Shown in pieces: positions 1 through 64,000 of a stretch of DNA of 64,000 bases (within the stretch, counting starts at the first letter, position 1; each line of letters starts with the position of its first letter). The stretch covers positions 15,686,576 through 15,750,575 of the forward strand of contig OZ316896.1 of the NCBI GenBank assembly GCA_973895155.1, read 5' to 3'. Below the pieces are notes generated by a model. It was not told where the DNA came from. It worked only from the letters and a program-made list of their open reading frames with translations, and ran no database searches. This DNA comes from Marsupella aquatica. Taxonomy: Eukaryota; Plantae; Marchantiophyta. A program made the translations under genes and the position numbers.

Positions 1-1152
1 CTTCATCCTGACGGATCGAAAAATCGGCGGAAATCCGGGCTTGCTCCATTCCCCCAGCCAAGACAGGCAGGCGGGCAGGGCTTAAGGGACCTTCCTTTAG
101 GGTGCTCGCATCAATTCGGAGGAAACTTGTCAGCAATTCACACAGACGCGTCTCGTGAAGCTTTCTCTTCCCCGTCGTGCTTTCGAAATTAATTGAACCC
201 ACGCTCCAATCGTCACTGCATCGTTGCTGGGCCCCTACAGAGTGAGTGTAACTTTTCTAAGATTTCTCTATGCACATAAGCGCATTGAGAGCGAGCTTCT
301 AGCCGTCAGGATAGCAATCGTTCTTTCAGCCTGCACGATTTCCCCAGATCTGGCAACAAGACAAGAATTCACGAATCCCGCTACTCACAACAGGTCCCGG
401 CCGGAAGAATATTTCCGTCACTACAATACTACCATTGAGCTCACTAAATTCCTGTAGCGAATTCCAATTCAGTCTCATCAAGGCATTTTCGACTACGATT
501 TCCCCCGCAGCAACGCACAGGTGCAATCCAAGCTCCAGGGTAAACAAGTAGAGGTCACACTCAGATGGAGGTCTATCGGCGTGGAGGAATGGGTTCGGGC
601 TCCTTGACCTCCTCATAAGCACAATTGAATTGTAGACTGCAACACTTCTTTCAGGTGTACAGTAGATTACTGCCTTTCGTCAATTGGGCGGGATCGATGC
701 TCTCCATCTAAACCCCGCTTTCAAGGTACGATGAAACAGAATTGACTCGGCAACTGGTTGCGAAATCGGAAAGCAATTGAAGGGTGGCGTGTGGTGCGCG
801 GAGGCTTTCGTGATCGAAGGTAGCACGGCTCTGCCAATCCAGGACTGAAGTTGAGTGTTCGTCTGGTTCATGTGACTCGACTGTGACGAACGAATCTTCG
901 CAGTAATCTAACAACAATCACTCCCTCATCGTGAAATTTCTATATGGCACTGCGAACAAAACCCCTGCCGCTAATCACACACATCAGCAAAACAAGGGGC
1001 CCACTGTTGACTGACTATGATGGCAACAACTTGGTGCAAAATTGCCCCCAATTTTTGTGAAGTAAAGTGCGGCAATTTCTCATGATCCCAAGGTTAATAT
1101 TTCACCTGAGTCCCTTTGGACAAGGTGAATGGCCCCCCAAGTTCTTCTAAAG

Positions 1153-1523
1153 CCCTCCTTTATGACACTGATTTTTCATACACTAGATTTGCACGAAACC
1201 GACACACCAACCAACGAACCAACCCTCCCTCACACCCAATTAGAGGTGAGGGCTTGAGTCTGAGATTGCTGGCCCTGCTGACCGAGCATAGTTTGACTCC
1301 CAAGAGTATGAACAATCATAAAATGGGCCCCGAAGTTCTTATCACGCCCTCCTTTATGACACTGAGTTTTTCACCTACACTAGATTTGTATGAAACTTGG
1401 CCCAACCGACACACCAAGCAACCCTCCCTCACAACCAATTAGAGATGAGGGCTTCAATCTGAGACTGCTTGCCCTGCTGACCGAGCATGGTTTGACTCCC
1501 AAAAGTATGAACAATCACAAAAA
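1153..1523. repeat. Diverged tandem duplication, ~195-bp period, 2 copies
   Basis: ccctcctttatgacactga..gtatgaacaatca occurs at 1153 and 1348. Confidence 0.85.
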
Positions 1524-3020
1524 AATATAGCCGTTTGCTCAGTAAAGAGGTAGTTTCATGAGAGTCCACGTGAGTTTTGACAGTCTATCTGAGTGGGGAT
1601 CTGAGTGGGGATCTTCTCAAACGTTGTGATCTATAGAAGCTTTCATTTCCAGCCAAATAAAGACCCTAACCGATGTAACGTTAGTGCACACCAAAGGACA
1701 TCCAGATTTCAGGCCAAACCACCCTCTTGGGTAGTAAGCTCGGGTAGCAAGATGGGGGAAGAGAAGGGCCAGGTGTTTAGGAGATTTCGGAGAGAAATAG
1801 TAGCATGGGCCCACGCAGTCTGATGCCAACAGGTACAACCCCCTTGCAGTTCACAAAACTATATGCTTTTCATCTTGGACTTATTGTTAGTTTATCCTTC
1901 ATACAAGTCTTCTGAAAGCTTTGTGCAAAACGAGATATACAATCGTCCTCACCTTTGTTAGTTAGTAACAATTAGGAGTATACTGTTCATGCAAGGAAAT
2001 CAGTCCTCTTATTCCCACAATAAACGCAGCCAATGGGTGTCATTTCCGAATATGATGCTGCTCTGGGATTTGTCTGGACTTCACCTACAAACGTGCTTCC
2101 CAAGATCCACATCAGGCACGATTGTTTCAAAGAATCTGAGATGCAGATCCGGTAACCCTTTCCCTTACCATGAAGCACACTGGGAAGTATACCCTGCATT
2201 TGGTCCCATCTTCAAAGGCGGAAAATGACCTCGAATATGTTCAATCAAATGAGAGATGAAGAGAGGAACACTCCTTCACAGGAGGGCAATTAAGGATAAT
2301 TCTCCACAGTTCTCCGAGTAATTGGCGAATATCTTTCACACCGAGTTGGCATCATGCCATCATTGCCCTACTGTGTGTAAGCACTAACAATTGTAAACTA
2401 CATATCGTCCCTCAAAGATACATGTCACTGTCTCTCCCATCCTACAAATTAGAGCCTCTGTGATGAGGTCTTGCCATTAGATATAATCCCTCCTCGTGGG
2501 ACAGGGACAGGAGCTCACAGTGCAGTCTCTTCTACTGGAAAATAACCTAAGTCAATAAACTAAAGATTGATAGACATGGTAGGAACGGTCCATGTCACTG
2601 CCATCTTCCACCCTTCTTGCTCTCACAACCCTCCAAACACTGTGACTATCATTCATGAGTTTGACCAGCTAGGAAGATAGAACTGCCTATATAGTGCAAC
2701 TGCCACTATCAAACCAGCCCATTCACTTTGGAAAAACCCGGGAATGGTTGAAGGGATTGATCGGAGAAGACCAACGTCGTTGCCAGTTCCACATTTGAGT
2801 TATAATCCTGACTGACTGAAAGCGCCCATCAGAACAAAGGTTTACAGATAAATGTTCTCGAGCACTGAGGTATCAATCCGGCACCCGTTCTTGAACTCAT
2901 CTCCTCCCTTAGCTGTCCATGTTGAGTTTCTCAAGTACATCCCGTCGTGCAGAAAAATGTGATACAACTGGGTAATGATAAGACCCCGCAGGAAGGAATC
3001 ATACTGTCTGGTTTACATGG

Positions 3021-6000
3021 CTACACTACTATCAGAACATACAGGATGACGTTGACGGCTGCCAGGAGGAAGTAGTGTGTAGAAATATGAGGGGCAGAAG
3101 CTGGCATTGCTGTGGGGGCTGGGCTTGGAGCAAGTGATAAGCCTAGAAGTGGAGCCTCTGGTACCACTAGAATTGGTGCCGCCGGTGCAGGTATGCGGGG
3201 TGCATATGTCGTGTTGCCCAGAAGACCACGAACTGTTGGTAGTATAGTATAATTCATCGAATTTGATGTGATCCCATTTCCCAGACACTGGTTACCTGCA
3301 CATGATGACGAGTAGAACCCAAGTGAGACGGCATCATCGTCATAACAAACATACCTGCCTCCAAATTTCACATATAGACCAGTAATTTTGCAGCGGCATT
3401 AGAATCTGACAACACAGTCGAGATAGAGGGACAAACAGCATAGGCGCAGCTATAAACCAACTATCATCGGAGTAGAGTAAACAAATCTGCTTGTTGAAAT
3501 TCTAATACATATACAAGAACTGGCCTGATTTCAGTCAGCATATCCCCAACTGGCTTAAGAGCAAGAGACAAGAAGTCCGAGGAAGGGAGCACTCCAGAAA
3601 GTTACAAATATTAACGAGAAAATTTATAAATTACCTAGAGAGGCAGACTGAATGGGAAATCCAGAGCAACAAAGAGAGTGGGCATACCAAGATAATTTTG
3701 GACAGTCGTTGGAAAATCTGTCACGATCCCATCAATCCCATAGCTCACTAAAGCAAAGAGCTCCAAAGTGGGATCTGACTGAAGGTCAAAGGGAGTTGAG
3801 ACAAACTCGTTCTTCTGGACCTCGACGTAAGTTTTCAAGTTCTGGCTATGTGCCAATGCGATCACATCGGTCGAAATATTGGACGTGAAAAAGTTCGAAT
3901 CAAGTGGTTCCACCAGTCGCACATTCAAATTTACTGAAGACGCGTACTTCTTTATTTCCACAAAATTGTTTGCATTCAAGGAGATTGGGTTCTTGTCGTC
4001 ATATAGGACTTCATACATCAGGGGATATGTCACGTTCAAGTCACGAAGTCTGGCGAGAGCAGCGCTGTCCTCTGACTGCAGAATCACTTTATCCGTACTC
4101 TTATAACCAGCTGCAGAAAGGACACCAACTACCGCATCGACAACAGCCAAATTGTGCGCATCTCTGATGTAAACAGCATTCTGCACACAGCTCGAGACCA
4201 TCACCACAAGGAAATAAACGTATATATTGTAGTAAGTTCGCAAGTGTCGTCGTAACGAGCCTCTTGTCTACTACAGTAGCAACTAGAGCTGTGGAGGATG
4301 ATGAATTTATGATGTCCGCTTATCCGTTTAATGTGACTGCATCAGCTTTTCCAAATTGGCGGCCTTTCGAATCCCTAACAGCCTTTCAGAGTAAGGAAAA
4401 TTTAACTGCATGAGGCTCGTCACTAGTCGCGAGTAACACGACTGATTTGTTCCTTGCTCTTATTACATGCGTTGTGCTCGGATCTGTTCTCTCAAGGTCC
4501 CCAAGTCAGGGGCCAGAACCTGTATTAATTTAGTACATTAAGGGACAAAATGCTGAATTTAATCATTCCGTTCCTCTTATGTTTTAGAATGTGCTCAATG
4601 AAGTCATTTCTTCGTCTTGACAGTATCGACAGGTATCCTTCTCCATTCTCTCGTAGAGAAAAAATTCAGTCTTGCCATTGCTCAAACATAGCACTTTGGA
4701 CAGAGACATACCTGGATGGCAATCAGCGCACCCATGGAGTTGTTTTTTGCTATGCTCAAAAACTGCGCCAAGGTAATAATACCAAATTCACGATCATAAT
4801 GTGGGTCCCTTAGAACCAATACTTCCGGACTGTACATTGTCGCTGCACATAACACAGAGATGAACTTAGTTCTCGTATTGTGCTACATTACGTCGGTATC
4901 CACATGGCTAACATGAGGGGGAAATGCGCGAGCGAGTCTCCAACCATTAGTTCTCGTATTGTGCTACATTACGTCGGTATCCACATGGCTAACATGAGGG
5001 GGAAATGCGCGAGCGAGTCTCCAACCATTCACACGTGTGCGAGAAATTTTCACTGTAGTAACACGGAGAAGCCCATTTAACAAGCTTGAGCTGCACATAC
5101 ATTTCTCAATGAAAATACCTAACAGACACCTTCACGCACACGATGACTACGCTTTCTGTTCACGTCCCACATCCAGAAACCGAATCTACAAAAGCAGCAG
5201 TGTATACGGTGTCTCACCGCGCAAAGTGTTGATTTGGGCCCAGGTGAGATCAAACGTAAAAATGCCTGGTTGGCCCCCATAAATGCCAGGATACGTTCTC
5301 AAATATGGCTGGCTAAGAAGAGGGTACAAAGACACATCGGTGGAATCAATTAGATTGACTGTGGGTCGGCAGAACGGTATGCTATCCGCCGAGATCTGTA
5401 CGACGCAATCAATGTAGTCAACACCCGCATCAATGGCACTGTAGTATGCAGGACTGGTGGCACCAGGGAATTTCCCACTGTTGCCATTGTGGGAGATCAC
5501 TGTCGGCTTCTGGATGATGGCTTCTGCAACATGGCAGTTTGAACCCATCAAATAGATATCAACTTACTTCAACTATAATGTAATGTTTCTCAAGAAAAGT
5601 GTAAAAATTATGACATTTCTGCATCCGATGTAGCTATTAATGTAGAGTTAGCCAAGTGCACCTGCATCGGCCCCGTGTCAATCCCAAATCACCTGGAACA
5701 ATTCTTTCCTAATTTTCCTGCAGTGCCTACTAATCTAAGCTATTCACAAACTATCGGAATGTGATCCGTTTGAAATCACACACTACTGAAACTTACGCTT
5801 GTTTCGAGGTGAACTAACCCGTGAATTCGAGGCATAACAACCTACAGTTCATACACACATTCCACGCGTCAAGACTTGCCATCCGTCAGTTTTTTCCAAT
5901 ATGTCAGATAAGTATACAAGACCCACTTTTCAGTTTTACTCCAACCGCTGCACTTATGCACTAAGTAGACTGTGACTCCATCTTCTCGAAAGCTGAATTT

Positions 6001-9000
6001 AGACCTTCCAAAGATGTAACAACATCAAAGCAGAGTAGACAAATTACTTACTTATGGCTTCTGATGCTGTTATTGGGAAGTCCGTGAAAAAACCATCAAC
6101 TGAGAAATTGTACGTTTCGGTGAAGTACAAAATTTCAGTGATTGGATCGGAAGTGTAGTTGTAACTGTGTGGATACTCGTCATTTGCAAAACCATATGCG
6201 TACACTTCAAGACCAACCTTATGAGCATCTTTCACAAGGGTGCTAGGTGGTTGGAGATACAAGGTGTTTGGATCAACGGACCAGATGTAACTCTTTGGGA
6301 CGAGAATTCCAGATGCTAAAGTTTTGATGTATGTCAAATTCTTTAAGAGCGCTTTATAAGCCTGATTGGTAGACAAATCTGTTTGTTGAGTGTCCAGGAA
6401 TTTGTATATGAGCTTAGTTTGCGGGAGCGGGCCAAGGGCTTGAATTTTTTTGAGTAGGGCGATCTCCGGGACAGAAACATATCCAGGAACAAGTGCTTGG
6501 ATTACGCTCAACAAGAAAAACGTCGCATTCAATTTGCTGTTCGCCTCAATAAATCGCGTATACTGAAAACACAGAAGCAGAGCAAAACGACACTCTTCTT
6601 CGTCATAAATCGTTGTCTTGATTTGCTGATATGAGCTTTCTAACACCTACTGCTTACATCTTGGTTCCCTCGGATCAGATTTCTAGCAAAACTCTTTTCG
6701 TCAACTAACAGATGAGACGGTCCAATGAGGGTGTGAGATCTAAGGAGCCAAAAGAGAATTGCAGCAATAGTAATGCATTTGACTCAACAACAACCTTGTA
6801 ATGACCCCAAACTTGCGCGGAAGGTACTAGAGGTTCAAGATAGAAAGTCAGCCTGAGCTAGGCATTCCCAAGAGAATGTAAGAAAGGAGTAAACATTGAA
6901 TGCATGAATTTAGAGTACAAAATTTATATGCAGCAAAGACTATATTCCTTGGAAAATGCCTTGCAGCCATGGACACACCCAGACTAGAGAAGGAACGTGA
7001 ACGGGTACAATACCTCGCTGTTAAGCCACCAAGTATTGGCTATGGGGGACTGGCTTATGATATTGGACACTTGGCCGGGTGTTAATATTTGATATTCTCC
7101 ATCGAAAGCCGGAGATCTTGCAGTGTTGCTTTGAGTTGCTGGGGTACAAGCACCATCAAGAAGGTAAGAAAGATATCGTAGGCAGAGAAGTGATACGAAC
7201 TTGGTCTGAAAAAAAATCAACTTCCCGACAACCAATGCAATATTGAGAGCCTGATTCCTCCTCGACTAAGAACAGATGGTGCAAAACTGGAGTATCACTA
7301 CTAGAAGCTTATCCACGTTGACCCGGAAATGCTTATCCACGTTGACCTGGAAATGCTATGAAGGGTTATGTGAGAAACCACAGGCATCCAAGGAACAGCC
7401 ACGGAAACGAATTACAGAGTCACTCACCCAACGCCAATAGAGTAAGGTTTTCATACAAAATGTCGATAGCAAAAAATCCAGTTATATTTTTCCCATTAAT
7501 AATACGCGTGCTGTTGAACTGTGGGCCATTTAACCCAATTCGGGTAGAGTTGGACAGGTCAAGGCCTGTCCTGCAAATCCCTGCCCCACTTGCAGCAAGC
7601 TGAGGGTTTAAAGTCGGGGCCATTTGCAAGTCGCAAGAGATTACAATTCCAGGTAAACCGTTGAAGATGGCATCAATGTATGCTGGGTCTGTTTGATCAG
7701 GATATAGTCCAGAATTTCCACCATTGGCAATAACAACTGGAGCAAGCCCTGCATGAGAGAAAGACAAATCATCAGATTCTTCGCATGGTTGGCAAGGAGT
7801 TTAAAATGTAATCACTCGCAAGCATCTACAAAGGATGATGAACCAAGTGACTGGACTGAGCGACAAACAGTATCGACTTTCATGGCTGAAGCAGTATTCC
7901 TCGTAAAATGGAGATCTCTTCTGTCAAAATGAAGTGAAAGTTTTGCCAACACTTCAACGATGTCAACTTAACATGTCAGAATCTCCAGGGAAAACAGCAC
8001 GAGCGGTGTAACAAACTGTCAGAACCAGCGAGTAGTGTCATATCCTGCGCATTCCAGGTCTTAATGCATTGGATCCTTAGTCCTTGATCCCTCAACAGAT
8101 TGCATAACTTTACAGGAAGAATTCCAAATGGAGTTCATCACATGGACATAGGTATGAAAAGACCTTCGTATCCTTAAAAGTCATAGAATCAGAACGGGAC
8201 CGAAGTTTTCTATCCTACTGAACGACAGCTTTCCTACGACCTACTAAAGAAGAGTGCTATCGCGATGGAAGGGCCAGCTCTTTTCTGTGGTATGCAGGGC
8301 ATCTGATTGATTCAATCACATGACAGCCAAAACTCCCATTCTGCAATTACACGATGGAACACCGACAAATTCAAACCATGCTCTACAAAAGACAGGCGGA
8401 AAGGGCCTTAGAAATTAATGACCGATTTGATATGTCCTCCAACAAAACACCGGACAGTACCTTTGTCGTCTCTCTATCTAGCTCAGCGATCTCTAGCAAC
8501 ACTAAGTATGGTCTGCTTTGAATACCAAGTCCTTCATGTTCAAAATCTCTACGGAACTATCCGGCAACAATTTCATCGTCCGCTCAAGGTATTAGCCAAA
8601 GCAGAGTTAAACGGTGTCACAGGCAATTTCATCGTCCGCTCAAGGTATTAGCCAAAGCAGAGTTGAACGGTGTCACAGGCATTTCATCGTCCGCTCAAGG
8701 TATTAGCCAAAGCAGAGTTGACCGGTATCACAGACAATTTCATCGTCCGCTCAAGGTATTAGCCAAAGCAGAGTTGAACGGTGTCACAGGAAATAGATTC
8801 TGTTGCAGGTTGTCAAGTTCGGTGAGCCACGGCCAATCACATTACTTTACAATCCCCGTGATAACTTGACAGTAAAAACTGCATCTGCGTGGACTCAACT
8901 CGAACAAATTAAACTATCTGGAAGACAAGTCCGAAGCATTGGTTTCCTAACGCATTACACGATTGATAGCAGGAGTTACTGGGTCCTCCTATTGGCTTTC

Positions 9001-9594
9001 CTGTCTCAAGTTGACGGGAGGAAGCGACTCGTGGATGAGTTACAGACGTAGGCCATCACAGTAGCCGCACATTAAAACTCGGTCCGAGCTCCTCAAATAA
9101 TCCAGTGTTAGATATATTCTAGTCGAGCTACTGGAGAGTGGAATGCTGGATAGAGTGTCATATGAAGGTCGCCGGAGTTTGTCGACTCAGTCGTTTGATC
9201 AGTCAATCCACCTCACATTGTTAGAAGGATCCTCGTTTCCAGGATAGTTCGACTCACTGTGGGATCTACCTTCCGAACCACAAGGAGAGGAACTACTGGA
9301 ACTACTGACCTGCTCTGGAGCTGCGGCTCAAGATTGGCAGATGGAGGAGAAAGGACACTCAGAGAAGAGAAGAGCAGAGACCGTTGGGGAACAGGCAGGA
9401 ACAGAGGAGAGAAGACGAGAAGAGCCGAGACGAGACCAGACGAGACGAGACGAAAGGAAAGGAAAGGAATGGACACGAGGTGACGGTCACTTGCCACTCA
9501 GAGTTTGCCACTTTGCTGCGGCCGGAGTTGAATGCCATAGAAGCAGAGGCAGTAGTAGCAGTTGTACCAGCGTGGCAGAAGTGAGTGGAGCCAT
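3021..9594 (-). CDS. GDPDL: Glycerophosphodiester phosphodiesterase-like protein (GDPDL/SHV3-like): two GDPD-like domains, signal peptide, GPI-anchor-type C-terminus; ~768 aa
   Basis: Exons 9594-9495, 7748-7428, 7138-7014, 6562-6052, 5841-5797, 5523-5218, 4842-4712, 4180-3688, 3295-3021 join in frame (2307 nt). Signal peptide MAPLTSATLVQLLLLPLLLW followed by KWQTLSG-LAPVVIANGGNSGLYPD. Further motifs FSVDGFFTDFPITASEAI, VISHNGNSGKFPG and IDGIVTDFPTT, then a Pro-rich linker and hydrophobic tail, all typical of plant GDPDL proteins. Confidence 0.93.
4866..5029. repeat. Perfect 81-bp tandem duplication in a GDPDL intron
   Basis: ttagttctcgtattg..tctccaacca occurs at 4866 and 4947. Confidence 0.95.
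8570..8790. repeat. Minisatellite, 55-56-bp unit x4, in GDPDL intron 1
   Basis: atttcatcgtccgctcaaggtattagccaaagcagagtt..cacagg repeated four times head to tail. Confidence 0.95.
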
Positions 9595-12500
9595 GATATC
9601 CTGCTTCAACACGTCACGTCTGTCCAACAATGTAGCAACCTCCTGCTTCTCTTTCTACACAAGATCAAATCGACTTCTACGTCCGAGAAACGAAGTTCTC
9701 GAGTTACACCGATAAACAGCGTCTCCTTCTCCTCTCCTCCTCCTCCTTCTTCCTTCTTCTTCTTCTGCTTCCTTCTTAGAGGAGAATCTGCCCATTGACA
9801 ATGCCAACACCCAAATCTGTCCCCAAGTCCGACACCATCCAGCTCCAATCCTCCAAATAGTCTGCCTGATAACTGTAACTGATCACACTCCGACGATCAC
9901 TCTCCCGATTGCTCGCTACTCCGATTCTGCCCGCATACCGTAACAGCTCGCGGAAGCATTTTCCTTCCTTACTATTCCTTCCTTGCTTCCTTCCTCAGTT
10001 CCTCAACTGAATATAGATTACCGGTAGCGCTGGGTCACTTATCAGCAGAACTCGGCACAAGCGCTCACCTCAGGGCCCTCCCCCGATATCCACAGCTCAA
10101 CACGCAGTTCAAGGCACCGTCATCAAGTACTAGGATGTCATCCCACCCACAACCCGATTGACTCTTCCTGCGCCACCCGAAGATGCTCCTCCTCCCCTCC
10201 TCGTCCCAGAATAGCAAAATGCTGCAGTGCTCAAAATGCTGCAGTGGTGCAGTGCTCCCCGCCCTCCCCCTCCTACCTCCCTCTCTCTCTCAACTCCTGG
10301 AAAATGCCGGCGTACAATCCGCTCCTAGCCCCTCTCTGGCTCTCTCCCTCTTCAGTCTTCACTCCGTCTTCCCTCTCTGAGATTGTCTCTCCACTAATAA
10401 TAAATCCACCATTACTGCAAAAAGCTCTGGCCCGAGAATCCAATCCCAGACTCCTCGACTGGGTACCCACAGGTCCACAAGGCACAAGCAATCTTACTAC
10501 CGCGAGCTGCGCTGACCTCTGCAGCTCAGCTCTGCATCTCTGCTCAGCTCAGATCAGCTCAGCTCAGCGCAGCTGCTCAGCTGCTCTCGCAAACCAACGA
10601 AATCCTCTGTTCGTTGCCTTGAATAGAAAAATTCACTGAGCAATAAAGTCAGTCGGCCTCCGCATTACATTACACCACCGCAGCGGCCCAAATTCCTCTC
10701 GTGGGGCATTCGCCTTTCGTCGATCTTCATCACTCGCGGCAAACCCACCGCCTGATGAACTGCTACAGTCCGTCCCCATTCAGCTGCAGGGGCACCTCGC
10801 TGCCTCGCTCGCTCGTGTGGCACGACGCTCCAACTGTACCGCGTTACAACTGCAGCAGTGGCCCCGCCTCCCACGGCATCCACCACGCCCGCCGGGCGAC
10901 AACAACTACGTGCGCAGTAGTAGTAGTAGTAGTAGTAGTGTCGTAGTGTACTGACTAGTAGTAACTTCGTCCTTTCGTTTCGCGTCGAGTAAGTAACTCC
11001 CCAGAGTTCGAGACTCATCACACTTGTTTTTCTTGGGCCCTTTTCCCACTTTGGGATCATGTTGGGGGTTTCTTGTCTTTGTGCAGTGTGATATAAACAT
11101 CAGACTGTCGGTGTTGCACCACTGTAAACTGCTCGCACGGTAAACCACATAGAACTACCGGGGCAGGCTGTGGCTGGATACTGGGGTGGGGGGGGGCGAG
11201 GACTTTTAGTGTGGCTAGTGACCAAATGTACAATGTGGAGTCTCAAACTTTCAGGTCCGCAGAAAAAACTTGTCCCAAAACTATCATTTTTGTTCCACGG
11301 TCACGAGTGTGTGTACAAACATTTTTGTGTCGGCCAGTTTTGCTTGGAAAAATGCCCATGACCACGGCCAGAGGCAAAGTGAAGAAGATTGAGATGCCCT
11401 AATAGGGTCTAGGCCATTTCCTAGGGTACCATTTCTAACATTAAGTTTTGGGCCATTTGGGGCCCTGTCATTTAAATGAACTTTATCCTGAGCAAATACT
11501 GGAATGGGGTTAGAATGTACTTGTGAGACATCTTTCTTTCATGACTGTCTCAATCAAGTTCATTTCACCCTTTACTGGCCATTGTGAGCTTTAAAGTTTT
11601 GAAATTTGTTCACATTGTTTGATACCTTTGTTTTTCCTGATTTGTTCTGATTGTAGCCTGATGGATATATGTATTGTTGATAGTAAGTGATATTGACCAA
11701 AAGTGTTGTCGAGCATAATTGAATGGCTGCAGGTGTCGGCCTAACAACTGTACTTCAACGAGTGTGCAAGCTGAGGAGAAAGTGACTGGCGTGCCAATGA
11801 AAAGATGCATAATGGCACCTTTAGGCCCATTTCATGCTTAGAAAAATATATCAAGTGGTAGGACAGCTTTGCTACTATTTAATCAGATCCTGCATCTTAT
11901 TCCAGTAGATTTGTTTAGAGAAACAAAATACTTTCTAATGTCCCCTTGTTAGAAAAAAGGTTTTGGAACAGAAGATGAGTCGCCAGTCTTTTGCATTTAC
12001 TCCTTTGTTCATATTTTCCCCAGAACAAAAATTGGGGGGCCCATTGTGGAACCACTGGCTCTGTTCCACAGATGGCCACCCCTTGTCCTTGGTCCCAAAG
12101 AAAGAACCTTGTGGGATGGCTTGGCAACCCATACCACATGAGTTCAACTCAAGAGTTACACTTGTAATTTTCAGAGGTCAGGATCTTGTCTCAAGATCTA
12201 GGATGATCAAGATGCGAGTGATGACTATGCACATTGCTCTAGATTGGGAAGGGACCTTGTAAGAAGTAAAGTACAATACTAATCAGGTGTTTTTTTAGCA
12301 TGAAGAATTCCTTCCTTTGCCCTTGAAGGTACCCTCTGTCATAAATGTTCCAACAATATATTTGAACCATCAGATTTTTTGAGATTTCATAATTGTCCAG
12401 TTTGACAATTACATGGCTGTCTTAGGGGACATTTTGGCTACTCTTTTACTAAGACTCTAGCCTTTATTTCCGTAGCTAACAGAATTTCCAGGAAATTTGT

Positions 12501-12887
12501 GGACAAACGACAGCGGCCTGTGCTCGTTTCTATTTCAGAGCAAAATTAGTTCAAGGACCCCTTGGATATGTAACCTTGATGTTATTCAACAAGTTGGACC
12601 CACGAAGAGTTGTATATTGGAATATGGTTTGAATATAGAGATGAGACACAGTTAAATGGAGGATTGGAATGAACTCAAGTGGGTTTTAAGGTAATTAGGA
12701 CACAAACTTGAAGATAAAGAGGAGATTATTCACAGTAGTAGTCCATGCAATATGTTATAGAAACCAAAGGGTTTCTTACGTTCCTTTAGTATTCCTCTGT
12801 CCATAGTAGTCAAAGGATTTCTAACTGTCCTAGGTTTGGAATTCCTCTCTCCATTATAGTTAAAGGGTTTCTAATGTTACTTTGGTA

Positions 12888-12890
<3 letters not shown>

Positions 12891-12957
<67 letters not shown>
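12891..12957. repeat. (CT)n microsatellite
   Basis: Uninterrupted dinucleotide run. Confidence 0.98.
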
Positions 12958-12960
<3 letters not shown>

Positions 12961-15389
12961 GTCAAAGGGTTTCTTTCCTTGGAATTCCTCATCTATAGTA
13001 GCTGAAGAGTTTCTTACATTGTCTTGGAAATATTAGAGTAGGTGAAGAGTTCCTTTCTACCCGTGGTTATTTTAAGATATCAGATTGACACTTAAATAAA
13101 AAAAAACTGAAACAGTTTGCTGGAAAACACACATATATCAATCACAACCCATCCAAAGGTCACTTTATTTTACCCCTTTCTTTGTTTATTTGAAGTGTTA
13201 TATTTAATTTTCCATTGTTTTATATTTATTGGTTCTAGTTGTTTTTCTTGTCTTGCCTAAAAGCAAATAGTGATGTTTGGTTTTTCTTGCATAGTTCGTC
13301 GTTCTTGTTTGTGACCATTAGTGCTGATGTGGTTGCACGTGCTTCCAATGATTTTGGAAAGAACTTCCCATAGGGGTCTATGATGAGACAGAGTAAAAAT
13401 ATGCTTTCTGGCTGAACAAATTTCATTTGAACTGATGGGCCCAAAAATGGACCCATAAATGTATTGTGGGAAACTGTATAGTAGGAAATAACCAAATGTG
13501 TATTTGAACCCTTGTTATATGCCGTATTGTACACCATATTGCTTAGCATATTGTGACCATGCTAGGTTAGTGCATGGGCTGGTGCCATTTCAATTTCATG
13601 GCAAAATGGGATAGAGTGATAACAAGTAAATTGTATGCTGAATGAAATTCATTTGAAGTGCTCGGGGTCCAAAAATGGACCAGGAACTTATTATCAGCAA
13701 CTACATTGTAAAAGCAATAAGTTTTTAGGCTGAATGAATGTCCCTTGAAGTGACGAGGGCCTAAATTGGACCCAGAACGTAGTTCGAGCAACTATGGTGT
13801 CAAATATGACCCAACACATTTTTGGAACCTTAAACACCATACTGTTTTTGCTATTTTGACAAGCTACTCTAGGCGTGTGCTCAATTCCATTTCACTACAT
13901 GGAGCGACAAAGTAAAGCAAAAATGACACAGACGAATAACAACCCTCAACGGCATGGAGAGGACAAAGCAGTTCGACTTTCCAGAATTCCAAAGCTTTCC
14001 AGAATTCCAGAGGCCGCGGTAGGCACCAAAAGGTCAGGACAAAGTAAAAGAATTTTGAAGATAGCACATCCCCCCAACGGCATAGGGAGGACAAAGCAAT
14101 TTGAGTACGTCCTCTACTGTAGACATCTGTGACTCTGTGTACTGGCAATTGCGTGATATTTTTGACATTGGAGGAGCTTTCCAGAGGCGCACCAAAAGGT
14201 CAATGCGCGATATCTCCGTGCAATACGGAACAACGAGAAAATTGGCTGCTGAGCTCCATTTCCTGGTGAGTTCCACGCGGCCGATCAGGGCCCCACACAC
14301 GAAAACACACACAGCTCAGAACTTGGGAGCCAGTCAGCCAGATCACCGAAGCCTCCTAGCCTCATTTTTGCCATCATTTTTATGCTTTTCTGATTCCGGA
14401 GACGGACACGCGCCGAGGTTCGACCCCGGAACCGGCTGCATGGATGGCGTTGCCTTGAAGGGTGTTTTCAGCTTGGACGGTGAGCCAGGGACATAGCGAA
14501 TGGATGACGTGATTCGGCGCTGTTTTAAGGGCTAAAATTAGCCACATTTAGTCACTGAAAAAGTCTTCCTTATTCTTGGCAAAAATTTGTTAGGTTTTTT
14601 GTGTTAGACTACACCAGTTTCACACCTAACCACCCTGTTAACTACTGTAGAATCTGAAAATTATGCTTAAATCTATGGAGATCGTAGGATAAAAAATTAA
14701 TCTAAGAAATTGGATAGTGGTTTTTATAGCCTTTGAGTAGCTACTTTCTGACCTAACCACACACCCTGTTAATATGACACTTTTACTTAAATCTTGGGAA
14801 TTAATCCATGGACCCCCATGTTGTACAACATAGATTTGTATTCACGTTAGACATTACGAAATCACGGGTAAAATATAATTTTCAAATTATTTACACAATT
14901 CTTATTGAATGGTGACAATGCTGAGCTCATTAGGACCGACTCTTCAAGATCTTTCCAACGCCATATTATACGTGAGTTTTCATTATGATTTGACTCAACA
15001 ATATCAAATCAAAAATTACTGCCCGGAAAATTTTATGTTTTGAATAAAATCAAAATGTAAATAAAACTGTTTACAAGGAACAGTTTTACCTCAATTTTTT
15101 TGTCTATTGATTTGCATGTCAGATATTTTTACATTCTTTTTTACAGCATGGCATCCCAGTTTTTACAACAAAGTTACCACAAACATGAATATAGAAGTTA
15201 ATTTTATCCAAAAACAAGTCTCTTCCTGTTTGGAGCATGCCATGATGATGTGGCGCGCTGTGAAGCCAAGAATTTTGGAAAGTATCTCTAATGGGGTCCG
15301 TAAATAAAACAGGTAAAATCAATCTGGATAAAGATTAACATCTTCTCCTTTGCACACGGCTTTCCAGGATTTTTTAAATTCGATTAGAC

Positions 15390-15567
15390 CACCTAATCAC
15401 ACCCACCCACTAACTAGAATCTGACAACAATCCTTACATCTAGGGAGATCTAAAGGTCCAATCTTAATAGGAAAATCGGATAAAGAGTATTTTTAATATC
15501 TTCTTGTCACCAAAGTGACATGGGCCACCCTGGCCACAAAGAAAAAACATATTAAAAATTACCCTGA
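15390..15567. repeat. Dispersed repeat (possible DNA-transposon end); related copies at ~14625-14700 and ~25460-25626
   Basis: Shared string cctaatcaca..agaatct..atctagggagatcta..aggaaaat..atcttct..gccac.ctggc..aaaaa..ctg at the 15.4 kb and 25.5 kb sites; the 14.6 kb copy is partial. Confidence 0.55.
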
Positions 15568-15870
15568 CGACATTCCCTGGTCTTTGCCTTGGAGGCGAAA
15601 CAAAACAACTGTCACCTTTGTGGGGCCCCAGAGCTCAATTTTGGATTTCCCATGAATTTTCTACAATATAAACTGCGTGTGTTTGTGATTCTGCTAAGGA
15701 TATTACAGTTGTTTCTGGAGGACCCCCGATTTAGCATTAAAGTGCTCTCTTGCTCTTCTGGACACAACTCATGTGGGTTGGGAGTTGGCCAGTTGGGACC
15801 AGCCAATATATATCACAATGAGCCAATATATATCACAATGCCAAAAAAGACAAGCCCTAACTACACTGTT

Positions 15871-16333
15871 TACCGTAATTAGTATCATAACTTATATAGT
15901 CTCCCTGCATAAATAGTATCACACACACTAATCAGGGTGTGACTACAAATCTGAAAAAATATAAATATTAGTACAAGTAGAGAGTTCAATCTATTGTCAT
16001 TCGTTCTAATTTGATTTTGATTGTATTTATAACCTGGTTGTCATTTCATCATACTTTAATGAAATCTGAATTTCAATTGACATTCATTTTTAATTTTATA
16101 TGCCATCGCAAATATATCTTACTACTAGAAATATTTGTACTTTTCATAAGCTATATACATAATATGTGTTCATCACACACTATTTGAGTGTCACCAAAAA
16201 TAATCTCACTTACTCTAATTTATAATAACATGTATTTAGTCTCACTTCTTATATAGTCTCACACACATTAATTAAGGTGACAGCTTTCAAAAACCTTTGT
16301 TCCCAAATACTGTGTGTGAGATTAATTACGGTA
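15871..16333. mobile_element. MITE-like element, possibly Tc1/mariner-pogo type
   Basis: Terminal inverted repeats TACCGTAATTA / TAATTACGGTA, including possible TA target duplications; AT-rich interior with repeated tcacacaca motifs. Confidence 0.55.
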
Positions 16334-18379
16334 ATCGGTGTAGGAGACATGATACGGGTCAAGAAACCCAATAGAGGGGCCAAAACAAAAACCAGAAACC
16401 TACCGCCCTACTCATCGGCAAATTTGTGCCTCATTTTTTTCAGAGTAGGCCAAGTGGCGACTCCATTGACAACATCAGAGTAGCTTATCAACCACGAAAC
16501 ACATCTGTACTGTCTTAAATTGCAGATCTGTGGACAGCCGTTAGATCTATTAGATCTGGTGATCTTATCTTAGCGAAGGTTAAGCTTCTGGAGAAATTCT
16601 CAATTGTATCAAGGTAGAGATTCCAAGTCTGATTTAAGTGAGTTTTGCGTAGAGGGCTCTAGTTCCAGTTTTGAGCGCTACTACTTTACATGATGCAATA
16701 ATGTATGAGATACAGTAACACCCTCTAATCAGGGTATTAATACACTTAAAGGCCTAAGAAATTTTGTGAGTTTTACTATTTTTCATCAAAGTAGAGGAGA
16801 AATTTCGTAATGACCCCATACTGTGTATTCTTTTCCATAAAGCACCAAAACTTACACAGAGGCAAATTAAGAGAGCATTAAGTGCACTACACGGCTACAG
16901 AAGGGAACCTTTACACACACCACATGCACACGAATTTGAACTTTGGACCAAGCCCATGCCATTGCCCAGTTGTCAGGACCATTAAAATTACTCTGCAGGT
17001 TCTCCACGGCACAGGTAGGGGCACTCCATTTCCAAAGTTTTGGACCAGTCCAAAACTTGCAGCTACAGTAGCTCATCTGTATCCTATGGAGTAACGTCCC
17101 AAACCCAGTTGAGCTCAAGGTTGAAGATGTCATAATAATATATTAGTGTTCTCCTTTTCTGGGGTTTGAAACAACAGCGAATTCCATCCATGAGGTAGCA
17201 TACAAGAGAGCGCCACACAAAAGGAGGACAACGCCCATGAAGAGGGTAGTAGACTTCTTCTCACTCGTTTTGGGAAACGTCTGCAACATTACAGTCCAAA
17301 ATGCACCTGAGGGGCCAGCTGGATCGGCTAAGGTGGCCAGGGCTAATTGTGACCAGGAGATCACAAGTTCAATCCCGTATCAAATATTAACCTCTAGAAT
17401 CTATTAGGTTTCATGCGCTCTAGAAACATTTTGCTTTATGACCCTCCTTACTCTGGAATTTCATAAAACTTTTTCATTATGTTGCTCACTATGGCTTTAA
17501 TTAATTTGCTCTTGTTGGCACTGCCCTGCTGTTTTGGCTCTTGGCTTTCCTGGATTTTTTCTCTCGTTTTCACCCTTACATTGGGTTTCCTGCCGTTGGG
17601 ATCCAGTCTCCTGGTGTAACGCATTTTATTCCTTCTGCACTATGATATATAATAGTGTGATGTACGGTAGCTAGCATGGGTTCACCTCCAGACTGACTGG
17701 GACAGGTTTCATGAGTTATTCTGAACATGAGCTTGGGAGTAGTTTCAAAGTTTATATAAATAAAAAACATTGAGACCAAGGGGTTTCCCCACCTGCAAGC
17801 CAGTAGCTTGCTGGGACAAACTTTATTACAATACAAAACTCAAATGGTGGGTTCCGCAGAGTTGGCCTAAAGAGTATGTACAGCCAATTTTCTAGCACCT
17901 TGAGAGTTCTGGGTGCAATGGCCCCCTAAGATGGAAGTGGTCGGGGGGATTTGACTTGGAGGGCATGATGTCGACCATATACTCTCCACGGTGATTGTTC
18001 TCCCTTTGTATGGATGCTTGCCGTATCATCATCATTCATACACCTGAGTATAATACTGTGTAGTAACTGGTGCGCAACATCATGACTTTACTTTGCACAG
18101 AGGCATGAGTAAGCAGAAAAGTGATGGATAGCGTGTTTGCTCAGGAAAGGGCAGGAGTGATTAATGTATACTTCTCACGTTGAACAAACTCGCTCGAAGC
18201 TTTTTTGTCCCCCTTTTTGAGGAGGGTGGGAGGAGGAAAACCGGGCCCGAGCAGCGTGCATCTGGCAGGGTTTTTCGGGCAAGAAAAAATCTTTGATTTA
18301 ATTCACATGACGGTTGCTTGAGGGTTCATGGAAACCCTTGATTTAACTTGCTTGAGGGTTCATGCAAGGGCAAATAGAG

Positions 18380-18418
<39 letters not shown>

Positions 18419-19444
18419 TGACCTTGTGGCCCCATCACCCCCATAGTTTTCTTGCATGTCAAAGGTTTCCCTTACCCCTTATGCCCCACATATGACCAGA
18501 GAAGTTTCGTACATATGTAGGAGAGGTATTACACAATTGATGATTTTAATTAAACCACAAGTGCCCATATATAAGGAGTAAGTGTCCAATATTTCTCCTT
18601 TCCCACATTTCACCCACTTTTTTCCTCTAAGGTGTCAGTTTGCTCCATGATTTGGGGAAAAGTGACTGTTAGCAGTGAAAATCAGATATTACAGCCAAAT
18701 CATAGCTCGTGAAGGGGCACCTGTGGTTTCCAATTAAGCCTCACTATGAACGGTGGATATTAAACAGAGTGGTAAAGAGGGGAAGGGCCATAAACTCAAT
18801 AAACTCCTGAGTTTCTTTTCATGGGGAAAGAAATGCAGTGAAAAGAAATGCAGTGAAGGCTGTGCAAGAAAGTCTATCAAATGTTGAGTGATTTAATTGT
18901 GATCAGTGAAGGGCAGTAGAAGTGTGGAAGTGCTGTTTGGAAACTCTGCTGCGTGGTGAGTCAGTAATTTGTTCTTTTAAAGATATTTCATGAAAAATGG
19001 TGAGTCAGTGATTTGTTATTTTAAAGAGATTTCATGAAAAACAGCGAGTAGTGATTTGCTACTTCAAAGATATGTAAATGAAAGTGCAGTTGGTGAGTGA
19101 TCGATTTGTTCATTCAAAGATGTGTCATGAAAACATCGAGTACTGTAGTTGATTTGCTACTTCAATGATATGTAATGAAAAACGCTTGTGTTAGTTTCGA
19201 AAAGGATCATATCATTACTCCAAAGCTTGCAATGATAGTCGAGGGCTGCTACCAATAAACTCCTAAAGAATTTTAATTTTTAAAAGGATCATATTATTGC
19301 CTCAAACCGTGCAAAGCTATAATCCGAGGGCTGCTACCGAAAACCCCCTCAGAAAAGGAGAGAAAAAAAAGGGAAAATATACAGGAGGCCAACGAGGCAG
19401 GACAACAAGTCGAAAGGTGACTTTGTCACGTCTGTCGGAAAGCT

Positions 19445-21685
19445 TCATCCATCTTCTTCCAGAAAAGTGAGCAGAATAGCTTTCTGTACTTGCAAAGGGT
19501 TGCTGCTGAATCTGAATGCAATTATATTGTTTCCTTGCTGGAAACAGACAAGATTACCACATCTTCTGCTTCACTTTACATAGGATCCCTTCCGCACAAG
19601 AGTTGTTCAGCAGATTTTTCAGTTCTACTTCAACTCAAAGAGCAGCCAAGAATTGGCCCAACCAATGTGGATAACGACAGCAATGCGCCTTCACTTACTT
19701 GCTTTCCGCGAAAAAGCCCTCCAGGTATCTAATGCCGTTTGACTAATAACTTTAGTCATGTTTCTACTGGGAGCTTGGAATCGAAGGGGTTCACTGCCAC
19801 CTTCTAAGCTAGCTGGAAATGATTTTTTGTTAAGATATTCAGTAGACGAGTCAGGAAGGCCAGACTCCTCTCCATAGTCTCGTGGACAAGAGTCATCCTG
19901 ATATTTTGTGTGAAGACCTTCCTCGTCTACCCTAGTGACCTCCTCAAACGTTGGTGCTTGATCATTGTCCATAGCTAATACTGACATAACTGCCTTTGAA
20001 ATTTCAGCTCTCAAGGTAGAAAGGTCAGCGTCTGACAAGTGCAGTGGAGTGAAATCGATCACTACCTGATCCGTCAAACCTGTTGTTCCCTGCAAATGAG
20101 GGCAAATAAAAAACAAGATTACACAAATCAACGCTTTAGATCGAAAAAGTTTCAGAGCTAACCAGTCGTATGGCTTACAAGAACGTAGGTTATCTCAATT
20201 GGAACAGTGAGTGCAGCTGATCCCACTGTGGAGATTTGTAGTCCTACAGCAATCTTCACCTCCTACTTTTCTACTTGACAAGGTCTACTCGTCAGATAGT
20301 AATTTGCAAATTCAGGAAGATGAAGGTTTGAAAGAAGCTGCGCAGGCTATTAGTACCTGCTCAATGCGAATACACAGCAAGTCCAATGCATCACAGTAGT
20401 TGCGGTAAGAGTTGATCAAGGGATATCGCCTACTGTTTGCCTGCTGAACAACATACCCTCTCTTCTTGGCCAACTCAAATGCCTAAGAGAGGGAACAGAT
20501 GAAACTTAGATCACAGACATGTCTCATATTCCACAGTGCGAATCTTCCAAGCTCCTCGGTCATATTTACCATCAATTTTAGTATTCCTTCCTAATTGCGG
20601 GTGAACTTCAATTTGTACCATACGTCATGACGACAATTCGAAGGAGTTAATTCATCTTCAAAACTTTACTTTGGAGGTTGACAAGGTCTCAGCAGATGAC
20701 AATGCCATCCAACAATCTAATATCCCGTTTAAAAATACTTCACCGCATGGGCAAGGAGGTGCCATTTCCTGTAAACTTGTCCTCTACTGAGTTGCTCTTA
20801 TTACTTAGCTTCCCACTAAACTCGCAAAAATCAACAACGAAACCGGGCATCACAATTTCGTCCAGGTTAACATTTCTCTTGTTCACTTTTCTCTCCTACG
20901 TTAAATCCTCAGAATCACTGGATAAAGCAACGAAGTAACGAGTATCACCCATACCTTCCGCTCTTCCGCATTTAGCCGATGAGGGACAACCCGACTTCCC
21001 ATCTTAGCTTTAGATGGACGACCCCTTGATATGCGCTCCACATCATCCAGATTCCACCTGTCTTTTATCCAGACAATTACACAATTGTAAATCTCAATTT
21101 CCGAACCGGCTTAGTCACACTTTTCTTATTGAATTTCGAGAGCAGTAAAGCTGAAGAATCCTTGTGCAACGAATATTGGGTAATGATAATGACATATTCA
21201 AGTCCTTTCGGTATATGGGATGAGAGTTCCCTGGTCCCAAATAGCCTACACTATCAAGGCATAATCTGGAGTTAGTCATCAGCACTTCCAAGTCGGGGCA
21301 TAAGACTAGTGGCCTTGTGAGAAATTTTTACACTGTGAGATGCCTACCGGTTAATTAGAAACCTTGACCTCACCATGAAAGGGAAGCTTTGATGCAGAAT
21401 CCAATAGACATTCCAAGAAGCTGAATTCCACAATCCAAGCCAGGAAGCGTACCTAACAGGTGCGGCAGCAAGTGCTACAATTCCCCTAGATCCCCAATCT
21501 TGCGCGAGTCGCATACGCTTGCTCGCCTTGGGCAGGCAACGAAAGGGTTGCTGGAGCTTCAGCCTACTGATGCTCCCGCAGTGATTCCAAGAGTCCCATC
21601 TCTCTAAACAACCGTGGCAGTGCTTACAAATGCTGCTGCACAAGGAGCCAGAGGGCGAGGATACCGGCATCATGGAAGCCCTCAT
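19445..21685 (-). CDS. Uncharacterised protein with Ser/Arg-rich transit-peptide-like N-terminus and a compact core (DDVERISRG..GSRVVPHRLNAEERKAFELAKKRGY..PLINSYRNYCDA)
   Basis: Exons 21685-21453, 21057-20955, 20482-20357 and 20089-19699 have GT-AG ends and join in frame. The 3' end is uncertain: either an exon at 19488-19445 (IQKAILLTFLEEDG*) or read-through to TGA at 19691. Confidence 0.75.
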
Positions 21686-22708
21686 TTCAAGCAGTCGCGG
21701 CCACTGTGGTTTTGGCCCCGTTTGATTCCCAATGAAGTCCTTTCTTCACGAAGACGAAGATGATGGTCGAAGTGCAGAGCATTACAGACCGTGGACGCCC
21801 ATCACCACAAGTAACTGCATCTCTCGGCGACTCTAGTGAAAGGGAGAACAACACCGAAGGATGACAGGAGTTGGCGAATCCGTTCCACTGAGAGCTGGGG
21901 TGGAATTAGACGAAGGGCGTGTCGAACAAGAAGACACTCATTTGCTCTTCCTCTTGCAAACAATTGTTGCTGCGTTTTGAGTTGAACAAGACACTCCAGC
22001 TACTATGGCTATGTCCTCTGTGGGCTACCCTCGAGTTGTGTGCTGTTTCTCTTGATGGATTTGATTTCACTTTCATGGCAAAACCACTACAGCCACTACT
22101 GTAGAGCACGAATTCGTCGACGTTTGAGCAATCGTCACCACTGTTTCTCGTAATGGAATTGAGCGAAATCTTTGTGTCATACCAAAGACACTCCCAGCGA
22201 GTGTAGAGCAGGAATTCGTCGACGTTGGGCAATGGTCACCACAAACTCAGGTCAGCCACATAATAATGAGCATCACATTACAGTACTCAAGATTGGAGAG
22301 CTCTGTGTCTGTCTATCTATACTTTTTTTCGGTTTCCTTGAAATCCAAAAGCAAGAGGAGACGTTCTACGGTATGCACGCCTCTAAGGTAGCCCACACGA
22401 GGGGTATACAAGAGGGGATTATATCTAGGAATAAGATTGGGACCTGTACCACGAAGGAGAGTGGGTTGATCTAGGGTCTCAAAGCTGCCTAGCAGAAATG
22501 TACTCCCACCACTAGACCCAACCCACACATATTCAGTTGTGTGGAGGGGGGATTGGACAGGGGACCTCTATGTTCTAGGCTAATTCTCTGGCCAATTGAC
22601 CAAAGCCAGTTGCTTTAATGCTTCTCTACTATTCCTTGCAGACTCTCATAGTAAAGTGAAGCCACCTACTCTTAGAGTGAAGCCATAGTTAGGAATAGAA
22701 TTAACCAT

Positions 22709-22920
22709 TTAATTACATTGACACTAAAGATCTTCCAAGTTACACTTATACTGCCACCTTTTTTTATTGTATTTACAAATATGCCATTTTTTTGTATATG
22801 GCTACCTTGGTTACGTTGGTGAACTTGCCATCCATATACTTAACCATGGCATATTTGTAAATACAAAAATATTTGTGACAGCATTGTCAATTTAAACATC
22901 TTTAGTGACAAAGTAGTTAA
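22709..22920. repeat. Long imperfect inverted repeat (foldback/MITE-like)
   Basis: Perfect 19-bp arms GTATTTACAAATATGCCAT (22769-22787) and its reverse complement (22846-22864), plus outer arms cactaaagat / atctttagtg. Confidence 0.75.
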
Positions 22921-25415
22921 TAGTAGCCTACTATGCTTGTGAATAAGGAGAGACATGGCCAGTATGGATAGAAGCATTCTTGTGCACAAGCATTGATATT
23001 CTGGCTAGTAAGCTCAAATGATTCCATTTCAACCATTTTACTAGGATATGATTTTCTCAGCTTGAGAATTTTGCTTGGTGGGTCCTGGTGTGAAAAACCA
23101 ACCGGTGGGACAAACTTTTACAATATTTTCTTGGTGGGAGTCACAATGTTCTCAGGCTGTGCAGGGTGGCAGGGTACTGCATACTCTTCCCAAATGATAC
23201 TGCAAAATAAAGAAGTGAGAGCACCTGGGAGGGAAAATATTGCAAGATATTGGCAGCTCATGTTTATGCAGGCTTCAAATTTTGGGGGAGGGATGGGCTG
23301 CTTTGTGATGCAGTTTGGGCCTCTCCCTCCTCCAACTCACTGACTGCTCGTTATAAGCACTGCCTGCAACACTACACAAGAATCTCACGACCCACCAAGA
23401 AAGTAGCACATATATCCGCCTGACCAAGCTGGTTTTTGTTCTGCAGGGTCCCACCAAGCCAATGTTCCTCTTAGCTTTCATGGGATTTATTGAAAAGTGT
23501 TTTTGAACCAGGAGGCCTGTGTGCAAAAAAACAACAACTTTCCTTCAATACCCAAATACATGTATCACAGTCAGTTCTAAAAAAAAGGCAATACTTACAA
23601 TAGTAATGAGTTTACAGATAGGTCTAATACAAAATTTGAGTGAGTTCATAGGTTTGGGTAGAGATCACATCAGAGCTTATAATTCCAAGACTTCAATTCT
23701 TTCCTAAATCACAGCATGAATGACATATCATCAGCTCAGGTCCCCATCCTAATATTTTGCTCAAATAGGATTCTAGTCTATATGGGATTGTATGCAAACA
23801 TGCATTTCAACAAGGATTTAGAGTGCAGTGGTTTGACGTCCATACAAAGAGTCACAGGTCCGACTCGCATGACCACAGGGCTAAACCAACACCTCTCAAG
23901 CTCAATGTTTACATGGACATACATTTTAACATGATTCCTCCCAAGCTGAACTTTTACATTCTACGTTCTCTACCAAGAGAACTACTGTAGAGAGCATACT
24001 GCTTAACATGATCCTTTGCATCCACATCATGACATCAGTCCTCACTGTTCACTCCTAATAATGTTCACTCCTAATACACATACAATCATGAACTATTAAA
24101 AGTTCTTTTGAAGTGGTAACTTTATGAAGTAATAAAGTCCAAGAACTTACATAAAGTCAACTTACATAAAGTCTATGGAGCAATGGTTTTTACAGGACAT
24201 ACACTCCATTGTAATCTCTAGTAGCACGAGCAGCATCAGATAGCTTCCTCCCCCTTGCTATTGAGATATTTGAGAAACTCCATAATCAATTTGATGGGCT
24301 TCTTTGACAGGCACCTTGGGACATTTATAAAATGGGCTGGTTCCATAGGATCACCACTATCTGTTTTGACAACACACTTCCATCAGAGCATTTCCATTAT
24401 GTTACAGCATGCCCTAGCCTGAGCAATCTATTGCAAGTCTGTAGAAGGGGTACTAGTGCTCCTCAACTGATGCTTGCCCCCTAAGATGAAGATGACATTC
24501 ATGTCCCACTTGCAGACTTAGGCGCGGCACTAGATGTGGACCATTAGGTCATACATCCAGTCACCTATTTCAGTGGTAGATCTATATTTCTCATTTTTTT
24601 CTTCTTTTTGAGGTTTGCATTTGCTATCTTCTTTTGCCTTTTGTTGTCCTCTCTCCATTGCTTTTGGTGATCCTCCACTCTACTTTGTTTGGCCCTTTTT
24701 CTCCTTATCCAAAGCCTTGGATAATGATTGATAAAGCTTCATGGGCAGTGGAGACTCTACCCTAGTTGTCCATGACTACAGGTAAAAGAGTAATCAATGA
24801 CTCATCAACCAGTTGGACAAGAGAGAAGTGTGAGCACCTAGCAGCCTAGCTAGACATCTAAGGGTGGCTTCACAAGATTAGGGGGCCCATTGCTTCTTTT
24901 TATGCTCTTTGAGATGAGATTATATCTGGATGTCTCATATAATCAATGGGTGGGCAAACAGTGGGCCCAACAAAATGCTGATATGGAGTGCTTCCTATTG
25001 TAAAGAGTAATCAATGACTGATCAACCAGTTGGGCAAATGCTGATATGGAGTGCTTACTTCTCTTACTATGTTCAAAGAAGGGACTCATCAAACTTGTGG
25101 GCAATAGAGGTGAGGACATTCAAGTCCACTGTGCAACTTTCAGAGACTCACTCTGCCCTCAATCCATGCTTTGCATTTGCACCTGCAACTTTAGTTATAC
25201 CCCACAACCACAGTCTAGAGACTTCACTCTAGACCATAGACCCAGAGGGATGCTTTTGATTGCCATTATATAGTTACCTTGATTGATTGCCATTTTATAG
25301 TTAGGTTGATTGATTGCTATTATATAGTTAATTTTTTTTGAGAATTTTAGAACATTTCCCTCGACATTTCCAAACTTTGGTTCCTTTCATCCAAGGATTT
25401 ACATTTATTCAACTT

Positions 25416-25481
25416 AATCACAGGTCCCACCTAACCACAGGTCCCACCTAATCACAGGTCCCACCTAATCACAGGTCCCAC
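25416..25481. repeat. 17-bp unit x~4 (aatcacaggtcccacct)
   Basis: Read directly from the sequence. Confidence 0.9.
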
Positions 25482-25671
25482 TAGCCAGAATCTAAGGGTC
25501 ATACTTAAATCTAGGGAGATCTATCAGGAAAATACTTAGACAAGGAATATTTTGAGCATCTTCTCCTTCACATGCCTAAACATTAGCCACTCTGGCTGAA
25601 AAGTAAAAACCTTAAAAAATATGCTGTTCCCTTCTCTCCACAATCCAGACTCATGTCTGCTGCCTGCAGGA

Positions 25672-25755
25672 TGCGTCATCAATCATGAGTCTGCGGTCTG
25701 CTGGCTGCGTCATCAATCATGAGTCTGCGGTCTGCTGGCTGCGTCATCAATCATC
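25672..25755. repeat. 34-bp unit x~2.5 upstream of the THI5-like gene
   Basis: tgcgtcatcaatcatgagtctgcggtctgctggc repeated. Confidence 0.9.
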
Positions 25756-26146
25756 ATCAGTATGGAAATGGATGTGTTACCTGCTCTCTTCCTTTTTTAC
25801 ATAATATCAAACTGCCAAAGAACAAAAAGCGCCATGAAACTGGATCCGAACGGGGGAGAAAACAAGGGAAAAACCTGGAATACCAAAGAGCCAAAAAGCA
25901 AATGAGTCCTGCAGAGCCTTCCTCTATACGGGGCAACGAATGATAAACGCATTGTCCCCTTGCAGGATTTTGCAGTCAGCAATAACGAGGAAGTGCATTC
26001 TCCTCCTTCAAGAACTGGGTGGGAGACTCCAGAAAGGAAGAGAATCTGACCTCTTCTGCCATTTGGCTAGAGGAAGTTGAATTAAAGAGACGATAAAAGA
26101 AGACAATAGTGCAGTTTATCCGCCAAAGCGAGAGTCAGAGAACGAG

Positions 26147-28777
26147 ATGGGCGAATTGGAGCAGGTGATTTTGGCGTTGGATTGGACGCCCAACACAAAC
26201 CATGTGGGATTCTACGTTGCCAAGGCTCTTGGGTACTACTCGGACGTTGGGATCGCGGTTCAGCTGCTGAGCCCTCACCTGGATGCGTATGAGACAACTC
26301 CTGCATCCAGAGTGTCCTCCAAATCCGCCAGTAAGTCTTCCTATCTCATCTGGACTTTCCTGATGCTTGCTTGAGTTGAGGGTCTGGGTTTGATTCCCGT
26401 CTGGAATTTGACTGAGAAACAATAGACATGATATTTGCTTTGCTTCCGCTTGGACCCCGGCTTGGACACGCTTAATTGGGTTCCCTGGAGAACGAATCCT
26501 ATCAACTTTCATTTCTGCGAACGCATTAAACTGAAAGACCAGTTCAGCTGCCCATGATTCAGAATTTTAGTTTCCTAATCTACTGGATTGGAGGTGGGTT
26601 TGATTGGAGGTGGGTTTGACATCGTTTGGACCAAACCTCCATTGCCAATACTAACGAGATCTTGAGTCTGGTTGATGCTCAACAGCCTTTGCACTCGCTC
26701 CACCAGAGACCGTGATCAGCTACCACCTGCCGCCTCCGAGACCCAAGCTCGTTGGTGTGGCTACCGTACTACAAGAGGATTTGAGTGCAATTGGTATGTA
26801 CACAGAAATTCTGTTCAGTCTCTTTCGTGCTTCTCAACTGCACATAGTGTAGTGGCTGTTCACCCATCATCTCCCTACCGTAGCTAGGAGAACCTTTTTC
26901 TTAGTGATCATTTCTCTATCCGTGTGAAATGATCACTTAGATCATTTTACACGGATCTAAGTGATCAACCTTTCAGAGTCAATGAGTAAAGCAAGACAAA
27001 GTAGACTCTGCACGGGACTGCTAGCAAGATGCATCTGCTCCTCATAACATTAACGTTTTAAGGTAAGTGAATCGTAGCGTTTACACGGTAAAAAAAGGTT
27101 TCAATTGGTGACAGTCATTTTGGCCATTGTCACATGTTAAGCAGGACTGAACGGTTTTGAATCATGTCAAGTTTGATGACGGGGTAGTTGTTTCTTGCAG
27201 TAACACTGAACAGCAGTGGTATCTCAAAACCGAAGCAGCTGGACGGAAAGGCTTATGCATCATATGGAGCGCGTTTTGAGGGGCGCATCGTTCAGAGGTT
27301 GATTCAGGCCGATGGAGGAAAGGGTGAATTCGTGGAGACAGTTCCTGAAAAGCTTGGAATCTGGCACACTCTTGTCTCCGGAAATGCGGATGCCACCTGG
27401 ATTTTCAAAGGGTGGGAAGGGGTTGAGGCTGCTCTGAAGGGGATAGAACTCAACGAATTCACTCTTGGCGATTATGGGTAAGTAAGTTAGGTATTCGATT
27501 CAGTTGTTCAGTTGCATTTTGGCATACCGCTCGCGTTTGGGGTAGAAGGTAAAGATTTTATGAATCTCGTTTGAGGAATTTGTCCTGCTTTTGGTCTGCC
27601 CAGCTAATCTCATGGAGCTTGTGCCCGCAGGATTCCTTATTTACCGGCGCCTGTCCTTCTGGCTCATCCCGACACACTCGGGTAAATATTTCTGCACGCC
27701 TCTTGATATCTCTTACACAAGGGCTCTCTCGAAAACTTTTAGTGCTTCTCGGTTCACAAATACGCTCACTTACATCGATAATATTCGCAAAGTCAGTATT
27801 ACCTACGGATGGTAAAAGATGACAAAACAAGAGCCAGGTAGTTTTCAATTCTGCCAGACCAAATATTCGTTAGTTGGAAATTTGATCACAAACGTTCGTT
27901 CAGATATTCAGCTGGGTTTTCTGTCAGAGATTTTATGTTCTCAAGGGGCTCCAAATATTAAAGTCGTTGCTCAGTAATTATCGTTTTGTCTCTGTTGTGA
28001 ATGCTCTACCTTTGATACAGAAATAAGGCAAGTTTAATCCGGAAATTCTTAAAAGCTTCTGCGAAGGGGTTTGCTTTTGCAGCTCGGAATCCGCCGGAAG
28101 CAGCACCCCTTTTCACTGTAAGTATCAAATTACTTCCTCGATCTGACCCTTGTCTAAAAATACTGAAGGTTTTCTAGATGCCCCCTAGACCTGAACCGTC
28201 GCTGGGTCATGTAGCCTTTCCACACGTACAAAATATGCTGCAGTACCTTCATTTTTTGTTGAAAGTCTACCTCGAGTTTCTGTGCCTTTAGCAAAAACCA
28301 GATCAGTAATAACTGCTGTGCCTGTCTTCTGTTCCAAGCCATCAGTAATGTCCTGTTAGCGGCCATTCGATTTTAGATTCAAATCCAACCAGCAATCCTT
28401 CATATTATTTGTAGTTATTTAACGGGAATTCGTTCGCTGTTTTTGTGCAGGAGATTGCTACAAAAGAGAATCCAGCACTACCGACCCCACTGGATACTGC
28501 ACTGGTTTTGAAGTCCTTACAGTTTTTGTCCCCACACTTTCTCGATGGCAAAGGTAGCTGGGGTACATCATCACCAGAAAGGTGGGAGAAGTACATTGAG
28601 TGGCTTTCAAGAGAAAGTCTCCTGTCATCTTTTATACAGTCCCGAGACCCAGAGCCTGGAGTTAGCGTCTCACTAGATGAACTTCGACAAGGAAACGTTG
28701 GTGAGGTCTTCACATCTTCCAAGTTAGAAGTTGGAGAACTCATCACGAATTCTTACCTCTCAGCCAGAGTAGCGTGA
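26147..28777 (+). CDS. NMT1/THI5-family (ThiY/SsuA-like periplasmic-binding-fold) protein, bacterial type; ~347 aa
   Basis: Exons 26147-26330, 26686-26793, 27201-27477, 27631-27681, 28021-28117, 28451-28777 (1044 nt, all GT-AG, in frame). Family motifs LALDWTPNTNHVGFYVAKALGYY, VLQEDLSAI, PKQLDGKAYASYGARFE, ADATWIFKGWEGVEA, PVLLAHPD and RKFLKASAKGFAFAARNP. Confidence 0.9.
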
Positions 28778-30619
28778 GCCCAATAGCGTGAGCCCAATAG
28801 TTGCCATACCATCATCAATTTCAGTTTGTGGTAGTTCACCATCCGTTGAGGATGTCCAGACTTAAGACTCGTTATGCATGTACAGAAAGTGTAATACTCG
28901 CAATATCAAAACTACCAAGAAAGACACGCAGCTTGACCAAATGTCGAGTTTGGGACGGTGCTAAGAATGGAAAGAACATCCTTCATATACGGGGAAACCT
29001 TAACTATTGATGCATACGCTGCAACCCAAACTCTCTGACCACATCCCGGAAGTGTGGCGTCTTACAGTCCAAGCGCCAGAGGCTGAGTGAAAAATCTGTG
29101 CACGTAGAGGACGACTGAGGTCGGCCAATCTCTGAGACAAGTATAATCTGGAAAATAATACTCTCATGACAAAGGACATGCTTGGGAGACTCCGTTCGGG
29201 TGGTTGTTTCCAATGTCTAGTTAATGTAATTGGAGACGTAAACCTGGTATTCCCAGACAACGCAAGTGATTGGCAGGATGTTCCAATATCTTCTGGTCTG
29301 CATGCTGATGTCCGACACGAAAGAGATCCACCAGCCATACAACAACTCCAGTCCACAGCTTCACCTGGAAGGCAAGAGAGTGTTGGAAGTTTGTGCCAAT
29401 CTTGGAAACACAATCCTGGCCTATCATCTCTTTATTTAATGGTAACGATTAGTGGAGAAAATGATTTCCAGGATGCTGTTGACTCATCTACTTCGTTCGG
29501 GAATGAGTGTTCCAGAAATTGAGATGCACCAAATTTTGACTGCGACGTAGCGTGAAGAAGAAATTACGACGTAGCGTTGCAGTAATCATCTCCGTAAGGT
29601 CGTTGCAGCCTCGAAATGCACCTCCGCATTAGAAACGTCCTTAAGACAATTAGGAGACGTTGGCTCACGCCATAACGAAAGAGGATGACAATTTCACAAA
29701 GGGACAACACAAACAAAAATCGTCCATTCACAATACATCAAGAATGGAAGACCACAGGTGACGGCGAAAAAGCCCGGCCTATCAAGAAGGTACAGTAGTT
29801 GTTAGTGCTTAGAACGCTGGAGTGTGACACTTAAACCTTGAACCAGGGGATCAAAACGCAACCATTGACCACTTAAGACCCTCTACACAAAAACTGGACT
29901 TCACCTCAGTTGATACAACGTACACCTAAAAAAACTCGATACCAACTACCTCACTTACAAACCTACAAGGCTCGACTCTTCAGACACAAGAAGTGGTGCC
30001 AGAAACTTCAAGATAGTGGAAGATGCCAGTAATTTGCCCAACGCCCGAGACGTAACAAGCACTGAGATATAGTCTCCACACTCCCGCCTCTGCAGTAAAC
30101 CTTCTTCTCAGTGAAGAGAGATCAGCGCATGTATGACCGTGAAGTATCCAACCAGACACTTCATCCTGTTGCTCGCTTCTCACCAATCGACAATGCCGAG
30201 ACTGGGCTTTGCTACAGGATTCCGTTAACACATGGGATTTACGTCACAACACAAGCAGAACATGACATAGGACCAGAATTCACAGAGCAAGCAGCAGTGA
30301 ATCTTCCGAGAGAAAGATTTGTCCTACTCAGGAACATCTACCAACAATTGGATCATCACTGAAGTAGTCAAGATACAAGCAGAATGATAGTATATCCAGT
30401 TGACGGTAATTTGAACAGGAATATCAAACGGCGGATCGAAAGCTCTTTTTTCACCACAAAATTCCAGTGAAACAGAAAACGTACCAGTAAAAAACCCTAC
30501 AACATTACATCACAACCAAAAGAACACATGGAACGGCAACATTGAGCTCTCGGTGTGTTTAAAACTCTGTTTATTCAAGTTGTCAAAAATGAGGCAGAAA
30601 TCTACGCTAGCCCTAAATA

Positions 30620-31955
30620 CTAGATGGCTGCAAACGACTTCTTGTTTCCTCCATCGGAAGCACCCGCGGGGATCACCTTTAAAACGTTGAATCTCACAGT
30701 TTTAGAAATAGGCCTGCAGAACAAAACAGCACGGAGCTATCAGATCCTCGAGGGAACATGCAGCGGTCAGTCAGACCAAATTCAGAACCGTTTTGATCAA
30801 TGTCGTGTGCAAATTTGCTAAAAATCTGTCCCGTCAATGATAACAATACCTGCACTGGCCGATGATCACTCGGTCTCCTTCCTTCACTCGGAAAGCAGGT
30901 GACACATGTGCAGACAAGTTCGAATGCCGCTTCTCATACCTGTCAATAGGGCATACCCGACCATCAGAATTACCTACGACAACTTAAGGACGACACTCAC
31001 AGGGACCTCGATATGACTCAATCGACAATGCTGGGTCACGTACCTCTGATACTTCGGAACGAAGTGGAGATAGTCTCGTCGAACGACAATAGTTCGTGTC
31101 ATCTTCGTGCAAAAAACAGTGCCCATGAGGATTCTTCCCCTGATCGACACGTTTCCCGTGAAAGGGCATTTCTTGTCAATGTAGGTTCCTGGGCACGACC
31201 AAAATTCGGATCACAAAAATCACGACAGTCACGACAGTCAGATACGATGCGACCAACCTAATCCTTGACATCACTGCAGCAACGACACTAGCACTGAGAT
31301 AGAAGAAGAAGGAAAAAAACCAGACGAACACCTGCGACAAAGAGATCAACAATACCTTCAATAGCTTCTCGAGGCGTCTTGAAGCCCAACCCAACATTCT
31401 TCCAGAAACGAGTGCCAGCTTTTCCTGGAGCCTTCCCCTTGGTTGATACTTTGGTGCTGGATAATTACCATACGACTCCAAACGTTAGGACAATGCAAAC
31501 TCCGCAGCTAAACTAGGGCAAGATGACTGTGTACCCTGTACCACTTAGTCCATTCTTTTGGGTTGACACAATCGGATCAAACTGGAAAAAGCAAACTTCA
31601 TTGAGTCGATTTGTCACACAAAACAGTTTCCGTTCTTTCCAACTAGCTGGAGGAGCCGGTACAATCTGCTTTCGAGGCCATTCCAGGCAAAGCAAATGTT
31701 GGTCAAGACATTGGACTTGCCAGTAAACGATACTGGCCTGTGGCCCCAAACAAAAATGTCTATCCAACTATTCGACCTTCCCAACTGATTTACCTGTACC
31801 CCTGGACCCGATTATCGGGCAAAAACTTCGACAATCACCGACGCATTTGTTGGACTCAAAAGACCACAACAAACGAGATAGGTCGACCGAGGATCATCAT
31901 ACCTCAGAAACACATTGGGCTGCTTCAGAAACGACCGCTCCGTCTGCTCCGCCAT
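30620..31955 (-). CDS. RPS11: 40S ribosomal protein S11 (uS17), 160 aa
   Basis: Exons 31955-31903, 31456-31356, 31188-31044, 30939-30850, 30713-30620 (483 nt) give [87 protein letters not shown]. Confidence 0.98.
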
Positions 31956-32299
31956 ATCGGCTGATCCGTTGCAGACTCTCCGGCGGCGACAGCAGAAACA
32001 GAATTCGAGCAGAAGCAGCGACTGCGAAGCACTTTGAGTCAGGGGCGAAGGCAAATAGGAATCGGTAGGAGCTTCTGATCACCCTAAATTTCCCATCAAA
32101 TCAGACTCAATCCTGGCGAAGACGATACACACCTTCCTCAAAGCCGGAGCCGAACACAACCTAGAGGGCAGGGAAATGTTGCACCAGAGCAAATCGAGTC
32201 AGCGATGGCGATGAGCGAGGTTCTCACCTGAGAGGTCGCGAGCGGCAGCAAGGCGAGAGATTCCGCGATCGAAACAAAAAGACTGGAATCAGAGCCACC

Positions 32300-32308
32300 A
32301 AACCCTAA
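32300..32308. promoter_or_regulatory. Telo-box (AAACCCTAA) near the probable RPS11 transcription start
   Basis: Exact AAACCCTAA just beyond a probable 5'-UTR intron donor (~32228, - strand), with a second TTAGGGTT at ~32366. Telo-boxes are established elements of plant ribosomal-protein promoters. Confidence 0.65.
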
Positions 32309-32397
32309 ATGGTCCGAAGTGGTGTCCAGCTAACCCGGGTTAGCGTCGACTCACTGTTGCCAGAGTTAGGGTTAGAGTTCAATGATCCGACGGCCAC

Positions 32398-32822
32398 TAG
32401 TCAAGATCCAGTAACCGGACGTCTTTCGGTTTTCCGATAACTGTTTGGTGCTGGTTATGTAGAGGTACCATAACATAACATATGCTACTCCCATTAATTT
32501 TTATCTTATGTTTTAGAACCAATTTTAGGGAATTGTAAGCTTGGTTGGACAGCCAGTAGTCGAGATCCAGTAACCGGACGTCTTTCGGTTTTCCGATAAC
32601 TGTTTGGTGCCGGTTATGTAGAGGTACCATAACATAACATAACATCTGCTACTCCCATTATTTTTATCTTATGTTTTAGAAACAGTTTTAGGGAAGTGTA
32701 AGCTTGGATGGACACAAATGTTTGACTTGATGACAAGGGGATGAGTGCATTTCCTAGGAGACTGGAGATGCAGCCACACCTACCCCAGTAGTCAAGATCC
32801 AGTAACCGGATGTCTTTCGTGA
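32398..32822. repeat. ~159-bp duplication plus a partial third copy upstream of RPS11
   Basis: tagtc(a/g)agatccagtaaccgga.gtctttcg occurs at 32398, 32557 and 32788. Confidence 0.85.
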
Positions 32823-33908
32823 TATCAGTCTGTTTTGTGCTAATTATGTACAGACAACATAACGTAACATACATCATAAAAATGACCCCAAGCAATAATG
32901 TTCACCCAAATATTGGATATACAATCATAATGACAGTAAAGATACATACATCTCATGTGAAGTGGATCTCAATATCCAAAACAATTGTGAATATATATAT
33001 ATACTCAAGTTTGGATATCAAATGGATATGCAAACCACTTTTGTGATGTATTCTACTCCTGTAATGTATCTTATGTTTTTGGAACCAGTTTTAGTAATGT
33101 GTAAGTTTGGATGGACACAAATGTTTGACTTGATCCACAAGGGGGTTCATGAATGTTTTTCCTAGGGGACTTACCTGTAGGCTTAAGTGAGCAGGTTTTG
33201 GCCAGCCAACCAGAGCTAAAAAGCAAAGGAAGGCAACCCAAGCTAAAAAGCAAAGGAAGGCAAGGAAACCTGGCAACCCCACATTCCAAGCCAGAGATAC
33301 TTGCAATCTGGGCCAAACTGACGAGAGGGTCCTCGCAAGAGTCACCTCACCAGCCAGCTGCTACTGTGTGGCAAGCTCTAAAGGAGCAGCGGAGCAAACT
33401 GGTGACTAGGATTCCACCAACAAGACAATTTGGTGATTTTCTCTTTAGTTTGCAACCAAAAAAAATGTCTAATCACCAAGGCAAATTGAGTGGTGGCTTT
33501 TAATTGTGTCTATCTCAGCTTCCACTCAATTGTAGGACTTTATAAGGTCATTTTTCAATCCCTTGCTTGCTGATATTTACTGAGTTCCACACACTGTCAA
33601 TAAATTTAACAAGTAATCATTTAGTTTAGAAGTAGCCAGGGCAGTTATTGCACCCAAAACCAAGATTCATCTTTCAATCTTTAATTGCCAGATTAGTCCA
33701 AAAAACCAAGGCTGTTGATTTTGGGACCTCTAGATAAATTTCTCTTTGTGACCCTTCTACGAGGTTTACTTCCAAGCTTTACAAGGCCTCAGTTTATTGC
33801 TCAACAGGGCTTTAGTTCCTTTGATGTTCTTAGTGACTCGTGGGCATTTTTTACTCTTTGGTCTACATGAGGTTTTTCCCTTGTATTCTCTCATTTTCGC
33901 CCCCCCAG

Positions 33909-34251
33909 TGTTGAGCATAGACGACACTTGTAACGGTAAGCACATGACACATCCAACACGCAAGTAGTCGACACAAGAGATACGTGGTTCATCTCCTCGA
34001 GGCTACGTCCACGGGAACACACAAGAGAGCTTTATTGAACTCTAAGCCCGTCGGCCTTACCAAGTCTCTACAGTGTAAGCTCTCCTCATCTCTCAAGTGG
34101 CTCCGTAACAATGAGCCTAAGTTTCACTTATCCAAGCAAACACCGCTTGGCATATAGTGTGAATCCTAGTTAACCTAACCATGTCTCCGACTATGGTTAG
34201 CCTAACTACGGTTACATGTCGTAACCCTAAACCATGAGTAAATACCTAACA
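33909..34251. mobile_element. Solo LTR (343 bp) with 5-bp target-site duplication
   Basis: Begins TGTTG, ends TAACA, and is flanked on both sides by CCCAG (33904-33908 and 34252-34256). Confidence 0.88.
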
Positions 34252-34680
34252 CCCAGCACCTTCTATCCAGCATTAGATTACAAATTAACTCAATTGGATT
34301 CTGATATAATTAAAATACTATTTTCATAAGACACATTTTGGGAATCTCATCGTAACTAAAGGTTTAGATGGAGACTCACGACTCCTTAAGCAATGTGCCG
34401 AATCTTTAATACTGAAACTCGTCTGTGTCTAACACAAGAAAATGAATCTCTCATAGACCACAATGGTTGACAAGATGCTTGAATAGGTAGTTGCAACCGG
34501 GGTTGCAACTTACATGGACCCACTGAAGCATTACTTTGATTCAAACAGCATCTTTCATTTGTATAAATGCTTATACTTTGGGTGTCACAAAATGCTTGGT
34601 CTATTTGGGCAGTCAAACTTTGTGTCCATCTAGCATCCCAGTATTATGGGGGGACTAAAATGAATATATTCGGCTCTGTT

Positions 34681-35090
34681 TAAGCGCACACTCCAGGTTA
34701 CCTGGTTAAGCACAGGGCATCCTGTTTTACCCTTTCATTTTACACGGAACAAGCACTTTTTAAGCATACTTTCTAAGTGCACACAGCTACTTTCTAAGTG
34801 CACACAACCCTGGAATCATTTCGCCCCTAAACGACAGTGTTATATGAGGTTACCCTTGATAAGCGCCTATATGCTCATATCAGTAAAAGCACAATCCCAT
34901 AAAATTGCACACTGATAAATGCATGCCCATAGAGTTAAAGATGCACTTAGGGAGTTTGGGCACACAACTTAGGGAAGAGATACGAGGTAGGAGGCTGCTC
35001 ACTGACGGAGGAGCCCGTTACACATATAAGAAAGGGTTGTACAGCATGTACACTTATCAATAAGTGCACTTTTTAGGGGGTGTGCGCTTA
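34681..35090. mobile_element. Possible MITE-like foldback remnant
   Basis: taagcgcacactcc at 34681 pairs with ggggtgtgcgctta ending at 35090; internal repeats of taagtgcac. Confidence 0.4.
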
Positions 35091-35818
35091 TTAGCAAGGA
35101 ATGCAACACCTGGTTTAGTGTATGCTTGGGTTCCACTACAAGTGACACACGTGTCCCAGCATATGCCTTTGGAATCACCACAAGCCCAACTCGAAGCCCA
35201 ACTCTTGAAGTGGGGGAAATCTGTTTCTGTTGCAAAAGCCTCAAGAATTCTCAATGTCTGCAACACTGGCTGTAGAAATTCTGAATGTCCAGCCCACGTC
35301 ATCAGTTTCATTCTTCAACCGATGGGTCCTCGGTACTTCACCGATCTGAACTAAACGAGAGAGCGAGTGGACTTATTTGTCATGTTTCCTACTGTTTCAG
35401 GAAGATCTCCAATCTATACACCATGAGAGCATAAGTAAAGATATGTCCTGGACCACTGCCGTCGGTACATCCATTGATTTCATTTTATTTGGAATTTGGG
35501 GAATTATCACTCTCCCAAGCAGATTACATTGCTTGGAGAATAGGGGGCCCATAACGTTGTGGCAGATGTCTGCGCGACTGAGGCACAGGTTGTTGTTCAA
35601 TCGGAAGAGTTAGTTGATGCTCTTGCTTGGTTGGGTGGCCTTCCTCGGGACAGTTCTGTACTTCACCGAGTGATTTTTTCCGAATTGGACTAGTGATTGT
35701 TGTAGAATTGGACTAGTGATTGTTTTAGAATTTGACTTAGGTAGAATCCGTTCGTACAACTTCACAAATTTAGAGGTCCGTCTAGAGGAATAGAAAGAGA
35801 TTGTGGAGGGGGAGAAAG

Positions 35819-38800
35819 ATGGGTGGAGCACAGTCTAGCAGCAGCAGCAATCTCTCTGCGGCAGAGGAAGAAGACCGGAAAGAACTGGAGAATAAGCTTC
35901 GGGGCACTGGAGACCTGGCCATCCTTGAACGAGCTTTCTCGAATCTCTCGACATCGTCGTCTAACTCTTCGTCCTCGAATAAGCACCCAGCTATTCGTTC
36001 AGACTCTCTACAAGTAAGCAAGACTCTCCTAAGGTTAGAAATATTTATATTCAGTCTGTCGTCCTGTCCATCACGACGTGGTCAACAAAATGAATCATAC
36101 CAAGATGTTCAAAAGCCGCTAATCTAAATTAGATTTAGTTGAGGACACTTCATTACTTGGTGTTGGTATTAACTAAAGAAGTGAATTGCATTATTCTGCC
36201 CTGTTTGATGGAATGTTATTACAAGACTCCTCACTTTTCTCCCTTTGACTATCGCTTGTGGCGATGTGGAATTGAGTTTTATATGCTTTCGAGGCAGTGA
36301 AGAGATTAGAGAACGTTCGAGGGCTACTTTGCAATCAAATTCATTTGTGGAGTACGTCCACCGCGGATGATAATTATATCCATTTCTTTTGGTGCAATGA
36401 GGTCTCATGGAACATAAGGATGATGACGACGTCTGCTATTTCCGGATAACGTGCTAGAGGCCATATTGATCGGAAATACCTGGATTATGCTGAAAAAACC
36501 CACCCTCACCTTACACGAACATTAGTTGAGCAAGTTAGACGAGGGAATACGGATCGTCTTACTCAGCTGATTTGCTTTGGCGCCAGTACAAAAAGCACCG
36601 ACAAGAGGAGATGTTTTCTTACTCAACAATGCAAACAAGTTATCCATGTCTTCTACAAAATCCAAACTATTGAGCCTCAAAATTCTGAACCTAGAATCTA
36701 CTTTCTGACACTCCCTGCTAAATGTTACTAACCTGCGTCATGGACGTGATTTTGCAGGCGGTGTTTGCGTTGGCTCCTATTTATATAGATGACTCAACAT
36801 CTGCGGAACTAGCCCAGGTCACATCTCATATAGGGCCAGCTATAGTAAAGGAAATCTTTGATACGGAGAACAAGCAAGAGATTAGCTGGGTCCAGCTACT
36901 GCAAGGGTTTCAAAAATGCAGTCAGACTACAGGAGGAAACGGCTTGAAACTGCTCTTTTCTGTTTTCTCACAAGCGACACAAATTACAAAGGGGCCCTCC
37001 CAGCCAAACCTTCTTGAGAAGGCCCCAGTGGGTTCAGGATCATATTTTGACAGCGTAGGTTATCTTACAGAAGCTCAGTTGAGGGACTTTTTCTGGCTCT
37101 GCTGGTTATTGATGTGTTCTAGCAGGCTTCCAAGGACGACCGGTACTTCAAAACTGCAGGCCTTTCTGCCAAAGGTTGATTCGTTACTTTCGGGGGCTGT
37201 AAGTGCTTGTGACATTAGCAAATCCAAAGATATATCCTCTGAGCAAAGTGGCTTACAAAAGGAGCTGCCTGTAATGGAGATTCAGCCATGGGCGCTTTCA
37301 ACAACTCCTAGTCTCGGTGGCTGTTTGCTACAATACATTCGAGCAAAGTTGGACAGAGTAACCACAACCATCCAGGTAGTACTTTGATATTCTCATTAAA
37401 TTTTTGCAAAGAATCAGATTAAATTAAGCTTCGGATGTGACATGAGGAGGTTTTCTAAAAGGCGACACAGATTAATCACTGTTTCTGTCATATCTTTGAC
37501 CAGCAAGTGTTCAGACTTTGCAAATCACTTTCCTTTGGTGCTGATTTTTTATGTTTAGGTCAGGTTCAATAGCCTCTGCATTGCACTAAGCTATAACTGA
37601 TTTTTTATGTTTAGGTCAGGTTCAATAGCCTCTGCATTGCACTAAGCTATAACTGCTCGCAGTCCAGTAGAATGACGTTACCCCGAGTCTTTGGAACCGC
37701 TTGCACCTAGTTTTCAGTCGTCCTTCTTCCTCAGCATAATGGTGTGGAGTTTACTTACCTGCTTCTTAAGTTCCTTGCAAGAAAGTGGTGTGGATCATGG
37801 TGATCTTTAATGATGTGGGCGATTTGGTGTTGATTGTGAAGGACTCTGTTGAGGGTGAAGATAGTGAACCTACTGCCACAGAAAATTCTGCTCTAGACGA
37901 TCCTGACGAGAGTAAAGGGAAAGTAGATAGCGAAGATATGCCAGACAAACATGCCCTGCTTCTACAATCAGGTGTGGCATGGGCCATCGGACTTACACTC
38001 CGGGATACGGCAGCAGAAATACTGTTCAAGGCTTCATGTGGCTTGACAAGTAGCCCAGAAAGTGATTATCCGAACCTTTTGTACAGGTTCGCCCCTAACT
38101 TTTGCAAGCAAGGAAGTCCTGACAGTCTTAATATATTTGTTTCTGAATTTAATTGAAACTGGACCAAGTGTAATCGCAGTCTCAGTTTTGGCTGTAATCA
38201 TAACACGTATCTATGCGGACTTGCTTTTCACAACAAGCTTTGTTTCCTTGACGCAAACAGGTCTTCAGTCCACGGTAGGGGGATGAACAGGTTCTGGACA
38301 TGCGTGCAAGGGTATGCAGGGCTTACTTTATTTCTCATTTCCGCCCACATTACTGACGACGCTTCAACCGGGACCACACACGGACAAGTGTTTATGCTAG
38401 GAGCTCTCATCCCTGATGGATTGCACAACAAGGAATCGTTCTATGGTGCTTCTGGCTCTTGTCTGTTTTCCTTGGATCCAGTGTTTCTCCCATTGCACTC
38501 TACAGGTATTGTCATCAATCCAAGTTTGGCGAGGAAAACTGTGGCCGGACAACACTTTAAATCAAAGCCTTGACGTGAATTGCTGTGGTCTATTAGTTGG
38601 CTATTTTCTTCGGAATAATGATACTCTTCTTGGCGGAACCTCTCTCGTTTTCCACCTTACAGAGAAACTCGCCAAAACCTTCAGGACAATTTTTGGCTCT
38701 GTTAATCTGCCACGTCTCGTTCAGATTCCCTTGAATTTAAAATATAGTCTCGTTTGTATCCATTTCTTACTTTCCCGCTCTAAGGTTTAGAGCTTGAGGA

Positions 38801-40151
38801 AAGATCGAGCTACTGACGTGGTGGTAGCACTTTTGATCTCCCTGGTTGATTTACCTTGCTACTTGTGTGAGCTTGGTAGTACGTGATTTCAATCAGGACC
38901 TTACACAGAGCTGTGTGACCTTTACTAGAACTAATTTGATGATTCTTTTTCTCGGCCATTCATTGTGACTCTATATGCGTTATAGTGTTTTCAAACTGAG
39001 AGTTTTTAAATCAACTTGAAATATAATGAAAGACGATTTGCGTCACTGGGCAGACTTGTTTACTCTTGAAGGTATGAGACCTAACGCTACAGCCTGTTTG
39101 AGTTCCGGTACACTTCAGTTGTTTTACTTTTGAATTGGCATTCTGCAGGAAGAGAAAAGAATTTTGTATATAGCCACAAGAATTCTCCTGGTCAAGCGTA
39201 CAGAGCTCAGCCAAAGCCAGAGGGGATTGGCTTTGGAGGAAGTTACAGTAAGGAGAGGATTTGGTTAGATGAGGAGTTTGGAAATTTAACTGTGAGACAT
39301 CATGCTGTTGATAAGACGTACCAACCTGGATCTCTGGTCCCAAATCAAGTAAGAAGGCAGTCCCAGCAGTTAAAATAAGTGTGGTCGACTGATGCACCAT
39401 TTTATGCGAAGGCAGCATGTTTGGTGGATGTCAGAGCTATTGGCAAGTATAAGATATTCGTTGTCAATTGTTTAGTGGCAAGAATTTATCTGATGAGACA
39501 TCTCTTAACCATGGAAGATTTCCATATACGAAAAGGAGGTAAGTCTAGGGACTAATTCCAGGATGTGTTCCTGGATGTGCTGCTGGCAGGGTTATACTGC
39601 AACCATTGCAAAAGTTGTAAACATTGAAGTCTGGGGTCTTGGAGGAAAGAATGCTGACGAGGATCAGGCTAAATTCTTGAAGCGGGAAAACTTGTTTACT
39701 GAACAGCGGCGCAAAGTAAGCACTTCAAATCTACTTTTATCAGCTCCCCAGGACACACAGCAGATTTGTTTTGTAATTTGTCATCTGCTGTTGTTGGTAA
39801 CATATCCACTACAGTCGTGGACTGATCTGATTGTCCTCTTCTCTGTATATTCTGCTTCTCATGACCCCTTCCGTTCTTTTGGTTTCTGTCAGTTGGTGAT
39901 GACATGGTTGAAAGGTAGCAAAAGTAACCACTCAATCCTTAGATATTAGAATTTGGTTGATTTACTCCAGCCTCTAAATCTGAAGTTAGTCAACACTTTT
40001 CATTTTAGTACGTTTTTGCTTACGAGTAGCATGGCCGACTTTTTTGTAGGTTGACTTGAAGACAATGTTCGGAACATGGGCGAACTCACCAGAAAAAATG
40101 ATGATGGACATGGTCTCTGATCCAAATGCTCCAGGACGTGAGCAGCAGTAA
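35819..40151 (+). CDS. TLDc-domain protein (plant OXR/TLD family) with putative N-myristoylation; ~576 aa
   Basis: Exons 35819-36013, 36758-37375, 37842-38086, 38261-38505, 39149-39348, 39590-39715, 40050-40151 (1731 nt, in frame). TLDc motifs LLYRSSVHGRGMNRFW, FYGASGSCLFSLDP, GIGFGG..RIWLDEEF and IEVWGLGG; starts MGGAQSS. Confidence 0.93.
37541..37655. repeat. Perfect 56-bp tandem duplication in TLDc intron 2
   Basis: ctgattttttatgtttagg..agctataa occurs at 37541 and 37597. Confidence 0.95.
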
Positions 40152-42067
40152 GGGACTGGCGTAGTATTCCAAATTATTCTAAGTCGGTGTACCAGTCAGT
40201 TGCATCCAGATCTTTCGGAGTTGGAACCTACTCATCTTGCACTTTCGAGAGATATTTCTCCTAATTATCTCCATGCGGTGTATTCTAACCTGAATCCAGT
40301 TTCCCACGCTCATTTTGGGAACCATCCAAGTATCAACAAAATAAGCTCCAAAGTAAGCATCCCTCCAATCTTCTACCATAGCCCGCTGGTATGCAGAGGA
40401 TGGGTGCAACATTTCATAAATGTATACATTGTAAAATTGTCATTAGTATTAACTTCAGTGCGTGCTCCTATTTGGAGACCACTGTCGGGACCATGTCTGA
40501 AGTAGTTTTTAATCACTTTCAAATTGACTGGATTTATCAGTGTACATGAGATAGTAGCTACCTAGTTCGTTTGAACTTCTATATCTTCTCTGTAGGTGTT
40601 TGGTGTACTACGAAGGACGAAGTGAGACATGAGATTAGGTGGACTAGGTGGCACACTGAAAAGAAGCCCAAAGCAAAGATAACAGTTTTCTGCAAGAGGG
40701 CTCTTCGGTCTTCCTGGTTTTTCTTCTTTATTGGGTCTCCTGCCTTTGGGAACATGTCTCAGTAATTGGTCATTCTCCTGGGTTGGAGCATTTTGTTCTT
40801 TGTCAATGTGTTATATATTGTGACATTGCAACTGGTCATGTATGTGATTCTATTTGTAGAAGATTAAGAGTCAAAGCTCATAGCAACTCTGACATAGTAC
40901 GGTTGTCATGGGTGGAGAAATAGTTTACCATTTGAATTGTCTTTACGCTTCCCTTTATATTCCTAGCTTTCCTGGGTGGACTTCTTGTGAATTTCCCATA
41001 GCCGTACATAACTTCGTGGGAGCTCTGACCAATATTCCTGATTACAAAAGAGGGTTCTACAAACAAATCATTGCCAGTAAAGAAAAATGAATTTTAGTTC
41101 TTTCAAGTTCTTTTCGTCCCTTCACTTACTTCAAGGGCGTCAGAAAGGGTTTATAAGGAAAGCCCAAAGTATCTCTTCCTCCAATCAGCCACCCTTATGT
41201 TTACTGCAGAGGACAATTGTGAAGTTTGCCCTACCCTCTCAAGACAGATGCCTGGGACTAAAAAGCCTCCTCTGCTTTGGTCCTACTCCATTGTGTGGCA
41301 ACATGTCAACACTCAAGTTCCTGCATTGATGTTGTGGGGAGGTGATGGTGAGGGACCATTGAAATGGTATATCTAGGTTCCAGTGGTTCATCCAAGTTGT
41401 TGGTCAAACAGTGTGGTTCCTTCTAGGCGTAAGTATTTGGGAAACCTCTTCTATAAGTATTATTCTATATTGAATAGAATCCGCCTAATTTCTTTCCTGT
41501 GGAGGTGGATAAAATTGGTAGCACCAAAGATCAATATTTGATTGGTTCAAATGCCCAACTTTCATAAGTACACATTTCAAGTGGAAAGTAACAAAAGTAA
41601 CCAAGTTTTGAGTGAGTAGAGTGAACCAGGGGGCAATGCCTTTACACACGGTTGGTCAACATGTCCAAATCCCACTGGGCACATGTGTCAAACACTAATA
41701 TTAAAACTGTAATATTTGCCTATTGTAAATGTTTAACGAGTTTTTGTGCACATTGTGGGAACAGTGATCCAGACAACGTGTCTTTCGATTTGCCCTCGTT
41801 ACATTCTTGGTAAGGGGGCATTGCATCATAAGTGTACGGCCATTGGACGGGTACAATTTTGCTGACTCTACTCCCTAATCAGGTAGGGAGGGCCTAGAAA
41901 CCACAGCCAACAAAGGATTCGAGGTACTTGACAGTGTCAAAGATCAGACAGATTGTAATGTGTTCATATTGGTGTGCATCAACCACACAACTCAGGGTTT
42001 CTGACGAAGAGGCAGTTGCCTTCAATGTGTTGAATGTGACCCATTGTTTACTATTGTATCCCACAAC

Positions 42068-42362
42068 CTAGTCGAAATTATTAACCTGCCCAAAAAAATT
42101 ATCTAATGAGATTGACTTCCATTGTGTTATGTATATTGGCTTAAATCAATGAGACTAATCTATGATGGCTCTTGATTCACCCATGCTGACCCCCTCCAAT
42201 TACATTTTCATCCTGTAACTAGTCAAAATTACTAACTTGCCGGAAAAAATTATTTAATGGTGAGATTGACCTCCATTTTGTGTGTGGATTGGCTTAAATC
42301 AATGAGACTAATCTATGATGGGTTTTCTGTTAACCCTCTCCAACCATATTTTCATCCTGGAC
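42068..42362. repeat. Diverged ~150-bp tandem duplication
   Basis: ctagtc.aaatta..ttggcttaaatcaatgagactaatctatgatgg occurs twice. Confidence 0.8.
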
Positions 42363-43909
42363 AAGCCCATCCAACACCCACTGAACCATGGGTGTCAACT
42401 AGTGTCTACAAGCATAGACTATCACATTTTGGTCCTCCTCATTTCATCAACTTCTCCCGTTAAGAGGGTTAGCTTGAACAAATTATTAACTTTCATGTGT
42501 CTATGTACCAATTGTATGCCATCTCACATAAGTCTACTCTCTGGTTAAGTCAACCAAAGTGCACAATGGGGGCAACTTAAATTAAATTTGGGGACAATTA
42601 AATTAAATTTGGGGACAATTAAATTAAATTTGGGGACAGGACAGGTAGAACAGGTATGAACAAACGAAAACCAAATATGAGAGAGCGTAGCTGCCATCCT
42701 TCCAAAGTTTGAAAGAACGAACTTCACGAGGTGCAATATCTCGTTACTCTTGCAAGGGGGCAGCCCACAGTCTAAACATTGACCGAGACAAGATTTCTAT
42801 ATTAGCAACGTGCTATAATTTGATGTTACTAATGATGGTGTTGACCTGTACTCTACAAATGCCCTACACACAATGAAATAGGTCACATAGGGCGTGCAAT
42901 GTCTGCCCTAGCCCAAACGTTTCTAGCAGTGCATAATGGTGACCAAATTTAACATAGGGACTCAATTTCTCCTTGCATACGCAGATGAATCTATGATCCA
43001 ATCAGGAGAATGCCTCTACGGCCATGGATCTGACGGGCACTCTTGAGATATTCACTTTGGAGGTGGATTGGAGTGGAGAATGTGACAATGAAGCTGCACG
43101 CAGTTACAATGAGCAGTCCTCAACGACAGTGAAATCGACTCCTTATCTATAGCAACACAATGCTCCACCAGTGGCTCCTGATCTAAGGAAAGCCTAGTCG
43201 TTGCTGTGTAGCTCCATTACCAAAGTTCACATTAATGATCCAGTATTCGTGGTACACATAAAACTCCCCCGCTCACAACTGCCATGATAAACGTGTACAA
43301 ATCCGAACCCACTTGCCCTGGACATATCTGGGTACCGCCAGGTGATTGTTGCAAATAATAATATTCAAAACACGCCATACACAAGATGGACTACTCTGAG
43401 AAGTAATCTTCGTGATCATTCTACCTTCACATTCAATTTCTATGTACAGTTCGAGAAAACCTTCACAAAGAGCAGACGCTCCAAGTAAATGACCCAAAAA
43501 ACAAAGAGAGCTTCAAGCACTAAATCTTAACGTTTCTGTCTAGCATGAGTTCTCACCCATCCTTACGGAGCAAAAATGTTATGAGTTTCACATGGAATCA
43601 TTCTGGAAGAACGAGGGATTAATAATCCTAACCTTCCACTGAAAACGGTTATCACCTCCTATTCAAAACAGCATACTCGTCACTGCAACTCCCTGTTCAC
43701 AGAAGAATCTGGAGCACCTTGCTCCTTGGCGTTCATATACATGAGAGCTGCAAGGTCTAGTGTGTTCTGTTTACGTCCCTTGCTCCTAGAAACTCCTCCT
43801 AAAATGACCTAACACCCCCATCCTCGCCATTCCAGCTTCTTTTACTGGCGTTTCACGAGATGACAGGTTCTATTATTTCGCCTTGACAAATATGACCACG
43901 TTCAATTTT

Positions 43910-46256
43910 TCATACCTTAATTTCCTCCTTTGCAGCTCTTCCATCGGGAGTATTTGAACTTTGCTCCACCATAGGGAACGGAGAACTTCGATCTACATTG
44001 GGATATGCAGAACTTTGACCCCCACTTGGCTGTGAAGAGCTTTGACTCGCACTAGCCCCATACGCGTCCATGACAGCCATCAGATCATAATTATCTGTTT
44101 TGGGTACTTTGATTTCCAAAAGTCGGTCCACAGGAGTTCGGCAGATAGGGCAGCGGTTGGTTTGGAACTTTAATACTTTCGCACACTCACTGCACATGCA
44201 CTGGTACATCCACAATACAATACATAATGTTAGAGAACTACAGAAAGAGAGCACAAAGAAGGCTACTGGGGAAGGAACTCAGGTCGACAAAAAACACACG
44301 GCTGTACCACTCGGAGTTCCGTAAAACAAGCAGAAAATCAAACGCTCATTGAACCCTTCATTGAACCCTTCCTTGAAAACCAAGAATTTCCAAAGAAGGA
44401 AGCTGAACACAAGAATTTACCATATGACGACATGGTAATACAGTTGTATCTCTGGGCTCAGACATGCAGATGACGCACTCCTTCCCTGCATCGTTGTCCT
44501 CAAAACCCGCACCAACTCCACTGCTCTCAATACCATAAATCTCTTGAAGCTCGTAGTATTTTCCATCAACCCAGAGGGTTTGCCTAACCACTCTGACCTT
44601 ATAGGTCCCGTCCTCCTTTTTCTCTATTACAGCTTGTGTTGTTTGACAATGTACCCACTTCGGTACAGGTGCACCAATTGGAAGCTCATCATACAATGAA
44701 AAATTTGCTGGCGGATCCTTCCCTAATGTTTCTGTTCTGACAACCAAGGGATAAATAGAATCTTGTCCTTTTGCGAGCTCTCTGTCATCGAACAACGCCA
44801 AATTCACCCCAGATCCTGAGGGTTGTTGAAACTTTTGGACAAGCCCTTTCTCAAAAGGCACACGCGCGACTGTGAATAGATGTGGCTTCTGTGGAGTGAA
44901 GCTGCATTGGTCCTCCTTGGAAAAGAAAAAAATGCTGACACTGCACCCGACATACGACAACGAGGAGAAGTCAGTGAGGACACCAATCATTAACAACATC
45001 AACAACAAGAATGTTCAGTCACACATTTTGAAGGTCGTTTCACTTCAGTAAACAGGGTCAGGTCGACGCTGGCCGACAATTAGCACGAATCATAGACTTC
45101 TACACCCTCCCGTCCGCTAGCAGCAAGTACTGTGATCACATCGGCCTACATACATATCAACAACACACGACAGCAGGTACCAACTCGGAACAAAACAGTT
45201 TGCCTGTCCATTGTACTTGACTCGTTGCTTAAGGTCTTCTTCCAGAAAGTGGGGGGACACCGGACACCGTGGCAATGAAGGCCGGACCTGAGGGGTCCAG
45301 TTGTTTGTCCATCTCTGCCCAATTCACTAATTCTTCCCAACTGTTTCCATCTCTGCCCAATTCGCTAATCCCAGACAAGAGACGACACAGAAACGAGAGA
45401 TCCACATATTGTGTATAGTGTCCAAAGTAATCAACTTGCTCTATTTGGGTTTCACTGATTCATTCTTTGGGCATGAAACTCCAGCCACAACGCGACGGTG
45501 GTGAAAAAGGTAAAGCTACGACGACAACTAGCAGATTGAGGCCCTGAACTACTCGCTATAGTAACGACAAATAATTCTGAAAGGCAGCGACAAGTAACAA
45601 GACTGAAAGACACGAGAATGATGACCATCCCTATCACTTAGCCCTCTGTTCCTTCCAGCTAACTTCTTCGACTGAATTACATCATACAACTCGAATTTCA
45701 ATCCAGTCTCGAAGTTAATTTGATACTCTGTCCGCAATCTCCTAACAATTAAAAAACAAACCTCAAACACCAGAAGTACGTACCAGCCATCAACAGTGGC
45801 ATCGAAGGAGAAAGCCACCAGATGACAGGAGGGATTTTCCTCATCCTTTTCAAGCCGAACAGATGCTTTCTTCAAATTTACATCATTCCGAATCGTGTTC
45901 GCTTTCTGAGTCTCCGCGATCGGAGGCGGAGTGCGTGCTTGAGGTGCCGAGGAGTTCGGGGGCCCGGGCCGGAATCCCTGGGATTGTGGGTTCATCATGT
46001 ACTGTCCGTTACTTGGCATGTATCCGTGTTGGTAGAACTGCGGCGGTACCATGGGCGAAGACATCGCCCCGTTGTAATTGGAAGGAGGGAATAAATATGC
46101 CGAATTGTGCCCGTTTGAAGGATAGTGCGCAGGGCCGATGTAGGGAGCATGACTTCCTGGATAGCCCGGTGGCGGGGGTACCATTCGTGGAGGAGGAATG
46201 GGGTTCTGGTTGTGCTGTATCCGTCCATTTCTCCGACTACTTGGGCCGTTTCCCAT
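43910..46256 (-). CDS. LOG2: RING-HC E3 ubiquitin ligase, LOG2/LUL (MGRN1-like) family; ~427 aa
   Basis: Exons 46256-45784, 44940-44421, 44200-43910 (1284 nt). MGN start, Pro-rich region, DAR2-type segment ([20 protein letters not shown]) and [44 protein letters not shown]. Confidence 0.95.
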
Positions 46257-46616
46257 CTAGTCGGTTATTGCACTAGTCCCCCCCAAATCAAATCGAACCC
46301 AATCCTGTGAAGTTGAGACCAGTTCGACAACTGTGAGGAGATGGTAAAATATACAAGCGGTGTGATACGTCTGATCAACCTCGAATCAGAGTCAAACCCA
46401 GATCAAACCACTGATCACGTGAAGGATACTTGACGATCAGGAAATGTGAAAGGACGAGCCCAAAAGGCTGGCAGAAAGCTTATCCACCCATACTTCGATT
46501 CCGCCCTCCTTATTCTCAACCTGAACAAGGTCTCATGTCCGTCATCCTCCTCTTCACGATCCAAATTCTCCGCAATCCGACCGACAATTCTGAAAACTTC
46601 TCACGATCCCTAATCC

Positions 46617-46621
<5 letters not shown>

Positions 46622-46668
<47 letters not shown>
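46622..46668. repeat. (TC)n microsatellite in the LOG2 5' region
   Basis: Uninterrupted dinucleotide run. Confidence 0.97.
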
Positions 46669-46671
<3 letters not shown>

Positions 46672-47484
46672 AGACCACAATCAATTGAAGAGACCACACT
46701 GAATTGACGAGCCCGTGGGCAGACTATTCGAAGCAGCGAACACCAAGACCGCGTCCTATTTGGCAACTCGCGAAGCCTCCTTGTGTCCGGGCGACGAATC
46801 CCCTGCAATTCCAGCCTGCTTCCTGCCAATTCACTTCGTGCACTCCGACACAACCTTGCTACTGAAGCAACCGAACCGAACAGAACCAGACCACAGCACA
46901 GCACCAGGAAAGCCAACCACCGTAGGAGGCCACTCCCACCACGGCAGGCGCTTCCGAAACCCGCAAAACAACAGTGCTGCCTGCTGTCCCTAATCCATCC
47001 GCGAAAACTTTCAATTGCCCTTAAATTGAGGTCCTCTCCCACCCGTACAACTGTCTGAAAGCAATCAGTCAATGAACCTAACCACCAACCACCACCACCC
47101 CCGCCACCGCAGAAGTAGCACAGAACGGGAGAGAGTTAGAGAGAGAGAGAGAGAGAGAGTGTTAAAGGCAGAACCCTCGGAGAAAAAATAAATGACGCGA
47201 CGACCACCGCGAGAAGAGGAAGATGGTGAGTATGACTTCCTTCGATTATTCGCTTCCCCTTTCGAGAAAGGATGCGATCCACCGACGATTTCTTCGCGTG
47301 GAGCACGGCCTTGCTGCGTGCGAGGAAGGAATGGGAATTGGGAGCGAATCCAACGGAAGGGAAAGACCGATTACGATAAGGAGAGGAGAGGAGAGAAGAG
47401 AAGAGGGGAGGAGAGACGAGAAGAGTGGAGACGACAACAAGTACTGTACTTTCTGCACACACAAACGAAGACGAAGCTGACGGT

Positions 47485-48150
47485 GACTAGGCTCGGCAAC
47501 ACTACGGTAGGCTCGCACATGCCAAGGCTGACACAGACAAGGCTCCGACACCTAAGGCTCAGGGAAGAGTTGCATGGCGCCCTCACCCTCACAACCCAAA
47601 GAAGTTTTGTACTACTGCAGACCCAAAAGAAGAAGTAAACTAAGACTGGGACTAGGCTTGGCAACTCTATAGTAGGCTTGGACATGCCAAGGCTGACATA
47701 TACAAGGGTGCCACACCTAAGGCTCAGAGAGAGAGGTTCCATGACACTGTCACCCTCCCAACCCAAATCAGTGTTGTACTACTGCATACCCGGAAGAAGA
47801 AGAAAAAGAAGACTAGAACTAGGCTCAACAACACTATGGTAGGCTTGGACATGCCAAGGCTGACATACACAAGGCTCAGAGACCTAAGATTCATAGAATT
47901 GTTCCATGACACCCTCATCCTCACAACCAGAAGAAGTATGTAGTACTGCAAACACAGAAGAAGAAGAAGAAGAAGAAGAAGAAGAATACCCGGACTAGGC
48001 TCGTCAATATGGTAGGCTTGGAGATGCTAAGGTTGAGATGTACATGGCTTTGACAGGGCTCAAGGATTGGGTTCCATGACACCCTCACCTTCACAACCTG
48101 AAAGAAGTGTCGTACTACTAATGCAGACACCGAAGAAGACAAAGAAGAAA
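47485..48150. repeat. Diverged tandem array, ~165-176-bp unit x4, each ending in an (AAG)n tract
   Basis: actaggct..ggtaggctt..atgccaaggctga..accctcaccctcacaacc..gtactactgca..gaagaag starts at 47485, 47650, 47817 and 47993. Confidence 0.85.
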
Positions 48151-50847
48151 AAGAAAAGATTCTCTCTCTCACTCTTCACATGTACTTTTTCATGAACTAT
48201 GGATCCTTTAGGAGTTCTCCATCGTGATGTAATGTGAGATTGAGTGCTCTCAAGTTCTGCATTGTTGTCTAGTCTGCAACCAACAGTTTCTTACAAGTGA
48301 TATCGGAGATTCGTATTTTGTGACAGAGCATGGTGGAGTCAGACCCAATGACAATTGTTGTAGAGGTAGTGTGTTCTATGTATTTCCCAAAAGACCCGAT
48401 GACAACTGTTGTAGAGGTAGTGTGTTTTATGTATTTCCCAAAAGCACGCCCCAAAGGGCCTAGTTAAACATTGAATCCATCTTTGTCATCAGTAGAGTCC
48501 TGAAGATGTAGCACTGGATATTTATGTGACAGGCCATTCCAATCTTGACCTTTGGCAGATTTGAGGTTAATGTGTACTCAAATGACCTTGTGTCACAGTT
48601 TGGACATAATTTAGTCAACAATTGAAATTTGGATGCAGGTGTCCAAAGCTCTCAACATGTGGCTTAGGAGCATGTCCAGTGGTCAAGTTGTAGCTATATC
48701 AACCAATCAACATAGCAGGTTCAGTGGGGTCTCAAAACTAGTCTTTTGGTCCTTTTTCTTGAAAAAACTCACAAACACTAATCCCGACTCACAAACAAAT
48801 TTTAAATATTTTTGTCATTGATAAATCATAGACTATGGCTTTTAGCAAGTTCTGGTAATATCATGACTCTGCAGTGCTAGCATGACTACTTGTGCATATT
48901 AACAAGAAGATCTTCTTGCCCAGAGAGCCATGACTTTGTGGTAACTCGATCACTTGAGTAGAGACTGATAGGTCTTGGGTTCAACTATTGTGGCTGACTC
49001 TTCCCTTTTTGTGGGGTTCCACAAATTTCCCCTTAAATTTTCTTAATTTTTTTAAAACAAAATAACAAGAATATGTCCTTGTACCCATACTCCCAATGCC
49101 GGCATCTTGACTTATAGACATATTTTAAAAATTGTATGTTGTTGATAAATCATAGACTGTGGCTTTACCCTAAGAAGTTATCACGTACAATAAACTTCAA
49201 TCCTGAATTATAGTGGAGATTTCCTGAAATTGTGGAGGTGACTAGCATAGTAGAGGAGGGCATTGGCTGGCAAGTGAAAAATGAGTGAATGTTGTGGACA
49301 CTTCTCTCTTTAAGAGTGGTAGTGATGGACTTCAGCCCTGTATTTTCATTGAAGGATATGCATCATAATATCCTCCCTAGCCTAGCCATACTAATTACCC
49401 TGATGTATATTTTTATTGGTGTAGATCAGGATCATAATTTCTCCTAAGCATTGTTTGTCCAATATTGACTCATTGAGATTCACTCTGTAATCCATTTCTC
49501 TTCAAGGGTGATGGCCTGTAGCACCCTTGAGTTGGCCACCCTTGGAGTTACAACCCCATAATCCCCGCCAGAGGATGTGGTAGCCCATATATACAGACTT
49601 TTGTGATGTGTTCATTTGTGTTTTTTATTGCATAATTAATTTTCCATATAACCTCCCTTTTTTTCCTTTTTTAAGGGAGCACGGCCCAGGAAACTTTATT
49701 CAGGAATATCGGGGCAAAAAGAGTACATCTGCCTAGAAGAGGAGGTAGAGAATCGGACTCACCCAGAAAACAATTAATGGGGGCTAAGAGAGCGAGCACA
49801 CCCATAGAAAATAAGGGGGGGACCTCCCAACCGGACTGCCAGGGAGGGGCAAGTGGAAGGTGGCAAGGAGGGCCCCCAAATGGATAGAAGGAAAAAACAA
49901 AAATTGCATGAACTAGAGCCAACAAACAAGTCCGGTATCCGCCAGAAGTCATGTTGAGCAATGCCAATCAACTTCTCCACTGGTTGACCACCCAAAATCA
50001 ATCATCAGCCAATGTTCATGAACCACCTTCCTTGTTGTGTCTTATCTTTGCCTTGATCTCCAATATAATTGTTTGTATGGTCAGGGCTCAACATCTGCAG
50101 GATCAGACTTGAGAACCATCAATCAGCCGCCATCCTGTATTAGAGCCTGGGAGTAAGAGAAAATCATCTCACTCCTAGCCATCTGATCTCAACACTGCAT
50201 CCTCTCGCCAATAGACATTCTGTTGAGCATGGTTCCACTGATGACTGGAATGCCATGAGATCCGTGGAATATAATTGTTTCAATCCCCAGACTTGTCGCC
50301 CTAGATACCAGTAAGAATGGAAAGCATGGACATTGGACAAGTATATGATTAGGCTGTTGGGGGGCCATGCAGAGGGTGTGTCAAGCCTGTGGAGAAGGTA
50401 AAGGCTAGCCATCCAATAGAGTATCTAGGCAAATGACAGATCTGAGAGTGATGCCAAAAGAACAAGATAGAGGGATGATTATTCCCCCAAAGTCCATAAT
50501 CCTCAAAAAACTATATATATTTATGTATCCCATGAGACCAAGAGAGTGTCCATGGGAACCAAATCTACTTTATCATCGGCAATGACTATAGTTATCACCA
50601 AAAATATTTGATAGCTAAGAATGTATCAAACCGAATTGCCATTGTGGTGAAAATCTTCAGATCGAGTACATAAATCATCCATAGCAAAGGAATAAGACGA
50701 TTAGAAAATGCCTGAAGGCCCGTGAGGAGGATTGAACAAACATGAACCCTAGAAATCCACGAACAACAGTCTGGAGTCAAAATCCGGGTCCAAGGAAGTA
50801 TCCAATACCAAACAAACTCTTCCCCATAGGGAGGGCACACCAAACCA

Positions 50848-51017
50848 AATCCTTGATCATGCGACATATAACTATCACTATAAATCATAATTGTAACTCC
50901 TACTGTAGTTACTAGGATTAGCATAATAGAAGTCAAAGAATCGACCAAATAATCTATTTATAATATAATATTCTTATTAGTAATCCACGACCAAAAAAAT
51001 TGATGAATTGGACTCCC
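50848..51017 (-). pseudogene. ndhF: Nuclear plastid DNA insertion (NUPT): fragment of ndhF
   Basis: Translates [55 protein letters not shown], matching the NdhF signature WSW..YLIDPLTSIM..YSDxYMSHDQG. It has one in-frame stop and unrelated flanks. Confidence 0.88.
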
Positions 51018-51999
51018 AAAGTGATGTATGGGGCCACCCCCCAAGCAGAGCATGATGTTGGATAGCAGCAAAAGAAAAGCAACCGGTCACAAAAGGATCA
51101 GTTTGCTAAGTGATGTCGTGCGCATACACATCGCTACACAACATACATCACTTGTCACACACATCCAAACATATCCACAATGCAGCATCACAAACACAAG
51201 AGAATGGAATATAAGTGGAACTCATGTCCACACATGTCTAAAACCCATAATAATCTCAATAGAATCCAAACAATAATCAACGCCAACAATCCGCACTCAA
51301 TCCCGTCCGATCTGATCACACACATATGTCGAGCCAACGCACCTTGCAATCAAGGAATCCACGCTACATAGAGAGACCTCTCAGCCACCATAACCACCAT
51401 ACAAGCTCCCCTCTCCAAGGCTCAACATTGAAAGATAACCTTTCAATGCCTCACAAGAGAGAACTGCCCTCTCACACAAACCTAATGGAACCCTATTGGC
51501 TTCAATAGCACACATACAAAACATACATACTCAACTAGCACTATATACTACAACAACATCTAGAATGGTGTGATAGTGATGATGGGACAAAAGGAGTATG
51601 TGATAAATGAGAGGGAATCCAATGAACTATACAATATGAATAGGGGGCAAGAAGGTTTTGTTAGACTAACAACAAGGGAAGGTTGAAAAATGAACAAAGA
51701 AGCGACCAATGGCTGGTCAAAGACCCCGAAAGAGGTGTGTATGAATGTATAGAGTGTAAAAGAGAAAATATCAAATAGAAGAACCATGAACAAACGGATC
51801 TGAGATGATTTTTTCTGCGTAGTATAGACGCATGTTTTGTTTTGCAAAGTCAAACAAATAGCAACTGAGTGTATATGTTGGACAGCAACGGATAAAGCAA
51901 CAGTTGGGGAGAAAACAACAAATTAGCTTTGAAACAAACGGAGATTATAATTTTTCCAAATGAGTCATACAGTTTCATATATTACAAATAACCAAGCTG

Positions 52000-52780
52000 A
52001 GTGTCTAGGAGAGTACCCGAGAGCCGAATCCAGGGTAGACATGAGGGAGTAGCCACCCAAATATGAGATAGACCTCCCAAAGACATCTCCAGCAACTCTG
52101 CCAGATCTGTTGAGAGTCAACAATTCCCTAACAAGCATTTAGCGAGCAGATGTTGTCGGAAGATTGGTCTAACAATTTATAAGCAAAAATGTTGCTAAGA
52201 AGACGTGGAAATTGGTGATTTTAGTGACCTCTCCAGAACCATTGAGGTTGAATAAAAGCTATAGAACGAGATGAAGGCGGACCAGACTGAAGTTGCAAAA
52301 TCATGTTAGTTAAAAAAGCAAGATCAGATTCCTCAAATCCTCTTAGCCGAGCAATTATAGGGGAAAAATCAATCCATGTTTGAGAGGTCCAATTCCATAA
52401 ATCAGAAACAAACTGAATATTAATGCGAGAACATGTCGTGAAATAATAGGTGTTGCTAGAGAGGGATGGTAAGAAATCGGAACAATTTGTTTAATAGGTC
52501 CACCATACTCCATCTAGCTGGGATTGCAAGTGAGGTAGATGACCAGAGACAGTTGCTTCAGATCGATGCCCAAGCATTCCAGATACCCTCAATGTAGATG
52601 GATGGAATAGAGAATAGGAATCAGTTCATAGTAGTGTATCTCAAACTTCTGAGCATAATTGAATTTTTCCAAGCAGCCAGCCAAAGGTTAGCTAAAAATA
52701 GAATCGCCCAGTCTGAATCTGGGTCCAAGATCATACGTACCGACCATCTTGCGAGCAGAGCCGTGGCTTGAGGAGAGGAT
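52000..52780 (-). mobile_element. Degraded LINE (L1-like) ORF2 remnant
   Basis: PQATALLARWSVRMILDPDSDWAILF resembles the post-RT ALLxKW..P.S.W motif of plant L1 elements. Many stops follow; boundaries are approximate. Confidence 0.5.
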
Positions 52781-53261
52781 TATGCAAAACATCATAAACT
52801 TACGAAATGTAAAGTCCAAATATAGTTCTATTCTATAAAACAAAATATAAGTGTATGCATATAATTTTGCTGTTAATTTCTTTCATATTTTTGGCCATTT
52901 GCGTAGAATCCACTTCTTGCATGGCCCTTTGTCAACACATTGCAATGAGGCTTAACTCTTTACTAGAGTCAATTTCACTACTAATGCCCATTTTTATTGT
53001 TGTTCGGGTTCCTAGGACGAATGAATAGCTAGATAGGAGACCTCATTCTCTCTTATTTTCCACTCACACATCCAACCAGAGAGTTTTATTTCCACCATGG
53101 GAAATATAACCTCAAAGGGTGACTATCACTCACCCTTTTTTCCGCTGTCATGATAATTCAATTATTCATGATGAAATCACTATCACTATCACTAAGTATA
53201 TTATTAAGTATATAGATTAGATTTATATTTTGTTACAGGGTAACTAAATAATTTGACTATT

Positions 53262-53580
53262 ACTTATGTGCATGCCAGGTAAGCAACTATGTTAACCACA
53301 AGATGCATATGCAAATTGTTTTATTTGTATGCAATAGTCATTTCATGTGCATGCAAGATGAGCATATATGCAAATTGTTTTATTTGCATGTATTAGTTTT
53401 TTTATGTGCATGCAAGGTAAGCAAATATGCAAGCCACAAGATGCATGCAATAATTGTTTTAGATGTATGAAAATTGTTTTATTTGCATGTATTAGTTGTT
53501 TTATGCGCATACAAGGTAAGCAAATATGCAAGCCACAAGGTGCATGCATGCACAAATTGTTTTAGGTGCATGCATTAGTT
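53262..53580. repeat. Degenerate array built from tgcatgca / aattgttttatttg units
   Basis: Repeated gtgcatgcaaggtaagcaaatatgcaagccacaag and atgcaaattgttttatttgcatgtattagtt. Confidence 0.8.
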
Positions 53581-53664
53581 GTTCACTTGCTTGTATTATT
53601 TGTTTTGATTGCAATAGTATTAGCACACATTCCTACGTTGGATGTGTGTCACTTGGCTTTCATC

Positions 53665-53738
53665 CAAGTATTTGGGCGTAATTCATGCCCTCTTGGATTC
53701 AGTATAAATAAAGTGATGAGGGACACTCTCTCCTCATT
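53665..53738 (+). promoter_or_regulatory. TATA-box block upstream of the decayed cassette
   Basis: catgccctcttgga..TATAAATAAAGTGAtGAGG..cactctctcctcatt (TATA at 53703-53710); homologous to 63906-63975 on the - strand. Confidence 0.6.
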
Positions 53739-53960
53739 CCCACATTTTAATAATTTTTGCGTCAAAGAGATCCTCTTTTATTCTTTCATCTTTTCTTTCT
53801 ATTATTTGCTTTATGTACATAGTAGTGAGACATCCTTTGGCCCGGATAGCTGAGGAATGAGTGGTAGACTTATAGATGAGATCTTAGAGAATAAGGTCTC
53901 TTTGGAAACATAGGGTGGGACATCATTTGGCCGGGATAACAAAAGAATAAGAGAATCATT

Positions 53961-54177
53961 ATGAATCCAAGAGAGAGAGATATCCCTAATTTTCTCATTC
54001 GTAACCCATTTTTGGTTAGAGTCCATCTTTTAGACAAGTCATCCATGAGGCAACATTTAATCTATCACTTTGGAGCTCAAATTTTTAACTGCTGTTATCA
54101 GTTCTAATGAGCCAATAGTATACCCAGTAGTGTCTTACCGAGAGGAGTGAGAGTGCATTATCTTTATCTTCTATTGA
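53961..54177 (+). pseudogene. Decayed copy of cassette ORF A
   Basis: ATG at 53961, a +1 frameshift in the T-run at ~54082-54086, and TGA at 54148 where ORF A has Trp. Ends IIFIFY* at the same position as ITIFILY*. Confidence 0.75.
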
Positions 54178-54181
54178 AGTC

Positions 54182-54390
54182 ATGGATCTAAATAAGAGTC
54201 TAGATGACATTCATATTTCATTTTCTCTTGGAGATATTAGGATCACATGTCATAGAAATATTAGTTTTTGAGAGGTGTTAATCCGCAAGTATGGTGAAGT
54301 AAGATTTAATAATATACTAGATTTACTTGAATTTTTCTTAATACCCACTACCCTTCTTACAAGAGTTAGATCATTTTGGTTTTAATGTAA
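54182..54390 (+). pseudogene. Decayed copy of cassette ORF B
   Basis: ATG lies 4 nt after the upstream stop. TGA at 54269 replaces the Arg of ORF B, and a frameshift near the 3' end is probable. Confidence 0.75.
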
Positions 54391-54429
54391 AACTTATGGA
54401 CATGCAAGGTTGACTTCATAAGAGCCAAC

Positions 54430-57400
54430 GTGTTCTTACCAAAAAACACGGTCATCCGAACACCGCTCAGAAGAAATCACACAAATCCGCTCCCGATCTC
54501 AACACGGCAAGCGCCTCCACAAGGTGTCCCCACTGACTCTCATTATGGCTAACTTTTCAAAGTTTCCTCCACTTTCCTCGCCGAGGACTTTAGAGTCGTC
54601 ATCTCCTATCACAACAAGGCAAGAGCTTGGTTTCTCTTTCAACCCCGACTTCAAGTTTCATCCCTCTGGTGTCAAATCATAACAAATTTGGCATACACGC
54701 TCATTGGATTTCACATACTCACTAGACAATGCTTCGAGACTGAGGCTTCAGCATGAGTCTTTATTACAAGGAATAGTACAAGTTTGGATCCCAACACCTC
54801 CCTTGACCCTCTCCTTGGTGTCTACCTAGTGGACTAGTTCACTATCCATCCTCCCAAGTATCTCAAGCCAATGTTGTTGCCCTCTGAAATAAGAGTCGTA
54901 GCCTCCAAACTTTCAACCTTACTAGGGAGGATAGAAATAAACAAGTGAGGAGGCAGTCCCCTGCTTCTCCTCTTTATCTCTCACACAACACCCTAGGGAT
55001 CCAAGCCAAGCCACACCACACCAAACCAAACCTAGGGTGCTAACTCTGAAGATTAGTGATCACTGAAAAATCTAACCCAAGTATAACCATCAGCTTACTA
55101 AACTTAACTCTGGTTAAGTTTGTACTTTAATTGCAAGTCAAAACCCTTCAACTATTATAACTCCAACTCTAGTGGTCACTCAGGACATAGTAGCAAGATA
55201 CTCTTTTTGTGATGCGACTAACTAGGGTACCCCTTGGTAACTCTTACAACCACCAGAGTTACAAACTATCCATGAAATAATATTTATCATGGAAAAAACT
55301 CTAAGTTTGGTCTACAACCGAGTGTCAGTACGCCATTGAGTTTTGGGTTATTGCTAAGTCTCGGGTTTTGCCACTGAGACTCAGGTTACCATAGAAGTAC
55401 AAGTCAGCCTTGAACACTCAATTACAGTAGACTTACCCGGAGAATACTTTCGCTTGAGTTTGTTTCTGGTAGATTGTTGACATTAGCATTTAGTCTATGA
55501 CTGTTTGTAAATGAATAACTTACCTACCTAACAGCAGCACTATCACCTACCGGCATCCACCAAGTGATTGGCTTCATAATAGTCCGACATCTTATTACAA
55601 ATTATAGTATTTTTAAGGCCTATATAGAAACTATTTAATACATTTCATTCAAATTAAAAATAGCCTTCCAGGCCTCCATGAAGTTGAGGCACCCTTGCTA
55701 GGTCCTCCCTTACTCGCCTTGGTTGCTCACCCAGCTTCGACTAGACCTCAAAGTCCTCCAAATGGCCCATAATGGATGCTGCCACGAGTTTAAGTACACT
55801 TGTTGAGATCTCCTTAAACGAAGAGCCAAGAATGCTCCCCTGGTAGCCCACTCAAATTCCCTAGCATACAATAGGTTGCTTGTTCAAACTTGGTCGCCTC
55901 CCTTGCCATCAGTATTTTGCAATGGTACTAAGCTCCGCAAAGCAACACACACAGTAGCCCGATGTTGTGCGAAGCGGTAAGATCGTCCTAGCACAAAGAA
56001 GTGTGATACAAGCTACACAAGACAGCTCAATGCTTCTTCTTTTTTCTATTTTTTTCTTCAACAACAATCTCTTCAGCAACGCAACTCTATCTCAATGTCA
56101 GTTGCAAAGCTCAGCGGCTCCATCAATTTAACAAATCTCCATTGATTTCAGCAGCATAGCTGCTCTCAATTCAATAGCTTATCACATTTATTCAGCAGCA
56201 TAGCTACTCCTTCAGTGTAGCTCTCCGGTAGCATAAAAGCCTAGTTTAGCAGCACACTCAGCTCAACAACACTCTTATTCAGCAAAATTCTTCATTTTAA
56301 CAGCTCAACTCCATCTCAATGTCAGTTGCTCTATTTAGGTTCAACAACATAGTTGCTTCTTTTCAATAGCGTAGCAAGAAAGAAGTAGCACGATGCTACT
56401 AGTGGTGGCCCTCCTACCACGTGCCCGTCCAAACTCGTTTCTCAGCCTTGAAACAAGTCAAACCTTGCACTAACACGGAATGTTGGGGCAAGTTCTCCCC
56501 GACTATACTCCTTGTCGTTAGTGACCCCTCCCATACAAAGTTGCACTTGCCCTCGTCAGCACAACCGTCGCTCAACGGTCTTTGCTATCTGCACAAGCAA
56601 CCAACCAACCGGTAAGAACTCGTCTTGATCTCGGAACTCCCAAGACCATTGTCTTGCATCAAGCTCAACAGTCGTTAGTAAGTAGGTCAGTGGATAGAGC
56701 CCCCCAGGCCCGCATGGCCTCGCCATAAGCTGAAACTAAGGTCGACATCATTGTTCATCCGGAACAGTCTATCTATCGGATGTCGCCCAAGCTTTCCCAC
56801 TTTCTACCCGTCAATGGCTGACCGCCCTGCCTCCAGGACATGCCCATGGCCCAAAATCAGTTTGTCACAAACTAGTAGTAACACGCCGGGACCATTCAGT
56901 TTCTAGATCTTAGCCACCTCTCTGTGAAACCGGGTTCCGCTCAACCTCTCACCATGCATCGGGACCAGATCTCAATGGCAGCCCCCAGAGTCTACTTGGT
57001 TCTACCTCTCCAACATCAGGTCCCCGTGGGAACCAAATGCGGTTTGGTCACTGTTCGACTTTGGATCGGCAAGAGGGACTCCCCCCATTGCAAGCCTCAA
57101 AACCAAAATCATCCAATGCACAATCAGAGAGCACCATGAGGTAGTTTTCTTCATTAGCTTTCCAACGAGCCCAAGAACTCCCCCAACGGAGATCCGATCG
57201 TCGAGTTATGTTTGTTTCCGCTTCAAAACTTGAAACGACGTATCTTCGTTGATCGCGATCAGCTCGAGCTCAAACTTGAGAGGACCACTCCCCTCACATA
57301 TGCTTCTGGGGACCTGCCACCCCCGGACCAGCTTTGGTCCCCTATCTTTGGCCCCCTACCCGAGGGTCCGTGGGCCCCGCCAATTAACTCAAAACGAAGA

Positions 57401-58750
57401 TAATTGAAAACCTTTCGTAACTTGGCCTCGAGCGAAAATTGTGGCATAAGGGGCTAAAAGTTACGGCCCTAACCCCGCTCTGGTCCAGGCAACCCCTTCT
57501 TGGTCCATCGATGCGCGGCGACTCTAATCGAGTCTAAATCGGCCATAACTTTTGGCCCCAAGGTTCGTTGGCCAAAAAATATGCGGCCCCATGATTGGGC
57601 TCATGTGGGGCTTCTTAGGCCCCTATGGTGATCCATTGGAAAAATAGTTCATTTTTCCGTGATCGGCAATGGGCCCAAACTACAAGTATGCGGCTTGAGT
57701 CGGCCATAACTTTTGGCCCCTGGGTCCGTTGGCCGAGAAATATGCAGCCCCATGATTGGGCTCATGTGGGGCTTCTTGGGTCTATATGGTGATTCGTTGG
57801 AAAAATAGTTCATTTTTCCATGATCGGCAACGGGCCCAAACTACAAGCATGCAGCTTGAGTCGATCATAACTTTTGGCCCTTGGGTCCGTTGGCCGAGAA
57901 ATATGCGGTCCCATGATCGGGCTCATGTGGGGCTTCTTGGGCCCCTATGGTGATCCGTTGGAAAAATAGTTCATTTTTCCATGATCGGAAACAGACCCAA
58001 ATTACAAGCATGCAGCTTGAGTCGGTCATAACTTTTGGCCCCTGGGTCCGTTGGCCGAGAAATATGTGGCCCCATGATCGGGCTCATGTGGGGCTTCTCG
58101 GGCCCCTATGGTGATCCGTCAGAAAAATAGTTCATATTTCCGTGATCGGCAATGGGCCCAATAAAGTTAATTGGAGCGCGCTTTTCTCAAGTCTTGTCCT
58201 TGCTCTTACTAGTATCCTCTTTGTTAGTCGCATCCCTAATGGCCATGATGGTAGAAAATCTAAGAGGGGCTCAACGCTGGAGTTAGGCAACGCCGGAGCA
58301 ACTACGAGTGGGTGAAAGTTGTATTCGCGACTCTACTTCAGCATCACCTCTTGGCTTCAGCTTTCTCCTTCAGTAGCGTCCTTCAACTCAGTAGTGCAAT
58401 CAACAATCTCAATTCAACAGCATACGTACATTGACTCTGAATGTAACAGAGGCATTGATAGCTCCAAGGGAGCTGAAATTTCCCTATCTCGAAAGCTTTT
58501 TGAGCACCACAGATTTTCTCCTGATAACAAGCTTCAATTCTTTATCCCTCCCTTCCTTACATTCAACAAATTCATGTGTTTTCCCATCTTTCACGAGTCA
58601 ACCCTTCTTGTCGTTATGGAAAATTTCTCTTCCCCTTCAATCGCATCAGCTAATCTCCTTGAATTGCTATTTGAAATTGTTGTCTTTCTTTCACAGGTTA
58701 CGTAATTACCTCTTGTATTTTTTGTCCTTATTAGAAGGGTTCATGTGATG
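54430..58750. mobile_element. Probable degraded transposable-element sequence (unclassified)
   Basis: No recognisable coding capacity, internal repeats (ttcagcagcatagct, tctcaatgtcagttgc) and an embedded 161-bp array. No diagnostic termini or domains were found. Confidence 0.3.
57540..58160. repeat. GC-rich satellite-like array, 161-bp unit x~3.9
   Basis: The unit start cggccataacttttggccc (with variants) lies at 57540, 57701, 57862 and 58023, exactly 161 bp apart. Confidence 0.95.
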
Positions 58751-61700
58751 ATACCTGACCTTCCCTGTTAACTCTTCTAACACTTCTTTCTTGTACTCAA
58801 AATTTGTAACTCACTTTTACGGTATTCAATTTCAATATACTAGTAAGGAAACCCCCTATTCATAAATTACTCACTCCATGCTCCAATCTTCGTTTAAGCT
58901 ACAATTTGATGATTGAGTTTTTTACACATAAATCTACATAATTTGTGAGTTCTCAGGTTCATATCTATCATGAGACTTTTCTATAATTTTTCTAAATGAA
59001 CTATTTCTTAATTGTGTTGTAGGTACTTAAGCTATAGTTCACCCCAAAATTTTTGTAACCTATTTTAATCTCATTAAATCTGTCTCGACACTCACAACCC
59101 AGTTGTTTCATCTTTCTACTACCTAACATGCATATTTTCTCACTCTATAGTTATGTTTAATTTTACTTGTGATTACTTCTAACTATAATTAATTTATTTT
59201 TAACTAATTATAATTAAAAATAATTATTCTAGTTAACCACTACTACCTAATTCGACATACACCCTTTAACTTTGATTTTCTATTTAACATATTTTAACTT
59301 TAATTTTCTATTTAACATACTTTAACTTTGATTTTCTATTTAAAAGATTCACCTTTTTTTGTTTGCTATCAAAAAATTATTCAAATTTTATATAGCTAGT
59401 TATATGAGTATAATGCCCCTCAAAACTTGGATTGCCTCATTTTGGGGGACATTATATGTCACAATGCCCTATAACATTATCCTATTTAAGAAGCTAATTG
59501 AATTATTCTTCAATATTAAATGACTCAAATCTTGCAGTGAAGGTTAAACTTCCACCAGCCATACAAAAGAGGAGAAAGTGTCAAAGACTTCTTCCTTTTT
59601 TACTTTTATTTCATTCTTCTTTTCTCGGGTGTTATATTGCTCCAAAAATTTAGGAAAATATACTATGTATGATGTCACAAAAGATTTTGTCATTGCGAGT
59701 GATGATATTGTTAGTGGTGGTTTAAACCGCTACTAGCTAGGATAAAAATGGTATGAAATCTTGTTTCTAACTTTAGCGCATTCACAACACCTTTTTAGAG
59801 CCGATTGTAATTTGTACACATTTTTGGCGCAAGCATGTAAAACCCATGGAATCATAATACTAAAATTAAGTAAATATGAATGAAAAGAAAAAATATAATC
59901 TAAAAAACTAACACAAAAAATCTCCACTAACACAACATGTTCGAACAACAAACAAAGATCTTAATCCGGGATCCAATCATGGAACAATATCGATGATAAT
60001 ATGGATTAAAAAATACAACATAACCTAGAAACTAAAAGTGAAAATCAACATGTTCTTTGTGTGCTAGCTCCCAAGTGGACTGCACTGTTATTGAAAGGGT
60101 GTCATCTCCACAAAGCTAGCAATGTATGCTAGATAATTTGTAATACACACCTCTGTCTACGAGAAACTATTTGATTGTATGCCGATGCAACAAACATATG
60201 AAAAGCCTCAACTATTGCGAGAGAAAAAACCTAGACAAAGTTGAGGCTCTCAAAATTAGACTCATATATTGTCGAGCAAAAATCTGAGAACCTAGCAATT
60301 ATATTTGCATGTCTCATACATTAGAATTTTTTTATTTATGGTGGACCAATAGGCCACGACCAGCGGTATATGTCATCCCGATAGGAGATCAACTATGCTG
60401 GTCTCATTTGATGCTCAACGCTACAACATAGCCCAATTCAATATGTGCAATTAGTATATACCTAGAAAACTATATAATGATGCTAATTGAAGAAATATTT
60501 ATTTTTTCTTACATAGAAGTCGCAAAATTTTACGGGAAAGGGCCCAAAAATGCAACAAAGACGACCAGAAAGAGAAAGCCAGAGCCTGAAAAAACACTAC
60601 AAGACCGCTAAAGAACATAATACTTCTATTATAATTGTGACGGGTCATTGAAGAAAGATTAATTGAATCATTTATCATAATTTATATACTTTAGATGGTT
60701 AATTATTTTAATTATGATATGAACATTGTGTTCAGATAATTATATATACAGACAATAGACTAAGTATTATATTTTGAAAGGATCATAGAATAATTACATA
60801 GGAAAAATGAACATCAAATAGATAACACAAAACATTCAAAAGAAGAGGTCGGGCCACCTAAGACAATATAGATAAAGTTGAGAAAAAATCATTGACAACT
60901 TACAATACAAATTGACAAGGACTACTTGTTGTTCAATGCATTTTAGTTTAGAACAAAAGTTAGTCGTACACAAACTCTCATTTGGGTAAAAAAAATGGGT
61001 CAAATTTTAGTCATGAAAAAATTTGATTACATTAAATTTTTCCTTAAATTCAGGGTTTTAAGATGACTCAGTTGCACTTTAGGTCATTATTCTTGGTGGG
61101 ACACTTTTAACGCCAAAAGTGAATTACTGAAGCAAAATAATAGATATGAGAATGAAAAAAAAATATAAAATGATTTGCCAGAAGATATTTATTTGGCTTG
61201 AAAGAGTCCGACGTTACAATTCTTTCCATGTTTTAAAATATTTCATATTACTAGAAAAAATTATTGTTACTAGGAAAAATAATAATATAAAAATATTTCC
61301 TAAAAAGTCTTATTTTAAAAAAAAAAAAATTATAACATTTTTTTGCTAGTTATGAGTTCTCAGTTGGCTTGAAAGAACAAAATGTTGAAAAAAAAATAAA
61401 TAACAAAAACCAAACAACAGGTCCATATTGTGTGAACAACACACTAACATTAATAAAAAGATGTATATATATATATAAAGAAGGACCCAAGGGAACAAAA
61501 TCGACAATCATCAAAATGAAAAAACAAAAAAATATATAAAAACCAAGAATAACAATTGAGATAATAAGAATACATAAATATTTGGTTTAATAAGAATAAA
61601 ATAGCAAAAATATATACTTATAAAAATATATAATATATATATTTTATAATTTAAAATAATGTGTTAAAACTAAATTATATTTGATCATTTTGGGAAATCT

Positions 61701-63251
61701 TTTTAATTTACTCTATGATGAGGTGGATAAATGGGTTCAAATTATATTTTATATCACTAAATTTAGTTATTTTAATAGACACATTGTCTTCAATTCATAT
61801 TACTATAATTTTTTATTGTCATTTATTAAATCAAAATTTTTTCATCTTGCGATACTCCAAATTATTAGTTTAATACGTATTATAAAATTTATCGATATCA
61901 ATTCAAATCAAATAACATACATTAAGATGTCAGATATACTAAAGAGGAATGGATGGTTAATAATTTTCTTATTTCATGTCGTTCTTGATTTAAAAATCTA
62001 AAATATAATCTATGAACTTTGAGACAAACTCATTCACAATTTTAGATATCTTTCTATATGATCTTATTAACTAGACTGAGTTTTAGAATAAACTTTATGT
62101 TTAATATAAGATAAAAATAGAGTTAAGTCTTGATTTGGTGAACATTCAGGTTCTTAACCTTAGTAATATCAACAACTATGTCATTGAAAATATTGAAATG
62201 AGAGATATTAAAGAATTCTCATGATCACATGATTCTTATCTTATGATAAAAATCAAACATATCTTATACCATAAATTGACAATCTAGCAATGTTACGTTA
62301 AACTAGCATGTCTTCACCCTAAACTTTGACACATGAAATAGTCAAAACTCTTAAATTTCAATGTGTTTTAATAAAATTAGATCCATAAAAAGGATGCACA
62401 ATATCAATTATGAGTCCATCGAAATTGTAAATTTATATCTATGATTAGTGATAAGATCGTCATCTTCAAATCAAAGATCTCAACTAATGGTTATTTATTG
62501 GTGGCATAACTCTCCAAGAAATGAATCTTAAATTTGTTATGAAAATCAATGATATAATTATCCGATTCAATCTCAAATGTTGTCGACTCGTGTTGGGTCT
62601 ACATTTAATTTTTTTTTCTTTCGCGTTGTTATTGGCTAACTAAATTGATTTCCACACTTTCCGATTGCCCTTTTAAAAATATTATGATTTACTAATATCA
62701 AATGTTGATTGGTAAACATCGTATAATCTTTAAAAAGATATTGACATTTTGTGATACAAATTTATAATTTAGTTATATTTGTATAATGCAACGTCTGATT
62801 GCGAACAAAAATACTCGATCACAAGCACCAATATTCCTAAATCTAAAAACAATGGTACTTCAATATATACTCGTATTTTTAATTTTGAAATTTGCAATAC
62901 ATGTAAGATGTTATGGGACATAAATTAGTATGGATATAATTTGTTTTGGGGCTAAAATTTATCATGATGTTCTCTTAATATATGAAAATTTATTTATTTT
63001 AATATGTTATAGATTATATAAATAGTTTAGTAGTTAGATTATTATATTTAGATTTTAATAACTATTTTAGCTATAGTATACGAACTACAGTAGTTCCACC
63101 AACTACAATAATTTTAGTGACAGTTTCTTCACACTAGGTCTCGAATGAACGGTTTTATTCACACTAGGCCTCGAATCGGCCTATCTTCTTTCCACATAAC
63201 CCAAGTCAAGTCATAGATTGCAATTTCCAATGAATCCTACAATTAAATAAG

Positions 63252-63497
63252 TCAATTATAGAAAACAAAGACTATGATCTTAAAATTTACCATAGATGAT
63301 ATAATCACAGGCTCTGGCATCCTAAGCATAACATTGTATCTTTCATCTCCATACTTTCTAACTAAAATATCTCTATAATTAATCTTTTTACGACATATCA
63401 CTCTAATGTCAATAGATGAAGGAAAATTAGACACATTATTAAGAAGCCTATTCAAATCTAACTCCGATACATTTACGGGTTGTCTATTAAAATCCAT
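63252..63497 (-). CDS. Unknown 81-aa protein (cassette ORF B), paralog of ORF A
   Basis: Its ATG directly follows the TAG of ORF A. A decayed homolog at 54182-54390 aligns without gaps at about 19/50 identities (DIRVIC..ILVRKYGDERYN vs DIRITC..VLIRKYGEVRFN). Confidence 0.7.
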   Translation of the reverse strand: MDFNRQPVNVSELDLNRLLNNVSNFPSSIDIRVICRKKINYRDILVRKYGDERYNVMLRMPEPVIISSMVNFKIIVFVFYN

Positions 63498-63731
63498 CTA
63501 ATATAAAATAAAAATAGTTATATTCCATTCATTTCCATAAATAACATTCGGATATACAAATAGTGCGTTGCTATTCATAACTGTTTTCATTAACTCAAAC
63601 CCAAAATGATAAAGAAGATGCATTCTCATGGTATACTTGCTAAGACAATGAATTCTAATTAAGAAAGAATTGACAAATGGCACAGCAGGTGGAGGATAAA
63701 CTCTAGATACTCTATTTATCATATTATTCAT
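63498..63731 (-). CDS. Unknown 77-aa protein (cassette ORF A)
   Basis: Intact ATG-to-TAG ORF. A colinear decayed homolog at 53961-54177 shares 15/24 identities in the core (NSFLIRIHCLSKYTMRMHLLYHFG vs NPFLVRVHLLDKSSMRQHLIYHFG). Confidence 0.7.
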   Translation of the reverse strand: MNNMINRVSRVYPPPAVPFVNSFLIRIHCLSKYTMRMHLLYHFGFELMKTVMNSNALFVYPNVIYGNEWNITIFILY

Positions 63732-63905
63732 TACAAACACACTAAATTGATCTCAAGACTAATAAATATAAATCATAAAATAGTTCTAAGGCCAACAATC
63801 AAGTTAGTACCCAAGTATGGATGTAAATAATAAACAAGACATGTCCACAAGAGGGGAAGAGTTCCTTATAGTATTGCGAGTCCAATATGATAGATCAAAC
63901 AATAC

Positions 63906-63975
63906 AAATGAGAAGAGTGTGCTCCTCTTCACTTTATTTATAGTGCCCCTTTATGTTTTCCAAGAGGACATGGAT
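63906..63975 (-). promoter_or_regulatory. TATA-box block upstream of the intact cassette
   Basis: The - strand reads catgtcctcttgga..cTATAAATAAAGTGAaGAGGagcacactcttctcatt; TATA at 63942-63935, about 200 nt before the ORF A ATG. Confidence 0.6.
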
Positions 63976-64000
63976 CGATACCTTCACCCTTTTGGATGGA

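Follow-up and report, generated by a model that had tools for sequence, protein, structure and literature searches.

The pair of small open reading frames (ORFs) near the end of the 64,000-nucleotide stretch of Marsupella aquatica DNA analysed here, which we call the window, belongs to a multi-copy repeat, of which it forms the coding cassette, and is not a host gene. We read it as one decaying copy of a multi-copy, likely transposable cassette of two and probably three genes, in which the downstream protein (B) is predicted to bind the plant corepressor TOPLESS (TPL), the upstream protein (A) is a likely partner without an EAR motif, and the two genes would be served by alternative splice acceptors; to this reading as a whole we give a probability of about 0.45. 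That A and B are real proteins borne by a repeat is far more secure, and we regard it as highly probable. The features of the cassette are given below, with reference to two metagenome contigs (L001 and L002) and to contigs from four public runs.

63932..63942, minus strand: TATA box TATAAATAAAG of the cassette; identical 11-mer in L001, L002 and the second window copy.
63864..63869, minus strand: putative 5' splice donor site in the leader; GT in L001, L002 and most run contigs, missing from the window copy.
63732..63863, minus strand: U-rich leader, putatively an intron of the 5' UTR with its acceptor shortly upstream of A; proposed from T content and AGs.
63498..63731, minus strand: ORF A, 77 aa, EAR-less paralogue; dN/dS 0.06-0.11, p<1e-10.
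63495..63520, minus strand: U-rich tract and TAG-ATG junction (A stop, B start), putative 3' splice acceptor; conserved in L001 and twice in L002.
63252..63497, minus strand: ORF B, 81 aa; dN/dS 0.41-0.70.
63146..63197, minus strand: probable third ORF (C), start only; continues in L001, which the loose ends of run contigs match.
63068..63135, plus strand: inverted, decayed piece resembling the 42-bp tandem repeats above the L001/L002 promoter, by blastn and nhmmer.

The initial annotation had described two abutting, intronless ORFs about 200 nt below a TATA box. The coordinates agree, with a zero-gap TAG-ATG (ORFs 63731-63498 and 63497-63252), and the distance from the upstream TATAAATAAAG to the ATG of ORF A measures 211 nt. 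The word 'intronless' holds for the ORFs themselves, which are uninterrupted, but not for the leader, which probably contains an intron. The abutment is weak evidence by itself, because 12 of 100 shuffled windows also give a pair of ORFs of at least 66 codons each and no more than 4 nt apart. We nevertheless take the junction to be real because it recurs in L001 and L002. The initial annotation does not mention the second copy, the repeat character or the decay of the window copy, the probable third ORF, the leader donor or the DLNxxP (EAR) motif, which are treated below.

A check of copy number by tblastn, as had been proposed, matched a second, diverged copy of the cassette in the window, which occupies about 53.6-54.4 kb of the plus strand. 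It has the same TATA 11-mer, and both its A and its B are broken.

53264..53613, plus strand: tandem repeats with 59- and 99-bp periods above the second copy, unlike the 42-bp unit in sequence.
53616..53742, plus strand: promoter region of the second copy, TATA at 53703-53713.
53961..54177, plus strand: decayed A-type ORF with a frameshift near 54080 and one in-frame stop; tblastn E 9e-8.
54182..54385, plus strand: decayed B-type ORF, beginning MDLN, with one in-frame stop; tblastn E 4e-9, family HMM E 1e-14.

The junction of this copy reads TGA-AGTC-ATG, so that the B-type ATG lies 4 nt past the A-type stop and in a different frame. Both metagenome contigs have the complete order of 42-bp tandem repeats, TATA, leader, A, TAG-ATG and B. 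The layout of TATA, A and B is thus kept in four copies, and upstream tandem repeats are found in the three for which upstream sequence is available. In the four public runs, 136, 356, 215 and 56 contigs align to an 891-base stretch at 80-100% identity; these contig counts are our evidence for multiple copies, and summed depth is not taken as copy number. We conclude that the cassette is a multi-copy repeat because of the second window copy, L001 and L002, and the hundreds of run contigs. One of the metagenome copies also has a local peculiarity: at L002:747-782, the junction carries an exact-phase duplication of 18 nt, which has given rise to a second TAG-ATG and to a mini-ORF of five codons that separates A from B.

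Below B, the start of a probable third ORF is seen both in the window, where it is truncated near 63146, and in L001, where a 74-codon frame with three in-frame TGA codons follows B. It has no homologue among proteins of 40-130 aa and no meaningful match in Pfam, NCBIfam or PHROGs. An open 33-codon frame at the end of the contig (L001:1143-1241), with no Pfam hit, is a possible fourth ORF. Beyond the truncation in the window, the inverted piece at 63068..63135 (plus strand; blastn E 5e-4, nhmmer E 0.01) may be a neighbouring fragment, or else belong to a deleted element as its sub-terminal repeat.

Purifying selection separates the two ORFs. In pairwise comparisons of the window copy, L001 and L002, dN/dS is 0.11, 0.11 and 0.06 for A (p<1e-10 each), and 0.43, 0.41 (p about 0.006) and 0.70 (p 0.19) for B; A is under strong purifying selection and B under weaker. 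Measured against the value near 1 that the initial annotation had named as the point to check across copies, A lies well below and B lower too, but one of the three comparisons for B (0.70) is not significantly below neutrality. The five alternative frames contain stops, and none has an equal selection signal for A. The window copy itself behaves differently from the family: 20 of its 25 ORF-internal differences from the run majority change the amino acid, which is the neutral share, and because its coding differences show the share expected without selection we take it to be decaying neutrally. Among the 40 differences shown (of 92), 33 are A/T in the window and G/C in the majority. The family, then, is selected, and the window copy is decaying. 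A CHH-heavy pattern of decay was considered as a lineage marker and was dropped once normalised (CG 3/15, CHG 4/17, CHH 26/229).

How are A and B related to each other? The initial annotation had aligned them without gaps over 29 residues at 10 identities and called them paralogues. This alignment is reproduced as the best ungapped one and is equalled in 14 of 3000 shuffles, and a pairwise BLASTP of A against B finds no match. The question is settled by comparing profiles with a deep B family: in HHalign the A profile matches the B family profile with probability 95.4 and E 1.7e-8 over 59 columns, and a column-shuffle control reaches this score in 0 of 240 trials. As judged from these profiles, A and B are true paralogues.

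The B family was collected by searching a profile from four B proteins against 1.84 billion representatives with no length limit. Of 36 hits, 35 are true members of 46-169 aa; the remaining one, P0043, was a false DUF11 hit and was removed. The family forms at least 35 clusters, and the B-type proteins have diverged into more than 30 clusters that share less than 50% identity. In an unrooted tree of 45 rows and 68 columns, the 8 A-type rows make up a single branch with support 100/100. One protein, P0040, is a natural A-B fusion. Two others, P0017 and P0053, are tandem two-domain members without DLN, present on 7 and 4 contigs, the longest of 8.4 kb, and it is possible that they mimic a dimer in a single chain.

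That the family had not been recognised is borne out by the database searches: A, B and the family have no meaningful match in Pfam, NCBIfam or PHROGs, and none in the PDB by sequence. Nor is there a relative in IMG/VR viral contigs or prokaryotic genome contigs, or a description of the family in the literature searched, which includes few subscription journals. The top match of a feature search is an unnamed 83-aa cluster, mostly eukaryotic and commonest in Streptophyta. AlphaFold models of A and B both have strand/helix/hairpin layouts, at low confidence (pLDDT 56.5 and 59.3) and with disagreement over the first strand, and when these low-confidence models are compared by fold, neither PDB nor BFVD yields a match at E 0.001. 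The best VIA Z scores, 6.1 for A (MinE, rmsd 3.1, 60 aligned) and 2.6 for B (a region of Argonaute), are within the range of common arrangements.

The functional lead comes from a short motif in B. DLNxxP is the plant EAR motif, which binds the TPL corepressor. Among the B-type representatives, 24 of 35 have DLNxxP, 2 have DLNxP, 3 have DLN alone and 6 (including the two-domain P0017) have none; DLN is found in 0 of 12 A-type proteins. In a shuffle control DLNxxP arose in 57 of 70,000 cases. Each of D, L and N occurs in 41-42 of the 43 aligned rows, and the linker behind the motif is freely variable. The enrichment is not merely one of ascertainment, because with the motif columns removed 28 of the 35 proteins are still found at the inclusion score, 17 of them with DLNxxP, and because L001 and L002, whose B proteins carry DLNQLP and DLNSTP, were both found through A. 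The family thus carries the DLNxxP consensus of EAR proteins, and the window's decayed B no longer has it intact: it has two degenerate versions, DFNRQP and DLNRLL, and most run contigs have a proline at residue 19. Together with P0001 and P0015, the window sequence at 63497-63440 marks a sub-family with a duplicated N-terminal motif, two DLN-type motifs in tandem. Such motifs are common in plant proteomes, with 2112 non-transposon rice proteins carrying DLN according to the excerpt of PMC6479872, so a DLN motif alone proves no binding. Considering the motif's near fixation, we think it likely, as a prediction, that B binds TOPLESS through DLNxxP.

We now turn to how two proteins could be made from one promoter. 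The favoured arrangement has a short 5' exon and two alternative acceptors, one a little upstream of A and the other the AG within A's own stop codon; splicing to one or the other would yield separate A and B messages. A GTGAGC donor stands at TATA+69 in L001 and L002, and the variant row at 63869 is present in all four runs; the decayed second copy has no clear donor at the corresponding place. The leader has 45-46% T vs 38-41% in the ORFs, with high-scoring AGs 5-45 nt above A's ATG. On an ad hoc score, the junction ranks tied first of 39, tied second of 44 and first of 39 among AGs, and by this same score an equally good AG lies within A in all copies. The U-richness at the junction is partly due to the hydrophobic last codons of A. 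We put the chances that A's stop doubles as a splice acceptor for B at roughly even.

Splicing has to be weighed against a truly polycistronic cassette, in which B is made by termination and reinitiation at TAG-ATG on a shared mRNA. The distance from stop to start is 0-4 nt in all four copies, and L002 preserves the spacing despite its 18-nt duplication, both of which speak for reinitiation. Reinitiation after long ORFs with a close stop and start is described for caliciviruses, influenza B, CaMV and the retrotransposon SART1, and in the same excerpt of PMC10275272 the known cases depend on a special RNA element or a transactivator. The cassette resembles caliciviruses, CaMV and SART1 in the conserved closeness of its stop and start, which are a few bases apart, and differs from them in that it has no conserved TURBS-like motif and its junction also resembles a splice acceptor (PMC10275272, excerpt). 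A TGGGA within 100 nt of the stop is found in only 1 of the 4 copies. TURBS is a motif complementary to 18S RNA upstream of the stop (UGGGA). Reinitiation would also leave unexplained the conserved donor and the AG that stands directly or 2 nt before B's ATG, and we consider it a rather unlikely source of B, with alternative acceptors favoured over it. Leaky scanning to B is unlikely because the three near-intact copies have 12-15 ATGs above it. Read-through, which had been suggested from the continuous frame, is not generally required because the second copy changes frame and L002 has two stops at the junction; the fusion P0040 does exist.

The setting of the cassette bears on what kind of repeat carries it. 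The window is plant nuclear DNA, with GDPD and RING genes that are split by introns and an ndhF fragment of plastid type, and its last 17 kb is repeat-rich and CHG-depleted (o/e 0.36-0.53 vs 1.0-1.1 in the gene-rich part). The GDPD-family gene (3000-7800, minus strand) has several exons and a hydrophobic C-terminal tail; the RING gene (43.9-46.3 kb, minus strand), which we take to be LOG2-like, has a tandem array of about 165 bp immediately upstream (47436-48159); and the fragment of ndhF/complex I chain 5 lies in repeat DNA at 50598-50957 (minus strand; PF00662, E 2e-11). Other repeats in the window are a MITE-like imperfect palindrome of 212 bp, 71% self-complementary (22709-22920), a GC-rich 161-bp tandem array with units about 90% identical (57539-58161), and a 4.4-kb AT-rich, CHG-depleted block with 24-31% GC in a window of 44% (58700-63100), which is probably an old decayed element.

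Copies of the cassette are dispersed, diverged and decaying, as those of transposable elements are, and we infer with good confidence that the repeat is a mobile element. The initial annotation's placing of the pair in a mobile-element-like setting with an accessory role is supported in so far as the repeat is multi-copy and diverged and A is selected. Searches for the rest of an element cover limited sequence, in that the cassette runs off the window. There is no Pfam hit to a transposase or gag/pol in 9 reading frames of three flanking stretches, and no LTR pair, TIR or other terminus is seen up to the window's end; self-comparison of the window gives no long direct repeat pair, and the L001 and L002 loci are only 1.1-1.2 kb. 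The sequence compared contains no convincing long inverted repeat, the flanking stretches scanned show no features of a Replitron (HUH Rep gene, short direct terminal repeats), and Rfam has 0 hits in 48-64 kb. Inward promoters of the Mutator-like kind were rejected: an inverted promoter-like unit near 54.95-55.02 kb scores 36.5, below the maximum of 49 reached by random control pieces.

One alternative is an accessory unit of an LTR retrotransposon, of the Grande or Retand type, with a promoter of its own, whose DLNxxP would only repress the element's LTR in a form of copy-number control and would not subvert the host. The accessory gene of Grande reportedly has its own promoter, and tandem repeats stand above the promoter in the three copies with upstream DNA. 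In Retand elements, the region from pol to the 3' LTR often holds antisense ORFs as well as tandem arrays (PMC11963269, excerpt). Like the additional ORFs of Grande, RIRE2 and Retand (in Retand, TRP28), the cassette consists of conserved extra ORFs, present in most copies, beside tandem arrays (excerpts of PMC7264820 and PMC11963269); unlike them, it strings together several paralogous ORFs that are much smaller, and it has no TRP28 domain. The described additional ORFs are much longer, the study having counted those of at least 600 bp (PMC11963269, excerpt). Neither TRP28 nor any other Pfam domain is matched and the flanks scanned contain no gag/pol; no Transposase_28 hit is found among 37 proteins at E 0.5, or in A or B, where we assume that the model is in the library. 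We judge this origin rather unlikely.

In the reading that we prefer, B would bind host TPL through DLNxxP, with A as the conserved EAR-less partner. The shared domain, of about 55 residues in a beta-alpha-alpha-beta-beta order and with a K-x3-R pattern and an invariant Lys in each paralogue, would dimerise and perhaps bind nucleic acid; the median pI, only about 8, lends little support to DNA binding. B would then either tether TPL to a target, e.g. the element's own upstream repeats, or titrate TPL as a decoy, and in both cases tune repression of the element. A putative A-B dimer, for which the fusion P0040 and the tandem two-domain P0017 and P0053 speak, has in our estimate slightly less than an even chance. 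For an effector/antidote pair, which had also been suggested, we find nothing in support. A bolder and doubtful extension is that these are undescribed plant mobile elements with a virus-like accessory unit: one promoter, a ladder of acceptors in which one gene's stop codon would be the next gene's splice site, and several paralogous micro-proteins, one of them an EAR mimic that hijacks TOPLESS. The mimic would in this case be a transposon-encoded corepressor adaptor or a decoy in an arms race.

Three other origins are much less probable. The ORFs might be exons or fragments of a larger known transposon protein with DLN incidental, for instance a DUF8040-type region, which is presumably part of Harbinger-like proteins. 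The feature search does give 0.91 matches to clusters of DUF8040 (42% of members) and DUF8418, but it also warns that the DUF8040 assignment is probably wrong, with agreement in 5 of 10; the 35 relatives are all short although the family search set no length limit, and start and stop codons are conserved; we hold this to be improbable. More improbable still is that the cassette is what an undescribed plant virus left in the genome, with an effector that binds TOPLESS among the virus's small genes: a single strong promoter followed by small, compact ORFs in tandem and free of introns, with a probable third, would suit it, but no relative is found in IMG/VR, PHROGs or BFVD folds, and hundreds of diverged contigs per run better suit a transposon. 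The least probable, a domesticated and non-mobile host family of small EAR repressors, has in its favour that EAR motifs are typical of host repressors and that A is under purifying selection, and against it that both window copies are decaying, truncated or broken and lie in the CHG-depleted repeat stretch.

As in plant ERF/C2H2 repressors and the fungal EAR mimic Jsi1, the DLNxxP of B lies beyond the folded domain, in a terminal segment of variable sequence, and Jsi1 illustrates that a non-host protein can interfere with TPL through DLNxxP (PMC8126959). Unlike these, B resides on a nuclear repeat, has about 70 aa and no known DNA-binding domain, is similar in motif only, and is paired with an EAR-less paralogue, its TPL binding being predicted. 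VANC of the Arabidopsis VANDAL transposons is, as B would be, a transposon-borne accessory protein with family-specific non-coding tandem repeats; the repeats differ between related families, and VANC targets them and removes methylation (PMC5735166, excerpt). In contrast to VANC, the B family carries a repressor-binding motif, and any binding of DNA by it would be hypothetical (PMC5735166, excerpt). The excerpts of PMC10288648, PMC7466625 and PMC9956375 hold nothing specific to the cassette.

An unnamed, repeat-borne family of micro-proteins is real, and its predicted link to TOPLESS is a strong functional lead. Both the family and the putative overlap of stop codon and acceptor would escape plant annotations because the ORFs fall below the usual cut-offs. 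Pathogen effectors are known to mimic the EAR motif, and to our knowledge few transposon-encoded proteins act on host chromatin control; no case of transposon-encoded EAR mimicry was found in the literature searched. If B does bind TOPLESS, a transposon would have a new means of steering the silencing of host genes, and a fast-diversifying family of about 70 residues with a nearly fixed DLNxxP offers a small, testable handle on the repression of mobile DNA.
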